In this document: positions 1 through 49,125 of the stretch, one piece after another
Layout: every line of letters starts with the position of its first letter
How positions within the stretch are numbered: the first letter of the stretch is position 1
Assembly (NCBI GenBank): GCA_019057795.1
Contig: JAHLWS010000041.1
Span: 1-49,125 of the forward strand
Direction: 5' to 3'
Source: Promethearchaeota archaeon
GTDB lineage: Archaea > Asgardarchaeota > Lokiarchaeia > Sigyniarchaeales > SOKP01
DNA length: 49,125 bases
Made by a program: the position numbers and the translations under genes
Notes under the pieces: generated by a model
The model's database searches: none
What the model was told of the DNA's origin: nothing
What the model saw: only the letters and a program-made list of their open reading frames with translations

Positions 1-171
1 TATGCCGGAAAGCGAATTAACAGAGGGCTATTTCGAAGTAAGAAAGGAATTATCTTAAACGCCGATGTCAATGCCGGGTATAATATAATTAAGAAAGTAA
101 TCCCAAATGCCGTAATGGTTGATGGGATAGAGGGTATAGGGTTATATCCATATTCTATTGCTATTTCATAG
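1..171 (+). mobile_element. tnpB: 3' end of IS200/IS605-family TnpB (RNA-guided nuclease) gene, truncated by window start
   Basis: Frame 1 reads YAGKRINRGLFRSKKGIILNADVNAGYNIIKKVIPNAVMVDGIEGIGLYPYSIAIS*. The G-KR-x-RGLF and NADxNAxxNI (RuvC-III) motifs and the DGIEG tail are typical of TnpB C-termini. Not in the supplied ORF track. Confidence 0.88.
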
Positions 172-226
172 CTATAGAACTCAATAGAATGAAATTTTAA
201 TTCCATGTAAGGAAATTAAAAATAAC
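152..226 (+). ncRNA. Putative IS right end / omegaRNA scaffold region
   Basis: Inverted repeats ATTCTATTG (152-160)/CAATAGAAT (182-190) and TTTTAATTCC (195-204)/GGAAATTAAAA (211-221, one bulged A), overlapping and following the tnpB stop. Exact element end is uncertain. Confidence 0.5.
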
Positions 227-332
227 CTGTTTCGAAGTTTTACTTAAAAGAATAATTAATCAAAATATTAATATAAGTTTCCTTCTATATACTTATCCAA
301 GTTATTGTGTAAATGCGAATTTGATGTAAATT

Positions 333-2297
333 ATGGGTTACGGTTTTTTTGGAAAAGTTTTATGGGTTGACTTAACAAACGATAGTTTTGAGGAGGATGA
401 GCTTCCTGAAAACATGTACCGTCAATTCATGGGAGGATATGGGTTAGGGTGTAGATTATTATATGAAAGAATGGACTCAAAAGTAAAACCCTTAAGCCCC
501 GAGTCAATTATAGGATTTTTTCCTGGCCTACTAACTGGTACTGCAGCTCCCTTCTCAGGCAGATTTATGGTTGTAGGAAAATCCCCGCTAACGGGAACAT
601 GGGGTGATGCAAATAGTGGAGGTACTTTTGGACCTGCCATAAAAAAATGTGGTTATGATGGAATTTTGGTTAAAGGTGCTACTAAAAACCCAAAATATAT
701 ATCTATAATTGATGGCAAAGCTGAAATCTTAGATGCTTCTGATATTTGGGGGAATGATGTTATAGAAACAGAGAAGATATTAAAAAAAAAACATGGAAAA
801 TTAATAAAAACAGCAGGTATTGGACAAGCAGGAGAAAATTTATCAAAAATATCTGGAATTGCGAATGATAAAGGAAGAATTGCCGCCCGCTCTGGTTTAG
901 GAGCCGTTATGGGTTCGAAAAAACTAAAAATGATAGTTCTTAAGGGAAATAAGAAAGTTGTAATCTGTAACCGCGAGAACTTTTTGAGTTCAATAAAGGA
1001 TTATTATAAAGTAACGAAGGTTAAACCAATAACTTCTGTGAAAAAGGCTCTCTTAGGGAAGATGTTTGGAATGGTAAAAACCATCCGTAGACTTAAAATT
1101 GGAATGGTTGCTTCACCAAATCTTATGAGAACAATTTATCGCTATTTTGGTACTACTATTGGAAACATAATTGGTGCTGAAACTGGAGATTCTCCCATTA
1201 AAAATTGGTCTGGAATAGGAATGTATGATTTTCCTTACGAAAAATCAAAGTTATTGTCTTCCATTAATATAAACAAATATAAAGTAAAAGAATACGGATG
1301 TTTTAGCTGTCCTGTTCAATGCGGGGCTATTTTAAAAGTCCCTGAATTGGACATTAAAGAAATGCACAGTCCGGAATACGAAACTTGCTGCTCTTTTGGT
1401 TCTCTTTTACTCAACAACGACTTGCTTTCTATATTTAAAATAAATGACCTCTGTAATCGAGCAGCAATCGATACTATTTCCACTGGTGCAACAGTTGCTT
1501 TTGCAATTGAATGTTTTGAAAATAATCTTTTAAATTTAGACGATACCGGCGGATTAGATTTAATGTGGGGTAATAGCAAATCTATAGTAGAATTGGTCCG
1601 CAAAATTATATTAAGAGAGGGTATAGGTGATATATTAGCTGATGGAGCAAAAATCGCTTCTGAAAAAATAGGGAAAAATAGTAAACAATACGCCATAACT
1701 TCATTAGGCTCTGAAATTCCGATGCACGACCCTCGCTATTTTAAATCCTTAGCTTTTACATACGCGTTTGATCCGACCCCTGGAAGGCATACAGCGGCTA
1801 GCATCGATTTTTCTGAAATTGGGCCATTTGATAAATTTGAGAAAAGCTTAAATCTCCCCAAAAAGTGGAAAAAAAACGAAAAAAAGAAGTTAGAGGCACA
1901 GGTTATCAATACGGGCTTCCATCAAATCTTAAACTGTGCCGGTATGTGCATGTTCTCGCCTTCCTTTGGTCCTTATCCTTTTATTGATCTTTTGAATTCT
2001 TTAACGGGCTGGAATACTAATATTGAAGATTATATCAAAACTGGAATAAGAATCCAAACTTTACGTCAAGCTTTCACAATACGAGAAGGTATTAACATAG
2101 CGCAAAACGAATTGCCCGATAGAATAATCGGACTACCACCTGCTGAAAAAGGGCCGTTAAAAGGTAAGACAGTAGAGTATAAGGAATTTTATAAAGAATT
2201 TTGCAACAGAATGGGATGGAATCCTGAAAATGGCTATCCATTAAAAGAGACTTTAAAAGATTTAGAGCTTGAATTCGTAATTAAAGATTTATATTAA
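333..2297 (+). CDS. aor: Aldehyde:ferredoxin oxidoreductase family (tungstopterin) enzyme
   Basis: SPLTG..GDANSGG, AARSGLGAVMGSKKLK, CFSCPVQC, EYET and DTISTG motifs; 654 aa. Confidence 0.93.
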   Translation: MGYGFFGKVLWVDLTNDSFEEDELPENMYRQFMGGYGLGCRLLYERMDSKVKPLSPESIIGFFPGLLTGTAAPFSGRFMVVGKSPLTGTWGDANSGGTFGPAIKKCGYDGILVKGATKNPKYISIIDGKAEILDASDIWGNDVIETEKILKKKHGKLIKTAGIGQAGENLSKISGIANDKGRIAARSGLGAVMGSKKLKMIVLKGNKKVVICNRENFLSSIKDYYKVTKVKPITSVKKALLGKMFGMVKTIRRLKIGMVASPNLMRTIYRYFGTTIGNIIGAETGDSPIKNWSGIGMYDFPYEKSKLLSSININKYKVKEYGCFSCPVQCGAILKVPELDIKEMHSPEYETCCSFGSLLLNNDLLSIFKINDLCNRAAIDTISTGATVAFAIECFENNLLNLDDTGGLDLMWGNSKSIVELVRKIILREGIGDILADGAKIASEKIGKNSKQYAITSLGSEIPMHDPRYFKSLAFTYAFDPTPGRHTAASIDFSEIGPFDKFEKSLNLPKKWKKNEKKKLEAQVINTGFHQILNCAGMCMFSPSFGPYPFIDLLNSLTGWNTNIEDYIKTGIRIQTLRQAFTIREGINIAQNELPDRIIGLPPAEKGPLKGKTVEYKEFYKEFCNRMGWNPENGYPLKETLKDLELEFVIKDLY

Positions 2298-2350
2298 ATA
2301 TACAACTTTAATTACCTATAAGGCTAATTAAATAGAATTATTTTATTCCA

Positions 2351-2836
2351 ATGAATTCTAAGAACAATATTTCAAATGATAAAGAGAATTTAAATTCTTA
2401 TCTTAAAAGGGAGCTATTAAACGATGCAAAGAGGTTAAAAAACAAGTATCCCCCGATTTCAGAAAAAATTAAAGGAGTTCCTAAATCATTAAAAATTAAG
2501 AAGATTTACGAGTTAAAAGAAAATCTTAAAAATCTTTATCTTATTACAGTAAAAAATTACTCTAAAAAGCCAAGATATAGGTTTTTTTTGGCAATATTGT
2601 TAGCTTCTCAAAGTTCCGACCTATTAGTTAGCTTAGCAAAAGGATTCAGTAAAGAACATAATTTAAAATTAATCCAATTCTCAATATATCCTCAACACTT
2701 TAGAGTTAGTTTGTTTTCTTTAAAAGAATTAAACAGTACAGATAACTTATCAGAATCAATCAATTTATTAAAAGAATTCAGAAACAAATATAGAAAAGAG
2801 TTAGATAACCTTAAAAATTTAATTAAAAATGTATAA
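2351..2836 (+). CDS. Hypothetical protein
   Basis: 161-aa ORF filling the gap between aor and pyk; no recognised motif. Confidence 0.7.
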   Translation: MNSKNNISNDKENLNSYLKRELLNDAKRLKNKYPPISEKIKGVPKSLKIKKIYELKENLKNLYLITVKNYSKKPRYRFFLAILLASQSSDLLVSLAKGFSKEHNLKLIQFSIYPQHFRVSLFSLKELNSTDNLSESINLLKEFRNKYRKELDNLKNLIKNV

Positions 2837-2913
2837 TTTTTAACATAGGATACAATATTAATATTAATTATTCTATAATAGAATTTGAATCAAAAATCTA
2901 ATTTTGATGTAAA

Positions 2914-4383
2914 ATGTCATTTAGAGAAAATACTGTTAAAATTATAAGTACTCTTGGTCCCGCTTCGAGTTCAAAACAGATGATTAAGCGTCTAATTGAT
3001 GCCGGCGTTGATATTTTTCGATTGAATTTTTCTCATGGAACACACGATGAAAAGGGTGAACTGGTTGATAGAATTAGAAGCGTAGATGACTATGTTGGAA
3101 TTATGGCAGATATTCAAGGACCTAAAATAAGGGTTGGTAAGTTTAAGAATGACGAGGCATATATATTAAATGTTGGACAACAAGTAGATGTCTACGAAAG
3201 TGAAATCCCTGGAGGTGGAGACCAAACTCAATTTTCCATCCCCTTAGTAGGATTTTTGAAATCAATGAAAAAAGGAGATGTGTTCTATGTTAACGACGGA
3301 ATTATTAAAATTCAAGTTAAAAGTAAAGAAAAGAATAATTTGATAGGAGAAGTAATTGCCGGTGGACTAATAAGCAACAATAAAGGCGTAAATATCCCCA
3401 GTGGAGAATTAAAACAATCAGTTCCCACAGAGAAAGATATTAAAGACCTTGAATTTATTGCTAATCTAAACCCCGAATTCGTAGCAATTTCTTTTGTATC
3501 CAGAGGAGATGATGTCCTTACAGTTAAAAAACTCCTTGAAAATTACGGAAATAACGAAATAAAATTAATTTCAAAGATCGAACGACCTATAGCATTAGAT
3601 AATTTTGATCAAATTTTAGAAGTGTCCGATGGTATAATGGTTGCGAGAGGTGATTTGGGTGTTGAAATTTCTCCAGATCAAGTACCAATTGTGCAAAAAG
3701 AATTAATTTATAAGTGCAATCGAGAAGGAAAACCCGTTATTGTAGCAACCCAAATGCTGGAATCAATGATTAACACGCCAGTTCCAACTAGAGCAGAAGC
3801 AAACGATATATATAACGCAGTTATTGATGGTACTGACGCCGTAATGCTTTCTGCTGAAACAGCAGTCGGAAAATACCCCGTAAATTCTGTCGAATTTATG
3901 AACAAGATTGCTTCAACTGCAAGTTTACACGCGCCATTGAGGTCTCCAGACGATTACGATTCTGATCGATTAACACACACACAAACTCTTGGACACGCAA
4001 TACATGCTCTTGCGTACGAAATGGAAGAATTAAATTTTAGAGGTAAAATTGTAGTTATTACGAGAAAAGGTTACGGGGCTAAAATGATTTCGAAATTTCG
4101 CCCACCCTTACCTATTATCGCGATGACTCCATTTAAAAAAACCGCAAGGGAATTAAACCTAATTTGGGGCGTACAACCCATCCATATAGAAAAAATTGAC
4201 TTTTTTAATTTAGATGTTGAGAGTTTAATCGAACAATCAGTAAGATATGGCGTTAAAACGGGTCACATCGACGAGAATGAGCATGTTATTATTTTATTAG
4301 TCTCGAGAAAATTCCAAAGACGGGGTAACCTTGTCGGTCTTTACTATGTTGGCGAGATACTTGAACCAGATACCAATCAATAA
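2914..4383 (+). CDS. pyk: Pyruvate kinase
   Basis: KIISTLGPAS, RLNFSHG, DIQGPKIR, KIE, DGIMVARGDLGVE, ATQMLESM, DAVMLSAETAVG. Confidence 0.98.
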   Translation: MSFRENTVKIISTLGPASSSKQMIKRLIDAGVDIFRLNFSHGTHDEKGELVDRIRSVDDYVGIMADIQGPKIRVGKFKNDEAYILNVGQQVDVYESEIPGGGDQTQFSIPLVGFLKSMKKGDVFYVNDGIIKIQVKSKEKNNLIGEVIAGGLISNNKGVNIPSGELKQSVPTEKDIKDLEFIANLNPEFVAISFVSRGDDVLTVKKLLENYGNNEIKLISKIERPIALDNFDQILEVSDGIMVARGDLGVEISPDQVPIVQKELIYKCNREGKPVIVATQMLESMINTPVPTRAEANDIYNAVIDGTDAVMLSAETAVGKYPVNSVEFMNKIASTASLHAPLRSPDDYDSDRLTHTQTLGHAIHALAYEMEELNFRGKIVVITRKGYGAKMISKFRPPLPIIAMTPFKKTARELNLIWGVQPIHIEKIDFFNLDVESLIEQSVRYGVKTGHIDENEHVIILLVSRKFQRRGNLVGLYYVGEILEPDTNQ

Positions 4384-4577
4384 TTCAAGTTCAAAAAGCA
4401 TTTAATATTCATTTTTCATTTTCCTAAGTTTCATTAAACTATGTAATTCTTACATACAAACTTATTAAATTATTATGATCAATTTTAAATTTGAAGAATA
4501 AGAATAATATAGTAATTTTAGATTAATTTTCAATAAAATAAACATAAATCTATATTAAGGATAGAGGTAGAAAAAAT

Positions 4578-5000
4578 ATGGGAGAAAGTGAATGGCAACA
4601 TGCTTCATGGGTATCTACTTTAGGAAAATGGGCGTGGATCATTGGAATTCTTAATGGAGTTATAGGAATATTATATTATGTTGTGCTCTCAATCATTTAT
4701 TGGTGGATTCCATTTTATTTGGGATCTCAAATATGGAATATAATTTTAATTATAATTGGAATTGTCATATCGTTTCTAGTTATAAAACCTAAATTCTCGA
4801 AACCATGCGGAGAAAAAGATTGGGATACATTGTATGGCTGGGTATTAAATTTAGGTGGTTTTAATATCCCATGGATGTTGATTTGGGGGATTCTTTTACT
4901 CTATTTTGGATGGTGGAGTTGGGCCGGATATGCAGTTTTAATTCCTGCTGTTATGCTCTTGTTTGTTGGTCCTAAGCCATATGAATGGACTGAGGAATAA
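4578..5000 (+). CDS. Small Trp-rich integral membrane protein, unknown function
   Basis: 140 aa with about 4 hydrophobic segments; GAGGT SD-like motif upstream. Confidence 0.75.
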   Translation: MGESEWQHASWVSTLGKWAWIIGILNGVIGILYYVVLSIIYWWIPFYLGSQIWNIILIIIGIVISFLVIKPKFSKPCGEKDWDTLYGWVLNLGGFNIPWMLIWGILLLYFGWWSWAGYAVLIPAVMLLFVGPKPYEWTEE

Positions 5001-5020
5001 AAATAACTCAAAAATAACTC
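4999..5020. repeat. 11-bp tandem duplication (AAAAATAACTC x2)
   Basis: Read directly between convergent genes, followed by a T-rich tract. Confidence 0.7.
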
Positions 5021-5071
5021 AATTAAATTCTTTTTATTTTCTTTTTATAATATTAAACCGATTAAAAAAAA

Positions 5072-5959
5072 TCATATACTAATATTTAATTTTTTTGAAA
5101 GTTCTTTATATCTGGAGCGAAGTGTAACTTCAGTTACTCCTACTTGATCGGCAATTTCTTTCTGTGTTAATTCTAAGCCCTTTATCTTACTTGCTAAATA
5201 TATTGCCCCTGCTACTATTCCTTTTGGGTCTTTGCCGCTGGTAGAAAAATTAGAAGAAAAAGTATTTACAATTTTTGATGTAGTTCTCTCAATTTCTTGA
5301 TTCAAATTTAATTTAGCCATATATTTCGGAATTAAAGCGCTTGGTTCAGTATTTGGTGCCTTTAAATTTAATTCCCTGATTAAGACTCGATAACATCTTC
5401 TAATATCTTTCGAATTTTCGGACGATTCATCTAAGATCTCTTGGAAGGTTCGTGGTATTCTTTTTAATCTAATCGCAAGATATATGCTTGCAGCTATCAT
5501 TGAATTAATAGATCTTCCCCTAAGTAATTTCTTTTTAAACGCTTCTTTATACAAACGGATCGCTTCAACCTTCACATGATTAGGAAGGTCTAAATTACTG
5601 CAAATTCTTTTTAATTCCGTTGTTGCGATAAGAATATTCCTTTTTTCCCATGTCATTCGAGTATTCCATTTTACAGCTCTTTTTAAGTCTGGATCTTTGA
5701 TGTTCTTTTTGTTAATTACAGTCGTCAAGCCGATGTCTGGAAGTAGACTAGATATAGGGGCACCTGTATGTTCCCTTAATTGCTTTTCTTGGGAAGTATA
5801 AGCTCTTTTATCGCTATGAGATAAATCAACGCTTCTTTCGGCTACTACTAGTCCACACTGAGAACATACAGTTTCTCCTATTTGTCTAATTGAAACTATA
5901 CTACCTCCACATTCAGGGCATAAATCTGATATAATATTTAAGTCTGATACAACATTCAT
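5072..5959 (-). CDS. tfb: Transcription initiation factor IIB (TFB)
   Basis: Zn ribbon CPECGG..CSQCG and two cyclin repeats (LLRGRSI..AASIY; GKDPKGIVAGAIY..TQKEIA..GVTEVTLRSRYKEL); GGTGA SD 4 nt upstream of ATG. Confidence 0.96.
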   Translation of the reverse strand: MNVVSDLNIISDLCPECGGSIVSIRQIGETVCSQCGLVVAERSVDLSHSDKRAYTSQEKQLREHTGAPISSLLPDIGLTTVINKKNIKDPDLKRAVKWNTRMTWEKRNILIATTELKRICSNLDLPNHVKVEAIRLYKEAFKKKLLRGRSINSMIAASIYLAIRLKRIPRTFQEILDESSENSKDIRRCYRVLIRELNLKAPNTEPSALIPKYMAKLNLNQEIERTTSKIVNTFSSNFSTSGKDPKGIVAGAIYLASKIKGLELTQKEIADQVGVTEVTLRSRYKELSKKLNISI

Positions 5960-5971
5960 TTAATCACCTTT

Positions 5972-6994
5972 TTATAATCCTGTTTCTTTTAATTGTTCTA
6001 ATAATTCCTTTTGCTTCTTATTGGTTCTCTTAGGAATTTTAATTTTTACTCTTACTAATTGATTCCCTCTTTCTTCAGAGGTCATTTTATAAAACCCTTT
6101 ATTTTTTAATCGTAAAATCGTCGAATCCTTTGTTCCGGCAGGAATAGTAACGTTTAGAGATTTTTCCAAACCTGGAACTTGAACTTTACCACCAAGCGTG
6201 GCCGTGGTAAATGGAATTTCCTGATCTAGATAAATATCATCACCCTCTCTTTCAAATATTTTATGATTCTTTACATGGATCGCTATATACAAATCACCTG
6301 GAGAACCTCCATTTTCACCGGGCATCCCTTTTCCTTTAAGACGCAATTTTTGTTCGTCCTTAACTCCTCGAGGAATTGTAACTGTTAGCGTTTTATTTGC
6401 TCCCGTAATAGGGTCTTTGTATTGGACCTTTCTCTTTCCTCCAAGAAATGCGTCCATAAATTTAATTTCCATGTCATATCTTAAGTCATCGCCTTCTCTA
6501 GGGATATTTCTTGAACTAGTAGATCTTGCCCTCGTGCTCCCTCCCATATTAGAGAAAACATCAAAAATATCTCCTAAGTCGTTAAAAAAATCATAACCTC
6601 CTGATGTTTGTCTTTTTCGAGAACTTCCAGCATTGCCGAATATCTCGCTAAAATCAAAATTTCCTGGTGAACCAGAGGTTGAATAATAATATGTAGTTCC
6701 ATCTGGGCTTCGATGCACCCTTCTACCTCCAGGTGATCCCCTCCCTTGTTGATATGTAGACGAATCTCCTTCTACAACTCCAAACTTATCGTACATTTCT
6801 CGTTTTTTATCGTCACTTAATAAACCATAAGCTTCATTAATCTCTTTGAATTTGTCTCCTGTTTTTGCCTCATCGGGATTCACATCTGGATGATACTTTC
6901 GAGCTAATTTTCGAAACGCTCTTTTAATTTCTTCTTTTGAAGCGTTTTTCTGTAATCCTAATATTTTATAATAATCTTTTGCCAAATTTTTCAA
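5972..6994 (-). CDS. dnaJ: DnaJ/Hsp40 class II co-chaperone (no Zn-finger domain)
   Basis: J-domain DYYKILG..YHPD, G/F-rich linker and C-terminal domain GDLYI; no CxxCxGxG repeats; TTG start. Confidence 0.93.
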
Positions 6995-7061
6995 CCCCTT
7001 CTTAATTTAAAAATAATAAAAAATATATAAAAAAAATAAATAAAAAAAACTTTATTTAAAC

Positions 7062-8957
7062 TTACTCATATTCAGCATCAACTACGCCTTCGTCTTGCCC
7101 AGTCGCTTTACGGAATTGTTCTTGTTCTATTTCATCTTGGGTTTTACCTTCATATGAAGTGCCACCCATACCTCCAGGTGGAGTTCCTTGATACGCACCC
7201 TGAGATGAACCTTGCTGTTGTCCATACATTCGAGATGAAACTTCGTGTAAAGAATTTTGTAAGACTTCCGTTGAGTTTTTTATGCTAACAACGTCTTCAG
7301 ATTCCATCGCACTCTTTAGATCAGATATTTTTTCAAGAATATTCGATTTCAAATCTCCTATTATCGCTTCGTTTTCTTTTAACAATTTCTCAGTTTGATA
7401 GATTAATGCCTCAGCCTGATTCTTTGCTTCAATTAATTCTTTGAATTTTTTATCCTCTTCAGCATTTTTTTCAGCTTCTCTTACTTTTTGTGCGATTTCG
7501 TCTTCACTCATCTTATTCGATGCAGTGATCGTTATTGATTGACTCTTACCGGTTCCTTTGTCTTCTGCAGAAACACTTATAATGCCGTTTTGGTCGATAT
7601 CAAAAGTTACTTCAATTTGAGGTAAACCTCTAGGAGCTGGTGGAATTCCTGTTAAATGAAACTTTCCTAAAGTTATGTTATCAACAGCTTTTGGTCGTTC
7701 TCCTTGTAATACATGAATCTCCACCGCCGGTTGATTATCGGCAGCAGTGCTAAATATTTGTTTCTTTTCCGTTGGAATCGTTGAATTTCGCTCTATTAGC
7801 TTTGTAAACACGCCTCCCAAGGTCTCAATTCCTAATGATAATGGAGTGACATCTAATAACAACAGATCTTCTACTTCTCCCGTTAAAACACCACCTTGAA
7901 TCGCAGCACCCATCGCAACGCATTCCATAGGATCTATACTCCTTTCTGGTTTTTTCCCTAAAAAGTCTTCGAATATCTTCTGAACGCTAGGCATTCTTGT
8001 TGGTCCGCCAACTAATATGACTTTATCAACTTCCCCTTTGTTTAACCCTGCGTCTTTTAAGGCTTTAATTATTGGAGCTTCTAATCTCTTTAAGATAGGT
8101 TCTATCAACTGTTCTAATTTAGCTCTTGTAATATTCATAGTAAGGTGTTTTGGACCAGAATCTGTTGCTGTAATGTACGGTAAATTAATATCTGTCGAAA
8201 TTGAAGTTGATAATTCAATTTTAGCTTTTTCAACAGCTTCTTTTACTCTCTGCATTGCCATGGAATCATTCTTTAAATCGACTCCCTCATTCTTCTTAAA
8301 TTCTTCGATAAAATAATTCACAAGAATTCTATCCATATCCGTACCGCCTAATTGAGTATCTCCCGCTGTTGAGATTACCTCAAAAACTTGGTTATCCATT
8401 TCCATTACAGTAACATCAAATGTACCACCACCAAGATCTAATACCGCGATTTTTAAACTGACATCCTTCTTGTCTAGTCCATATGCTAAGGCTGCAGCAG
8501 TAGGTTCGTTAATTAAACGTTTTACATTCAATCCCGCGATCTTTCCCGCATCTTTCGTAGCTTGCCTTTGATTATCGTTAAAATATGCCGGTACTGTAAT
8601 GATTACTTCTGTTACTTCCTCTCCTAAGTAAGCGCTTGCGTCTTCCTTGATTTTTCTCAAGATCATTGCAGAAATTTCCTGTGGCTTGTATTCTTTGTTT
8701 TCAATGTTTACTATATAGGACGTTCCCATTTTTCGCTTTATCGCAGTAATCGTGCGATCTGGATTTGAAATTGCCTGTCTTCTCGCTGGTTCTCCTACTA
8801 GTCTTTGCCCGTCCTTAGTAAATGCAACCACCGAAGGAAAAGCTTTCCCCCCTAATGTATTGCCTTCTGCACTAGGAATAATTGTAGGCTTGCCACCAAC
8901 TAATACGGCAGCAGCTGAATTGGAAGTTCCTAAATCTATACCAATTATTTTTGCCAT
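7062..8957 (-). CDS. dnaK: Hsp70 chaperone DnaK
   Basis: [53 protein letters not shown]. Confidence 0.99.
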
Positions 8958-8992
8958 TTTTTTTTCACATCTTTTTTTTAATTTTTTTAATT

Positions 8993-9673
8993 TTATAATT
9001 TTGATTTTGATTTTGATATTTTAACCCCAGCGGGTTTCAATACCTTGTTATTTAAATAATAACCTTGATCTATCTCTTCTAAAATAGTATTTTCAGGGAG
9101 ATCTTCGTTATCTTCCACTAATAGACATTCGTGTTTGTAAGGGTCAAATTCCTCGCCCTCTGAATGCATAGGTTTCACCCCTTCATCTTCTAAAAATTTT
9201 TCAAAATTCTCAACAATCATTTTAAAACCTTTTTTTACCGATTCTCCCTTTTTTAACGAATCCAATACTTTCAACGCCCTATGTAAATCTTCGTAGTGCT
9301 TAATTAACTTTTTCAACATTTCCTCTTTTACTCGAAGCCTATACCGTTCGTTCTCGCGATAATTTGCCTTTTTATAATTCTCAAAATCTGCTTGAACTCG
9401 TACCAATGAATTTAAGTATTTCTCAGTTTTTTCTTCTAAATCCTTTAATTGCCTTCCATCTTCTTTTAAGTTTTCAAGCTGCTTATGTAACTCAGTTTTT
9501 TTCGCATCTACCTGATCAAATTTTCTTAGCAACATTTCGTATTTTTCTGCGATCTCCATAAGCTTTTTATACTTCTCTTTTGAAATCGTTACCTTTCGGT
9601 AAGGGTCTTCTAATGACCTTTGAGCGTTAAAATATTCATCGTAATAATCTTCAAATACCATTTTTTCATCCAA
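8993..9673 (-). CDS. grpE: Nucleotide exchange factor GrpE
   Basis: [18 protein letters not shown] and [14 protein letters not shown] motifs; directly upstream of dnaK. Confidence 0.93.
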
Positions 9674-9694
9674 AATTTTGTCATCAATTCTTTT

Positions 9695-9715
9695 TTGTCA
9701 ACAATCGATTGACAA
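9695..9715. promoter_or_regulatory. Candidate operator of the heat-shock operon
   Basis: Perfect inverted repeat TTGTCAA-N7-TTGACAA between a minus-strand TTTAAATA box (9743-9750) and the grpE start. Confidence 0.45.
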
Positions 9716-9894
9716 TCATTAATATACTTATATTAATTGACCTATTTAAAGGTATCGATTTTAAAAAATAAGCAGTAGAGCCTTTCTAATAGTTAAATCT
9801 TGAGAGTTTTTTAATTTATTATATAATTTAGAATTTAAAAAAAAAGGTAATTTAAAAATAGAATTATATTCAATAGAAATTATTTATTCTTATT

Positions 9895-10676
9895 ATGATT
9901 ACTTGGATTTTAGGCATAATCTTAATTATTTGGGTGATTATAAAACGATATGGCAAAGAGGGCAAGATTAAAGGAGAACCTCTTGGCATGCCACGCGGAA
10001 CAATCAGAGCTCTAAATACCTTCTAATTGTCACTATTCCTTTCAATTATTTGCTTTTAGGTCAAGAAATTCCCGGTATGATAACAAACGCGATTTTTATT
10101 TTAATGGCTTTTTATTTTCAGACAAGAAAAAGTGGAAAAGAAAAACTGAAGCGTATTGTTAAATATGTAAAAAACCCAGAATTACTTGATAGAGAAGAAG
10201 AACCCCAAAAACATCCCCTATATTTACCGAAATTTACGGTTAGAATCTCATTAGTAGTTATTTTATCAGCAATTATCATCATTAATTATTTTGGTCCTAA
10301 TGTTAGCTTTGAATCAACCAATACATTGCTTGATATTTTAATAATAATTAGTTCATATATAGTAGGTGTATTTTTCAGAAATATTAGCGTATCCAAAGAG
10401 AAAAAGCGACTTAAAAAGCAAATAGAAGAAATAGAGAATTATCAATCTCTTTCAAAATACGAAATAATTGAAAAACTCATTGACCAAGAGCCAACCTGGT
10501 TGAAACAAAAGAGTAGTAATTTTCTTTCACTATTAACCTTAACAACTGTTATTACTTCCTTATTGCTTTTTACATTCAATTGGGATTATACTTTCCAAAT
10601 TTTAACGTTGTTTACAGTTTCACTGAGGGAATCTTTATTACTGCTTATCAATGTTTATTACGGTTTTAGAGACTAA
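9895..10676 (+). pseudogene. Frameshifted membrane protein (PLGMPRGTIRA / PLYLPKFTVR internal repeat)
   Basis: ORF 9895-10026 (MITWILG...EPLGMPRGTIRALNTF*) continues in another frame as LLIVTIPFNYLLLGQEIPG into the called ORF 10050-10676. A 1-nt loss near 10019-10020 explains the break. Confidence 0.65.
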
Positions 10677-10839
10677 ATTTAATGCAAATCAAATAATTAT
10701 TTTTTTTTTACTTTTTAATTTAAAAATTATAAGTTGATTTCTTCAAAAGAACCTTGTTCTAGTTTATTATGTAATTTAAACGAAAAATTAATATTTCTTA
10801 ACCAACACACTAATAAAAGGAATATTTGGTAAGGTTATC

Positions 10840-12087
10840 ATGAAGTATAGAAAAATGGGTTTTCTGGGTTGGGAAGTGTCTGTTTTAGGTTTTGGGACTA
10901 TGAGGTTGCCAATAATACAGGTAAAGGATGAAAATACTCAGAAAATGAAGTCTATTATAGACGAGAAAGAAGCAATAAAAATGATTCGTTATGCAATTGA
11001 TAACGAAGTAAATTACATTGACACTGCTTATCCCTACCACGATGGTGAAAGCGAAGTGCTTGTAGGAAAAGCGTTAAAAGACGGATATCGCGAAAAAGTT
11101 CACCTCACTACGAAATTACCAATGTGGATGGTTAAAAAAACAGAGGATTTTGACTTATTTCTCAAACAACAGATTGAAAGATTACAAATTAATCCCGATA
11201 TCTACTTATTCCACGGACTAAACAAGCAACGGTTAGAAAAGATTAAAATTCTTAATTTAATCGAAAAAATGGAGCAAGCAAAAGCTAAAGGTTTATTTAA
11301 ATACATAGGATTCTCGTTTCACGATAATATTGAAGTCTTTAAAGAGATAATTGATTTTTATCACTGGGATTGTTGTCAGATACAGTTTAATTATCTTGAT
11401 ATCAATTACCAAGCTGGTACTGAAGGGTTAAAATATGCTGGTAGCAAAAATATCGCAGTAATCATTATGGAGCCAATCCGAGGCGGACAATTAGCTATTC
11501 CCGAGGAAAAATTAGATTCAAAGCCAGAAATTAAGATGGCTCTTGATAATTCAAAAATTAAGAGGACCATGCCAGATTGGGCACTACAGTTTGTATGGAA
11601 CCACCCCGAAGTTTCAGTTGTATTAAGCGGGATGAGTACTATGCAGCACGTTGAGGAGAATCTGGAATCTGCAAACAGTTCAGGTGTCAATACTCTATCT
11701 GAAGACGAGTTGCTGACAATTTCAAAATTGCGCGAAGCATATAGTAAATACATATTGATACCTTGCACGAGCTGTAGATATTGCATGCCATGTCCTAATA
11801 GTGTTTCAATCCCTTTTATCCTTAGAATAATAAATGATCTCGCATATTGGGGGGAAAGTGGTAAACCTAGAATTGACTTTTTTTATAATAGGATGGCAAA
11901 AACACAAGCGGATATTGAAAAAAGAAAATCTGAAGGCGAGGAATTTGACGGAGCTGCTTCTTTATGTATTCAATGCGGGGAATGTCTTGGTAAATGCCCA
12001 CAACAGATAAAGATTCCTGAAATTATGGAAAAAGCCAACGAAATTTTTGAAAAAGGTAAAAAAATCTCAGATGTTTTAAAACTATAG
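10840..12087 (+). CDS. Aldo/keto reductase with C-terminal 4Fe-4S dicluster domain
   Basis: LGFGTMRLP, YIDTAYPYH, IGFSFH, MEPIRGG; CTSCRYCMPCP and CIQCGECLGKCPQ. Confidence 0.93.
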   Translation: MKYRKMGFLGWEVSVLGFGTMRLPIIQVKDENTQKMKSIIDEKEAIKMIRYAIDNEVNYIDTAYPYHDGESEVLVGKALKDGYREKVHLTTKLPMWMVKKTEDFDLFLKQQIERLQINPDIYLFHGLNKQRLEKIKILNLIEKMEQAKAKGLFKYIGFSFHDNIEVFKEIIDFYHWDCCQIQFNYLDINYQAGTEGLKYAGSKNIAVIIMEPIRGGQLAIPEEKLDSKPEIKMALDNSKIKRTMPDWALQFVWNHPEVSVVLSGMSTMQHVEENLESANSSGVNTLSEDELLTISKLREAYSKYILIPCTSCRYCMPCPNSVSIPFILRIINDLAYWGESGKPRIDFFYNRMAKTQADIEKRKSEGEEFDGAASLCIQCGECLGKCPQQIKIPEIMEKANEIFEKGKKISDVLKL

Positions 12088-12207
12088 ATCAATATTTTGA
12101 ACATTAACAAAAAGATATAATAAAATAATGAGTTTTATTTTTAATATAAAATTAGGAATTTAGTTTTAAATAATAAAAAAAAAAAGACATAGGAAGTGAT
12201 CGATAAG

Positions 12208-12366
12208 ATGGATGTTAAATGGAAAGATTTTAAAAAATCTTTTCCAACTATTTGTACCAAGTGTGGTTCGCTATCTAATATGACCAGAGAATATTGTGAA
12301 GTTTGTGGTGCTAAAAATTGCTTCATAGAGACAACAAAAGGAGATTGGGAAAAAAATAAAATGTAA
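12208..12366 (+). CDS. Small Zn-ribbon protein (52 aa), missed by ORF track
   Basis: MDVKWKDFKKSFPTICTKCGSLSNMTREYCEVCGAKNCFIETTKGDWEKNKM*; two CxxCG knuckles; AGGAAGTGA upstream. Confidence 0.75.
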   Translation: MDVKWKDFKKSFPTICTKCGSLSNMTREYCEVCGAKNCFIETTKGDWEKNKM

Positions 12367-12533
12367 GAGTAAGTTGTGGGAAATTAAATTGGTTGAATTA
12401 ACATTTATTTAAATCAATATTAAAAAAAAGCTTAATAATAAAAGTCATAAAATTTCTATTAATTTATTTCAACACTATACCTTAATATTAGCAGCATTAG
12501 TAGCAAATTAAAAGTTTAAAGCTTAAATGCAAT

Positions 12534-13376
12534 TTATTCAAACTTACATGTAATCTCGTTATCAATTTCAGGAACAATAATTTCAATGTTTGGATGGTTT
12601 ATTTCCATATAATTAAAAAATGGACTCAAATCTTCTGTTCGGCTGATTGGAGGGAAAAAATTGTCCCAATGAACTGGGATAACTATTTTAGGTTTAAGTA
12701 TGTTAACCATTTTTCCTCCTTTCTTGGCAATGTTTTTTTTGCTATTCCCTGCGAGAGGGGCGATAAATACATCGCAATTCTCATATTTCTTTAAAATATC
12801 TTCGTATTCATGCCACAAACTTCCAAATGCAACTATACTTCTTCCGTTATAATGAGTACAAAATCCAAATACATTTCCCATGGGGAATCCCTTTCCGTAT
12901 TTAGATATTTTCCCAATTTGTTTCCAGACTTTCCACGAAAATAACCTACTTGCGATAGTATTAAAATCGAATTTAATGTGTTCTGATTTTATCAACTCGA
13001 CCTCAACATTTTCTGAAACTTGGATTTTATCAAAATATTCGCAAGGTTTTATGTTATCCTTACCATTATTTGAAATTGGATAGGATTCGTCTTCAAGTAT
13101 TTTACCTTCAGCCCAATTAATCATATTTTCTTTAGCAACTTCAGAACAATAAACAGGAATATTTAGATTTTCTGCAAACCATCCTGCGTCAGTTACATGA
13201 TCAAAATGCCCATGTGAGATAAATATAGCCTCAATATTTGATAAATGTTCTTTTTTAGTCTTTAACTTTGGTGTTGCTTGGGAGTTACGATAAAAAAAAG
13301 GATCAAATAATAATCTTGTTCCATCTAAATCTAAAATATAGCTTGCAGTTCCAAACCAAGTAAATTTTATTGTCAT
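12534..13376 (-). CDS. MBL-fold metallo-hydrolase (UlaG-like)
   Basis: FTWFGTAS..LLFDPF, HGHFDH metal-binding motif, PVHWD. Confidence 0.9.
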   Translation of the reverse strand: MTIKFTWFGTASYILDLDGTRLLFDPFFYRNSQATPKLKTKKEHLSNIEAIFISHGHFDHVTDAGWFAENLNIPVYCSEVAKENMINWAEGKILEDESYPISNNGKDNIKPCEYFDKIQVSENVEVELIKSEHIKFDFNTIASRLFSWKVWKQIGKISKYGKGFPMGNVFGFCTHYNGRSIVAFGSLWHEYEDILKKYENCDVFIAPLAGNSKKNIAKKGGKMVNILKPKIVIPVHWDNFFPPISRTEDLSPFFNYMEINHPNIEIIVPEIDNEITCKFE

Positions 13377-13425
13377 TTTTTAAAACTTTTATAATGAATT
13401 TTGTTAATTCTTAATAAGATTAAAT

Positions 13426-13623
13426 TTACACATTCTTTAAACTATCTTTTATCTTTTTATAAATCTCTTTTAGCCCTGTATCTTCTATAAATTGCTTCAA
13501 CTTAGTTTTTGTTGGTGATACTTTTGGTGTTATTTCTTCAGTTCTACTTAATTCCGTTCCACAATACTCACAGATCTGCTGATTAGGATCAGAATATTCT
13601 TTATTACAATCTGGACATATCAT
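13426..13623 (-). CDS. Small Zn-ribbon protein
   Basis: MICPDC...ICEYCG; 65 aa. Confidence 0.75.
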   Translation of the reverse strand: MICPDCNKEYSDPNQQICEYCGTELSRTEEITPKVSPTKTKLKQFIEDTGLKEIYKKIKDSLKNV

Positions 13624-13851
13624 TTTAAAACTATCTCGAAATCTAGTATGTGTTTAGTTCTTATTATAGAACTATCTTAATAAAATAAAAATAATATTGT
13701 TTATAAAATCTATAATTTACTCTATTGTGCTTTAAAATTAGCAACCTTTTTAGTATAAATTTAATAATTGAAAATTCTCTTGGTTGTATTGAAACCAAAA
13801 ATCTTTATTAAGTAAATTATTGTATTGAGTAATTGTTTAATGAGGAATTAA

Positions 13852-15345
13852 ATGGGTATGACTAAAGATATATTGTATAATAAGCTAGCAAAAATTTGCG
13901 GTTCTAAAAATGTTTCTAATGATACGAAAGAATTAGAAAAATACTCTGAGGATATGAGTTTTGTTAGTGGCAAACGCCCCAATCTTATAGTTTGGCCTTC
14001 AAAAGCTCATCATGTAGAAGCGATTTTGAAATTAGCGAATAGTTTTAACTTTTCAGTTATTCCTGTAAGTTCTAGTTCTATATACAGACATCATGGAGAT
14101 ACTATCCCTAAAAAAAATAACAGCATAATACTAAACCTCTCTAAAATGAGTAGAATCCTTTCTATAAGTAGAAAAAATCGCGTAGTAATGGTTGAACCCG
14201 GAGTTACTTTCGAGGTCCTAATACCAAAACTTAAAAAAAAAGGCGTTAGGTTGCTTATCCCTTTACATCCCACATCTAATAAATCAGTGCTATCATCAGC
14301 GCTCGAAAGAGAACCAATAACAATACCACGATATCATTGGGACAGTTCTGATCCTCTGTTATGTACAGAAGTGATTTTCGGAACTGGAGATTTGTTTCGA
14401 ACTGGCACAGCTGCGGGGCCTGGAACGTTAAAGCAACAGAAAAGGTCAGGACAAAACCAAATTAACCCCATGGGACCAACCCAATTTAGTCCATTTAGAG
14501 TAATTCAAGGAGCCCAAGGGAGTATAGGTGTTGTAACTTGGGCTACAGTAAAACTCGAATTACTACCTTCTATTCAAAAGGTTTTCCATCTTCAATCTCA
14601 GAACCTTCAAGAGCTATTAGATTTTCAATTCGAATTGTTAAAAAATCGATTGTGTGACGAGTTGTTAATTTTAAATAACCTTAATTTAGCCTGTCTAATT
14701 AAAAGCACTGAACAAGACATATATGAACTCTCAAACTCGTTAAAGAAATGGAATTTAATATTTATAATAACTGGAAGAGGTATGCTAGCGAATGAAAAAA
14801 TCTCTTACCTTGAAGGAGATATTAACGAGATAAAAAATAAACTAGATCTTAGTAATTTAACGAGTGAAAATAATGTTGAAGATCAGGAAATTATTAGAGT
14901 CTTAAGTGAACCCGCTTTAAAGCCTTGGAAAATGAAGTTAAAAGGTAGTTATCAAGAAATTTTCTTTTTAACTAGTTTTGAGAGAATTTCAGAGTTTATT
15001 TCTTTAGTTGAAACTAAGATTTCTAAAAATTTAGGAATTTATATTCAACCTATAAATCAAGGTACTTCTTATCACTGTGAGTTTGATCTTTTTTATGACC
15101 CTCAAGATGGTATGGGAGTAAAACGTCTTAAAGAATTATTTATAGATACCAGTAAAGATTTAATAAGCTTAGGTGCTTTTTTCAATCGGCCATATGGTGA
15201 TTGGGCTGAAGATGTGTATAAAAGTCTCGACGACTCAATTATAATGGCTCTAAAAAAAGTAAAAAAGATTTTTGACCCAAATAATGTTCTAAATCCAGGA
15301 GTATTATGTTTTGATGATGATGAAAAAAACAATAGGAGTATATAA
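13852..15345 (+). CDS. FAD-binding oxidoreductase (VAO/PCMH - GlcD superfamily)
   Basis: FAD_binding_4-type N-terminus (LNLSKMSRIL..VEPGVT), GAQGSIGVVT, C-terminal KKIFDPNNVLNPG. Confidence 0.9.
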   Translation: MGMTKDILYNKLAKICGSKNVSNDTKELEKYSEDMSFVSGKRPNLIVWPSKAHHVEAILKLANSFNFSVIPVSSSSIYRHHGDTIPKKNNSIILNLSKMSRILSISRKNRVVMVEPGVTFEVLIPKLKKKGVRLLIPLHPTSNKSVLSSALEREPITIPRYHWDSSDPLLCTEVIFGTGDLFRTGTAAGPGTLKQQKRSGQNQINPMGPTQFSPFRVIQGAQGSIGVVTWATVKLELLPSIQKVFHLQSQNLQELLDFQFELLKNRLCDELLILNNLNLACLIKSTEQDIYELSNSLKKWNLIFIITGRGMLANEKISYLEGDINEIKNKLDLSNLTSENNVEDQEIIRVLSEPALKPWKMKLKGSYQEIFFLTSFERISEFISLVETKISKNLGIYIQPINQGTSYHCEFDLFYDPQDGMGVKRLKELFIDTSKDLISLGAFFNRPYGDWAEDVYKSLDDSIIMALKKVKKIFDPNNVLNPGVLCFDDDEKNNRSI

Positions 15346-15370
15346 ATAAAATCTTAATATATTTCTAATC

Positions 15371-18325
15371 TTATTTCAATTTTTCTTTTAGATGCCTATA
15401 CACTTTCTTTAAAGAGCCTAATTTTTTTAATTCATCTGCCCAGATTACTCTAAACCTATGTCTAAGCGTAGAGAGGTTGTAATCCTCATTATGTGCAATA
15501 TCTGAAATAGAATCATATTTTTTCATATAAGAAAATAATTTGGGTTTCCAAACATATTCCCTCACCGCTTCTGTATAATCAATTCCTAAAATATTTCTTA
15601 AGAATTGCCTTGCTTGAACTATTCCCATTTGTAATTTTTCGGCAATTTCTTGCATAGTGGATGTATTTCTAAGGAGAGTTTTTAAAAACGCATTGTCGAT
15701 ATCTCTTGCTGATGTAGATTTGATTAATAATTGATTAAGATAGTCATTATCTATTTTGTTATAACCAAATATACATCTTCTTAGAAATTTATGATATTCT
15801 GAATCTGTATAACCATATGCTCCCAATTTTCTTTTATATTCCTCATCCATTTCAGTGGAACTTTTGTTTTGAGTTATTAAGTTAATTAATAATTCATTGT
15901 CTATAAATGGATAAAAGAGATAAAACCTCTTCAGAAATTTATATAACTTCTCATTATTATGATTAAATTCATCATACTCTTTTCTCCAAATTCGACCTAA
16001 TTCCCGAAAATATGTAGTGACATGCATGTCCCTCAAAATATCAGATATTTTATAATCAGCCATAATAGCATTGATTATATGCGGTTTCCAATAAAATAAA
16101 TCTTTCGCAGACTGAAAATACATATGGGGTGTAAAATTAATATTCAGAATTTCTGTCATAAATTCACGCATCCATTTTACGCCTCTCTCATAAATTAAGG
16201 CAAGTTGTGCCATATTAAACCCTGCATAAATTAATGATTGTAAATGCAATATATCAATGTCAATCATAGCACATTCATTAATGTTCGATATTGTATTTTC
16301 TTCAAGTATTTTATTTATTTTCGGGTAGATTTTAAAAAGTCGTTGAGCTTCATAGAAATTTACTCCCCAATATTCATTTAAACGAGATAGTATTGTAGGT
16401 CTTGTCACGCCAAAATAACCTGCTATTTCTTCAATTGACCTACCCAATTTTATGAGTTTTATGATTTCCCCTTTATCAATTTGAATATAATCTTGATGAT
16501 CGCTCCCCCGTAATGTAGCAGATGCTTTTTTTCGAATCCATTTTTTTCTAAAGGTTTCCATTGCGCCTAATCTTATCCTCGCATCTGTAAGATTATTAAA
16601 ACCTATTTTTTGTAAATGTTTTGTAATTGTTGAAAATGAAGTCTCTAACTCTTCTTCTAGCTCACTTAAAAATAATCCATGTTCAATAAGATCTATGAGT
16701 TTGGGGATATCTAACTCAACACCTACAACTGACTTAGCGGCAGTTCCGAACCTATCGAGAAAAGCTTGGTTTCCTCCAAAATTTGCCCTTGCTTCTCGTA
16801 GGTTTTCTAATCCCAAGTGTTTCCAATAATATTCTACTTTACTAATCAATGTTGGGATTGAAATTTCAAATTCTCTAGCAATTTCCTCAGCAGAAAAACC
16901 TCTCTTTAATAAATTTTTAAGAGAATCTTGGTCTACATGAATGAAACTACCATGTTCCTCTCCAGTTATTGTAGGATAGCCGCCACCACCTCTAGAGATG
17001 TTATACCCATACAACGGTCTTCTTTTACCATCTTTTCCAATAAAATAATGGTCCAAAACACATGTTCTATACTTTTTAATGAAAGATATTTCAGACTTGT
17101 TCAAATCATCTAGGTCTTTACACTTCTTAATAACTTTTATAGTAAATTCCCCGCCTGTAGTCTGGAGAGTTGCATTGCCAATTTTGATAAAGGAAAGTTT
17201 TTTACCATACCTTCCGAAATTTTCTCTGAGATATTTATTGCCTGAGTAATTTATATGACTGTAGAACCTTTTCTTTAATTTTTGAATAGTTTGCCCGATG
17301 TAGAGCATTTTATATTTTAAAAAATTATCTTTATTATTATCTATCAAAATATAAATCACGCCATAATAAGCTCTCCAATTTTGTAATATAACTGATGTAT
17401 TTCTATTAGTCTCTTTGATAAATTTAACTTTTGAGCTACTATGGTTTATATCCTGTAAGAATTCCTCTTTTCTACTTCTTATTTTTAAATCATTGTCTTC
17501 TGGAACAAATTCATGGCATAAACCATTTTCTAAAAATATACGATAAGCTGCGAAAAGCTCATACGCAGAAATCTTTATTGGAACTTCTGAGGGAGATCTT
17601 CCCATTATTATCATATAAGTTCTTGCTTGTAGGATTTTATCGTATTCCGCTTTTTTCAGACTAATTGAATCTGAGTCAATAATTTGTTGGTTTTTTAAAT
17701 ACTTTTTATTTATAATTTTTAAGCACTCGTTTAACCGATCTTGAATTAACTTTTTAACTAATCGGGGAAAAGGTTTTATTTCTTCTTTATTACAAAGTCT
17801 TTCATTCATATCATATAGCTTCTTTAAGAATTCAATATACTCCATTTCAATTTTCTTAAATCCTAGTGTGATAAGTTTATCCCTCTTTTTTAAGAAGGAA
17901 TTGTCATCAATAGATTTTTTCTGTTTTTTATTTAATGAATTCTTATAGGCTTTTGATAAGGAATCCAAATAACCCGGCACTATCTTAGCCCCCCTCCCTA
18001 GGGAAGAACAATACATCCATTTATGAAAAACAGATAAAACATTCTTAGGGCTCTCTTCTTTAACCAATTCCATTAATTCTTTAGGAGGTGCTATTGAATT
18101 ATCAAACAAGCATGCGTTTACTGATTGAAGGAAATCTCCGATAAATTCATCTACAAAAACCAATGGAATTTTGTGTTCTCTGCATTTGGGATATTTGGAC
18201 ATTCCAAAAATTCCAAGTTTCAATGGTTTTAACCTTTCAAGCGTATTGCATCCAAATTTAGGACATACCGCAACTCGATCTCCTTTTAATCTTTTCCGAG
18301 TAGCTTGATTCTTCGTATCGATCAT
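15371..18325 (-). CDS. Large GIY-YIG endonuclease with Cys/His N-terminal domain and tandem HTH repeats
   Basis: GVIY..YIGQT..KRFYSH..SEISFI..GYN (about 16980-17370), followed by several HTH-like units (e.g. GFSAEEIAREFEISIPTL, GRSIEEIAGYFGVTRPTI); N-terminal CPKFGC..CREH. Confidence 0.8.
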   Translation of the reverse strand: MIDTKNQATRKRLKGDRVAVCPKFGCNTLERLKPLKLGIFGMSKYPKCREHKIPLVFVDEFIGDFLQSVNACLFDNSIAPPKELMELVKEESPKNVLSVFHKWMYCSSLGRGAKIVPGYLDSLSKAYKNSLNKKQKKSIDDNSFLKKRDKLITLGFKKIEMEYIEFLKKLYDMNERLCNKEEIKPFPRLVKKLIQDRLNECLKIINKKYLKNQQIIDSDSISLKKAEYDKILQARTYMIIMGRSPSEVPIKISAYELFAAYRIFLENGLCHEFVPEDNDLKIRSRKEEFLQDINHSSSKVKFIKETNRNTSVILQNWRAYYGVIYILIDNNKDNFLKYKMLYIGQTIQKLKKRFYSHINYSGNKYLRENFGRYGKKLSFIKIGNATLQTTGGEFTIKVIKKCKDLDDLNKSEISFIKKYRTCVLDHYFIGKDGKRRPLYGYNISRGGGGYPTITGEEHGSFIHVDQDSLKNLLKRGFSAEEIAREFEISIPTLISKVEYYWKHLGLENLREARANFGGNQAFLDRFGTAAKSVVGVELDIPKLIDLIEHGLFLSELEEELETSFSTITKHLQKIGFNNLTDARIRLGAMETFRKKWIRKKASATLRGSDHQDYIQIDKGEIIKLIKLGRSIEEIAGYFGVTRPTILSRLNEYWGVNFYEAQRLFKIYPKINKILEENTISNINECAMIDIDILHLQSLIYAGFNMAQLALIYERGVKWMREFMTEILNINFTPHMYFQSAKDLFYWKPHIINAIMADYKISDILRDMHVTTYFRELGRIWRKEYDEFNHNNEKLYKFLKRFYLFYPFIDNELLINLITQNKSSTEMDEEYKRKLGAYGYTDSEYHKFLRRCIFGYNKIDNDYLNQLLIKSTSARDIDNAFLKTLLRNTSTMQEIAEKLQMGIVQARQFLRNILGIDYTEAVREYVWKPKLFSYMKKYDSISDIAHNEDYNLSTLRHRFRVIWADELKKLGSLKKVYRHLKEKLK

Positions 18326-18948
18326 TCTCGAATCATCACTTTCTTTTTTTTATTTTTACTTTTATTCTGCTCATTTTTTTTTGTTAAAAGTAATTGGTCA
18401 TACTCCCGCTCCAGTTGTTGATAATTGAACTTAAGTTGCTGAAAAAAATCTGGTATAATTACATTTATCTTGTTTTCAACAATACAAAATTTTGTTAGCA
18501 TTTGTATTACCTGCTTTAATAATTGAGGTCTCATGTGAATTTCTAATCCTGAGAGAATATGAAATAATTCCCATAATCTTATTTTACTTTTTAAAAATCT
18601 ATTAAAGGCTCTTGCTTCTGGACTATTTGGAAAAGAAAGTGTTTTTTTTGCTAAAATTAAGACTTTCATCTTAATATTTTCCTTCGGTCCAATATATTTT
18701 TCCAAAAAACCAGTATATTCCAAGTAAAGCATGATTAGTTCTTTTTCCAATTTTTGAACTATGTGACTCTTTGAGATAACAGGATGATTCTCAAAATCCC
18801 TACATATTGCAAGTATAGTTGATTCCCTGTAATTTAGATAAGTTTTCAACTGACGAGAAAGTAAAGTTATTTTATTCTCAGTTTGATCAAGATTCTCATC
18901 ATAATAATTAAGATCATCATCATCATCATTATATATTAGCGAATTCAT
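18322..18948 (-). CDS. Hypothetical helical protein, translationally coupled to the GIY-YIG gene
   Basis: 208 aa; ATGA start/stop overlap at 18322-18325; acidic N-terminus and basic C-terminus. Confidence 0.75.
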   Translation of the reverse strand: MNSLIYNDDDDDLNYYDENLDQTENKITLLSRQLKTYLNYRESTILAICRDFENHPVISKSHIVQKLEKELIMLYLEYTGFLEKYIGPKENIKMKVLILAKKTLSFPNSPEARAFNRFLKSKIRLWELFHILSGLEIHMRPQLLKQVIQMLTKFCIVENKINVIIPDFFQQLKFNYQQLEREYDQLLLTKKNEQNKSKNKKKKVMIRE

Positions 18949-19264
18949 TTTATTGTCAATATTTTTTATTTTTATTTTTAGATTACAACTGCTAATCTAT
19001 TAAAATAGACATTTATATTTAAACAAAAAATGATTTGAAATTTGATGATTTATTATTATTGATCGTTAATGTTCAGTCTCTTTTCATTTAGGCGGATGTT
19101 TTAAGTTATTTTTTAACCAAATTAAATCAAAATCTGATTTTTACAAAAAAAATTGAAGTTGTATAATAAAAATGTTTTTGAAGTATGGTATGAAGATTTA
19201 GTATAGAAATTAAGAATAAATTAAGGTGATTTAAATCCCACTTAGTGAAGATGAGTATAATAAC

Positions 19265-20576
19265 ATGATTAAGCGGTGTCTACGGTGCTCGATAGATAAA
19301 AAGAATGTCTCTCTTATCCGTGAAATGCAAATGGATACCGCAACTCCAAATTAAAAGTCAGAAATACGCAACAGCCTGTCCTGCAATAGATATGTATAAT
19401 TTTCATCCTTATAGTGGAGGAGGCAAGATCATTTTGGCGCTAGCTTTAGAAACAGGCAGAATTAAATTCTCAGAAGAACTTCGAGATATAGTTTATAAAT
19501 GTACTGCATGCGGTTCTTGTGATGTATCATGTAAATTTTTAAACACTCTGGAACCGCTAGAAATAATAATGAAGCTTAGAGAGAAATTGGTGGATGCCGG
19601 ATATGGACCTATGCCAGAACAACAACAATATATTAAATCTGTTAAAATTAATAATAATCCATACAATGAATCTCATAGAAATAGATTAGATTGGTTGCCT
19701 AATGACCTTAAAATTGATTCGGAAGCAAAAATTTTGTATTATGTTGGATGTACTTCCTCTTATCGAAGAAGAGAAATGGCAGTTGCCGCCGCGCGCATAT
19801 TGAATGCTGCTAGCGTTCCATTTAACATACTAATTGATAAAGAGTTCTGTTGCGGGAGCCCAGTATTAAGGACTGGCGATACTAAAACATTCGAGGAATT
19901 ACTCAATAAAAACATCGATGTTATAGAATCTAAAGGAATTGAAACCGTTGTTTTTTCCTGTGCGGGATGTTATGACACATTCAAAGTAGATTATCCATTA
20001 TATAAGGCGTATAAATTTCGAGTGCTTCATACCGTAGAATTTTTTAATGAATTAATTGATAATGGTCAAATAAAATTAACACATGAAGTGCCATTAACCG
20101 TCACCTATCACGATCCTTGCCATTTAGGAAGAAATGCAGAACGATATGAAGAATGGGGGGGTGATGTTGTCGATTTAATGCCTTTAGTATCTATTAATGT
20201 CCCCCCTAAACCAAAAAGAACTGGATCAAAAGGGGTTTATGAACCACCTAGAAATATTTTAAAGAAAATCCCAGGATTAAAATTTGTTGAAATGGAAAGA
20301 ATACGAGAATATTCTTATTGCTGTGGAGCTGGGGCAGGAGTAAAATCAGCGTTTCCAGAATTTGCTCTTAAAACGGCAAGAACAAGAATTATAGAAGCTG
20401 AAGATTCTGGAGCAGACACTTTAACTTCTGCTTGTCCATTTTGTTCTACTAATTTGCAAGATGGAATTGAAGAATCTGGTTCAAGTTTAAAATTTTATGA
20501 TATTAATGAATTATTAATAATGGCTTTAGGATTAAAACCGAATGGATTAAAAGATAGAAAACTGGAGGTTGCTTAA
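19265..20576 (+). CDS. (Fe-S)-binding CCG-domain oxidoreductase (GlcF/HdrD-like), interrupted by a 31-nt insert
   Basis: Exon 1 MIKRCLRCS(I) plus exon 2 CKWIP..ACP gives CxxCxxC-x16-CP; second motif CTACGSCDVSC; CCG domains (YYVGC, EFCCG, YHDPCHLGR, CCGAGAG, ACPFC). Joined length 426 aa from ATG 19265; possible ATC start at 19235. Confidence 0.88.
19294..19324 (+). other. Candidate bulge-helix-bulge (BHB) intron in a protein-coding gene
   Basis: Bulges AUA (19292-94) and AAA (19323-25); central helix CUCG/CGUG (3 of 4 paired); inner stem GAUAA/UUAUC. Cutting after the 2nd nt of each bulge removes exactly 31 nt and restores the frame (TCG ATA TGC). Confidence 0.65.
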
Positions 20577-22166
20577 ATGGCCTTAAAAAAAGATATTCTT
20601 AATCAATTTGAAGCTATCGTTGGTTCAGACAATGTAAATGACGGTGAAGTAATAACAAATGTATATGCTTATAATTGGTGCATGGAAATTTTTAATTTTA
20701 TGAATGGAAAAGAGCCCTCTCCTTTTTCTGACACTCCTAAAGCCGTGATTCTTCCAGCTAATACTGAAGAAGTACAAAAGATTGTGAAATTATGTAATAA
20801 GTATAGTATAACATTTAAAGCTCAAAGTACCGGGTTGGGTCCATGGAATCAGCCATCTACCGATAATAGTATAATAGTTGATCTCCGAAGAATGAATAAT
20901 ATTATTAAGATCGACGAAAAAAATCTTTATGCTGTAATTGAACCTTATGTAAGTGGAGCTCAATTGCAAACAGAAATAATGAAATACGGTTTAAATTGTC
21001 ATATGCCTGGAGCAGGACCACAGGTATCCCCTCTTGCTAGCGCTACTTCTATGAATGGACCCGGATTTACATCCCCCTCCACAGGTCATAGTGCAAGAAA
21101 TGTTTTAGCGGTTGAATGGGTACTCCCAACGGGAGATATATTACGATTAGGATCTTTAGGCTTAAAAAAAAATCCTGATTGGTATAATGGGGATGGCCCA
21201 GGTCCTAGTTTAAGAGGAATTATGCGTGGATGGGCTGGAGCAAAATCAGGAATTGGTATATTTACCCAAGTGGCAATAAAATTATTTCCATACCCTTGTA
21301 GTACAAAATTTAATGTGACAGGAAATTCTCCCAACTATAATTTTGACATTCCAGATTTCATGAGACTTTATATCATAGACTGCGGAAGTTTTAAATATTT
21401 GGAAAAAGTCTTTTTACGAGTGGAAGAAGAAGAAATCTCGTTTATTTGTAGTCATTTATCTGGGTTCGCTACCATGGCAATTTTTGCAAATTCAATTGAT
21501 AATCTCATGGACAAATCATCAATTGGCATCATGAAAGTTCCAATAATTATTTTAATAGCTGCTCGAACTAAACGTGAATTTGATTATAAGCAAAAAGTCT
21601 TGAAAATGCTAATAGAAGAATTAAAATTAACTAACATAATTGGAACGAAATATATTCCCGAACCGATTTTTTACGCAGAAGCCTTACGTTCTAACTTAGG
21701 GCTTCACGGATTCATAACAACGGGAGGTTTTCAGAGTACCAAAGGAGGATGTGATACCGCAGCAATGTGTCTTCGAAGCACAAAGTCAAATATACGTTTA
21801 AAGAAGAAATACATAAAAAAGGGAGTAATTGCAAATGACTTTGGGGAAGGTACATGGATGAGTTCTTATGAATCAGGACATTTTTTCCATATGGAATCGC
21901 CTACAATGTTTGATCAAACAAATAAGAATAGTGTTGAAGGAATGGCAGAATATATGGAAAAAAGCAATGAATTAGATTTGCTCAAACACCTTGGTGCTCC
22001 ATTCTTCGTGGAAGGGGATAAAAACCATGATCTTTTTGGACCATATATGATGAATTATCATATTTGGTTAAGAAAGATTAAAGAAGAATTTGATCCGAAT
22101 AATATTGCTGATTCAGGATTTTACATATCTCCAAATAAAAACGAATTAGAAAAGCGAGGAAAATAA
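20577..22166 (+). CDS. FAD-binding oxidoreductase (VAO/PCMH - GlcD superfamily)
   Basis: P.NTEEVQKIVKLCN, VDLRRMNNI, VLAVEWVLPTGDILRLGS, KEEFDPNN; abuts the Fe-S gene stop. Confidence 0.9.
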   Translation: MALKKDILNQFEAIVGSDNVNDGEVITNVYAYNWCMEIFNFMNGKEPSPFSDTPKAVILPANTEEVQKIVKLCNKYSITFKAQSTGLGPWNQPSTDNSIIVDLRRMNNIIKIDEKNLYAVIEPYVSGAQLQTEIMKYGLNCHMPGAGPQVSPLASATSMNGPGFTSPSTGHSARNVLAVEWVLPTGDILRLGSLGLKKNPDWYNGDGPGPSLRGIMRGWAGAKSGIGIFTQVAIKLFPYPCSTKFNVTGNSPNYNFDIPDFMRLYIIDCGSFKYLEKVFLRVEEEEISFICSHLSGFATMAIFANSIDNLMDKSSIGIMKVPIIILIAARTKREFDYKQKVLKMLIEELKLTNIIGTKYIPEPIFYAEALRSNLGLHGFITTGGFQSTKGGCDTAAMCLRSTKSNIRLKKKYIKKGVIANDFGEGTWMSSYESGHFFHMESPTMFDQTNKNSVEGMAEYMEKSNELDLLKHLGAPFFVEGDKNHDLFGPYMMNYHIWLRKIKEEFDPNNIADSGFYISPNKNELEKRGK

Positions 22167-22169
22167 AAT

Positions 22170-22574
22170 ATGAACGCTATAAATTTGGAGGAGAAAAAAA
22201 TAAGAGGTTTTGCAGGAATTATAGCAAAATCACTAGCTCCTTTAAACGAGAATGAGAAATTTAAAAAGAAATTTAGTGGAACAAATCTCCAATTCCTATT
22301 AAATGCTGTTAATGTAAATTTTGCAGCATTAATTATTATTGATTATGGCAAATTAAGAGTCGAAAGTATACCAAATAAGCCGAAAGAAAGTTTAAAAAAG
22401 AAAATAATTGGTTGGGACGCTTATTTAGAGATGGATACTCAGACATTTTTAGCGATATCCATGAAACGAATTACGATAATAGGCTTAGGAAAAAAAATTT
22501 TAACGCGAAAGGTGAAAATAAAAGGTATCAGAAAATTAATTATTTTGTTAAAAGTATTCTCATTGTTGAATTAA
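22170..22574 (+). CDS. SCP2 sterol/lipid-binding domain-like protein
   Basis: C-terminal DAYLEMDTQTFLAI...ILTRKVKIKG matches the SCP2 pattern. Confidence 0.6.
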   Translation: MNAINLEEKKIRGFAGIIAKSLAPLNENEKFKKKFSGTNLQFLLNAVNVNFAALIIIDYGKLRVESIPNKPKESLKKKIIGWDAYLEMDTQTFLAISMKRITIIGLGKKILTRKVKIKGIRKLIILLKVFSLLN

Positions 22575-22665
22575 GATAATTAATAAAAATATTCAACATT
22601 ATAAACTAAAATAGAAATAAATTGAATTTTTAATTGAAAAATGAGTAAATAATAAGGTTTTAAAT

Positions 22666-23646
22666 ATGGGAAAAAAATCAAATCCAACAACATTTCAAGG
22701 TTCATTGAAAAAAAAATTTTATTTTGAAGGGTGGTATAATAAGTTAGTTGATAGTACAGCAGAGCATATTTATGCTATTATCCCTACAATTGCGCTGAAT
22801 AAAAAAGAAAAAACTTCACACGCATTTATACAATATTTAGACGGCATTAAAGCAACAGCTGAATATTTTAAATATCCCTTAGAAGAGTTTGAAAATCTTT
22901 CCAGCAAGAAATATGAGATTCGTATAGGAAAAAATTACTTCTCACTTGACAGAATTCATATTGAAATAGACCAACAAGGTCATATTATTAAAGGGGATCT
23001 CGAATATATAAATCCTATTTCGTGGCCTAAAAAATTTTTACAACCAGGAGTTATGGGTTGGTTTTCATATATGCCATTTATGGAAACTTATCATGGTATT
23101 GTTAGTATGAACCACAACATTAGGGGTACTTTAGAAATTAATGGAGCCTCCGTAAATTTTGATGGAGGTAAAGGGTATATGGAAAAGGATTGGGGAAAAT
23201 CCTTTCCTAGCGCATGGATATGGACGCAATCAAATCATTTTTCAAACCCAAACCTTTCTTTTATGTTCTCAATAGCGATAATACCCTTTTTGGGAATGCA
23301 ATTTAATGGTTTTCTTACCGCTCTCTGGCACGAGGGGAAATTTTACAAATTTGCAACTTATACTAGAGCAAAAGTTCGCTCAATAGAAATCGAAGTAGAT
23401 TCTATCCAAATTCAAATAGAAGATAAAAAGAATAGACTTGAATTTAAAATTTTCAAAAAAGGTAGTGATTTTGGTAATTTGAAAGCCCCTTCGTCAGGAG
23501 AAATGTTAGGTCATATTGCAGAGAGCATTAATTCTAAAATTGAATTAAAATTGTATAATAAAAAGGATAACCAATTAATTATTGACGATATAGGGGTAAA
23601 TGCGGGGTTAGAAATAAAGGATCCTGAGAAATTAGTTCCAAAATAG
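22666..23646 (+). CDS. Tocopherol cyclase-family protein
   Basis: YFEGWYNK, PGVMGWFSYMPFMETYHG, GYMEKDWGKSFPSAWIWTQSNHF. Confidence 0.88.
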   Translation: MGKKSNPTTFQGSLKKKFYFEGWYNKLVDSTAEHIYAIIPTIALNKKEKTSHAFIQYLDGIKATAEYFKYPLEEFENLSSKKYEIRIGKNYFSLDRIHIEIDQQGHIIKGDLEYINPISWPKKFLQPGVMGWFSYMPFMETYHGIVSMNHNIRGTLEINGASVNFDGGKGYMEKDWGKSFPSAWIWTQSNHFSNPNLSFMFSIAIIPFLGMQFNGFLTALWHEGKFYKFATYTRAKVRSIEIEVDSIQIQIEDKKNRLEFKIFKKGSDFGNLKAPSSGEMLGHIAESINSKIELKLYNKKDNQLIIDDIGVNAGLEIKDPEKLVPK

Positions 23647-23648
23647 AG

Positions 23649-24362
23649 TTAATTTTCTGGCTTTTTCTCTTCTAAAGATTTTTTAGAGAATAATCTCTTC
23701 TTTAATGTTACCATCGCTGTATCTTCGTCATATTCTAGTACACCAATCTTAGCTAATTCATGAACGGCTCTTAAAACCATAGCACCCGCAATCCCGGTGG
23801 TATTCTTGATTTGTTCACGCGACATTTTTTCCTTGTCACCGTGGAGCGTCAATAAAATTCTGTAGTGTGGTTGGCCTGACCATATTTCTTCAATAAGTAA
23901 CATCGTAATTGATAATAAAGCTTTAATTCTTCCAAAATCAAATTCCGCATCTTGACTTTCTTCTGCTATTTTCGCAAATTTTCTCAATTCTACTTTTAAG
24001 CTAGCGTATTCTTTTAATAATCTATGTTGTTCTTCCGATAGTGAACCTATTTTCTGATCTCTTTCTTGTTTTTCTTTTTCAAGCTGTTTAGTTGCTTCTT
24101 CCAGTTTTTTCTTTTCACTTTCTAAGTTAGTTTTTTCAAGTTCTAATTGTTTTTTATCGCCCTCTAACATTTTCGTAGCTTCTTCTAATTGATCTTTTTC
24201 TCCTTCAAGCAATTCTTTTTCCCGGCTAAGCTCTTCTTTATCCTTTTCTAAAACAATTAGCTCGTTTTTGGCAGTTTCTAAAACTTCTATAACTTTTTTA
24301 AAGCTTTCGGAAACAGAGCGAAGAGTGCCATCAATTATGTCTAAGGTTTTTTTTTCTGACAT
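23649..24362 (-). CDS. Coiled-coil protein with C-terminal winged-helix domain
   Basis: Heptad run LEKDKEE-LSREKEL-LEGEKDQ-LEEATKM-LEGDKKQ...; C-terminal MSREQIKNTTGIAGAMVLRAVHELAKIGVLEYD. Confidence 0.75.
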   Translation of the reverse strand: MSEKKTLDIIDGTLRSVSESFKKVIEVLETAKNELIVLEKDKEELSREKELLEGEKDQLEEATKMLEGDKKQLELEKTNLESEKKKLEEATKQLEKEKQERDQKIGSLSEEQHRLLKEYASLKVELRKFAKIAEESQDAEFDFGRIKALLSITMLLIEEIWSGQPHYRILLTLHGDKEKMSREQIKNTTGIAGAMVLRAVHELAKIGVLEYDEDTAMVTLKKRLFSKKSLEEKKPEN

Positions 24363-24505
24363 TAGAAATCACAATATATGTTTTTTAATTAATAAATATA
24401 AATTTAATTAAAATATATAATTTAAACATAAAATAAATTAAAACAATAACAAATTTGATTAACATTTGTATTTCTGAAATTAAATAAAATACTGGAACTT
24501 CTAAA

Positions 24506-26242
24506 ATGAGTATTATTGACAAGGAAGATGCCCAATTTTTTAAGAAAATAATGATTTTAATCGTTTTATTGGTGATCTCTCTTTCCTATTTAGTTTATGA
24601 TAAATCGATAAGTTACTCTCGTTACGAAAAGATCGAATACCAATCTTCTGGAGCTACTCTTTATGCGAATCTATATTACCCCGCAAAAAATTTAGGATTT
24701 CAAGAGCAAAGACCTTTAATTATTTATTGTCATGGAATAGGAAGTCAACGAGATTTTGATCTAAGAATTCCAATCGAATTCACTAAAAGGGGTTTTTATA
24801 TAGTAGCTTTAGATTATCAAGGCCATGGTGAAAGCGGGGGTAATATTATAAATATTGATCCAACTACAAATATACCGGCTTTAGCCCAAGATTGCTCTAA
24901 ACTACTGGATAAACTTGAAACATTACCTTTTTATTCAAATGTCAATACTTCTCAGATTGGTTTGATAGGGCATTCTTTAGGAGGGATGGTTGTACTTATG
25001 AATCAAGCGTTAGACCCACGCTTTAACATTACAGTTGCTTGGGCTCCTTTAGTAAATTTTGATCCTCAACAATTAGGTATCGTAAATACTAATAATTACG
25101 ATCCGTATATACCGGTAAACCTATTGAATAAAACCAACACAAACAATTTATTAATTATAATGCATGTGGATGATGAGGCACTAGATTTTACTAGTCAAGC
25201 ATTAGTAGCTCAAGATATAACAGATTGTACGGTAATTCCTATAACAGAACCTTTGATAGGTGGTGGACACCAATTATTTTCCAATTTGGTTTTAATCGAG
25301 TCAATTAAATGGTTCGAAAATTATTTCTTTAAATCTGAAACTATAAACGGACCAATAAATATTACTTTTCTTGTAAACTACGTTGTCCTTTTTGTCACTT
25401 TATTATTATTAGTTTTAATTGTTCTTTCTTTGATATCTTACACTTCAAAATTTTTCAGGGATAAGGAAGATATTATACAAAAAAATTCTGTAAAAAACGA
25501 TGTTCCCATATCAAAAATTAAGGTTAAGGCTAAAAAATTAAAGCAAATTTTAAAAATAATATTCTATACTACAATTTTTCTGGTTAATTGGGAGTTTTTT
25601 GAAAGATTATTTGGTTTTGGGGGTATTTTTTTAGCTTCGCTCAATATATCCATTATTTATTTTACAGTTAAATTAATTTATTATCTAAAAGATTTAAAAG
25701 AAAAAAGAGTAAAATTTGATATACATCAATTTAAAGAGTTAATTAAATCTGAATTTCAATTAAAATATTTTATCTATGTTATTTTTAGTAATGTTTATTT
25801 TATAGTAATATATTTAATATTAAGCTTTTCTTACCCCTTTGCTTTTATGTGGCCTTCCAATTTCTTAAACTTTTTTCTAGCGGCATGGATAGCATTTCCA
25901 ATATATTTCTCTATGGAAATTTTATATAGAAAAGTTATATATCCCCAGTTAAATTTCTTAAAAGATGAGCGAAAAAAATCTCTTTGGATAATTCTTATTG
26001 CAATTTACGTTCAAATCAATTTAATGACATTAACATGGACTTGGGCATTCTTTCCTTCAGTTATGTTTATGTATCTCATATTTTTATACGCGATAATTCA
26101 AAATACATTAATTTATGAAAATACTAAACGATTTAGTACCGTGATATTAAGCTCGTTTGACATAATACAGCTTTTCTTCGCTGCAGTAATTTCAAACGCC
26201 ATAGGAATTGGTGCAGCACTCCATTTATTCGTAAATATATAA
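24506..26242 (+). CDS. Membrane-anchored alpha/beta hydrolase
   Basis: HGIG, DYQGHGESGG, GHSLGG nucleophile motif, GGH; N-terminal anchor and multi-TM C-terminal half. Confidence 0.88.
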   Translation: MSIIDKEDAQFFKKIMILIVLLVISLSYLVYDKSISYSRYEKIEYQSSGATLYANLYYPAKNLGFQEQRPLIIYCHGIGSQRDFDLRIPIEFTKRGFYIVALDYQGHGESGGNIINIDPTTNIPALAQDCSKLLDKLETLPFYSNVNTSQIGLIGHSLGGMVVLMNQALDPRFNITVAWAPLVNFDPQQLGIVNTNNYDPYIPVNLLNKTNTNNLLIIMHVDDEALDFTSQALVAQDITDCTVIPITEPLIGGGHQLFSNLVLIESIKWFENYFFKSETINGPINITFLVNYVVLFVTLLLLVLIVLSLISYTSKFFRDKEDIIQKNSVKNDVPISKIKVKAKKLKQILKIIFYTTIFLVNWEFFERLFGFGGIFLASLNISIIYFTVKLIYYLKDLKEKRVKFDIHQFKELIKSEFQLKYFIYVIFSNVYFIVIYLILSFSYPFAFMWPSNFLNFFLAAWIAFPIYFSMEILYRKVIYPQLNFLKDERKKSLWIILIAIYVQINLMTLTWTWAFFPSVMFMYLIFLYAIIQNTLIYENTKRFSTVILSSFDIIQLFFAAVISNAIGIGAALHLFVNI

Positions 26243-26286
26243 CTTATATTTTCTTTTAGTTTCAGATTCAAAATCTTTAATTAAGA

Positions 26287-26302
26287 ACTAGTAATTACTA
26301 GT
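26287..26302. promoter_or_regulatory. Perfect 16-bp palindrome, candidate operator of the MFS gene
   Basis: ACTAGTAATTACTAGT immediately after a TTTAATTAA TATA-like box. Confidence 0.4.
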
Positions 26303-26400
26303 AATACTAATTTTAAAAAATTATTTTTATCTTCATCTTAAGGTGAATAAATCTGGCTACAAATGACCAAACAACTAGTAAATCTATAAAAAAACGAAGA

Positions 26401-27597
26401 ATGATATTTGGAGTTTCAATTCCAGTATTTTTGATGGGATTAGTATCATTGTTTACAGATATTTCTAGCGAAAGTATTCAAAGCATATTACCTTTATTTA
26501 TTTTTGAAATTGGAGGAAGTGTGCTAATTTTAGGGCTAATTTCAGGAATTACAAATGCTATTGCGAACATTTTAAAGGGAATCACCGGCTGGATGAGTGA
26601 TAAAATAAACAAAAGAAAACCTTTTATTGTAGCTGGCTATTCCTTATCGAACCTTTCAAAACCATTAATAGGGTTGAGCCCTTCATGGGAAATGGTCTTA
26701 GGGTTAAAAGCAACAGATCGGGTAGGTAAAGGGTTGAGAACATCTTCGAGAGACACTCTTATTTCTTTTTACGCTACTAAAAAAGGAAAGGCATTTGGAT
26801 TGCATCGTGCTATGGATACATTAGGAGCGGTTCTTGGCTCATTACTTGCATTTCTATTATTGCTTTACGCGTGGAGCTTTTCACAAATAATATTTTTCTC
26901 AATAATTCCTGGATTAATTGCAATTGCCCTAATTCTTCCAGTTAAAGATGTTTCTCCAGAGGAGTTAGATAAAAAACTTGGAAAAAAAATTAGAAAAGAA
27001 AAGAGTGAAAAGATTGATAAAAATTTTATAAAATTAATCGTTATTCTTGGAGTTATTGAATTTGCCAGTTTAGATGTCGTATTTTTAATTATTAGAGCAA
27101 TAGATTATATTCCTTCCAATTTAATTTACCTTATACCCGTTTTTTATCTTATTTTGAACGTAGTTTATACAATTTTTTCTCCAATAAATGGCTCCTTGTC
27201 CGATAAAATTGGCCGAAAACCGATCATCGTGATCGGATTATCGATATTACTACTATCTTGCGTGATTTTAGCTTTTCCTATTGAAGTCTCTCTTTTTTCA
27301 ATAGTTTTAATTATTGTAATTTACATCATGCACGGTTTTTACCTAGCCTCTGTGGATCCAATCTCAAGAGCATTTATAGCTGACCTAGCAGGTGAAGAAA
27401 AAAGAGGACGAGCCTATGGATATTATTATTTGTCAGTCGGATTTATAAGTATGGTGGAAGCTTTAGTTTTTGGATATATATATAGCGTGTTTTCGTATAC
27501 TTGGGCGTTTATTTATATATCAATTTTATTAGTTGTATGTATTATTATTTTTACGATTACTGACTTTTCTAAAATCATAAAAAAAAGTGAAGCCTAA
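26401..27597 (+). CDS. MFS transporter
   Basis: TDISSE, GWMSDKINKRKP, DRVGKGLRT, GKAFGLHRAMDTLGA, LSDKIGRKP; possible in-frame CTG start at 26353. Confidence 0.93.
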   Translation: MIFGVSIPVFLMGLVSLFTDISSESIQSILPLFIFEIGGSVLILGLISGITNAIANILKGITGWMSDKINKRKPFIVAGYSLSNLSKPLIGLSPSWEMVLGLKATDRVGKGLRTSSRDTLISFYATKKGKAFGLHRAMDTLGAVLGSLLAFLLLLYAWSFSQIIFFSIIPGLIAIALILPVKDVSPEELDKKLGKKIRKEKSEKIDKNFIKLIVILGVIEFASLDVVFLIIRAIDYIPSNLIYLIPVFYLILNVVYTIFSPINGSLSDKIGRKPIIVIGLSILLLSCVILAFPIEVSLFSIVLIIVIYIMHGFYLASVDPISRAFIADLAGEEKRGRAYGYYYLSVGFISMVEALVFGYIYSVFSYTWAFIYISILLVVCIIIFTITDFSKIIKKSEA

Positions 27598-27622
27598 GAA
27601 ATTGACGAGTTTTTAAATAGAA

Positions 27623-28879
27623 TTAAGAATCAGCCCACAATTGCCCTAAATGAATAATAACTTCTGCAGCTTTTTGTAACGCCAAAGAGGGAATGTGCTC
27701 TTTTCTAGAATGAAATAAAAGACCCCCAGAAAAAATATTTGGTGTTGGAATTCCCATTTCGCTTAGTTTAGAACCATCGGTACCCCCTCTAATAGCTTCA
27801 ATTTTTACATCTAACCCTGCCATTTTAATAGCTTCTTTTGCTAAGTCTACGACTCTCATTTTCTTTTCAATAAATTTTAACATATTTTTGTACTGGTGTT
27901 CAAATTTTAGCTCAATTTTTAAGCCAGGATATCGAAATTCATAGATCTCTTTCAATTTTTGAAGGAATTCCATCCTTTTTTTATTATTTTTTTCATTATG
28001 ATCTCTGATTATTATTTTGGTTTTAGCTTCTTCTTCTGTTCCTCTCAAGTCTCCCATATGATAAAATCCTTCTCGTTCTTCCGTGTGTTCTGGTGATTCA
28101 TGTTCCGGGATTTCACTAAGAAACCGGCATGCTATGTGTATTGCGTTTACCATTAGATTTTTAGCGTAGCCTGGATGCACACTAAGCCCTGTAAAAGTTA
28201 TGTACGCCTTCCATGCGTCAAAACATTCAAATTCCAATTGCCCCATCTCTGATCCATCCATGGTGTAACAGAATTCGGGTAACCTTTTTTTATCAATTTT
28301 TAGCGTTCCTTTTCCTATTTCCTCATCGGGTGTAAAACATACAGTAATAGGTCCGTGTTTTAGTTCTGGAAAACTTTTCCAAGCGGCGCAAGCGGCCATA
28401 ATTTCTGCGATTCCAGCTTTATCGTCGGCACCTAATAATGTATCACCTTCTGAAGTAATGATATCTAAACCAATATATTCCTTCAAAAATGGAGAATCTT
28501 CAACTGTAAGCTCAATTTCCTTATTGCTTACGAATTTTATCGACCTACCATCGTAATTTTTATGGACAACGGGTTTAACGTTTTTCCCGCTCACTGCTGC
28601 TGAAGTATCCATATGGGCTATTAATCCAATTGCTTTAACTTTTTCTAACCCATTACTTGCTGGTAAGTCAGCGTAAACATATCCATACTCGTCATGCATT
28701 ATATTTTCTAGATTTAATTCTTTCAATTCAGCAACTAATACTTTACCTAAATCAAATTGATTTTTAGTTGAAGGATTAGATTGGGAATCTTCGTCGGATG
28801 TAGTCCATATTTGAACATATCTGAAAAATCTATCCATTGCTTCTTTTAGTAAAAATTCTTTTATTTCTTCTGATAACAA
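27623..28879 (-). CDS. pepT: Peptidase T (M20B tripeptide aminopeptidase)
   Basis: AHMDT, LLGADDKAG, FTPDEEIG, IRGGTDG, PTPNIFSGG..FHS..E. Confidence 0.96.
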   Translation of the reverse strand: MLSEEIKEFLLKEAMDRFFRYVQIWTTSDEDSQSNPSTKNQFDLGKVLVAELKELNLENIMHDEYGYVYADLPASNGLEKVKAIGLIAHMDTSAAVSGKNVKPVVHKNYDGRSIKFVSNKEIELTVEDSPFLKEYIGLDIITSEGDTLLGADDKAGIAEIMAACAAWKSFPELKHGPITVCFTPDEEIGKGTLKIDKKRLPEFCYTMDGSEMGQLEFECFDAWKAYITFTGLSVHPGYAKNLMVNAIHIACRFLSEIPEHESPEHTEEREGFYHMGDLRGTEEEAKTKIIIRDHNEKNNKKRMEFLQKLKEIYEFRYPGLKIELKFEHQYKNMLKFIEKKMRVVDLAKEAIKMAGLDVKIEAIRGGTDGSKLSEMGIPTPNIFSGGLLFHSRKEHIPSLALQKAAEVIIHLGQLWADS

Positions 28880-28942
28880 AATAATCCCATTTAATTAAGT
28901 AAGATTAATAGAATAAGAGTTAAAATATTAAAATTTATTTAA

Positions 28943-29740
28943 TCATTTCCCTTTAAATTTTGGTTCTCGATTTTCCTGAAACGATTTCATTCCTTCTCCA
29001 AAATCGTATGTTGCGATGTTTTTACAGTATAATTTAAATTCGTGTTTTAACGAGGGAAATAACTCGTTATATTGAGAATAGTTAAGCATAGTCTTGTTAT
29101 AACCTAAGCATCTAGTGGGTAGTTTGGCTATAGATTGGATAAATTCCTTAGATTTTTTGCTAAATTCTGATAATGAAAAGACTTTATTCACTAAACCAAT
29201 CGCTAGTGCTTCCTTGGCATCAAGTTGACGTCCCGTTAAAATTATATCTGTTGCTCGTGCGAACCCTACTATTCTCGGAAGAAGCCAACTTGCTCCGCTC
29301 ATAACGCAATGAGCCCGATTAACGCGATGATCTCCAATCTTCAGATTATCTCCTGCTAAACGAAAATCACAGGCGAGTGCTAGTTCCAATCCAGCACCTA
29401 AACAATAACCTCGAAGTAACGCAATAAACGGTTTTTGAATTTCTCTTATTAATCGAATAACTCTCTGATGTGGAAGTTTTGACCCGTCAGCTAATGGCTT
29501 AAACCTTGGCCCTTCGGGACCCATACTCTTTAAATCGTCACCGGAGCTGAAGGATTGCTCATTACCTTCAATAATAAAAGCACGGATTATTTTGTTTTTA
29601 GAATTTAATTCTAAAATATCAATGATTTCCATTAATAGGGGATAGTTCAAAGCGTTTAGTCGTTTCGGGCGATTTAAAGTAATTACTCCGACATTATCCT
29701 CGATTTTAAATATTATGTGCTTGAAATCTTTTTGAACCAT
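28943..29740 (-). CDS. Enoyl-CoA hydratase/isomerase family protein
   Basis: ITLNRPKRLNAL, FSSGDDL, GYCLGAGLELALACDFR, ENREPKFKG. Confidence 0.92.
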   Translation of the reverse strand: MVQKDFKHIIFKIEDNVGVITLNRPKRLNALNYPLLMEIIDILELNSKNKIIRAFIIEGNEQSFSSGDDLKSMGPEGPRFKPLADGSKLPHQRVIRLIREIQKPFIALLRGYCLGAGLELALACDFRLAGDNLKIGDHRVNRAHCVMSGASWLLPRIVGFARATDIILTGRQLDAKEALAIGLVNKVFSLSEFSKKSKEFIQSIAKLPTRCLGYNKTMLNYSQYNELFPSLKHEFKLYCKNIATYDFGEGMKSFQENREPKFKGK

Positions 29741-29869
29741 TATAATCGTCTTATTAAAATACCATTTAAAATTAAAATTTGTTATTATTTTTATTAATTT
29801 ACGATCCTTAATTACATATCATTATAAAAATGCTGAAAGTCTCAAAAAAAGAAAAGAAAAAATAAGAAA

Positions 29870-30544
29870 TTACCAAATCGCGAATTTTTCATCAATTTTT
29901 AATCCAAAAACAACTAAATAAGGTATTAATAAATCCCATACACTCGTTTCTGCATTAATAACGATCACTCCAATAATTATCGCTGCCCAACCGGATATAT
30001 CAGGTAACCACATAAAGCTTAAATCAACAAATGCTAACATGTCTGCAAACAATGTTATGAACAATAAATAATTGAATAACATCATAATACCTATTCTTAA
30101 GATTATTCCAAATATTCCGTATACAATGTAATTTCTAAGATTTTTTATTTTTTGTATGTTTCTAGCTCTTTCTTTTGTTTTATATAATTTTAAAAACATA
30201 ATAGGGACTATGATAAGGGCAACTGTTGCCGATAATTTCATCAAAGGGCCAATTGGTGCAAACGGATCAAATGGCATTAAACCAAATGTTCCAAGAACGC
30301 AACAAAGTAATCCAGATCTTGCCCCAAATATTAAAAAACACATTACCCATATTATTGACACCGGATCTATAATAGCAATCCCCCATACCGGAATTCTCGG
30401 AACAATTGGTGTTACAAATGCCGCGAACACTATAGAAAGAGCTCCAAATAAGGCAGCGCCGGCTATTTGTAAGACTAATTGAGATGATTTAGACATCTGC
30501 GTTTCTCTTTCTTCAGATATTTGTTCTTCTGTTTTGTCAACCAT
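29870..30544 (-). CDS. ECF transporter S-component-like membrane protein
   Basis: IAGAALFGALS..IDPVSI..FGARSGL..GPLMK; about 6 TM segments. Confidence 0.65.
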   Translation of the reverse strand: MVDKTEEQISEERETQMSKSSQLVLQIAGAALFGALSIVFAAFVTPIVPRIPVWGIAIIDPVSIIWVMCFLIFGARSGLLCCVLGTFGLMPFDPFAPIGPLMKLSATVALIIVPIMFLKLYKTKERARNIQKIKNLRNYIVYGIFGIILRIGIMMLFNYLLFITLFADMLAFVDLSFMWLPDISGWAAIIIGVIVINAETSVWDLLIPYLVVFGLKIDEKFAIW

Positions 30545-30809
30545 TTTAATTCAATTTATTAAATTATTATTTGTTATGAATTGAAATTTACTCTCAATTA
30601 AAAGAGTTATTTAATGACTTATTCGTTAAATTTATGGATTTAATTAAAAATGAGCTTAATTTTATTTAGTTTTTATTGGAAAATATTTTAATAGATTTCC
30701 GAAAATGGTATTCAAACTTCCATATTAGCTATATATTATCTCTAACATCTGTTTAAATGAATATTTTCTCTACCCAAAAAAGAGTAGATAATTTTCATTC
30801 CAAGATTAT

Positions 30810-32180
30810 TCATTTCAAAAACTTTTTTTCTTTAGCGTCCAATTCAAACCAATCACCTACGTCTTTTAGCTGTTTCCTTGAAGAATTACATAATGTTTTT
30901 AAGAATGGGATAAAATCTTGAACCACTTCAATATCTGAGATTTTGTACTTCTTTTGAATTTTTTCCACTAATAACTTTTCATTTGTTGATAAAGAAAAAA
31001 AGCCAGTAGATGTGAACCTTGGAAACATTATTCTACGAAAACCTTCATCCTCCCTTCTCCGCTTTCTTGATAAAACAACGCCACCAGCAAAAAGATCGTA
31101 AAAGTAAGGTAGTAACGACCAATACTGGTTTTTACGGATTCTACCAAAGATTTCGTCTGCTAAAGATAAGTTTTCTAAAGCCTGAGCGATTTCCTTGTTA
31201 ATTCTGATAAATGTAGGAAGGCTTTCGTTTACCCATTTATATAATAAATTATAATCTACATCTGATTTATCCGTTAAACTTCGAGCTTCAATTAATGTGT
31301 TAGTTTTTTGAAATAAATCTCTAATTAAAGAAAAAATTTCTTCCGTACTATCCCTATTTAGCTTCAAAATCAACTCTTTAGCGTCCCTATCTAAAGAGCC
31401 TTGACTTATGCCTTGTAAATCGTTAATAACTCCGCGCAAATCTCCGTGGTTTTTTTCAACAATTAAGCTTAAATCTTTTTCGCTCAAGTTTGAAATCTTT
31501 TCTTTTTTAATTATTTTTCTCGCGATTTTCGACACTTCTTCGTTAGATAATGGGTATATTTCAAATTTTTTTACTTTCTTGTATAATGACTGAAGGTTTT
31601 GTTTGTATTCATTAGAACACATAATAATAGGAAATTGCGTATCTTCTATAAGCTTTAATATCGTTGGAACTGCCCCTCTATCAGTTACTCCGTAAATTCC
31701 GTCAATTTCATCTATTAAAATCAATTTTTTTTTACTTTCGACTATAAAATCCATAATCCCTCGAGATTTTGTAGTTTCGCTTAATTTGGCTTCTAAATCA
31801 CTTCTAGTTCGAGTATCTGAGGCATTAGTCTCCACAACCTCCATATTCAGATCATTTGCTAAAGCATATGCTATGGTAGTTTTCCCCACTCCTGGAGGCC
31901 CCTCAAGTAAGGCTGCTGCTTTGTCAGAGGCTAATTTTAGCTCTTCTTTATGATCTTTTTCTTCGTGAGTTCGATTATATGCTCGAATTTTTTTATTTGT
32001 TTCGTTAATTTTTCTTTTTTCTTTAAAAAAGTTTACTACAAAACGGTGTAATTCTTCTGTCAAATCAACTTTGTGGCCACCAACTTTAGCAGTAGGTGGT
32101 GCCATCTCCTTAATTGACTTTGGCCTGTATTTTTCCACCCATGTAGTATTTGAATTAGTAGTTATTGCCATATAACCCAC
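30810..32180 (-). CDS. rfcL: Replication factor C large subunit
   Basis: WVEKYRPKS, GPPGVGKT, ETNASDTR, LIDEIDG, GDLRGVINDLQ, ADEIFGRI..QYWSLLPY. Confidence 0.93.
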   Translation of the reverse strand: MGYMAITTNSNTTWVEKYRPKSIKEMAPPTAKVGGHKVDLTEELHRFVVNFFKEKRKINETNKKIRAYNRTHEEKDHKEELKLASDKAAALLEGPPGVGKTTIAYALANDLNMEVVETNASDTRTRSDLEAKLSETTKSRGIMDFIVESKKKLILIDEIDGIYGVTDRGAVPTILKLIEDTQFPIIMCSNEYKQNLQSLYKKVKKFEIYPLSNEEVSKIARKIIKKEKISNLSEKDLSLIVEKNHGDLRGVINDLQGISQGSLDRDAKELILKLNRDSTEEIFSLIRDLFQKTNTLIEARSLTDKSDVDYNLLYKWVNESLPTFIRINKEIAQALENLSLADEIFGRIRKNQYWSLLPYFYDLFAGGVVLSRKRRREDEGFRRIMFPRFTSTGFFSLSTNEKLLVEKIQKKYKISDIEVVQDFIPFLKTLCNSSRKQLKDVGDWFELDAKEKKFLK

Positions 32181-33227
32181 CTAAATAAATTCTGAAAAAT
32201 AACAGATTTTTGCTAGTAAATTCGAAACTTGAATATCGACATCTCTTCCTTCAATCGCTCTAAAGTCAGCTTCCGCTATTAAATTTATCAATTTACTTCT
32301 AGAGTACTTACTTAAAGGTATTTTTGTAAGCTCGGTTAGCAAAATTTTAAACATTTCTTGAGAATTAAATTTATAATTTGTTTGAATTTTTCGAGATAGT
32401 TCTCGCGCTTTAGGAAAGTCTCCTCTGAAACACATTAATAGAAGGCTTCTTATCATGTCCTTTTGAGAATTTATTGAATTTTCGTATAATTTGTCTAAGT
32501 CAATAACATCTCCACTTATAGAGCAAAGCTGTAACAAATCTATCGCACGCGAGAGTTTCCCTCCTGTGGTTTTGTAAAGAAATTCTATAACCTCGCGTTT
32601 AATTTTTAGGGATTCTTTTTGAGCAATGTCAAGTATAAGGCTTTCAAAAGAGCTATAATTAACTGGTGAAACTAAAAATATTTGGCATCGACTCATTATT
32701 GGATCAATTATTTTTGAAATTTTAGTCGTAATTAATATCATTCTACAATTAGTGCCATAAATTTCCATTAATCTCCGAAAAGCTTGTTGATTAGATCCTA
32801 AATAATCAAAATTTTTTACAATTAGAATTTTAAACGGAACATCCCCTAACACTTTTAATTGAACAAACGGCTTAATTTTAACCTGTATAAATGCGGGAGT
32901 AGATATTGTTTTTCCTGCCAAACTTCCTAACCTACTAGTTGATATGTGTGCATTTGAGCGAGCTTGTTTCATCTCTTCGCTTGTTAAAGGAACATTTGCG
33001 TAAACTAATTTAAAATTTGTATTATAATACCCCCCCAAGAATTCTCTCGAAAAAAGGCGCGCAATTGTTGTTTTTCCAATACCTTTGGCTCCTATGAATA
33101 ACAGGTGTGGAAAGTTTCTACTTTTAATATATTCCTTTAATCTTTCTTTAATGTCCTCTCTACCACATACACCATCCAAAATCATCGGCAAATATTTAAT
33201 GCGCCATATAGGAATTTCTGAAAGCAA
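32181..33227 (-). CDS. Divergent RFC small subunit (degenerate Walker B)
   Basis: FPHLLFIGAKGIGKT; ILIVKNFD in place of hhhhDE; RRLME; SKIIDPIMSRC; about 25-aa insert before Walker B. Confidence 0.88.
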   Translation of the reverse strand: MLSEIPIWRIKYLPMILDGVCGREDIKERLKEYIKSRNFPHLLFIGAKGIGKTTIARLFSREFLGGYYNTNFKLVYANVPLTSEEMKQARSNAHISTSRLGSLAGKTISTPAFIQVKIKPFVQLKVLGDVPFKILIVKNFDYLGSNQQAFRRLMEIYGTNCRMILITTKISKIIDPIMSRCQIFLVSPVNYSSFESLILDIAQKESLKIKREVIEFLYKTTGGKLSRAIDLLQLCSISGDVIDLDKLYENSINSQKDMIRSLLLMCFRGDFPKARELSRKIQTNYKFNSQEMFKILLTELTKIPLSKYSRSKLINLIAEADFRAIEGRDVDIQVSNLLAKICYFSEFI

Positions 33228-33253
33228 GCCCCTTTCCTCCCTGATTATAAAAA

Positions 33254-34249
33254 TTAAGTGTCTATTTTGATATTTCTTATCAATTCACCAATCAAAGCAA
33301 GCAATTGAATTTTCGTATCTGCTCCTTGGCTAATTCTATAATCTATATCTCCGATAAAAGCAACTAATTTGTGATAATTGCTCGATTCTATATTTAGACC
33401 ACCTATTCTTTCCATTATTTGTCTTAGGAAATTTCTACTGTCTAAATTTTCAATTGTAAGAAAAATTTTTCTCGCTCCCTCAAAATTTTTAGAATGAAGC
33501 GTTTTAATTAACTTTTCTAACGTTGAATCATCTAAAAAACCGGAAATCTTTAAAATTTCGTTTAAATCTAAATTGTCTAACAACTCAAGTGCAACTGACA
33601 TTTGTAAAGTATTAATAGCTTTTCTTAAATCGCCTCCTGCGATAAAAAATAACGCTTCATAAAATTCATTTACTTGAGTTTGGGGAATTTGTAATTTTTC
33701 TTGTTCTGAAATGAACATTAATCGCTCTATTATTTTCTCCTTAGGTAATTTAGCAAACCTAAATACTGCACACCTTGAAATAATTGGATCGATTATTCTA
33801 TTGATATAATTGCATATTAATATAAATTTCACGCTACTTGATGCCTTTTCTATAATTCTCCTGAGTGCTTGCTGAACTTGTTTGGGTATATTGTCCGCTT
33901 CGTCAAGAATTATAACTTTTAACATATCATCCCCAACAACTAGATTTTGATTTACAAAACCTTTAATTGCGTTTCTAACGTAGTCCATTCTTACGGTGTC
34001 TGATGCGTTCAACTCTAAAACATTTGCAAAATAATTCTGTTTTTTAATCACATTTTTAGCAATAATTAATGCTGTGCTTGTTTTACCCGTGCCCGCAGGA
34101 CCAGTAAAAATCATATGGGGCATATTACCGTTTTTTACGAAATTTTTTAAGTTATTAATAGCGATATTTTGGCTTACAATTTCATCAAACGAATTAGGTC
34201 TATATTTTTCCACCCAAGGAGTTTCTAAATCGATCAAGGTACAAATCAT
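33254..34249 (-). CDS. rfcS: Replication factor C small subunit
   Basis: PWVEKYRP, GPAGTGKT, ELNASD, ILDEAD, QQALRR, PIISRC, GGDLRKAIN. Confidence 0.95.
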   Translation of the reverse strand: MICTLIDLETPWVEKYRPNSFDEIVSQNIAINNLKNFVKNGNMPHMIFTGPAGTGKTSTALIIAKNVIKKQNYFANVLELNASDTVRMDYVRNAIKGFVNQNLVVGDDMLKVIILDEADNIPKQVQQALRRIIEKASSSVKFILICNYINRIIDPIISRCAVFRFAKLPKEKIIERLMFISEQEKLQIPQTQVNEFYEALFFIAGGDLRKAINTLQMSVALELLDNLDLNEILKISGFLDDSTLEKLIKTLHSKNFEGARKIFLTIENLDSRNFLRQIMERIGGLNIESSNYHKLVAFIGDIDYRISQGADTKIQLLALIGELIRNIKIDT

Positions 34250-34264
34250 TCTATATTTCTGCTT

Positions 34265-34741
34265 TTAATCTTCAAGGTTTTCTTTCGAGAGATCTAGTTC
34301 CAAAACCTCGTATACTTTCTTAAAATGCATCTTTATGTAAAGATTAGCCGCTTCCTTCGCTTTTTCTTTAATATTTACTTTTATTTTTTCTACTTTTATC
34401 TTCTGTAAATGTTCAATAGCTTTTCTAACAAGTAATTCGCCTATGCCTTGCCCCCTGTATCCCTCTTTAAGAAACACTTGTTTAATATACCCCTCAGAAG
34501 CACCAAATGGATCGATTCGCAACTCCGCGATAATCATACCGATAACTTCGTTATCTTTATCTTCATCTATCGCTATTAAAATACCATGTCTCTGTAAAGG
34601 ATCATAAAGCCGTCTGCGGATGCCCCAATCAAACCGTTTGGGATCAAATTTATCTCCAAATCTTGAAATCAATAATTTCATTAAAGCTTGCAAAGAATCA
34701 ATTTGATCTGGTGTAGCATTTTCAATTCTAATATTATTCAT
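34265..34741 (-). CDS. GNAT family N-acetyltransferase
   Basis: Motif A VFLKEGYRGQGIGELL; AANLY. Confidence 0.88.
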   Translation of the reverse strand: MNNIRIENATPDQIDSLQALMKLLISRFGDKFDPKRFDWGIRRRLYDPLQRHGILIAIDEDKDNEVIGMIIAELRIDPFGASEGYIKQVFLKEGYRGQGIGELLVRKAIEHLQKIKVEKIKVNIKEKAKEAANLYIKMHFKKVYEVLELDLSKENLED

Positions 34742-34892
34742 ATTAAATCAACGAGAAAATCATAATTATTAACAATCAATTATTAATTAATTTTTCAAAA
34801 TTTATATTTTCTTGATTACAGTTAATAAAAATCATGAAAAATATGTAATTTTATTCAATGAATTTATATTAATTTTTACAAAATAAGAAAAT

Positions 34893-35174
34893 TTAGCGGG
34901 CTGAAACGCCATCCCATGCTTTTACTTCAGGATCCTCATATCCACACACACTACATTTTTGGTTTACTTCCCATGCTTCTAATGCAGGATGAACTCTCGT
35001 AAAAAGCGACCCACACTGCTGGCATACCAAATATTTAGCTCCACAGCCATCGCACATCTTTAATTGCCCTTTTTCAACGAACCGAAATGTCCTTGACATC
35101 CAGTCGTCGTTAACTAATCGAAAGGTCTCTCCACCACATTGAATACAATGTTTTCCATCAAATTCTTCTCCCAT
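34893..35174 (-). CDS. Small double Zn-ribbon protein
   Basis: Four CxxCG knuckles (CIQCG, CDGCG, CQQCG, CSVCG) in 93 aa. Confidence 0.8.
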   Translation of the reverse strand: MGEEFDGKHCIQCGGETFRLVNDDWMSRTFRFVEKGQLKMCDGCGAKYLVCQQCGSLFTRVHPALEAWEVNQKCSVCGYEDPEVKAWDGVSAR

Positions 35175-35324
35175 ATAATCACTTCAAATGTTTTTTAAGA
35201 ATTTTAACTTCAAATTTTATAAATAGTTAATAGAGTTTATATTTAAAAAATTAAAGTTTTTTACATTTAAAATTGCTTCGATAAATAGTATTTAAATTAT
35301 AAGAGAAAAAAAAATGATATAAAA

Positions 35325-35648
35325 TTACATTTCTAACTTTTTAACGGTTCCGCTTGTAGCCACTTCAGGATTAACTTTTTCCAATTCACCAATTAATTGA
35401 AAAACCTTATCGTCATTTAAAGCTTCTCCAAATTTTACCAACATTTCTTTAGATCCAACAAATAAGCCCTTTCTTTTCATCGGTTTACCATCATCCTTTA
35501 GAGGATTAATTTCTAGGAATAGTAATGCTGGTCTAGTTTTAGTAGCAGGGACCTTTACTACAAAAACTCCAGGTACAGGAGCTTCCATTTTTTCCCAATC
35601 AGCTGCGTTTTTTAGATGGTTTCTTAACTGAGTTTCTATATCAGCCAT
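35325..35648 (-). CDS. Hypothetical protein (possibly small nucleic-acid-binding beta protein)
   Basis: PVPGVFVVKVP..LEINP..GKPMKRKGL; ATG at 35648 follows AAGTGA. Function not established. Confidence 0.7.
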   Translation of the reverse strand: MADIETQLRNHLKNAADWEKMEAPVPGVFVVKVPATKTRPALLFLEINPLKDDGKPMKRKGLFVGSKEMLVKFGEALNDDKVFQLIGELEKVNPEVATSGTVKKLEM

Positions 35649-35943
35649 ATTCAATCACTTCTTTTTTAATTTGAAATTTATATTTTATATGTTACATGTA
35701 AGACATAAGATATATATTATTTTCTAATATAAAATTTATGATATATAATATTTGAAGGTCAAGGTCTTATTTGAACAGAGAGAAATCCCAAACTGATTAA
35801 ATCTCCCAATAGAGACTCTATTTTTTTTCGTCGGATTTCTTGGGGTCGATTTCCATTAAAAAGTTTAAATATCACCTCCGTATATATAATTGTATAGAAA
35901 AACGAAGAGTTTTTACAAAGAACTCAAAAATTTGGTGATTAAA

Positions 35944-36147
35944 ATAAAGTTAATTTCAGTAAATTTACCCGAAAATTATTTAAAGGTTTTAGAAGTGCTC
36001 GTTTCGGAGGGCAAGTTTCCAAATCGAAGCGAAGCAATACGAGTCGGAATTAGAGACTTGATTAGGACGGAGTATCTTATAGAGCAGTCAGTGAGGAGTA
36101 AATTTAGTCAAAATTTAATAGAAACTGAGATTGAAAGCGAAATTTAG
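35944..36147 (+). CDS. Ribbon-helix-helix (CopG/Arc/MetJ) regulator, CdrS-like
   Basis: KLISVNLPE..LVSEGKFPNRSEAIRVGIRDLI. Start placed at the ATA 5 nt after GGTGA (the ORF track starts at 35890). Confidence 0.85.
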   Translation: MKLISVNLPENYLKVLEVLVSEGKFPNRSEAIRVGIRDLIRTEYLIEQSVRSKFSQNLIETEIESEI

Positions 36148-36248
36148 AAATTAAACTATTTTCTTTTTTTCTTTTCTTTTTTAAAATTCTAATTGATAAT
36201 AGAAAGTGGATTATAAATTTATAAAATAATTCAAAATGAGATTTTTTT

Positions 36249-39200
36249 TTATTTCGACATTAATTCTTTTATTTTTTTCCTCCTTTCAGCTCGCCTAGCA
36301 GCAATTTTCACTCGTATATCGTCAATTTCGTCTTTTGGAACCTCTACTTTCTGTTCTTGAACTGTTTTAATATCTAATTCCTTTTTATAAGTGTTTACCT
36401 TATTTTCTATTAAGGATATATATTTAATACCAATTTTTGTCTCTCTTAGATTAAATATCGCTTCATTAAGTTCCGTAATAGCTCTCATGAAAAGGTTATT
36501 TGATAGAGAGATTTGAGCGTTGTCTAAAGCTCGATAAGCTAATTCAAATTTATTAATATTTTCATCCCTTTCGAGTTCACTTATTGTAATAATAGGTACT
36601 TGACTGGCATTTTCTAAAACTTCAATTTGTTTATTCATTTGCTTTACTAATTTGTCTTGTTTCAATTTTTCTAATTTCTTAATTACTTTTTTTAACTTTA
36701 ATATTCCTTCGTTATATCTAAGCGTTTTAATAATGCCATTAGCTACGTCTAATTCTTTTTGAACGATTTCCTCCCGCCGTTTCCGTTTTTCTTCTTTCCT
36801 TATTTGATCGAGCTCTATTCGTTTTTTCTCTGCTTCTTGTAATAAAACTTCCAGCTCTTTTTTCTCTTCAACTTTTTTCTGTTGCATGGCTTTTATTTTT
36901 TCTGTTTGTTTCATTTCTTTTTTAAGTATAAATAATAAATCGTTGTTAATTCGACTAACTTCATGTTGCCATCCAATTTGTTTAAATAAATCTCGCCCCA
37001 TAATATACTTTTCAAAAGCTTCTTCAAATTTCTTTTTGTTTTTAAATTTAGTTCCTTCTTCTAAAAAATGATAAGCGTTTTCTGAAATTTCTTTCTCTCT
37101 TTCTTTTTCCTTCTGTATAACTAAAAACTCTCGTCTCCTTTGATCCTGTTGCATTTTTTGTAAATCCTTAGCTTTTATTATTTCATCTTCAATTTGAGCT
37201 TCAAGTTTTAATTTCTCTGCTTTTTGCCTTTCGGTAACTTTTTGTTCTTGTTCAATTTTTTCCTTTTTTAGTTTAATTACTTTAATAGATTCTTTAATCA
37301 TTTTCTGACCTTCGGACCAATTAATCTCGACAAATATTTTCTCGCTCTCCTTATAAAATTTTACAGCTTTATCGAAATTCTTTTGTTTGAACTCTTTTTT
37401 TGCCAGATCCATAAAGTTAAAAGCTTGCTCTCTTTTGGATTCATATTCTAACGCATGTTTTCTTTTTAGTTCAAGGGCTTGAGCTTTTTGTTTTAATAAC
37501 TCTTCTTCTGCCTCTCTTGCTAAAGATGTTTCGATTTTTCGTTTCTTTATTTCTTCTTCTTCTTTTGAGATCTTTTCTGTTTCCAAGTCTCTTAGTTTTT
37601 TATCAGCCTTCGACTTCTCTTGATAGTGGTGTATGGAGTTGATTATTTGATTAGCTTGTTCGTTCCATCCGATCTTTTTAAATTCTTTTTTTGCCGTCAT
37701 GTACATATTAATTATTTCTTCGTATGGCGGTTCAATATTCAAAATTCCTTTTTTCTTTTTAATTTCATACTCCTGACCCAATTTTTCGGCGCGATTGATA
37801 ATATTAAAAATTTCCTCAGATTCTTTTGTTTTAGCTTTTTTTATCTTCTCAAATTCTATAATTTTCTTTTCATGAGCAAAAACTTCTTCTTTCGGTTTAT
37901 ATTTCAATTTTTCCTTATATGCTTCTAATTTTTGTTGTTCAAGTAATCGTAGATTATCATCTTTTACTTTTTTTTCTTTATAAAAGGTTATGGTACTTAT
38001 TAATCGGTGTGCCTCTTCTTTCCACCCTATTTTCTGGAATAATTTTCTAGCTTTTTCATAGTTTGAAATTGCTTTTTCATATGGGCTTGTATAATATAAA
38101 ACATCTTTTTTTAAACTTAACTCATAGCTTCTTACCTCGTTTTCAGCTTCATTAATATGGGCCATAGCTTCGTTCAAAAAGCGATCTGCTTCTCTGTCTT
38201 TACTTTCGATTGCTTGTATCTCTTGAAGTTTAAGTTTCTTAACTTCTTTAGTAATTTTTAATGATTCTTTAAAATCCTTTTGTTTTTCTTCTTTTTTAAC
38301 CTCTAATTCACGTAAACGTTTATCTCTTTCATATTTTTCTCGGTAATGATTAATTTGATTACCATATATATCTGCCTCGTCTTTCCAACCTCGAGCATAT
38401 ACTTTTTCTCTAATCTTTTTATATAATTCTGCTATTATCAAATAAGGACACTTTTTTTCAAATTGCCCTCTCTTAATAGCTAAATCATACTCTCGGGCTA
38501 ACTTTTCAGCGTTGTCTACCAAATCATCGATTTCCCTTTCAAATCTTTCCTCGTCCTGTTCTTGTTTTGATAAAATTTCAAGATTTTTCAATTTATCAAC
38601 AGTTAACCCTTCCGTTTTTACTTTCAGTGATTCTTTAAACTCTTTTTGCTTTTGAATTTTGTCTAGTTCAATTTGACGTAATTTTTTATCTCTTTCTAAT
38701 TTCTCTTGATAAATTTTAATTTGCTTAGCATATATTAACGCTTGATCCGTCCATCCTCTTGTTAAAACTTTATTTCGCAACTTTGTATAGATTTCAATAA
38801 TTTCAAAATAAGGAACTTCTCCTAAATCTTTTCCTTCTTTTAAAGCATGTTTTTTAGCTATTTCATATTCTCTAGCTAATTTCTCTGCTTTGTCAACGAT
38901 TCCAGTAATTTCTTTTTGAAAATTTTGTTCTTCTAGCTTTTTTGATTTTTTACTTTCAATTTCTTTTAATTTTTCAAGGGGTATACTTTCCGTTTTTACT
39001 CTTAGAGATTCTTCAAATTCTTTTCTTTTTTGAATCTTATGAATCTCTATTTCTCTTAACTTATTATCGCTTTTCAATTTTTCCTCGTAAATTCTTATTT
39101 GGTTCGTATACATTAATATTTGGTCCTTCCACTCTCTTGAAATAACTCCTTCTCTAATCTGATGATATATTTCAATTATTCTACTATATGGTGAATTTTC

Positions 39201-41120
39201 TATGAGTTTTCCCGCTCTTATTGCTTTTTTCAAGGCTACTTCATAGTCACGCGCCATTCTCTCGGCTTTGTCTACCAAGTCAGTAATTTCTTTTTGAAAT
39301 TTCTTCTCTTCAAATCCTTTTACTTTTTGAGCTTCAATTTCTTTTATTTTCTCTGCGTCAATTACCTTTTTTTGAATTTTATGAAATTCTTCATAAGCTT
39401 TCTTTTCTTCGTCTTTCTTAGCTTCTATTTCTCTTATTCTATTTTCTTTTTCTAACAATTCAGAATATTTTCTAATGTGACTTGAAAGAATAGCAGCATC
39501 CTCGTTCCAATCTTTCTCTAAAACGCTATCTCTTGCTTTAGTGTAAATTTTAATTATTTTTGGATATTTTGATTCGATATTCAAATTACCCTCTTTAACA
39601 GCTTTTTTAAAAGCGGTTTTATATTCTCGTGCAATTTTTTCTGCTCTATTCACCAACTTTTCAATTGTTTCTCTAAAATGTTTAACTTCAGCTTCTTGTT
39701 CTCTTTGTTCTTCAAACATTTCTTTTTGTGCGACATCTACTTCAACAATTGTCGAATCTGTTTTAATTTTTAAAGCTTCGTCATATTCTTTTTGTTTTTG
39801 TAGTTTCTGAAATTCTATTTGGCGAAGCTTCTTATCTTTTTCTAAAAGTGTGTGATAATGTCTAATTTGGTTAGCATACAATTCTGCTTGGTCTTTCCAA
39901 CCTCTATCTTTTACTTTTTTCCTTACTTCTTCGTAAATCTTAATTACCTTAGGAAAAACGCATTCTTCAATTAAGTTTCCTCTTTTAATCGCCTTTTTAA
40001 CTCTTAGATCATAATCTCTTGCTAATTTTTCAGCATAATCTATTATCTCAGCGATTTCATTTTGAAATGTCGTTTCTTCTTGTTTTCTCTCAGATTGTGC
40101 CCTCAACTTTTCTGCTTGAGCTTGATATTTCAATTGCTCTTGAATTTGCGCACTTTCTATTAAAGCCGCTTCTTTTTGTTTTTTGGTTTCTTCCGCTCGC
40201 TCTTCTTCTGCTTTGATTTTTTGAAACTCTTCCAAAAATCTTTGTTTCTCTCTTTCAACTTGCTCTATCATGTTTTTAATTTTTTTAACTTCATTGTTCC
40301 AATTGATTTCTTGAAATAAAGCAAGCCCCTCGTCGTATAACCTTATTGCTTCATCATATTGTCGTATTTTTTTTAATTCTGTTGCTTTTCCAATTAATTC
40401 ATATGCTTGGTTAGATATTTGATTTTCTTTCCTTTTAAATTCTTCAAACGCTCTAACTTGTTGTGCCTTTATTTCTGATTTCGATATTAGCCCTTCATTA
40501 TCTTGCTCTACGGTAATAATCTCCCCAGTAGACGCTTTCTTATGTATTTGTACATACTCTGCTTTTTTATTAAAACAATCCTCAATTAATTCACTTAGCT
40601 TTTTTAATTCAAGCTCTTTACTTAATTTTTGGAGAATTTTTGTTGCCTCGTCATATTTATCAAGAGCCTCATCAAATTTTTCGTTTGTTACAAGTTGTAA
40701 TGCCTCTATAATTAAGGAATCTGCTTGGTTATACAATTCCTCTTCGTTCTGTTCTAAAAGAGCTCCTTTTTGAGAATCTTCAATTATAGTATCTGTTTCT
40801 AATTCACTTTCTCTAAACGATTGTTCTTTTAATAAATAAATCTCAGAAATTTTATTATTTAACGCGTCAACTTCTGCAATTCTATTAATTTGATCGTATA
40901 ACCCAATTGCCTGACGGAATATTTCAATGCCATCGTCATAAAAGCGCCCCTCTATTAACGATAATGCGTGTGTTACTAATTCGATTGCTTCAGAAGCTAA
41001 ATCTTCTTCCATATTACCCATATCAAAAAAGAAAGCTTCTTTTGTTGGGTCTGGATTGTTATCGTTAAATTTTTGATTATTATCCTTTTCTTCGTCTCGC
41101 TTATCCATTTTAATCATCAA
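36249..41120 (-). CDS. Giant alpha-helical repeat protein (TPR-like/coiled-coil), 1623 aa
   Basis: Seven ~125-aa repeats AE(K/R)xARxY..Y..II.IY..GW..A..Y..QI..Y.EK..DKKLR, flanked by TPR-like modules (FDEA...Y). Confidence 0.85.
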   Translation of the reverse strand: MMIKMDKRDEEKDNNQKFNDNNPDPTKEAFFFDMGNMEEDLASEAIELVTHALSLIEGRFYDDGIEIFRQAIGLYDQINRIAEVDALNNKISEIYLLKEQSFRESELETDTIIEDSQKGALLEQNEEELYNQADSLIIEALQLVTNEKFDEALDKYDEATKILQKLSKELELKKLSELIEDCFNKKAEYVQIHKKASTGEIITVEQDNEGLISKSEIKAQQVRAFEEFKRKENQISNQAYELIGKATELKKIRQYDEAIRLYDEGLALFQEINWNNEVKKIKNMIEQVEREKQRFLEEFQKIKAEEERAEETKKQKEAALIESAQIQEQLKYQAQAEKLRAQSERKQEETTFQNEIAEIIDYAEKLARDYDLRVKKAIKRGNLIEECVFPKVIKIYEEVRKKVKDRGWKDQAELYANQIRHYHTLLEKDKKLRQIEFQKLQKQKEYDEALKIKTDSTIVEVDVAQKEMFEEQREQEAEVKHFRETIEKLVNRAEKIAREYKTAFKKAVKEGNLNIESKYPKIIKIYTKARDSVLEKDWNEDAAILSSHIRKYSELLEKENRIREIEAKKDEEKKAYEEFHKIQKKVIDAEKIKEIEAQKVKGFEEKKFQKEITDLVDKAERMARDYEVALKKAIRAGKLIENSPYSRIIEIYHQIREGVISREWKDQILMYTNQIRIYEEKLKSDNKLREIEIHKIQKRKEFEESLRVKTESIPLEKLKEIESKKSKKLEEQNFQKEITGIVDKAEKLAREYEIAKKHALKEGKDLGEVPYFEIIEIYTKLRNKVLTRGWTDQALIYAKQIKIYQEKLERDKKLRQIELDKIQKQKEFKESLKVKTEGLTVDKLKNLEILSKQEQDEERFEREIDDLVDNAEKLAREYDLAIKRGQFEKKCPYLIIAELYKKIREKVYARGWKDEADIYGNQINHYREKYERDKRLRELEVKKEEKQKDFKESLKITKEVKKLKLQEIQAIESKDREADRFLNEAMAHINEAENEVRSYELSLKKDVLYYTSPYEKAISNYEKARKLFQKIGWKEEAHRLISTITFYKEKKVKDDNLRLLEQQKLEAYKEKLKYKPKEEVFAHEKKIIEFEKIKKAKTKESEEIFNIINRAEKLGQEYEIKKKKGILNIEPPYEEIINMYMTAKKEFKKIGWNEQANQIINSIHHYQEKSKADKKLRDLETEKISKEEEEIKKRKIETSLAREAEEELLKQKAQALELKRKHALEYESKREQAFNFMDLAKKEFKQKNFDKAVKFYKESEKIFVEINWSEGQKMIKESIKVIKLKKEKIEQEQKVTERQKAEKLKLEAQIEDEIIKAKDLQKMQQDQRRREFLVIQKEKEREKEISENAYHFLEEGTKFKNKKKFEEAFEKYIMGRDLFKQIGWQHEVSRINNDLLFILKKEMKQTEKIKAMQQKKVEEKKELEVLLQEAEKKRIELDQIRKEEKRKRREEIVQKELDVANGIIKTLRYNEGILKLKKVIKKLEKLKQDKLVKQMNKQIEVLENASQVPIITISELERDENINKFELAYRALDNAQISLSNNLFMRAITELNEAIFNLRETKIGIKYISLIENKVNTYKKELDIKTVQEQKVEVPKDEIDDIRVKIAARRAERRKKIKELMSK

Positions 41121-41259
41121 ATTAGAGAAAATTTAAAAGTCTTTCATTTAAATTACAAAAAACTTATAGGTAAAATAAATTGTTTCAATAGCAATTTTAA
41201 AATTCATTTTTAAGTTAAATAAGTTGCTCTATTTTCAATATTAGTAACGGTAAAACTAA

Positions 41260-41676
41260 TTAAAATTCAATTTTTCCTAAAGTTCTATTTAGAAAATCGT
41301 CGCAAACTTTGCCCCCTTCAAGCGTTAAAGTCCAACCGTCTGCCTCTCTCTTAACTAAACTTAGATCTTCTGTGCTACTTAAAATTTCGTGTACTTCCTC
41401 TTCTGTTTTACGAATATTGAAATCTATTCTTAAACTAAAAATTATCTCGTCTAAAGGAACCGGTCCTCCAAGCTCATCCTCCATTACGCCTAACGCCGCG
41501 ATCATTTGCTGTTGTACTCCTATGGTACCTTTCATCTCGTTTGAAACTTCGTCAAGTAACCAAGGATATTTATCTAGCGCTTTTTTAATCGCTTTTTCAT
41601 TACCGCTTGCGAAGATTACATCAAATTCCTCTCGAATCTTTTTCTTTTTGGCCATTAGAAAGTACCCATATTTCAA
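41260..41676 (-). CDS. Hypothetical winged-helix protein
   Basis: C-terminal PLDEIIFSL...LVKREADGWTLTLEG wing; likely start MAKKKK. Confidence 0.65.
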   Translation of the reverse strand: MKYGYFLMAKKKKIREEFDVIFASGNEKAIKKALDKYPWLLDEVSNEMKGTIGVQQQMIAALGVMEDELGGPVPLDEIIFSLRIDFNIRKTEEEVHEILSSTEDLSLVKREADGWTLTLEGGKVCDDFLNRTLGKIEF

Positions 41677-41793
41677 AAAAGAAAATCCTTAATATTAGTG
41701 ATTATCTTTTATATTAACGTATTATATTATCTAAAAAAATTTTATCTTTTTAATTTTAAGTAAAAAAAAAATAGAAAAAATTGTTGATTTTAC

Positions 41794-44793
41794 ATGGCAA
41801 AAAAATCGTGTGATAAACATAAAAATTTCAACTATTATTGTCAAGACTGTCAAGATGCAAATATAGTAAAAGATGATCGGTTTAATTACAAATTATTTAA
41901 AAAAGATGGTCAGTATATAAAAATAATTCTCCTGACTATTGTAATTGTTGCGATAATTACATTAATAGGCATTTTCTGGTGGTGGCCCTCTTGGTTCGGG
42001 AATATTAATCTTCAGGCTCAATTATATTCAAATAAAGCTGGTGGAATTGATTTCTTTGATTTTTACTTCTTAAATCTGTGGTCTACTAATTTTATATTTA
42101 ACAAGACTGCCTTGATAGGGGCATTAATTGGATCTGTTATAATGAGTTTACCACCTGAAAGAAATTTGTTAACTATAATTGGTACCAAGCTAAGATTCGG
42201 AAAACCCTCAAGGTTAAAAGCATTAGCGTTTTGGTGGACGATTGGATTTGGAATGTTCTATTTATTAGGTTTACTACTTGATGTAAATAGTGGCGGCTTT
42301 TCTTGGACAATCTATTTGATTGAAAACGGTCAAATTCAAATTTCTCCAAACATAATGTTAGACGCGTTTGCTGTTTTATTTGATTCGAATAACAAGGATT
42401 TTGTAACGATTTTTATTTACTCAAATCTAATTCTCCCTGTAGTGACTTTTATTTTTGGAGTATTAATTTTTAGACTGGCTCTTAACATAGTGAAGAATAC
42501 ATATTTACGTAAAAATGACTATAATGTGATCTCAAGTGCTTTCTTAATAATTGGTTTACTATGTGGACTTGGATTCTTTTTCCTTGCAACGCTCCCTTTA
42601 GACGGTATAAATATGATCCAAATATGGGCCGTTATTTTGGGTTTCTTCACAATGACATCTTTAGGAATCTTCATGCACCTTTATGGAAAAATGTTGTTCG
42701 AAAAAGATTCGACAAATTACATTTTTTCGCGACATAAACAAAAAAAAATCGTCTTTATCATAGTAATCGTAATAGCTTTCACACTTACCCCATTAATATT
42801 CAGTATTGGACCAACATTAACCCTAAGTGACACAGCAGTGTGGACAGAACAACAATGGATAAAAAAATATAATAGAGAAATTGAATGGACTTGGGCATGT
42901 GCCGGTTTAGATATGTTTGAAGAACGGCCAATTTCGAACTTTACCGAATCTTCTACAACTTCCGACGCTTTAATGGTATCCCAAGTTAGACAATTTGATC
43001 AAAGTTTTGCTGTTCAGTATTTAGCTGCTTCAATCGGTTCTACATTCGAGGGTTTAGCAGATTCAGACATAGTATATATAAATAATAAAGAATATTGGGT
43101 TGCACCTAAAACTGTACGGTTTTCAGAAATTGCTGGAGATGCTGTTCAGACTAACACTGAATTATACGATCATGTTGAGGGTTTTTTAGCAATGGATACC
43201 TTTACGGGTGACTTAGTAAATGTGACTTTAACTTTCAACATTACTGACAATTATCCGATTTTCTTTGGGGAAAGCGAAAGTGCACGATATCTCGAACAAA
43301 CTTTAGGTTATTACGAAACAGGGGCTCTAGGTGCCTATGATTCCGATATATTACTGAATACTAATTGGTCCAAAGGTATAAAAAAAAATAATTATACATA
43401 TGAAGGAGAACCGGATGGAGTTTTAACTGGTCTGGAAGGATTTTGGAAAACTTTAAACATAGGACTTTTTGCTTACGCTTTTGAAAGTGAACATGAGTAT
43501 TTAATTAATAGAAATGTCATAAACAGAGTTTATCAGATACTCCTTCCTCAATTAAGAATTGACAGTGATCCCTACTTAGTATTTGATATGACCCGAGGTA
43601 AAATGTATTATGCCGTTTCGATTTATACATACATCAATGTAGGTTCGTATGCTCAATATCCTATATTAAGATTTCTAGGCGTTAGTTTAATCGATGTAAC
43701 AAATGGGGAGATGACTTTTTATGAAAATCCGAGTTTAGATCCTAGCGGTGACCCAACTTCTCCTCTCTGGGAAATTTATTTGACTAAATATGATTGGCAA
43801 ACAGTCCCAGATTGGTTAAAAGCACAATTACGCTATCCAGAAGATTTATTTGAGTTACAATTAGAAGCGAATTACAAATATCACGTAACAAATCCTCAAA
43901 CATGGAAAAGAGCCGATGATTTCCACGAAAGACCCGAAGATGGTAATTTGTTCTACATAGAAACTGATTTAGGTGAAGGAATTGAATATATTGGTTTAGA
44001 TTTGGTTGAATATAAAGGTCAAACAGCGACACTACTCGCAGGAATATATGTAGTCAGGCACGGTGATCATTTTGGTGAAGCAATTTTCTATTATACAAGA
44101 GATTCCGATGAAAATTTAATTGGCCCTAAAATAGCGAGAGAAACTTATGGATCTGAAGCAACGCAAGAGCTTATTTTAATCTCAGGTGCTAGACACGGAA
44201 ATACTTTAATATACCCCCTTGGAGGATCAATCTATTATTATATCCCTACATATAGCACTGCTGGCAGCCTTCAACAGCTAAAATTAGCCGGATTTGTAGA
44301 AGCATTTATTAGAAATGTTGGTTATGGTGAAAACGCTCAAGATGCATACAACAATCTGAACTTTACGGAAGATGAAGCGACTTCTGATGTTTCAATCTCG
44401 TATAATTTTGAGATGGAAACTTCTATGACTTATCCGAATAATCCAGCAAACTTCGAAATAACTCTTCAAAATTTCGATACTAACTTCTCTGCGCCTGGTT
44501 TGGATGTTAAAGTTAATCTATCTGTATATAGCTCAACTTCTCTTAATGTCGATTATAGCTTAATTTTACCTCCAGGATATCCAATTGAAGACACTACGTT
44601 TATAGACGGCGTCTATACAGGAGTAAACTTTACAATAATAGATACTACATTGTATTTTGGTCAAGGTTTAGTCCTAAATGGATTTTTAAACACTACAAAA
44701 GGAAGCGTAATAATCTACTTTAAATGGACTTTGATTGTCGATGGTGCTATTATCTACGAATCCCAAGAAAATTTAATATATATATATGAATAA
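41794..44793 (+). CDS. UPF0182 family membrane protein
   Basis: Multi-TM N-terminal part, then PIFFGE, DSDPYLV, QLRYPEDLFELQ, YHVTNP, GP, GN motifs. Confidence 0.82.
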   Translation: MAKKSCDKHKNFNYYCQDCQDANIVKDDRFNYKLFKKDGQYIKIILLTIVIVAIITLIGIFWWWPSWFGNINLQAQLYSNKAGGIDFFDFYFLNLWSTNFIFNKTALIGALIGSVIMSLPPERNLLTIIGTKLRFGKPSRLKALAFWWTIGFGMFYLLGLLLDVNSGGFSWTIYLIENGQIQISPNIMLDAFAVLFDSNNKDFVTIFIYSNLILPVVTFIFGVLIFRLALNIVKNTYLRKNDYNVISSAFLIIGLLCGLGFFFLATLPLDGINMIQIWAVILGFFTMTSLGIFMHLYGKMLFEKDSTNYIFSRHKQKKIVFIIVIVIAFTLTPLIFSIGPTLTLSDTAVWTEQQWIKKYNREIEWTWACAGLDMFEERPISNFTESSTTSDALMVSQVRQFDQSFAVQYLAASIGSTFEGLADSDIVYINNKEYWVAPKTVRFSEIAGDAVQTNTELYDHVEGFLAMDTFTGDLVNVTLTFNITDNYPIFFGESESARYLEQTLGYYETGALGAYDSDILLNTNWSKGIKKNNYTYEGEPDGVLTGLEGFWKTLNIGLFAYAFESEHEYLINRNVINRVYQILLPQLRIDSDPYLVFDMTRGKMYYAVSIYTYINVGSYAQYPILRFLGVSLIDVTNGEMTFYENPSLDPSGDPTSPLWEIYLTKYDWQTVPDWLKAQLRYPEDLFELQLEANYKYHVTNPQTWKRADDFHERPEDGNLFYIETDLGEGIEYIGLDLVEYKGQTATLLAGIYVVRHGDHFGEAIFYYTRDSDENLIGPKIARETYGSEATQELILISGARHGNTLIYPLGGSIYYYIPTYSTAGSLQQLKLAGFVEAFIRNVGYGENAQDAYNNLNFTEDEATSDVSISYNFEMETSMTYPNNPANFEITLQNFDTNFSAPGLDVKVNLSVYSSTSLNVDYSLILPPGYPIEDTTFIDGVYTGVNFTIIDTTLYFGQGLVLNGFLNTTKGSVIIYFKWTLIVDGAIIYESQENLIYIYE

Positions 44794-44866
44794 TTTTTTT
44801 TTTAATTTTTTTCTTTTAAAAATAAGGTAACTTGAAATAAGCAAATAAAAATTAGAAGAAGAAACT

Positions 44867-45583
44867 TTATAAAGTTGTTAAAAATTGCTCTACTTCGTCC
44901 TTCGAGCACTCGTGATATTTTTTGTCTTCAGCCTTAATATAAACAAGTCTGATGTTCTCTTTGGTGGGGTCTTCATCAATAGATTCTTTAAGCGTATTAA
45001 GTGCTAATTTTATGATCTCATCGAAAGACATTCCTTCCTTATAATTCTCTTTTAAATATTCTCTTGCAGTTGCTTCGCCACTTCCTAGAGCGTAAGCTTT
45101 AAATGCCCGATAAATCCCACTTGGAGATGTGGTGTAAATTTGAGTGCCTTTTGCATCAACGGCAACGAAGAAAAGAGCACAACCGAATGGTCTTATACCA
45201 CCATATTGGGTGTATTGCTGCTTTATATCTGCTAAGGATTTTACAAGCATATTTAACCTTACAGGCTCATCATATGTTAAACGAAAAGATTGTGCTTGAA
45301 CTCGAGCGTAGTTAATTAAAGTCCTTGAATCTGCATGTAAACCTGCAATTGCAACGCCAATGTGCTCGTCAACCTGAAATAATTTATCAATGGAATCAGC
45401 ATCCATTAATTTTGAAGGAATTTTAATTTGAGCTCCTAAACAAACAGCATCTTTTGATTTTACAGCTACAGCTAAAGTACCGCGCCTTACAGCCTCTAAT
45501 GCATACTCTACTTGAAATAATCTTCCTTCGGGCGAAAATACTGTAAGAGCCCTATCGTATTTTACCTGTCCTCCACCAAACAT
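44867..45583 (-). CDS. psmA: Proteasome subunit alpha
   Basis: YDRALTVFSPEGRLFQVEYALEAV, GLHADSR, YTQYGGIRPFG, ALGSG. Confidence 0.96.
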   Translation of the reverse strand: MFGGGQVKYDRALTVFSPEGRLFQVEYALEAVRRGTLAVAVKSKDAVCLGAQIKIPSKLMDADSIDKLFQVDEHIGVAIAGLHADSRTLINYARVQAQSFRLTYDEPVRLNMLVKSLADIKQQYTQYGGIRPFGCALFFVAVDAKGTQIYTTSPSGIYRAFKAYALGSGEATAREYLKENYKEGMSFDEIIKLALNTLKESIDEDPTKENIRLVYIKAEDKKYHECSKDEVEQFLTTL

Positions 45584-45693
45584 GGTTAAATCATCAATTT
45601 CCTTAACTTGTTTTGAGAAATTTATAAAGTAATAAATTATTATTAGTTAAAAATTAAATAAGCAATTTTAATTTATTGTTTATACATTAAAAA

Positions 45694-46254
45694 CTAAATT
45701 TTTCCCGAGGATTTAAGGATTTCTAAAGTTAAAAGCTTAAACACATCTTCTACTGAATCACCATGTTTAGCACTGGTCTCAAAATATTTAAATACATGTA
45801 ATTCACTCATGAGGGCTTTCCCCTCTTGTTCTGATACTTCTCTTTTCCCCTCTTTTGCTAAATCGAGTTTATTTCCTACTAAAATACTTGCTCTCTGCGT
45901 AATTACTTTTTCAACTTCATCCCGCCACTCTATTAAGTCGACAAATGAAGAGCGTCTAGTCAAATCAAACACGTAAATTATGCCCGTTGCACCTCGATAA
46001 AATGGTGGACGGACGAAAGAGAAATGTTTCTGTCCAGCAAGGTCCCATAGTTGAAGTTTTACTTGAAATTGCGGATGGTCAGCTAATTCTACAGTCTTTG
46101 TACTGAAATTTGAGCCAATAGTCATTAGGTAATTTTCTCTAAACGCATTTTCACAGTACCTAAGAACCATAGACGTCTTCCCAACGCCGCCGTTGCCCAC
46201 GACGCAAATTTTATAGATGAATGACTTCTGAAATTTAGAATATGCAGCAGACAT
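45694..46254 (-). CDS. Rab-like small GTPase (eukaryotic signature protein)
   Basis: G1 GNGGVGKT, G2 TIG, G3 LQLWDLAGQ, G4 GNKLD, G5 ETSAK; no C-terminal Cys. Confidence 0.93.
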   Translation of the reverse strand: MSAAYSKFQKSFIYKICVVGNGGVGKTSMVLRYCENAFRENYLMTIGSNFSTKTVELADHPQFQVKLQLWDLAGQKHFSFVRPPFYRGATGIIYVFDLTRRSSFVDLIEWRDEVEKVITQRASILVGNKLDLAKEGKREVSEQEGKALMSELHVFKYFETSAKHGDSVEDVFKLLTLEILKSSGKI

Positions 46255-46374
46255 GGAGATTCAATAATTAAAATAGTTATAATAATATATTATATTCAAT
46301 AAATAAAAATAATCATATTAAATATTTGGTCTATTTTTAACAAAATTTCAAAATAAATTTGGAGAATTTCTCAT

Positions 46375-47148
46375 ATGAATGATTTGAATGCAAAAATTCA
46401 AAAATTTGCTCAACTTATCCTTGATTCCAACAACATCGTAGTATTAACGGGGGCCGGTATGAGCACAGAGAGCGGAATTGCGGACTTCAGAAGCCCGGGT
46501 ACTGGTTTATGGGAAAAAGTGAATCCTGATGAGTTTGCGAGCATCCATTCGTATGTGTCTGATACTAAAAAGAATTTAGATTTTATGCTTGAGATGGGAT
46601 TGAACATATTTAAAGCAAGACCTAACAAGGGTCATAAAATGTTAACAAAACTCCAAAAACTTGGCAAATTGGAAGGTATTCTCACTCAAAATATTGACGG
46701 GCTTCATCAAAAAGCCCATAGTAAAAATATTGTGGAGTTACATGGAACAGCTCACGAAGCAATTTGTATGGCGTGTAATAAAATCTATCCCATTACAACC
46801 ATGATAAATCAAGTTATGAAGGGTGAGAATCGTCCTTCATGCCAAGCATGTAATGGCCTATTGAAACCAAACGCGATTTTTTTTGGAGAACCTTTGCGTT
46901 CAGAAATATTGAGTCGAGCAGACGACATGATTAATAATTGCGATTTGTTAATAGTTCTTGGAAGCTCTTTATTAGTATATCCCGTGGCATTTTATCCTCG
47001 AAAAGCACTTTCTTTGGGTGCTAAACTTGCAATTATTAACATTCAAGAAACGGATGTAGATTCTTTTGCGGAAGTTGTAATCCACGAAAAAATCGGCGAT
47101 GTGTTCCCTCGTATCGTAAACATTGTAAAAAATGAAATTGAAGAATGA
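46375..47148 (+). CDS. cobB: NAD-dependent deacylase, Sir2 family
   Basis: TGAGMSTESGIADFR, TQNIDGLH, ELHG, CxxC..CxxC, FGE, GSSL.VYP. Confidence 0.95.
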   Translation: MNDLNAKIQKFAQLILDSNNIVVLTGAGMSTESGIADFRSPGTGLWEKVNPDEFASIHSYVSDTKKNLDFMLEMGLNIFKARPNKGHKMLTKLQKLGKLEGILTQNIDGLHQKAHSKNIVELHGTAHEAICMACNKIYPITTMINQVMKGENRPSCQACNGLLKPNAIFFGEPLRSEILSRADDMINNCDLLIVLGSSLLVYPVAFYPRKALSLGAKLAIINIQETDVDSFAEVVIHEKIGDVFPRIVNIVKNEIEE

Positions 47149-47249
47149 TATTAATTTTATATTAGTAAACTTTTATCTCCTCAATATTAACATAAAACAA
47201 GATTAATAAATAAAAAAAATAAATATTTAAGCTCTGGAGATCATCCAGA

Positions 47250-48965
47250 TTATTTTCTCAGACTCTTTTTATCGACTTTACCAACAGTAGTTAGCGGTAG
47301 TTCTTTTACAATTTCAATTATTTTAGGAACTTCGTAAGGTGAACAGTTTTCTTTGGCAAATTCGGTAATATTTTTCTTTAAAGCGTCCTCATTTCCATCG
47401 TAGTCATATTCAGGATCTAATTGTATAAACGCTTTAACGATTTCAGAACCTGGTCTTTCAGGGTTATCTACACCTACAGTGGCAACCATTCCTATAGCCA
47501 GATGTTTAGTTAATGTGTCTTCTAATTTGGCTGAAAACACTTTGAAACCGCCGACAATTATCATATCTTTAGTTCTATCAACGATTTTCATATACCCATC
47601 TTCGTCCATTACTCCTACATCTCCAGTATGCATAAATCCATCAGAGTCAATTGCGTTCTTAGTTTCCTCAGGTTTATTGAAATATCCTTTCATTACCATT
47701 GGTCCTTTTACGCAAATTTCTCCAGGTTCGCCTACAGGTACATCCTTCCCTGTACTTGGATCTACTAATTTCACTTCCGTATTGTTTAGAGGAAGACCTA
47801 TACTTCCTAATTTTTTAACTCCTCTAGATGGATTACTTGCTGAGAGTGGAGATGTTTCAGTCATCCCATAAGCTTCTATTAATTTACCTTTCCCTACTAT
47901 TGCTTCGAATTCTCTTTGAGATTCTTCTGGAAACGGTGCTGCAGCAGAAACGCAATATTTTAATTGCGAATGGTCCAATTCTTTAAATTTTGGATTTTTC
48001 ATCAAAATCTGATATAAAGAAGGCACATTTGCTAAGACCGATGGTTTGTATTTAGCCAATTCTTTTATAATGTGGTCTGAATCACGTGGGTTTGGTATTA
48101 AAATCTGACTCCAAGCCAAATAGACTACATTAAGGGTAGTAAAAGTTCCTGCGATATGGAAAAATGGAAAGCCTGAAAGAGCTACACCTTCCCCACGTTC
48201 CCAATTAAGCCATTTCTGAAATATAACTATGTCAGACATGATATTCTTATGGGTTAGCATTGCTCCTTTTGGAGGTCCTGTAGTTCCACCCGTATATTGT
48301 ATAAACGCTAAATCATCAGGGGTTGTTTTTACTGTTGGTAATTCTTTTGAATAAGTGGGCAAGAGATCTTTATGGAAATCAATTACTGTTATTCCTTCTA
48401 AGGGAGTAACTTTTCCCTTAGGAATCTTACCAATTAATTTTCCCAATACCTGTTTTATTTTCGGCAGGTAACCTCCTACGCTAGTAGTTATTACTAATTT
48501 TAATTGTGGTAATTTTGAAACTATTTTAACTAATCTACCAGCAAAGATTGCATCTAAAGTTAATAATGCTACTTTATTCCCTCCTGTACCTAAATCATTC
48601 AATTGATATTGCATTTGAATATCTGAAAGAAGAGGTGAAACACCCGAAACAATACAGCCCACCTTCAAAGTACCAATGACGCCCATTAAATATTCAGGTG
48701 TATTTGGTAAATTTATACCGACTACATCACCTTTTTTAAAACCGTTTTCAATTAACATATTGGCGAATTGGTTTGAAGCCTCGTCTAAATCTTTATAGGT
48801 GAAAGTTACTCCTAAATAATCAAAAGCCATCTTCTCTGGAAAGTCTTCCATAGTTCTTCGAATGGCCTCGGGATAAGTTGTATTAAATTCATTAGGATCT
48901 AAATCTTTTACATAATCATCCCAGGATTTTTTCCAGAATTTATCTTTATACGACATATTTTTCAT
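47250..48965 (-). CDS. Long-chain fatty acid-CoA ligase (AMP-binding enzyme)
   Basis: YTGGTTGPPKG, YGMTETSP, GEICVKGPMVMKGY, HTGD, DRTKDMI, GKVDK. Confidence 0.94.
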   Translation of the reverse strand: MKNMSYKDKFWKKSWDDYVKDLDPNEFNTTYPEAIRRTMEDFPEKMAFDYLGVTFTYKDLDEASNQFANMLIENGFKKGDVVGINLPNTPEYLMGVIGTLKVGCIVSGVSPLLSDIQMQYQLNDLGTGGNKVALLTLDAIFAGRLVKIVSKLPQLKLVITTSVGGYLPKIKQVLGKLIGKIPKGKVTPLEGITVIDFHKDLLPTYSKELPTVKTTPDDLAFIQYTGGTTGPPKGAMLTHKNIMSDIVIFQKWLNWERGEGVALSGFPFFHIAGTFTTLNVVYLAWSQILIPNPRDSDHIIKELAKYKPSVLANVPSLYQILMKNPKFKELDHSQLKYCVSAAAPFPEESQREFEAIVGKGKLIEAYGMTETSPLSASNPSRGVKKLGSIGLPLNNTEVKLVDPSTGKDVPVGEPGEICVKGPMVMKGYFNKPEETKNAIDSDGFMHTGDVGVMDEDGYMKIVDRTKDMIIVGGFKVFSAKLEDTLTKHLAIGMVATVGVDNPERPGSEIVKAFIQLDPEYDYDGNEDALKKNITEFAKENCSPYEVPKIIEIVKELPLTTVGKVDKKSLRK

Positions 48966-49125
48966 CTAATTTCATATTATTTGTTTTTTTTTTATGAGGC
49001 TGCAAGTTCATCTCAGTCCAGCTTGTAAACGCTTGTAGGTGGCGACAAAATGACCATAACCTTAAAATACGCGTTTATCCTATCTAATAATATGAGATAT
49101 AAAACAAATTCTGAAGAATACGAGA

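Follow-up and report, generated by a model that had tools for sequence, protein, structure and literature searches.

A mobile block at one gene junction in Promethearchaeota combines a nuclease cassette with a replacement gene end and a putative bulge-helix-bulge mini-intron

How does an intron of the tRNA type come to lie inside a cysteine motif of a protein-coding gene, and does the nuclease gene next door have anything to do with it? The question is raised by a locus in the genome of a Loki-type (Promethearchaeota) Asgard archaeon, labeled G000, of which a stretch of 49,125 nucleotides, the window, was analyzed (other G and L labels denote compared genomes and loci with the same glcD-CCG site). 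Here, a nuclease cassette and a candidate bulge-helix-bulge (BHB) mini-intron are situated between the body of a glcD-like gene and that of a CCG/HdrD-like Fe-S protein gene (Table 1). A previous examination of the letters of this DNA, which we refer to as the sequence-only reading, had suggested collaborative homing, in which a free-standing endonuclease and a neighboring ORF-less intron spread together.

Table 1. Features of the glcD-CCG locus in the window, with positions given in window coordinates.
Feature	Position	Strand	Description
GlcD-like FAD oxidase gene	13852..15345	+	Left host flank; Pfam FAD_binding_4 and FAD-oxidase_C
Element-derived glcD 3' end	15316-15345	+	Last ~10 codons, ..DDEKNNRSI and stop
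Whole mobile block, ~4.0 kb	about 15316-19325		Cassette, promoter-like spacer, replacement exon 1 and intron
984-aa protein gene	15371..18325	-	N-domain, GIY-YIG nuclease, HTH array
208-aa partner gene	18322..18948	-	All-helical; 4-nt overlap with the start of the 984-aa gene
Element-borne spacer	18949..19264	+	Presumed new promoter of the CCG gene; missing from intron-less alleles
Exon 1	19265..19293	+	MIKRCLRCSI, split Ile codon AU/A; element-type replacement copy
Putative BHB-type mini-intron, 31 nt	19294..19324	+	Exact insertion versus 22 orthologues; five alleles
Exon 2	19325..20576	+	Host body of the CCG/HdrD-like Fe-S protein gene; Pfam CCG and Fer4_8

The insert separates the codons ..CLRCSI and CKWIPQ.. 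within the first Cys motif (CxxCxxC) of the gene, and the earlier statement that a candidate intron interrupts this motif holds, since the alignment reveals an exact insertion of 31 nt in these codons relative to 22 of the 24 orthologues of the genus. Joining of the two exons restores the conserved frame and gives an ORF of 426 amino acids (MIKRCLRCSICKWIPQ...ACP), whereas the unspliced CCG reading meets a stop after 29 amino acids. In the predicted spliced mRNA, TGCTCGAT is followed directly by ATGCAAATGG.

The closest relative, G032, with flanks about 95% identical and synteny on both sides, does not have the block. Its homology to the window (95.8% in glcD) ends at 15315 and restarts at the 3' end of the intron, exon 2 being 93-95% identical from the first bases on, and 107 nt of the cassette-less allele are replaced by the block. 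The same left junction, after TGTTTTGA[CT]GA, was obtained from the comparison of G044, which has the element, with G001, which is without it (97.6% identity in glcD). Exon 1 and the intron are 91-95% identical to those in G006, L085 and L087. In the exon 1 region, taken as the 54 nt that precede the insert, a manual count on the alignment gave an identity to G032 of only about 78%, and the allele in G032 is therefore not a product of deletion of the block. Thus, a diverged gene end of foreign type is fused to the body of the host CCG gene, and no remnant of the displaced native exon 1 was found in positions 15316-15370. According to the alignment, glcD abuts the CCG gene in the intron-less alleles, which lack the element-borne spacer. 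Among element-type alleles the spacer is 82-93% identical, one part of it (19132-19264) being common to G006, and it probably acts as promoter for the CCG gene. These alignments indicate that the cassette, the spacer, the replacement exon 1 and the intron are one mobile block with precise ends.

The block has a different history than the genes around it. The window is about 68% identical to L085 and L098 up to about 15350-15400, where the identity jumps to about 90%, and it drops back to about 73% beyond about 19366 (glcD about 68%, block 85-96%, exon 2 about 73%), and G044 is 66% identical to the window in glcD versus 81-85% in the cassette. Taken over the distant species, the block is about 90% identical, as compared to 66-73% in the flanking host genes. 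Furthermore, the element-bearing genomes are scattered in the host-gene trees, in which G000 is the sister of G032 with a support of 100/100. The identity profiles and trees indicate transfer of the block from lineage to lineage, always at this one site.

The sequence-only reading had proposed the co-occurrence of intron and nuclease module as a check, and the outcome is favorable: all four lineages with a cassette assembled at the site (G000; L085/L086/L098; L087; L089) also contain the intron, a count that covers assembled copies and to which G044 does not contribute, as its CCG side is not assembled. Of the 24 orthologues in the genus, 22 have neither the intron nor an adjacent cassette, and none has the intron joined to a native exon 1. 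The intron occurs without the cassette in G006, but with an element-type promoter and exon 1. A pattern scan of metagenomes added only one contig. The four lineages share the ancestry of the element, and their co-occurrence at a distance of 345 nt is thus linkage rather than four independent tests. Nevertheless, the presence or absence of the block as a unit, its identity of about 90% versus 66-73% in the flanks, and the four carriers taken together support a joint spread of cassette and intron. To this extent the logic of collaborative homing stands, in that the two are physically linked and appear to have spread as a unit. An independent intron seems less likely: it is always found with the element-type promoter and exon 1, and therefore resembles the end of a single composite element more than a separate ORF-less intron beside which a free-standing gene came to lie. 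Nor is the nuclease a simple free-standing homing enzyme, as it belongs to a two-gene cassette. The distance of about 350 bp given earlier is right for the module, whose first codon at 18948 is 345 nt from the insert; the GIY-YIG domain itself is located about 1.9 kb away.

We lean, with modest confidence, toward the hypothesis that a homing-type selfish element of about 4 kb has settled between the glcD-like and the CCG/HdrD-like genes, and that the intron is its right end and splits the nuclease target. The GIY-YIG/HTH protein would cut cassette-less alleles at or near the conserved ..CSI/CKW.. coding sequence, and repair from an element-bearing copy, with homology provided by exon 2 on the right and the 3' end of glcD on the left, would copy in the whole block and drop the 107 nt between them. 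In the element-bearing allele, the intron would split the target and thereby confer immunity. The host tRNA-splicing endonuclease and the RtcB ligase would excise the intron from the mRNA, so that the Fe-S protein could still be made. The element also brings exon 1, a replacement for the first 29 coding bases, and would supply a new promoter. The cleavage specificity, the protection by the intron, the splicing and the promoter are parts of this scheme that we infer.

The main alternative, although rather unlikely, is that the intron is a passenger, which arose independently and is copied along without protecting anything, while the cassette cuts elsewhere. Judged from the sequence, the target could indeed lie at the glcD stop, in the intergenic region or in exon 1. 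It is also true that other members of the family insert without any intron: a LAGLIDADG copy is purely intergenic, and the cassette in an MFS gene of G032 has only a diverged surrogate end. Because these two copies manage without one, an intron is not required for the mobility of the cassette family. Against a mere passenger, two kinds of comparison place the right edge of the exchanged stretch at the 3' end of the intron, and none of the 24 orthologues has the intron next to a native exon 1. Likewise, the same layout with an intron at the junction is seen in acr3, where a BHB-like insert is located at the junction with a cassette-borne surrogate 3' end, and which also has a displaced native end of 63 nt. 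Displaced native gene ends are kept both at acr3 and at the MFS cassette of G032.

The 984-aa protein consists of an N-domain of about 290 amino acids (17456-18325), a GIY-YIG domain (about 16976-17362, amino acids 322-450) and an HTH array (15374-16963). A search of the whole protein against Pfam gave no GIY-YIG match at E<0.01, and residues 300-460 alone match PF01541 with an E-value of 4.3e-6 (27.4 bits, cut-off 22.6). Six orthologues, with identities as low as 46%, all share the residues G322-Y325, Y342-G344, R353, H357, E412 and N442. The score of the excised domain, which exceeds the curated cut-off, and the conservation of the Tyr, Tyr, Arg, His, Glu and Asn residues place it in the GIY-YIG superfamily; a sequence search against the PDB found no relative of the nuclease domain. 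G000 has six copies of the N-domain, a set of 1.84 billion proteins contains it in no more than 95 cluster representatives, and it is combined with LAGLIDADG, HNH or GIY-YIG domains across the family. Small ORFs homologous to the 208-aa partner precede all five other cassettes in G000 and 27 of the 27 public loci checked. The nuclease hence belongs to a family of two-gene cassettes, with 54 loci identified, that is restricted to the Promethearchaeota and in which the nuclease domains are interchangeable.

An alternative somewhat less likely than a passenger intron builds on the other parts of this cassette, and states that the block moves without nuclease-driven homing, the N-domain and the partner being recombinase- or integrase-like and the GIY-YIG domain serving in addiction, defence or processing. 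These two parts could supply another mobility mechanism, since neither resembles a known fold or family: the AF2 models (pLDDT 80 for the partner) gave no convincing fold in Foldseek searches of the PDB (E >= 0.05), a wide VIA search with the N-domain model only returned nothing but helical bundles (Z <= 7.4), PADLOC and PHROGs contained no match to either, and an Atlas feature search gave no result. In addition, they are constant in every cassette, whereas the type of nuclease varies. On the other hand, no recombinase or transposase signature was detected in the cassette proteins in Pfam, PHROGs or PADLOC. The repeats at the cassette junctions are long, diverged gene ends of 63-159 nt rather than short identical duplications, for which reason we rejected a transposase-type target-site duplication. 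Finally, the swaps take place among three families of homing endonucleases, which argues that site-specific cutting is the activity under selection.

In the proposed scheme, the insert would also be removed from the mRNA. BHB introns are defined by two 3-nt bulges on opposite strands with a 4-bp helix between them and flanking helices, and are cut after the second base of each bulge. A structure of this kind was built by hand for the insert, with a central helix (19288-91/19319-22), an inner helix (19295-99/19314-18), the bulges AUA (19292-94) and AAA (19323-25), and an outer helix of 10 bp between the exons (19273-82/19332-41). Cutting after the second bulge base yields exactly the insert defined by the alignment. 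The central helix is perfect (CUCG/CGAG) in three alleles and has a U.U mismatch in the window allele, and the outer helix is weak beside the 3' bulge (G.U, U.G and one variable pair). There are two compensatory pairs, one of which arises from changes in Arg and Pro codons that are both synonymous. The 5' half of the structure is seen in the MFE folds of three alleles; the MFE fold of the window allele alone did not recover the BHB. A mirror-image geometry was rejected because its helices failed to pair. The insert thus fits a relaxed BHB shape in its predicted pairing. The length is exactly 31 nt in five distinct alleles, in which 94% of the cells pair in the proposed structure versus 26-53% when the partners are slid, and this indicates a conservation of length and pairing beyond chance. 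G000 encodes two EndA genes (two PF01974 matches) and RtcB (one PF01139 match), and the insert is probably spliced. Neither a second copy of the intron nor an uninterrupted junction sequence was found in G000; the absence of the latter is consistent with the intron-bearing allele being resistant.

It is very unlikely that the insert is left unspliced, with the gene either broken or translated from an internal start without its first two cysteines. An ATG at 19305 inside the insert does open a frame of 423 amino acids in the window, but G006 has a TAA in this frame just before CKW, which excludes the internal start, and the first Fe-S cluster would miss two of its ligands. Exon 1 and the length of 31 nt are conserved in five alleles with compensatory pairs, and dN/dS ratios of 0.15 versus G032 and 0.095 versus G006 indicate that the host gene is functional and under purifying selection (dN/dS 0.09-0.15). 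A translational bypass across the insert was also considered and discarded, there being no matching take-off and landing codons and a TAA in G006.

Least probable of all, and disfavored here, is an ancestral block without any mobility, inherited vertically and repeatedly lost with precision, its co-occurrence with the intron following from the 345-nt distance only: linkage alone does predict co-occurrence and all carriers have the block at the same locus, but the jump in identity at the block edges speaks strongly against vertical inheritance with losses, the trees would call for at least 6-8 precise losses, the exon 1 region of G032 is no deletion derivative, and the conserved glcD-CCG synteny argues against a paralogy of the flanks.

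The proposed homing element has partial counterparts in other systems. As in collaborative homing, exemplified by nrdA/mobE in Aeh1 (Bonocora and Shub, 2009; reviewed in PMC3984707; see also PMC2790892), a nuclease gene is located outside an ORF-less intron at a conserved coding site and is inherited together with it, and in the proposed logic the intron-less allele would be cut and the intron-bearing allele immune. In contrast to these phage systems with self-splicing group I introns, the intron in the Asgard archaeon is a putative protein-spliced BHB intron of 31 nt, the nuclease forms an internal part of a 984-aa protein that a two-gene cassette encodes, and the intron, never seen independently, is accompanied by a replacement exon 1 and promoter. 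Another parallel is provided by the mobile endonuclease ORFs (mORFs) of fungal mitochondria that bring along a foreign gene end, in atp6 of Allomyces macrogynus and in atp6, atp9, cox2 and nad3 of Glomus, where in cox2 a group I intron directly precedes the inserted end (PMC3630166). There too, an endonuclease gene of the LAGLIDADG or GIY-YIG type travels with a diverged substitute for the end of the host gene, which is fused to the body of that gene. The differences are that a 5' end with a promoter is replaced rather than a C-terminal end, that the displaced native end is lost at the CCG site, though kept at acr3 and in the G032 MFS gene, and that a BHB intron bridges the junction on an archaeal chromosome. 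Finally, the BHB intron in the cbf5 pre-mRNA of Crenarchaeota (Watanabe, 2002; Yokobori, 2009, PMC2738675) is likewise short, of the tRNA type and located in a protein-coding gene of archaea; EndA presumably cuts it out before the ends are rejoined, and its distribution is lineage-specific, with gain and loss. The abstract of PMC2738675 describes no associated nuclease gene or mobility mechanism, unlike the CCG locus, at which the intron is the end of a mobile cassette with horizontal spread. In our literature search, no paper came up that connects BHB introns in mRNAs with nuclease cassettes in Asgard archaea, and on the gain of such introns in protein-coding genes only cases of the cbf5 type did.

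For the gain of BHB introns, above all in protein-coding genes, the CCG locus offers a concrete route that can be tested, in which a mini-intron moves jointly with a nuclease cassette and a replacement gene end, in several Loki-type species and into one precise site. The block suggests one way in which tRNA-type introns enter protein genes. It extends the logic of collaborative homing and of the mORFs from self-splicing introns in phages and mitochondria to introns that would be spliced by the host on an Asgard chromosome. It also defines a cassette family restricted to the Promethearchaeota, with interchangeable GIY-YIG, HNH and LAGLIDADG domains and a constant N-domain and partner, and it implies that apparently frameshifted genes in such MAGs can be intact. 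A more general hypothesis, about which we are slightly more doubtful than confident, is that nuclease cassettes carry BHB mini-introns as their terminal module, and that the introns thereby enter the protein genes of the Promethearchaeota and spread there at the DNA level; the intron would break the nuclease target and let the element occupy an essential coding motif. If true, protein-spliced introns would have a way of homing in those archaea that are most closely related to the eukaryotes.

On either side of the cassette, the window and its closest relative, G032, are syntenic and about 95% identical, and 107 nt stand in G032 in place of window positions 15316-19325. Homology between the two ends at the last codons of glcD and restarts at the first bases past the intron. 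The exon 1 region of the CCG/HdrD-like host gene (CCG gene) is only ~78% identical to G032, as counted on the alignment, whereas exon 1 and the intron of the window are 91-95% identical to the copies in G006, another genome of the genus, and in the public contigs L085 and L087; exon 1 is thus part of the element. In a second pair of genomes, G044 has a cassette beside glcD, and G001 has neither a cassette nor an intron in its CCG gene; the two genomes share 97.6% identity in glcD, with the left junction at the same nucleotide. Between the window and the contigs L085 and L098, identity is ~68% in glcD, 85-96% from about 15350-15400 through the cassette, spacer, exon 1 and intron, and ~73% from ~19366 onward, and relative to G044 it is 66% in glcD and 81-85% in the cassette. 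The carriers are dispersed among non-carriers in the host-gene trees, where the window genome (G000) and G032 are grouped at 100/100 support and G006 and contig L089 are placed near the base. Simple vertical descent of the block is excluded by the near-identical pairs, the contrast in identity between block and flanks, and the scattered carriers. We consider it very probable that the block and its intron form one mobile unit, and the sequence comparisons indicate insertion at this one site in several lineages.

Elsewhere, the segments 10715-12086 and 12075-12488 of the window are in swapped order relative to G032, which is a local rearrangement (10715-12488) between genomes that are 95% identical, and ~580 nt more are present in G032 where window 26247-26357 corresponds to G032rc 15801-16491.

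The sequence-only reading held that a candidate intron interrupts the Cys motif of the CCG gene, and this was borne out by an alignment of the 5' ends of 24 CCG orthologues, drawn from 42 genomes of the genus. The annotated-looking ORF starts at 19305, and an ATG in another frame at 19265 opens the peptide MIKRCLRCSI. Uninterrupted genes, reading MIKRC[LV]RCS[IV]CKWIPQ.., were observed in 22 of the 24 orthologues, and an exact 31-nt insertion is located at the identical point in the window and G006. Once the exons are joined, the complete CxxCxxC..CP motif is restored in a protein of 426 aa. Purifying selection acts on exon 2 (dN/dS 0.15 relative to G032 and 0.095 relative to G006), and any internal start is ruled out in G006 by a TAA. 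The insert was also identified in three public cassette contigs (L085/L086, L087, L089), and a further one (L098) came from a pattern scan; the alleles comprise five distinct sequences, every one of 31 nt.

Features of the cassette locus and of the BHB structure drawn by hand for the insert
Feature	Position	Strand	Remark
GlcD-like FAD oxidase gene	13852-15345	+	left neighbour of cassette
984-aa ORF	15371-18325	-	overlaps 208-aa ORF
208-aa ORF	18322-18948	-	overlaps 984-aa ORF
Central helix	19288-91 with 19319-22		CUCG/CGUG in window; perfect CUCG/CGAG in three alleles
3-nt bulges	19292-94; 19323-25		AUA; AAA
Inner helix			GAUAA/UUAUC
Outer helix			weak, 3-bp; then 10-bp exon-exon helix

In canonical BHB substrates with pre-tRNA geometry, the cut falls after the second bulge base, and such cuts excise precisely 19294-19324. 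Across the five alleles, 94% of the cells are paired in the proposed structure, as compared to 26-53% with the partners slid, and there are two compensatory pairs, one of which arises via synonymous Arg and Pro changes in G006. The central helix, AUA bulge and inner helix appear unaided in the MFE folds of three alleles; the MFE fold of the window allele did not recover the hand-drawn BHB features. Two EndA-type genes and RtcB are present in the 4.95-Mb genome (roughly 31% GC), of which the window is contig C41. The two EndA-type genes are separate PF01974 (tRNA-splicing endonuclease) genes of ~200 aa each, at C69:74212-74436 and C74:72339-72587, and may encode a broad-specificity two-subunit enzyme. 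We infer that the 31-nt insert is spliced out of the CCG mRNA.

Co-occurrence of intron and endonuclease, the check proposed in the sequence-only reading, was examined at this site. Four lineages have an assembly that reaches the CCG side of the cassette here, and the intron is present in every one of them; the cassette adjoins none of the 22 intron-less orthologues. G006 has the intron without the cassette. Here, the intron is found together with the element-type spacer and exon 1, the contig runs into an unrelated locus left of ~19132 (window numbering), and a search of this 87%-complete MAG for a GIY-YIG relative found none. In the CCG tree, contig L089 groups near G006 at the base; it carries the cassette, and its large ORF is in two pieces. 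The G006 state and the split ORF would fit a nuclease that decayed or was lost once the element had become fixed, while an artefact of a chimeric contig could also account for the intron without a cassette in G006. An intron joined to a native exon 1 was not seen among the 24 genus orthologues and the public cassette contigs.

Both minus-strand ORFs sit between the GlcD-like gene and the CCG/HdrD-like Fe-S gene. The 984-aa protein consists of a Cys/His-rich N-domain of ~290 aa, a GIY-YIG domain (PF01541, 27.4 bits, cut-off 22.6, obtained only with residues 300-460 searched alone) and a long HTH array. Across six orthologues with identities down to 46%, the signature residues of the GIY-YIG domain show no variation. 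In a 47%-identical relative (L088:2-3095, NCBI JAHPZG010000204.1), the GIY-YIG/HTH part is a separate 663-aa gene, preceded on the same strand by a 288-aa gene that presumably encodes the N-domain; the large protein would then be divided between two genes. At L089:1300-4198, the nuclease gene is broken into overlapping 573-aa and 396-aa ORFs, a sign of decay by frameshift or else a sequencing error. The spacer that separates the partner gene from the promoter region contains an extra insertion of ~170 nt in the L085-type copies (L085 about 170-340, L086, L098); the window and L087 lack this insertion.

Six two-gene cassettes with a constant partner and N-domain were identified in G000, four of them within ~70 kb of one contig (C78:120000-194000, L052-L055). 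The C-terminal part contains GIY-YIG here, HNH_3 in one and LAGLIDADG_3 in another, and no Pfam domain was found in this part in the remaining three. Among 1.84 billion proteins, only 95 cluster representatives belong to the N-domain family, which is almost confined to Promethearchaeota MAGs. Pfam domains in 55 members include LAGLIDADG_3 (8), HNH_3 (5), DUF4379, a treble-clef zinc finger (4), GIY-YIG (2) and Intein_splicing (2), as well as many HTH domains; one member has an RNase_T exonuclease domain. No known fold was matched by the AF2 models of the N-domain (pLDDT 86) and the partner (pLDDT 80).

Comparable arrangements occur at other copies of the cassette. The acr3 cassette of G000 (L053) has a BHB-like insert where the gene body meets the cassette-borne 3' end, and the displaced native end of 63 nt is also present. 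Another cassette, in G032, lies in an MFS gene at its 3' end; a diverged 159-nt surrogate end is fused to this gene, the native end is displaced downstream, and there is no intron. G032 has ~5.3 kb here, made up of a cassette (718 aa and 203 aa) and a 709-aa gene, and the empty counterpart of this site is window 27417-27575, within the 3' end of the MFS-like gene 26401-27597. The HNH copy lies between two copies of a target of ~80 nt, and the LAGLIDADG copy is purely intergenic. Given these layouts, including those of the MFS and LAGLIDADG copies, the intron is an option of the element family, not a requirement.

The collaborative homing put forward in the sequence-only reading, for which there is a phage precedent (PMC3984707), is retained in part: the block very probably moves as a unit with its intron, but it differs from the phage systems in the kind of intron and in that intron and nuclease gene do not look like independent elements. 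This logic is combined in the proposed element with a trait of fungal mitochondrial mORFs, which bring along a foreign gene end (PMC3630166). PMC2738675 gives cbf5 as an archaeal case of a BHB intron in mRNA, and our literature search found no publication of a design with a nuclease cassette and a BHB mRNA intron. We lean slightly toward the full mechanism of a homing-type composite element with the BHB intron as terminal module, in which cleavage, immunity and splicing are predicted. In alleles without the intron, the conserved CSI|CKW coding site would be the cleavage target of the putative nuclease, and repair off a carrier would copy in the entire block. The intron would divide the target, putatively protecting the carrier allele, and the tRNA-splicing enzymes of the host are predicted to take it out of the mRNA.

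What the first reader, a model, noticed from the sequence alone, without database searches (positions are those of the whole stretch)
19283..19330. Candidate bulge-helix-bulge intron inside an mRNA, splitting an Fe-S cysteine motif
Seen: upstream of the called ORF 19305, another frame reads M-I-K-R-C-L-R-C-S, while the called frame continues C-K-W-I-P..C-P. The two halves of a ferredoxin-type CxxCxxC..CP motif are separated by 34 nt, where 3 are needed. The intervening RNA folds as outer stem (G85-C28, U86.G27, G87.U26), central helix CUCG/CGUG (one U.U mismatch), 3-nt bulges AUA (19292-94) and AAA (19323-25), and inner hairpin GAUAA..AGA-AUG-UCU..UUAUC. Established: archaeal splicing endonuclease EndA cuts after the 2nd nt of each bulge, and BHB introns are known in tRNA/rRNA and in crenarchaeal cbf5 mRNA. 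Applying that rule removes exactly 19294-19324 (31 nt) and gives TGC TCG ATA TGC = C-S-I-C in frame. Inference: this is an EndA/RtcB-spliced pre-mRNA intron in a metabolic gene of an Asgard-like archaeon. The unspliced RNA could only yield a protein lacking two cluster ligands, from an ATG in the intron loop, so splicing might act as a switch.
Basis: partly seen in the sequence, partly recalled or inferred. Interest (0 to 1): 0.92.

Follow-up and report, generated by a model that had tools for sequence, protein, structure and literature searches.

The report
tRNA-type mini-intron splits Asgard Fe-S gene
A 31-base insert that breaks an iron-sulfur enzyme gene of an Asgard archaeon has the shape that the archaeal tRNA-splicing enzymes cut, so the messenger RNA is very probably spliced; papers found here report that for only one other archaeal protein gene, and this copy seems to have come from another genus.

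Summary
Confirmed. Window 19294-19324 is a 31-nt insert between codons Ile and Cys of the CxxCxxC motif of a CCG/Fer4_8 Fe-S subunit gene. 98 intron-less orthologs read ...MIKRCLRCSICKWIPQ..., which is what excising it gives.

16 distinct insert alleles of 29 or 31 nt, in at least 5 unrelated sequence families and 4 genera of one Asgard family, sit at the same codon. Each folds as a bulge-helix-bulge motif, and the cut rule restores the frame in each. Shuffles, compensatory pairs, frozen exon bases and synonymous drift in exon 1 all support a spliced intron.

The genome has two EndA paralogs and RtcB. My own scan found a second split gene, NAD synthase.

No RNA data exist for this organism, so splicing is inferred. 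The window's allele is the weakest motif of the set.

New here: a 95%-identical sister genome lacks the intron. Window 15316-~19368 (GIY-YIG/HTH gene, 208-aa gene, exon 1, intron, 45 nt of exon 2) is about 90% identical to another genus, against about 70-75% for the flanking genes. This points to lateral, homing-like acquisition.

The scan has noted this intron on other DNA (e1-2073877, e1-5498518). I found no paper on Asgard mRNA introns of this type.

The parts
19265..19293 (+). Exon 1 of the CCG/Fer4_8 Fe-S subunit gene (M-I-K-R-C-L-R-C-S-I, last codon split AT|A). The open frame reaches back to 19235 (I-P-L-S-E-D-E-Y-N-N), so the true start is uncertain.
   Evidence: The same residues occur in 98 intron-less orthologs. 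Across intron-bearing alleles these codons differ almost only synonymously.
19294..19324 (+). 31-nt bulge-helix-bulge intron, excised if the cuts fall after the 2nd base of each bulge.
   Evidence: The intron-less sister locus L032 aligns on either side with exactly this gap. Contigs of relatives break at 19325.
19325..20576 (+). Exon 2: (A)TGC AAA TGG... = C-K-W-I-P-Q...CP, a second CxxCxxCxxxC motif and two CCG domains; stop codon included.
   Evidence: 94% amino-acid identity to intron-less P0001. dN/dS 0.21 against L032.
19285..19287 (+). Outer helix h, 5' strand (GUG). Pairs with 19326-19328 (UGC): one G-C and two G.U pairs.
   Evidence: Weak: relatives of this type have only the two G.U pairs.
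19288..19291 (+). Central 4-bp helix H, 5' strand (CUCG). Pairs with 19319-19322 (CGUG), with a U89.U21 mismatch.
   Evidence: Relatives have CGAG or CGGG on the 3' strand, giving 4 of 4 pairs.
19292..19294 (+). 5' bulge AUA; predicted cut between 19293 and 19294.
   Evidence: The cut rule was checked on this genome's own tRNA introns.
19295..19318 (+). Intron hairpin h': GAUAA/UUAUC stem with an apical AGA-AUG-UCU.
   Evidence: This hairpin is present in the minimum-energy fold.
19319..19322 (+). Central helix H, 3' strand (CGUG).
19323..19325 (+). 3' bulge AAA; predicted cut between 19324 and 19325.
19326..19328 (+). Outer helix h, 3' strand (UGC).
19275..19282 (+). Distal exon-exon helix GGUGUCUA. 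Pairs with UGGAUACC at 19332-19339 and holds the two exon ends together.
   Evidence: Present in the minimum-energy fold of the window, L001 and L007.
19332..19339 (+). 3' strand of the distal exon-exon helix (UGGAUACC).
15316..19368 (.). About 4.05-kb tract foreign to its flanks. It replaces 98 nt of the intron-less sister locus. It carries the 984-aa and 208-aa genes, the 5' spacer, exon 1, the intron and about 45 nt of exon 2.
   Evidence: blastn blocks against L032 end at 15315 and resume at 19326; about 90% identity to G179 inside the tract, about 69-75% outside; informative sites switch at 19368-19371.
15371..18325 (-). 984-aa protein: N-terminal Zn-ribbon-like domain, a GIY-YIG nuclease domain (about aa 322-421) and an array of weak HTH repeats. 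Candidate free-standing homing-type endonuclease.
   Evidence: PF01541 at E 5e-6, 27.2 bits against a cut-off of 22.6. HTH_7, HTH_23 and similar families; absent from G183, present in G179.
18322..18948 (-). 208-aa protein of no known family, co-oriented with and overlapping the 984-aa gene; part of the same cassette.
   Evidence: Paralogous cassettes lie elsewhere in the genome.
13852..15345 (+). Upstream FAD_binding_4 (VAO/GlcD-like) flavoprotein gene. Its last ~10 codons lie in the foreign tract.
   Evidence: 93.6% amino-acid identity to the L032 upstream gene as far as 15315.
20577..22166 (+). Downstream FAD_binding_4 flavoprotein gene, the operon partner of the Fe-S subunit.
   Evidence: dN/dS 0.06 against L032.

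Best explanation
Window 19294-19324 is a 31-nt archaeal bulge-helix-bulge (BHB) intron inside the coding sequence of a CCG-domain Fe-S subunit. The subunit is GlcF/HdrD-like and is encoded between two VAO-type flavoprotein genes.

Proposed mechanism (inferred, no RNA data):
- In the pre-mRNA, exon bases GUG-CUCG pair with CGUG...UGC around two 3-nt bulges, and the intron body forms a hairpin.
- The (alpha-beta)2 splicing endonuclease EndA cuts after the 2nd base of each bulge.
- RtcB joins the exons, giving TGC TCG ATA TGC.
- This restores the first [4Fe-4S] ligand motif C-x2-C-x2-C-x17-C-P and the reading frame.
- Without splicing only a 29-residue peptide could be made, or a protein lacking two cysteine ligands.

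Shown here:
- The insert, its geometry and its exact fit to orthologs.
- Conservation and covariation across alleles.
- The enzymes in the genome.
- Selection on both exons.

Also shown at the DNA level: this copy of the intron lies in a ~4-kb tract that is foreign to its flanks and related to another genus. The intron was therefore gained by lateral recombination rather than inherited.
For: 1. Ortholog fit: 98 of 121 close homologs read ...MIKRCLRCS[IV]CKWIPQ... without a break. Excision of 19294-19324 gives exactly that.

2. Same-site inserts: every ortholog truncated before the motif that I traced to DNA carries an insert at the same codon; two late-starting calls (P0080, P0089) proved intron-less. 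There are 16 distinct alleles. They fall into at least 5 unrelated intron sequences, with inner stems GAUAA.., AGAAUUUAGGG.., AUGAAUAGA.., AUGAGUAG.. and GCCAUUAGAG...

3. Cut rule and frame: lengths are 29 or 31 nt and the observed frame shift is +2 or +1 accordingly. In each allele a BHB with the correct cuts is present; in 14 it has 4 of 4 central pairs and a contiguous inner stem, the window has 3 of 4 pairs and L031 has a mismatch at the first inner pair. The BHB cuts give C-S-I-C-K-W. Two registers one base apart are used, and both give the same junction.

4. Shuffles rarely do this: 0-1.9% of trials.

5. Covariation: 93% of cells are paired, against 25-45% when the partner is slid. 4 pairs change on both sides. 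0 of 500 shuffles reach the observed score.

6. Folding: for type-2 alleles the canonical hBHBh' is the minimum-energy fold (L007, -24.8 kcal/mol).

7. Exon bases in the motif: they are frozen as TGC TCG ATA in all 8 alleles found through proteins. Only 5 of 59 intron-less alleles of the same family have these codons.

8. Exon 1: its codons drift synonymously (I: ATT/ATC/ATA; L: CTA/CTG/CTC; R: five codons). It is therefore translated in that frame.

9. Exon 2: no stop in 423 codons; dN/dS 0.21 against the sister genome.

10. Machinery: two EndA paralogs and one RtcB in the genome. Asgard EndA is the broad-specificity (alpha-beta)2 type (PMC5829648).

11. Controls and a second case: this genome's tRNA introns show the same motif and cut rule. 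My genome scan found a second split gene, NAD synthase, with Pfam profile positions 4-143 and 145-242 on either side of a 30-nt BHB insert.
Against: - No RNA evidence of any kind is available for this organism.
- The window's allele is the poorest BHB of the 16. It has a U.U mismatch in the central helix and an outer helix of one G-C plus two G.U pairs. The BHB conformer lies about 5 kcal/mol above the predicted minimum-energy fold.
- dN/dS of the gene (0.21) is higher than that of its operon neighbours (0.06 and 0.11). Some relaxation cannot be excluded.
- The intron lies only 29 nt downstream of the likely start codon, so a ribosome could reach it before it is cut.
- My genome-wide BHB scan was too noisy to show a clear excess of frame-restoring motifs: 35 against 21.5 at 29-31 nt.
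Confidence: 0.85

Rival explanations
1. The insert is a disabling insertion. Either the gene is a pseudogene, or only an N-terminally truncated Fe-S protein is made from the AUG at 19305.
For: - The called ORF from 19305 is open.
- The window's BHB is imperfect.
- dN/dS is somewhat higher than in the neighbouring genes.
Against: - Exon 1 upstream of the insert stays under purifying selection in its own frame in 16 alleles.
- Inserts persist at the same codon in 4 genera with the BHB kept.
- The intronic AUG is not conserved in frame.
- The two lost cysteines are invariant in 98 orthologs.
Confidence: 0.05
2. The ribosome skips the insert by translational bypassing (as in T4 gene 60) or by programmed frameshifting. 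No RNA is cut.
For: A hairpin and an in-frame stop shortly after the break are also features of bypass sites.
Against: - There are no matching take-off and landing codons: AUA against AAU or AUG.
- Bypass does not explain two 3-nt bulges exactly 4 bp apart.
- It does not explain the two registers that give one junction.
- It does not explain inserts of 29 and 31 nt both resolved by the BHB rule.
- The same motif splits NAD synthase and the tRNAs of this genome.
Confidence: 0.03
3. The insert is removed from RNA, but by another route than EndA/RtcB: a different nuclease and ligase, or self-cleavage.
For: The enzymes were not tested. The weak outer helix of this allele departs from the strict motif.
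Against: - The geometry is that of the EndA substrate in all alleles, and the cut rule of EndA gives the right frame.
- 29-31 nt is too small for group I or group II introns.
- Rfam finds no known RNA family in the window.
Confidence: 0.04
4. The mosaic around the intron (foreign tract 15316-19368) is an artefact of metagenome assembly joining two populations, not a real recombinant.
For: The genome is a MAG with 7.5% estimated contamination. I could not lay reads of the same organism on the window; only contigs of relatives matched.
Against: - An artefact needs two switches within 4 kb.
- The tract is only about 90% identical to any sampled donor.
- The right border is a fine mosaic of donor-like and sister-like sites over 45 nt. 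This looks like heteroduplex repair rather than a k-mer join.
- This rival concerns only the origin of the intron. Independent assemblies carry the same intron.
Confidence: 0.1

Closest known systems
BHB intron in the cbf5 (pseudouridine synthase) pre-mRNA of Crenarchaeota (Watanabe 2002; Yoshinari 2006; Yokobori 2009, PMC2738675)
   Same: - A short BHB intron inside a protein-coding sequence.
- Removal by the tRNA-splicing endonuclease in lineages with the hetero-oligomeric (alpha-beta)2 enzyme.
- Patchy gain and loss among relatives.
   Different: - Different gene: a metabolic Fe-S subunit, not an RNA-modification enzyme.
- Different phylum: Asgard, not Thermoproteota.
- No homology between the introns.
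- Here splicing is inferred, not shown by RT-PCR.
- Here the intron-bearing segment is seen to have moved between genera.
Archaeal tRNA and rRNA BHB introns (EndA substrates)
   Same: The same hBHBh' geometry and cut rule. This genome's own tRNA-Thr, tRNA-Ala and tRNA-Ser introns show it. Asgard tRNA genes are heavily interrupted (bioRxiv 10.64898/2026.10.13.758758).
   Different: - The host is an mRNA.
- Excision must keep a reading frame.
[quoted passage not shown]
Unconventional cytoplasmic splicing of HAC1/XBP1 mRNA in eukaryotes (IRE1 cut, tRNA ligase/RtcB joining; from general knowledge and PMC8718801)
   Same: Non-spliceosomal removal of a small, frame-shifting intron from an mRNA, with a tRNA ligase of the RtcB type joining the exons.
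   Different: - The endonuclease is IRE1, which recognises twin stem-loops, not a BHB.
- That splicing is a regulated stress switch. No regulation is indicated here.
Collaborative homing: ORF-less intron plus neighbouring free-standing homing endonuclease (cyanophage S-PM2 psbA intron with F-CphI, PMC6083498; T4 mobE/I-TevIII, PMC2790892)
   Same: - A nuclease gene (GIY-YIG) lies beside an ORF-less intron.
- Close relatives differ by presence or absence of both.
- The co-converted tract ends about 45 nt past the intron.
   Different: - Those introns are self-splicing group I introns of phages.
- Here the intron is a 31-nt BHB intron of an archaeal chromosome.
- No cleavage activity or target is known.
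- The intron also occurs without the nuclease gene (G183 and all type-2 loci).
Mobile archaeal rRNA BHB introns encoding LAGLIDADG homing endonucleases (e.g. I-DmoI; from general knowledge, not checked here)
   Same: BHB introns that spread at the DNA level by endonuclease-driven gene conversion.
   Different: - Those introns are hundreds of bases long and encode their own enzyme.
- They sit in rRNA genes.
- This one is 31 nt and has no ORF.

Membership tests
Archaeal BHB intron (EndA/RtcB substrate) | [quoted passage not shown] | tested here: met
   The window has AUA and AAA around CUCG/CGUG (3 of 4 pairs, U.U mismatch). The 15 other alleles have 4 of 4 pairs.
Archaeal BHB intron (EndA/RtcB substrate) | Flanking helices h (exon-exon) and h' (intron). 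| tested here: met
   - h' is 5 bp plus an apical stem.
- h is 3 bp (one G-C, two G.U) and weak.
- An 8-bp exon-exon helix lies further out.
- Type-2 alleles have 3-4 Watson-Crick pairs in h.
Archaeal BHB intron (EndA/RtcB substrate) | Cuts after the 2nd base of each bulge give a functional joined product. | tested here: met
   The joined sequence equals that of the intron-less orthologs in all 16 alleles, for 29-nt and 31-nt introns and in both registers. The rule agrees with the tRNA-Thr 37/38 intron of this genome.
Archaeal BHB intron (EndA/RtcB substrate) | The structure, not the sequence, is conserved (covariation). | tested here: met
   4 pairs with changes on both sides; 93% of cells paired against 25-45% when slid. 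Unrelated inner stems occur in at least 5 intron families.
Archaeal BHB intron (EndA/RtcB substrate) | The host encodes the splicing endonuclease and the RtcB ligase. | tested here: met
   two PF01974 ORFs of about 200 aa (97.7 and 70.5 bits) and one PF01139 ORF (561 bits).
Archaeal BHB intron (EndA/RtcB substrate) | Spliced junction or excised (circular) intron seen in RNA. | not testable with these tools
   No RNA run is listed for this sequence. The contigs laid on it were from relatives only.
cbf5 pre-mRNA intron family | The intron sits in the cbf5 gene at the homologous site. | tested here: not met
   The host gene has CCG and Fer4_8 domains. It shares the mechanism with the cbf5 case but is not a member of that intron family.
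Endonuclease-mobilised intron (collaborative homing) | A nuclease gene of a homing-endonuclease family lies next to the intron. | tested here: met
   GIY-YIG PF01541 above its cut-off in the 984-aa ORF; multiple HTH modules.
Endonuclease-mobilised intron (collaborative homing) | Intron-plus and intron-minus alleles in close relatives, with a co-conversion tract around the insertion site. | tested here: met
   Sister locus L032 (95% identical flanks) lacks the intron and the cassette. The donor-like tract is 15316-~19368.
Endonuclease-mobilised intron (collaborative homing) | The nuclease gene and the intron travel together in several lineages. | tested here: inconclusive
   They are together in the window and in G179. 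The intron occurs without the cassette in G183, probably G245, and all type-2 loci.
Endonuclease-mobilised intron (collaborative homing) | The nuclease cuts the intron-less allele near the insertion site, and the intron destroys that site. | not testable with these tools
   This needs the purified protein and both alleles.

The most novel reading that the evidence does not exclude
The 29-31-nt BHB mini-introns of Asgard protein genes are mobile at the DNA level. This copy entered an intron-less gene by a homing-like gene conversion. That event was driven by, or at least co-transferred with, the free-standing GIY-YIG multi-HTH endonuclease gene inserted beside it. This would be the first 'collaborative homing' pair built on a tRNA-type intron and an archaeal chromosome. 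The frozen TGCTCGATA|TG exon bases would then be both the splicing motif and the homing site.
Probability: 0.25. Interest if true: 0.9.

Novelty: new member of a known kind. Interest (0 to 1): 0.8.

Why it matters
In the papers I could search, endonuclease-type splicing inside an archaeal coding sequence is reported for one gene only (cbf5), and only in Crenarchaeota.

This case would extend it in several ways:
- It is an ordinary metabolic gene of an Asgard archaeon, the closest prokaryotic kin of eukaryotes, and it can be read only after such splicing.
- The same genome holds at least one more case (NAD synthase).
- Gene callers silently truncate such genes. Here they drop two Fe-S ligands, so annotations and metabolic reconstructions of Asgard genomes are affected.

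The comparison of an intron-bearing genome, an intron-less sister and a donor-like relative gives a rare, datable view of how such an intron enters a gene. It also makes the question of BHB-intron mobility directly testable.

Tried and rejected
- RNA evidence: no RNA holder is listed for window 18900-21500. The four runs laid (kind unknown, contigs only) held relatives less than 90% alike. Their alignments break at 19325, with exon 1 joined directly. These are intron-less relatives, not transcripts of this organism.
- Spliced junction search: a search of metagenome contigs for the spliced type-W junction found nothing.
- Genome-wide BHB scan of G000: 4.1 million lenient motifs. ORF-restoration filters were swamped by neighbouring-gene junctions, and true and shifted cut rules gave equal counts. 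Only a small excess appeared at 29-31 nt, 35 against 21.5. The scan was useful only for picking out NAD synthase by eye. One run hit the time limit.
- ARAGORN intron boundaries are imprecise, so only a few tRNAs serve as clean controls.
- P0080 and P0089 looked truncated but are intron-less genes with non-ATG starts.
- The wide metagenome scan for the unspliced pattern returned mostly chance matches: 4 true loci among the 80 stored.
- Rfam: no family in the window. ARAGORN: no tRNA in the window.
- dN/dS for the 326-aa gene was meaningless because of an indel.
- Considered and rejected: translational bypass, pseudogene, group I/II intron and assembly artefact of the insert itself (see rivals).
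Full report
**The observation**

- ATG 19265 opens a frame reading MIKRCLRCSIDKK..., which stops at 19352.
- The called ORF 19305-20576 (423 aa) reads MSLLSVKCKWIPQ...ACP in the +1 frame.
- Its product has two CCG domains. It has only the rear part of a Fer4_8 domain: from profile position 13, at 25.2 bits against a cut-off of 27.
- The next gene (20577-22166) is a FAD_binding_4 flavoprotein.
- Between TCG (19289-91) and TGC (19326-28) lie 34 nt where one codon is expected.

**Orthologs**

A search with the called ORF found thousands of homologs. The best 120 are 71-94% identical. Those that carry names come from Promethearchaeota, Hodarchaeota, Hermodarchaeota and Thorarchaeota MAGs.
- 98 of the 121 sequences (hits plus the window) read ...MIKRCLRCS[IV]CKWIPQ[LV]QIKSQKYATACP... 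without a break.
- Removing 19294-19324 gives MIKRCLRCSICKWIPQLQIKSQKYATACP, which is that same sequence.
- In the intact ortholog P0001 the Fer4_8 match starts at profile position 2 and passes the cut-off.

**The same site is interrupted in many genomes**

The other 22 hits have odd or short N-termini. I fetched the DNA for ten such hits. Eight carry an insert at the same codon, upstream of which another frame reads ...MIK[RQ]CLRCSI. The other two, P0080 and P0089, are intron-less genes whose start was called late.

A pattern scan of 400 genomes of the phylum found the interrupted form in 9.
- All 9 are in the window's family, in 4 genera.
- The reversed control found none.
- One genome (G175) has two tandem paralogs, each interrupted.

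A metagenome scan added two more alleles. In all there are 16 distinct alleles, in at least five unrelated intron sequences.

**Fit to the BHB motif**

My parser asks for helix, 4-bp helix, 3-nt bulge and helix on each strand, with the cut after the 2nd bulge base. It finds such a motif with the correct cuts in every allele.

| | Type W (window; L001/G179; G183; G226; G245; G150; L080) | Type 2 (L003, L006, L007, L009, L011, L012, L020, L021, L027, L031, L091, L120) |
|---|---|---|
| Central helix | CUCG/CG[AGU]G | UCGA/UCG[AG] |
| 5' bulge | AUA | UAA |
| 3' bulge | AAA or UAA | AAU, AUU, UGU or AGU |
| Outer helix | weak | UGC/GCA or UGC/GUA |

- The two registers are one base apart, yet both give the junction UGC UCG AUA UG[CU] AAR.
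- Introns are 31 or 29 nt. The frame offset seen between the two ORFs is +1 or +2 accordingly.
- For type 2 the canonical motif is simply the minimum-energy fold (L007, -24.8 kcal/mol).

**Is it more than chance?**

- Shuffles: shuffling the insert yields a frame-restoring BHB in 0.5-1.9% of trials with 3 or more central pairs, and in 0-0.3% with 4. This held in each of the 13 alleles that pass the parser's inner-stem threshold, and those alleles belong to several unrelated families.
- Covariation: on nine type-2 alleles 93% of cells are paired, against 25-45% when partners are slid. Four pairs change on both sides. No shuffle of 500 reaches the observed score.
- Frozen exon bases: the exon codons that build the motif are TGC TCG ATA in all eight alleles found through proteins, that is, without a DNA pattern. 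In 59 intron-less alleles of the same family they vary freely (Ser TCT/TCA/TCG/TCC/AGC; Ile/Val ATA/ATT/ATC/GTA/GTC), and only 5 have that combination.
- Exon 1 under selection: its codons drift almost only synonymously among intron-bearing alleles, so that frame is translated.
- Exon 2 under selection: it is open over 423 codons, with dN/dS 0.21 against the sister genome.

**Machinery and controls**

- The window's genome is 4.95 Mb in 87 contigs, estimated 100% complete with 7.5% contamination.
- It has two EndA-domain ORFs of about 200 aa and one RtcB.
- This fits the (alpha-beta)2 enzyme with the L1 loop, described for Asgard and TACK archaea and linked to broad substrate range (PMC5829648).
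- Its tRNA-Thr, tRNA-Ala and tRNA-Ser introns show the same motif. Where ARAGORN places the intron at 37/38, my cut rule agrees.
- My genome-wide scan was noisy, but it turned up a second case. A 30-nt BHB insert (C69:3647-3676, minus strand) lies in the GYFTKYGD|SGVD motif of NAD synthase. Pfam profile positions 4-143 lie on one side and 145-242 on the other.

**Distribution**

- In the window's family, 59 of 135 genomes have the uninterrupted motif and 9 the interrupted one. The second count is a lower bound, because the pattern fixes the exon bases.
- On a protein tree the interrupted state needs at least 5-6 changes.
- One clade of 17 sequences is uniformly interrupted, which suggests vertical inheritance.
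- Elsewhere single interrupted genes sit among intact ones.
- The window's gene is sister (support 100) to the intact P0001, at 94% identity.

**Origin of this copy**

The P0001 locus (L032) matches the window in two blocks:
- L032:1-2471 = window 12854-15315 (93.9% identity).
- L032:2570-6819 = window 19326-23574 (95.3% identity).

The 98 nt between these blocks in L032 are replaced in the window by 15316-19325. The replacement holds:
- the last codons of the upstream flavoprotein gene;
- a 984-aa gene and a 208-aa gene on the other strand;
- the 5' spacer, exon 1 and the intron.

Against G179, a genome of another genus, identity is about 69% in the upstream flavoprotein gene and about 75% in the Fe-S gene body. 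It is about 90% across 15400-19300. Three-way informative sites are donor-like up to 19367 and sister-like from 19371, with a small mixed patch between.

So a tract of about 4.05 kb, ending about 45 nt beyond the intron, is foreign to its flanks.

Within the other genus, G183 has the same intron without the two extra genes. G179 equals G183 plus a 3.86-kb insertion in the spacer. The likely order of events is therefore:
1. The intron was present first.
2. The cassette was then inserted beside it.
3. Both then passed together into the window's lineage.

The 984-aa protein has a GIY-YIG nuclease domain (E 5e-6, above the cut-off) followed by many weak HTH modules. That is the build of a site-specific endonuclease.

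This fits a homing-like event, but other points weigh against a firm link:
- The intron also occurs without the cassette.
- The cassette family has five other copies in the genome, none with an evident link to introns.
- A chimeric MAG contig is not excluded.

**What is not shown**

- There is no RNA for this organism.
- The window's allele is the weakest BHB of the set. It has a U.U mismatch in the central helix and a G.U-rich 3-bp outer helix, and the BHB conformer lies 5 kcal/mol above the minimum-energy fold. It may be cut less well.
- The start of exon 1 is unclear. Type-W alleles lack the ATG used by orthologs, which leaves ATG 19265 or a near-cognate ATC 19235 behind an AGGTGA.
- The 'switch' idea finds no support, because the in-frame intronic AUG is not conserved.

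**Comparison with what is known**

- The closest case is the cbf5 pre-mRNA intron of Crenarchaeota (PMC2738675). It shares the mechanism but differs in gene and phylum.
- Full-text searches found no report of BHB introns in Asgard mRNAs. A 2026 preprint treats Asgard tRNA introns only.
- Earlier notes of this scan describe the same intron in other genomes and many other candidate mRNA introns in Asgard genomes. I treat these as leads, not as evidence.

**Verdict**

The interpretation as an EndA/RtcB-type mRNA intron is strongly supported by comparison (0.85), but RNA proof is lacking. The finding is a new member of a known kind. Interest is high because of the lineage, the effect on annotation, and the visible lateral gain of the intron.

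Noticed in passing
G000 contig C69:3647-3676, minus strand (locus L028:648-677): A second BHB-split protein gene in the same genome. A 30-nt insert (TAT|GGTG[ATT]TAGG..CCTA|CACT[AGA]GTG) lies in the GYFTKYGD|SGVD motif of NAD synthase. Pfam profile positions 4-143 lie upstream and 145-242 downstream.
   Followed up: partly
window 15371-18948; G000 C78:122307-124198, 154252-155999, 171502-173579, 187545-190000; C54:8556-10498: The pair 'about 205-aa protein plus large protein with an N-terminal Zn-ribbon-like domain' is a repeated two-gene cassette, with six copies in this genome. The first ~277 aa of the large protein are 38-42% identical between copies; one further copy aligns to aa 400 at 31%. 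The C-terminal parts differ. The full GIY-YIG and HTH array was seen in the window copy only.
   Followed up: partly
window 19220-19267: Type-W alleles have lost the ATG that starts the orthologs: L-S-E-D-E-Y-N-N stands in place of M-D-E-E-E-Y-Q-K. An AGGTGA (19224-29) sits 5 nt before an in-frame ATC (19235). The first in-frame ATG (19265) is only 29 nt before the 5' splice site.
   Followed up: no
L021 and L027 (G175 contig C194:2461-2510 and 5548-5595): One genome has two tandem paralogs of the Fe-S gene. Each has its own intron at the same codon, one of 31 nt and one of 29 nt.
   Followed up: no
G226 contigs C243:60-109 and C205:4549-4575: The same genome bin holds both an interrupted and an uninterrupted copy of the motif. 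These may be paralogs or two strains in one bin.
   Followed up: no
G185, G192, G195, G224, G225: Five intron-less alleles carry exactly TGCTCGATATG, the exon sequence of the intron-bearing alleles. They could be sites of precise intron loss or ready-made insertion sites.
   Followed up: no
whole genome G000: ARAGORN finds only 29 tRNA genes in a genome rated 100% complete. 16 of them have called introns, some at odd positions. This fits heavily interrupted Asgard tRNA genes that standard finders miss.
   Followed up: no
window 15316-15345: The last ~10 codons of the upstream FAD_binding_4 gene lie inside the foreign tract, so that protein's C-terminal tail differs from the sister genome's.
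   Followed up: no
window 22170-23646; L032:5414-6820: The operon continues with a 134-aa gene and a 326-aa gene. In the sister locus the 326-aa gene matches Tocopherol_cycl (PF14249). The substrate of the flavoprotein/Fe-S enzyme may therefore be a lipid or prenyl compound.
   Followed up: no
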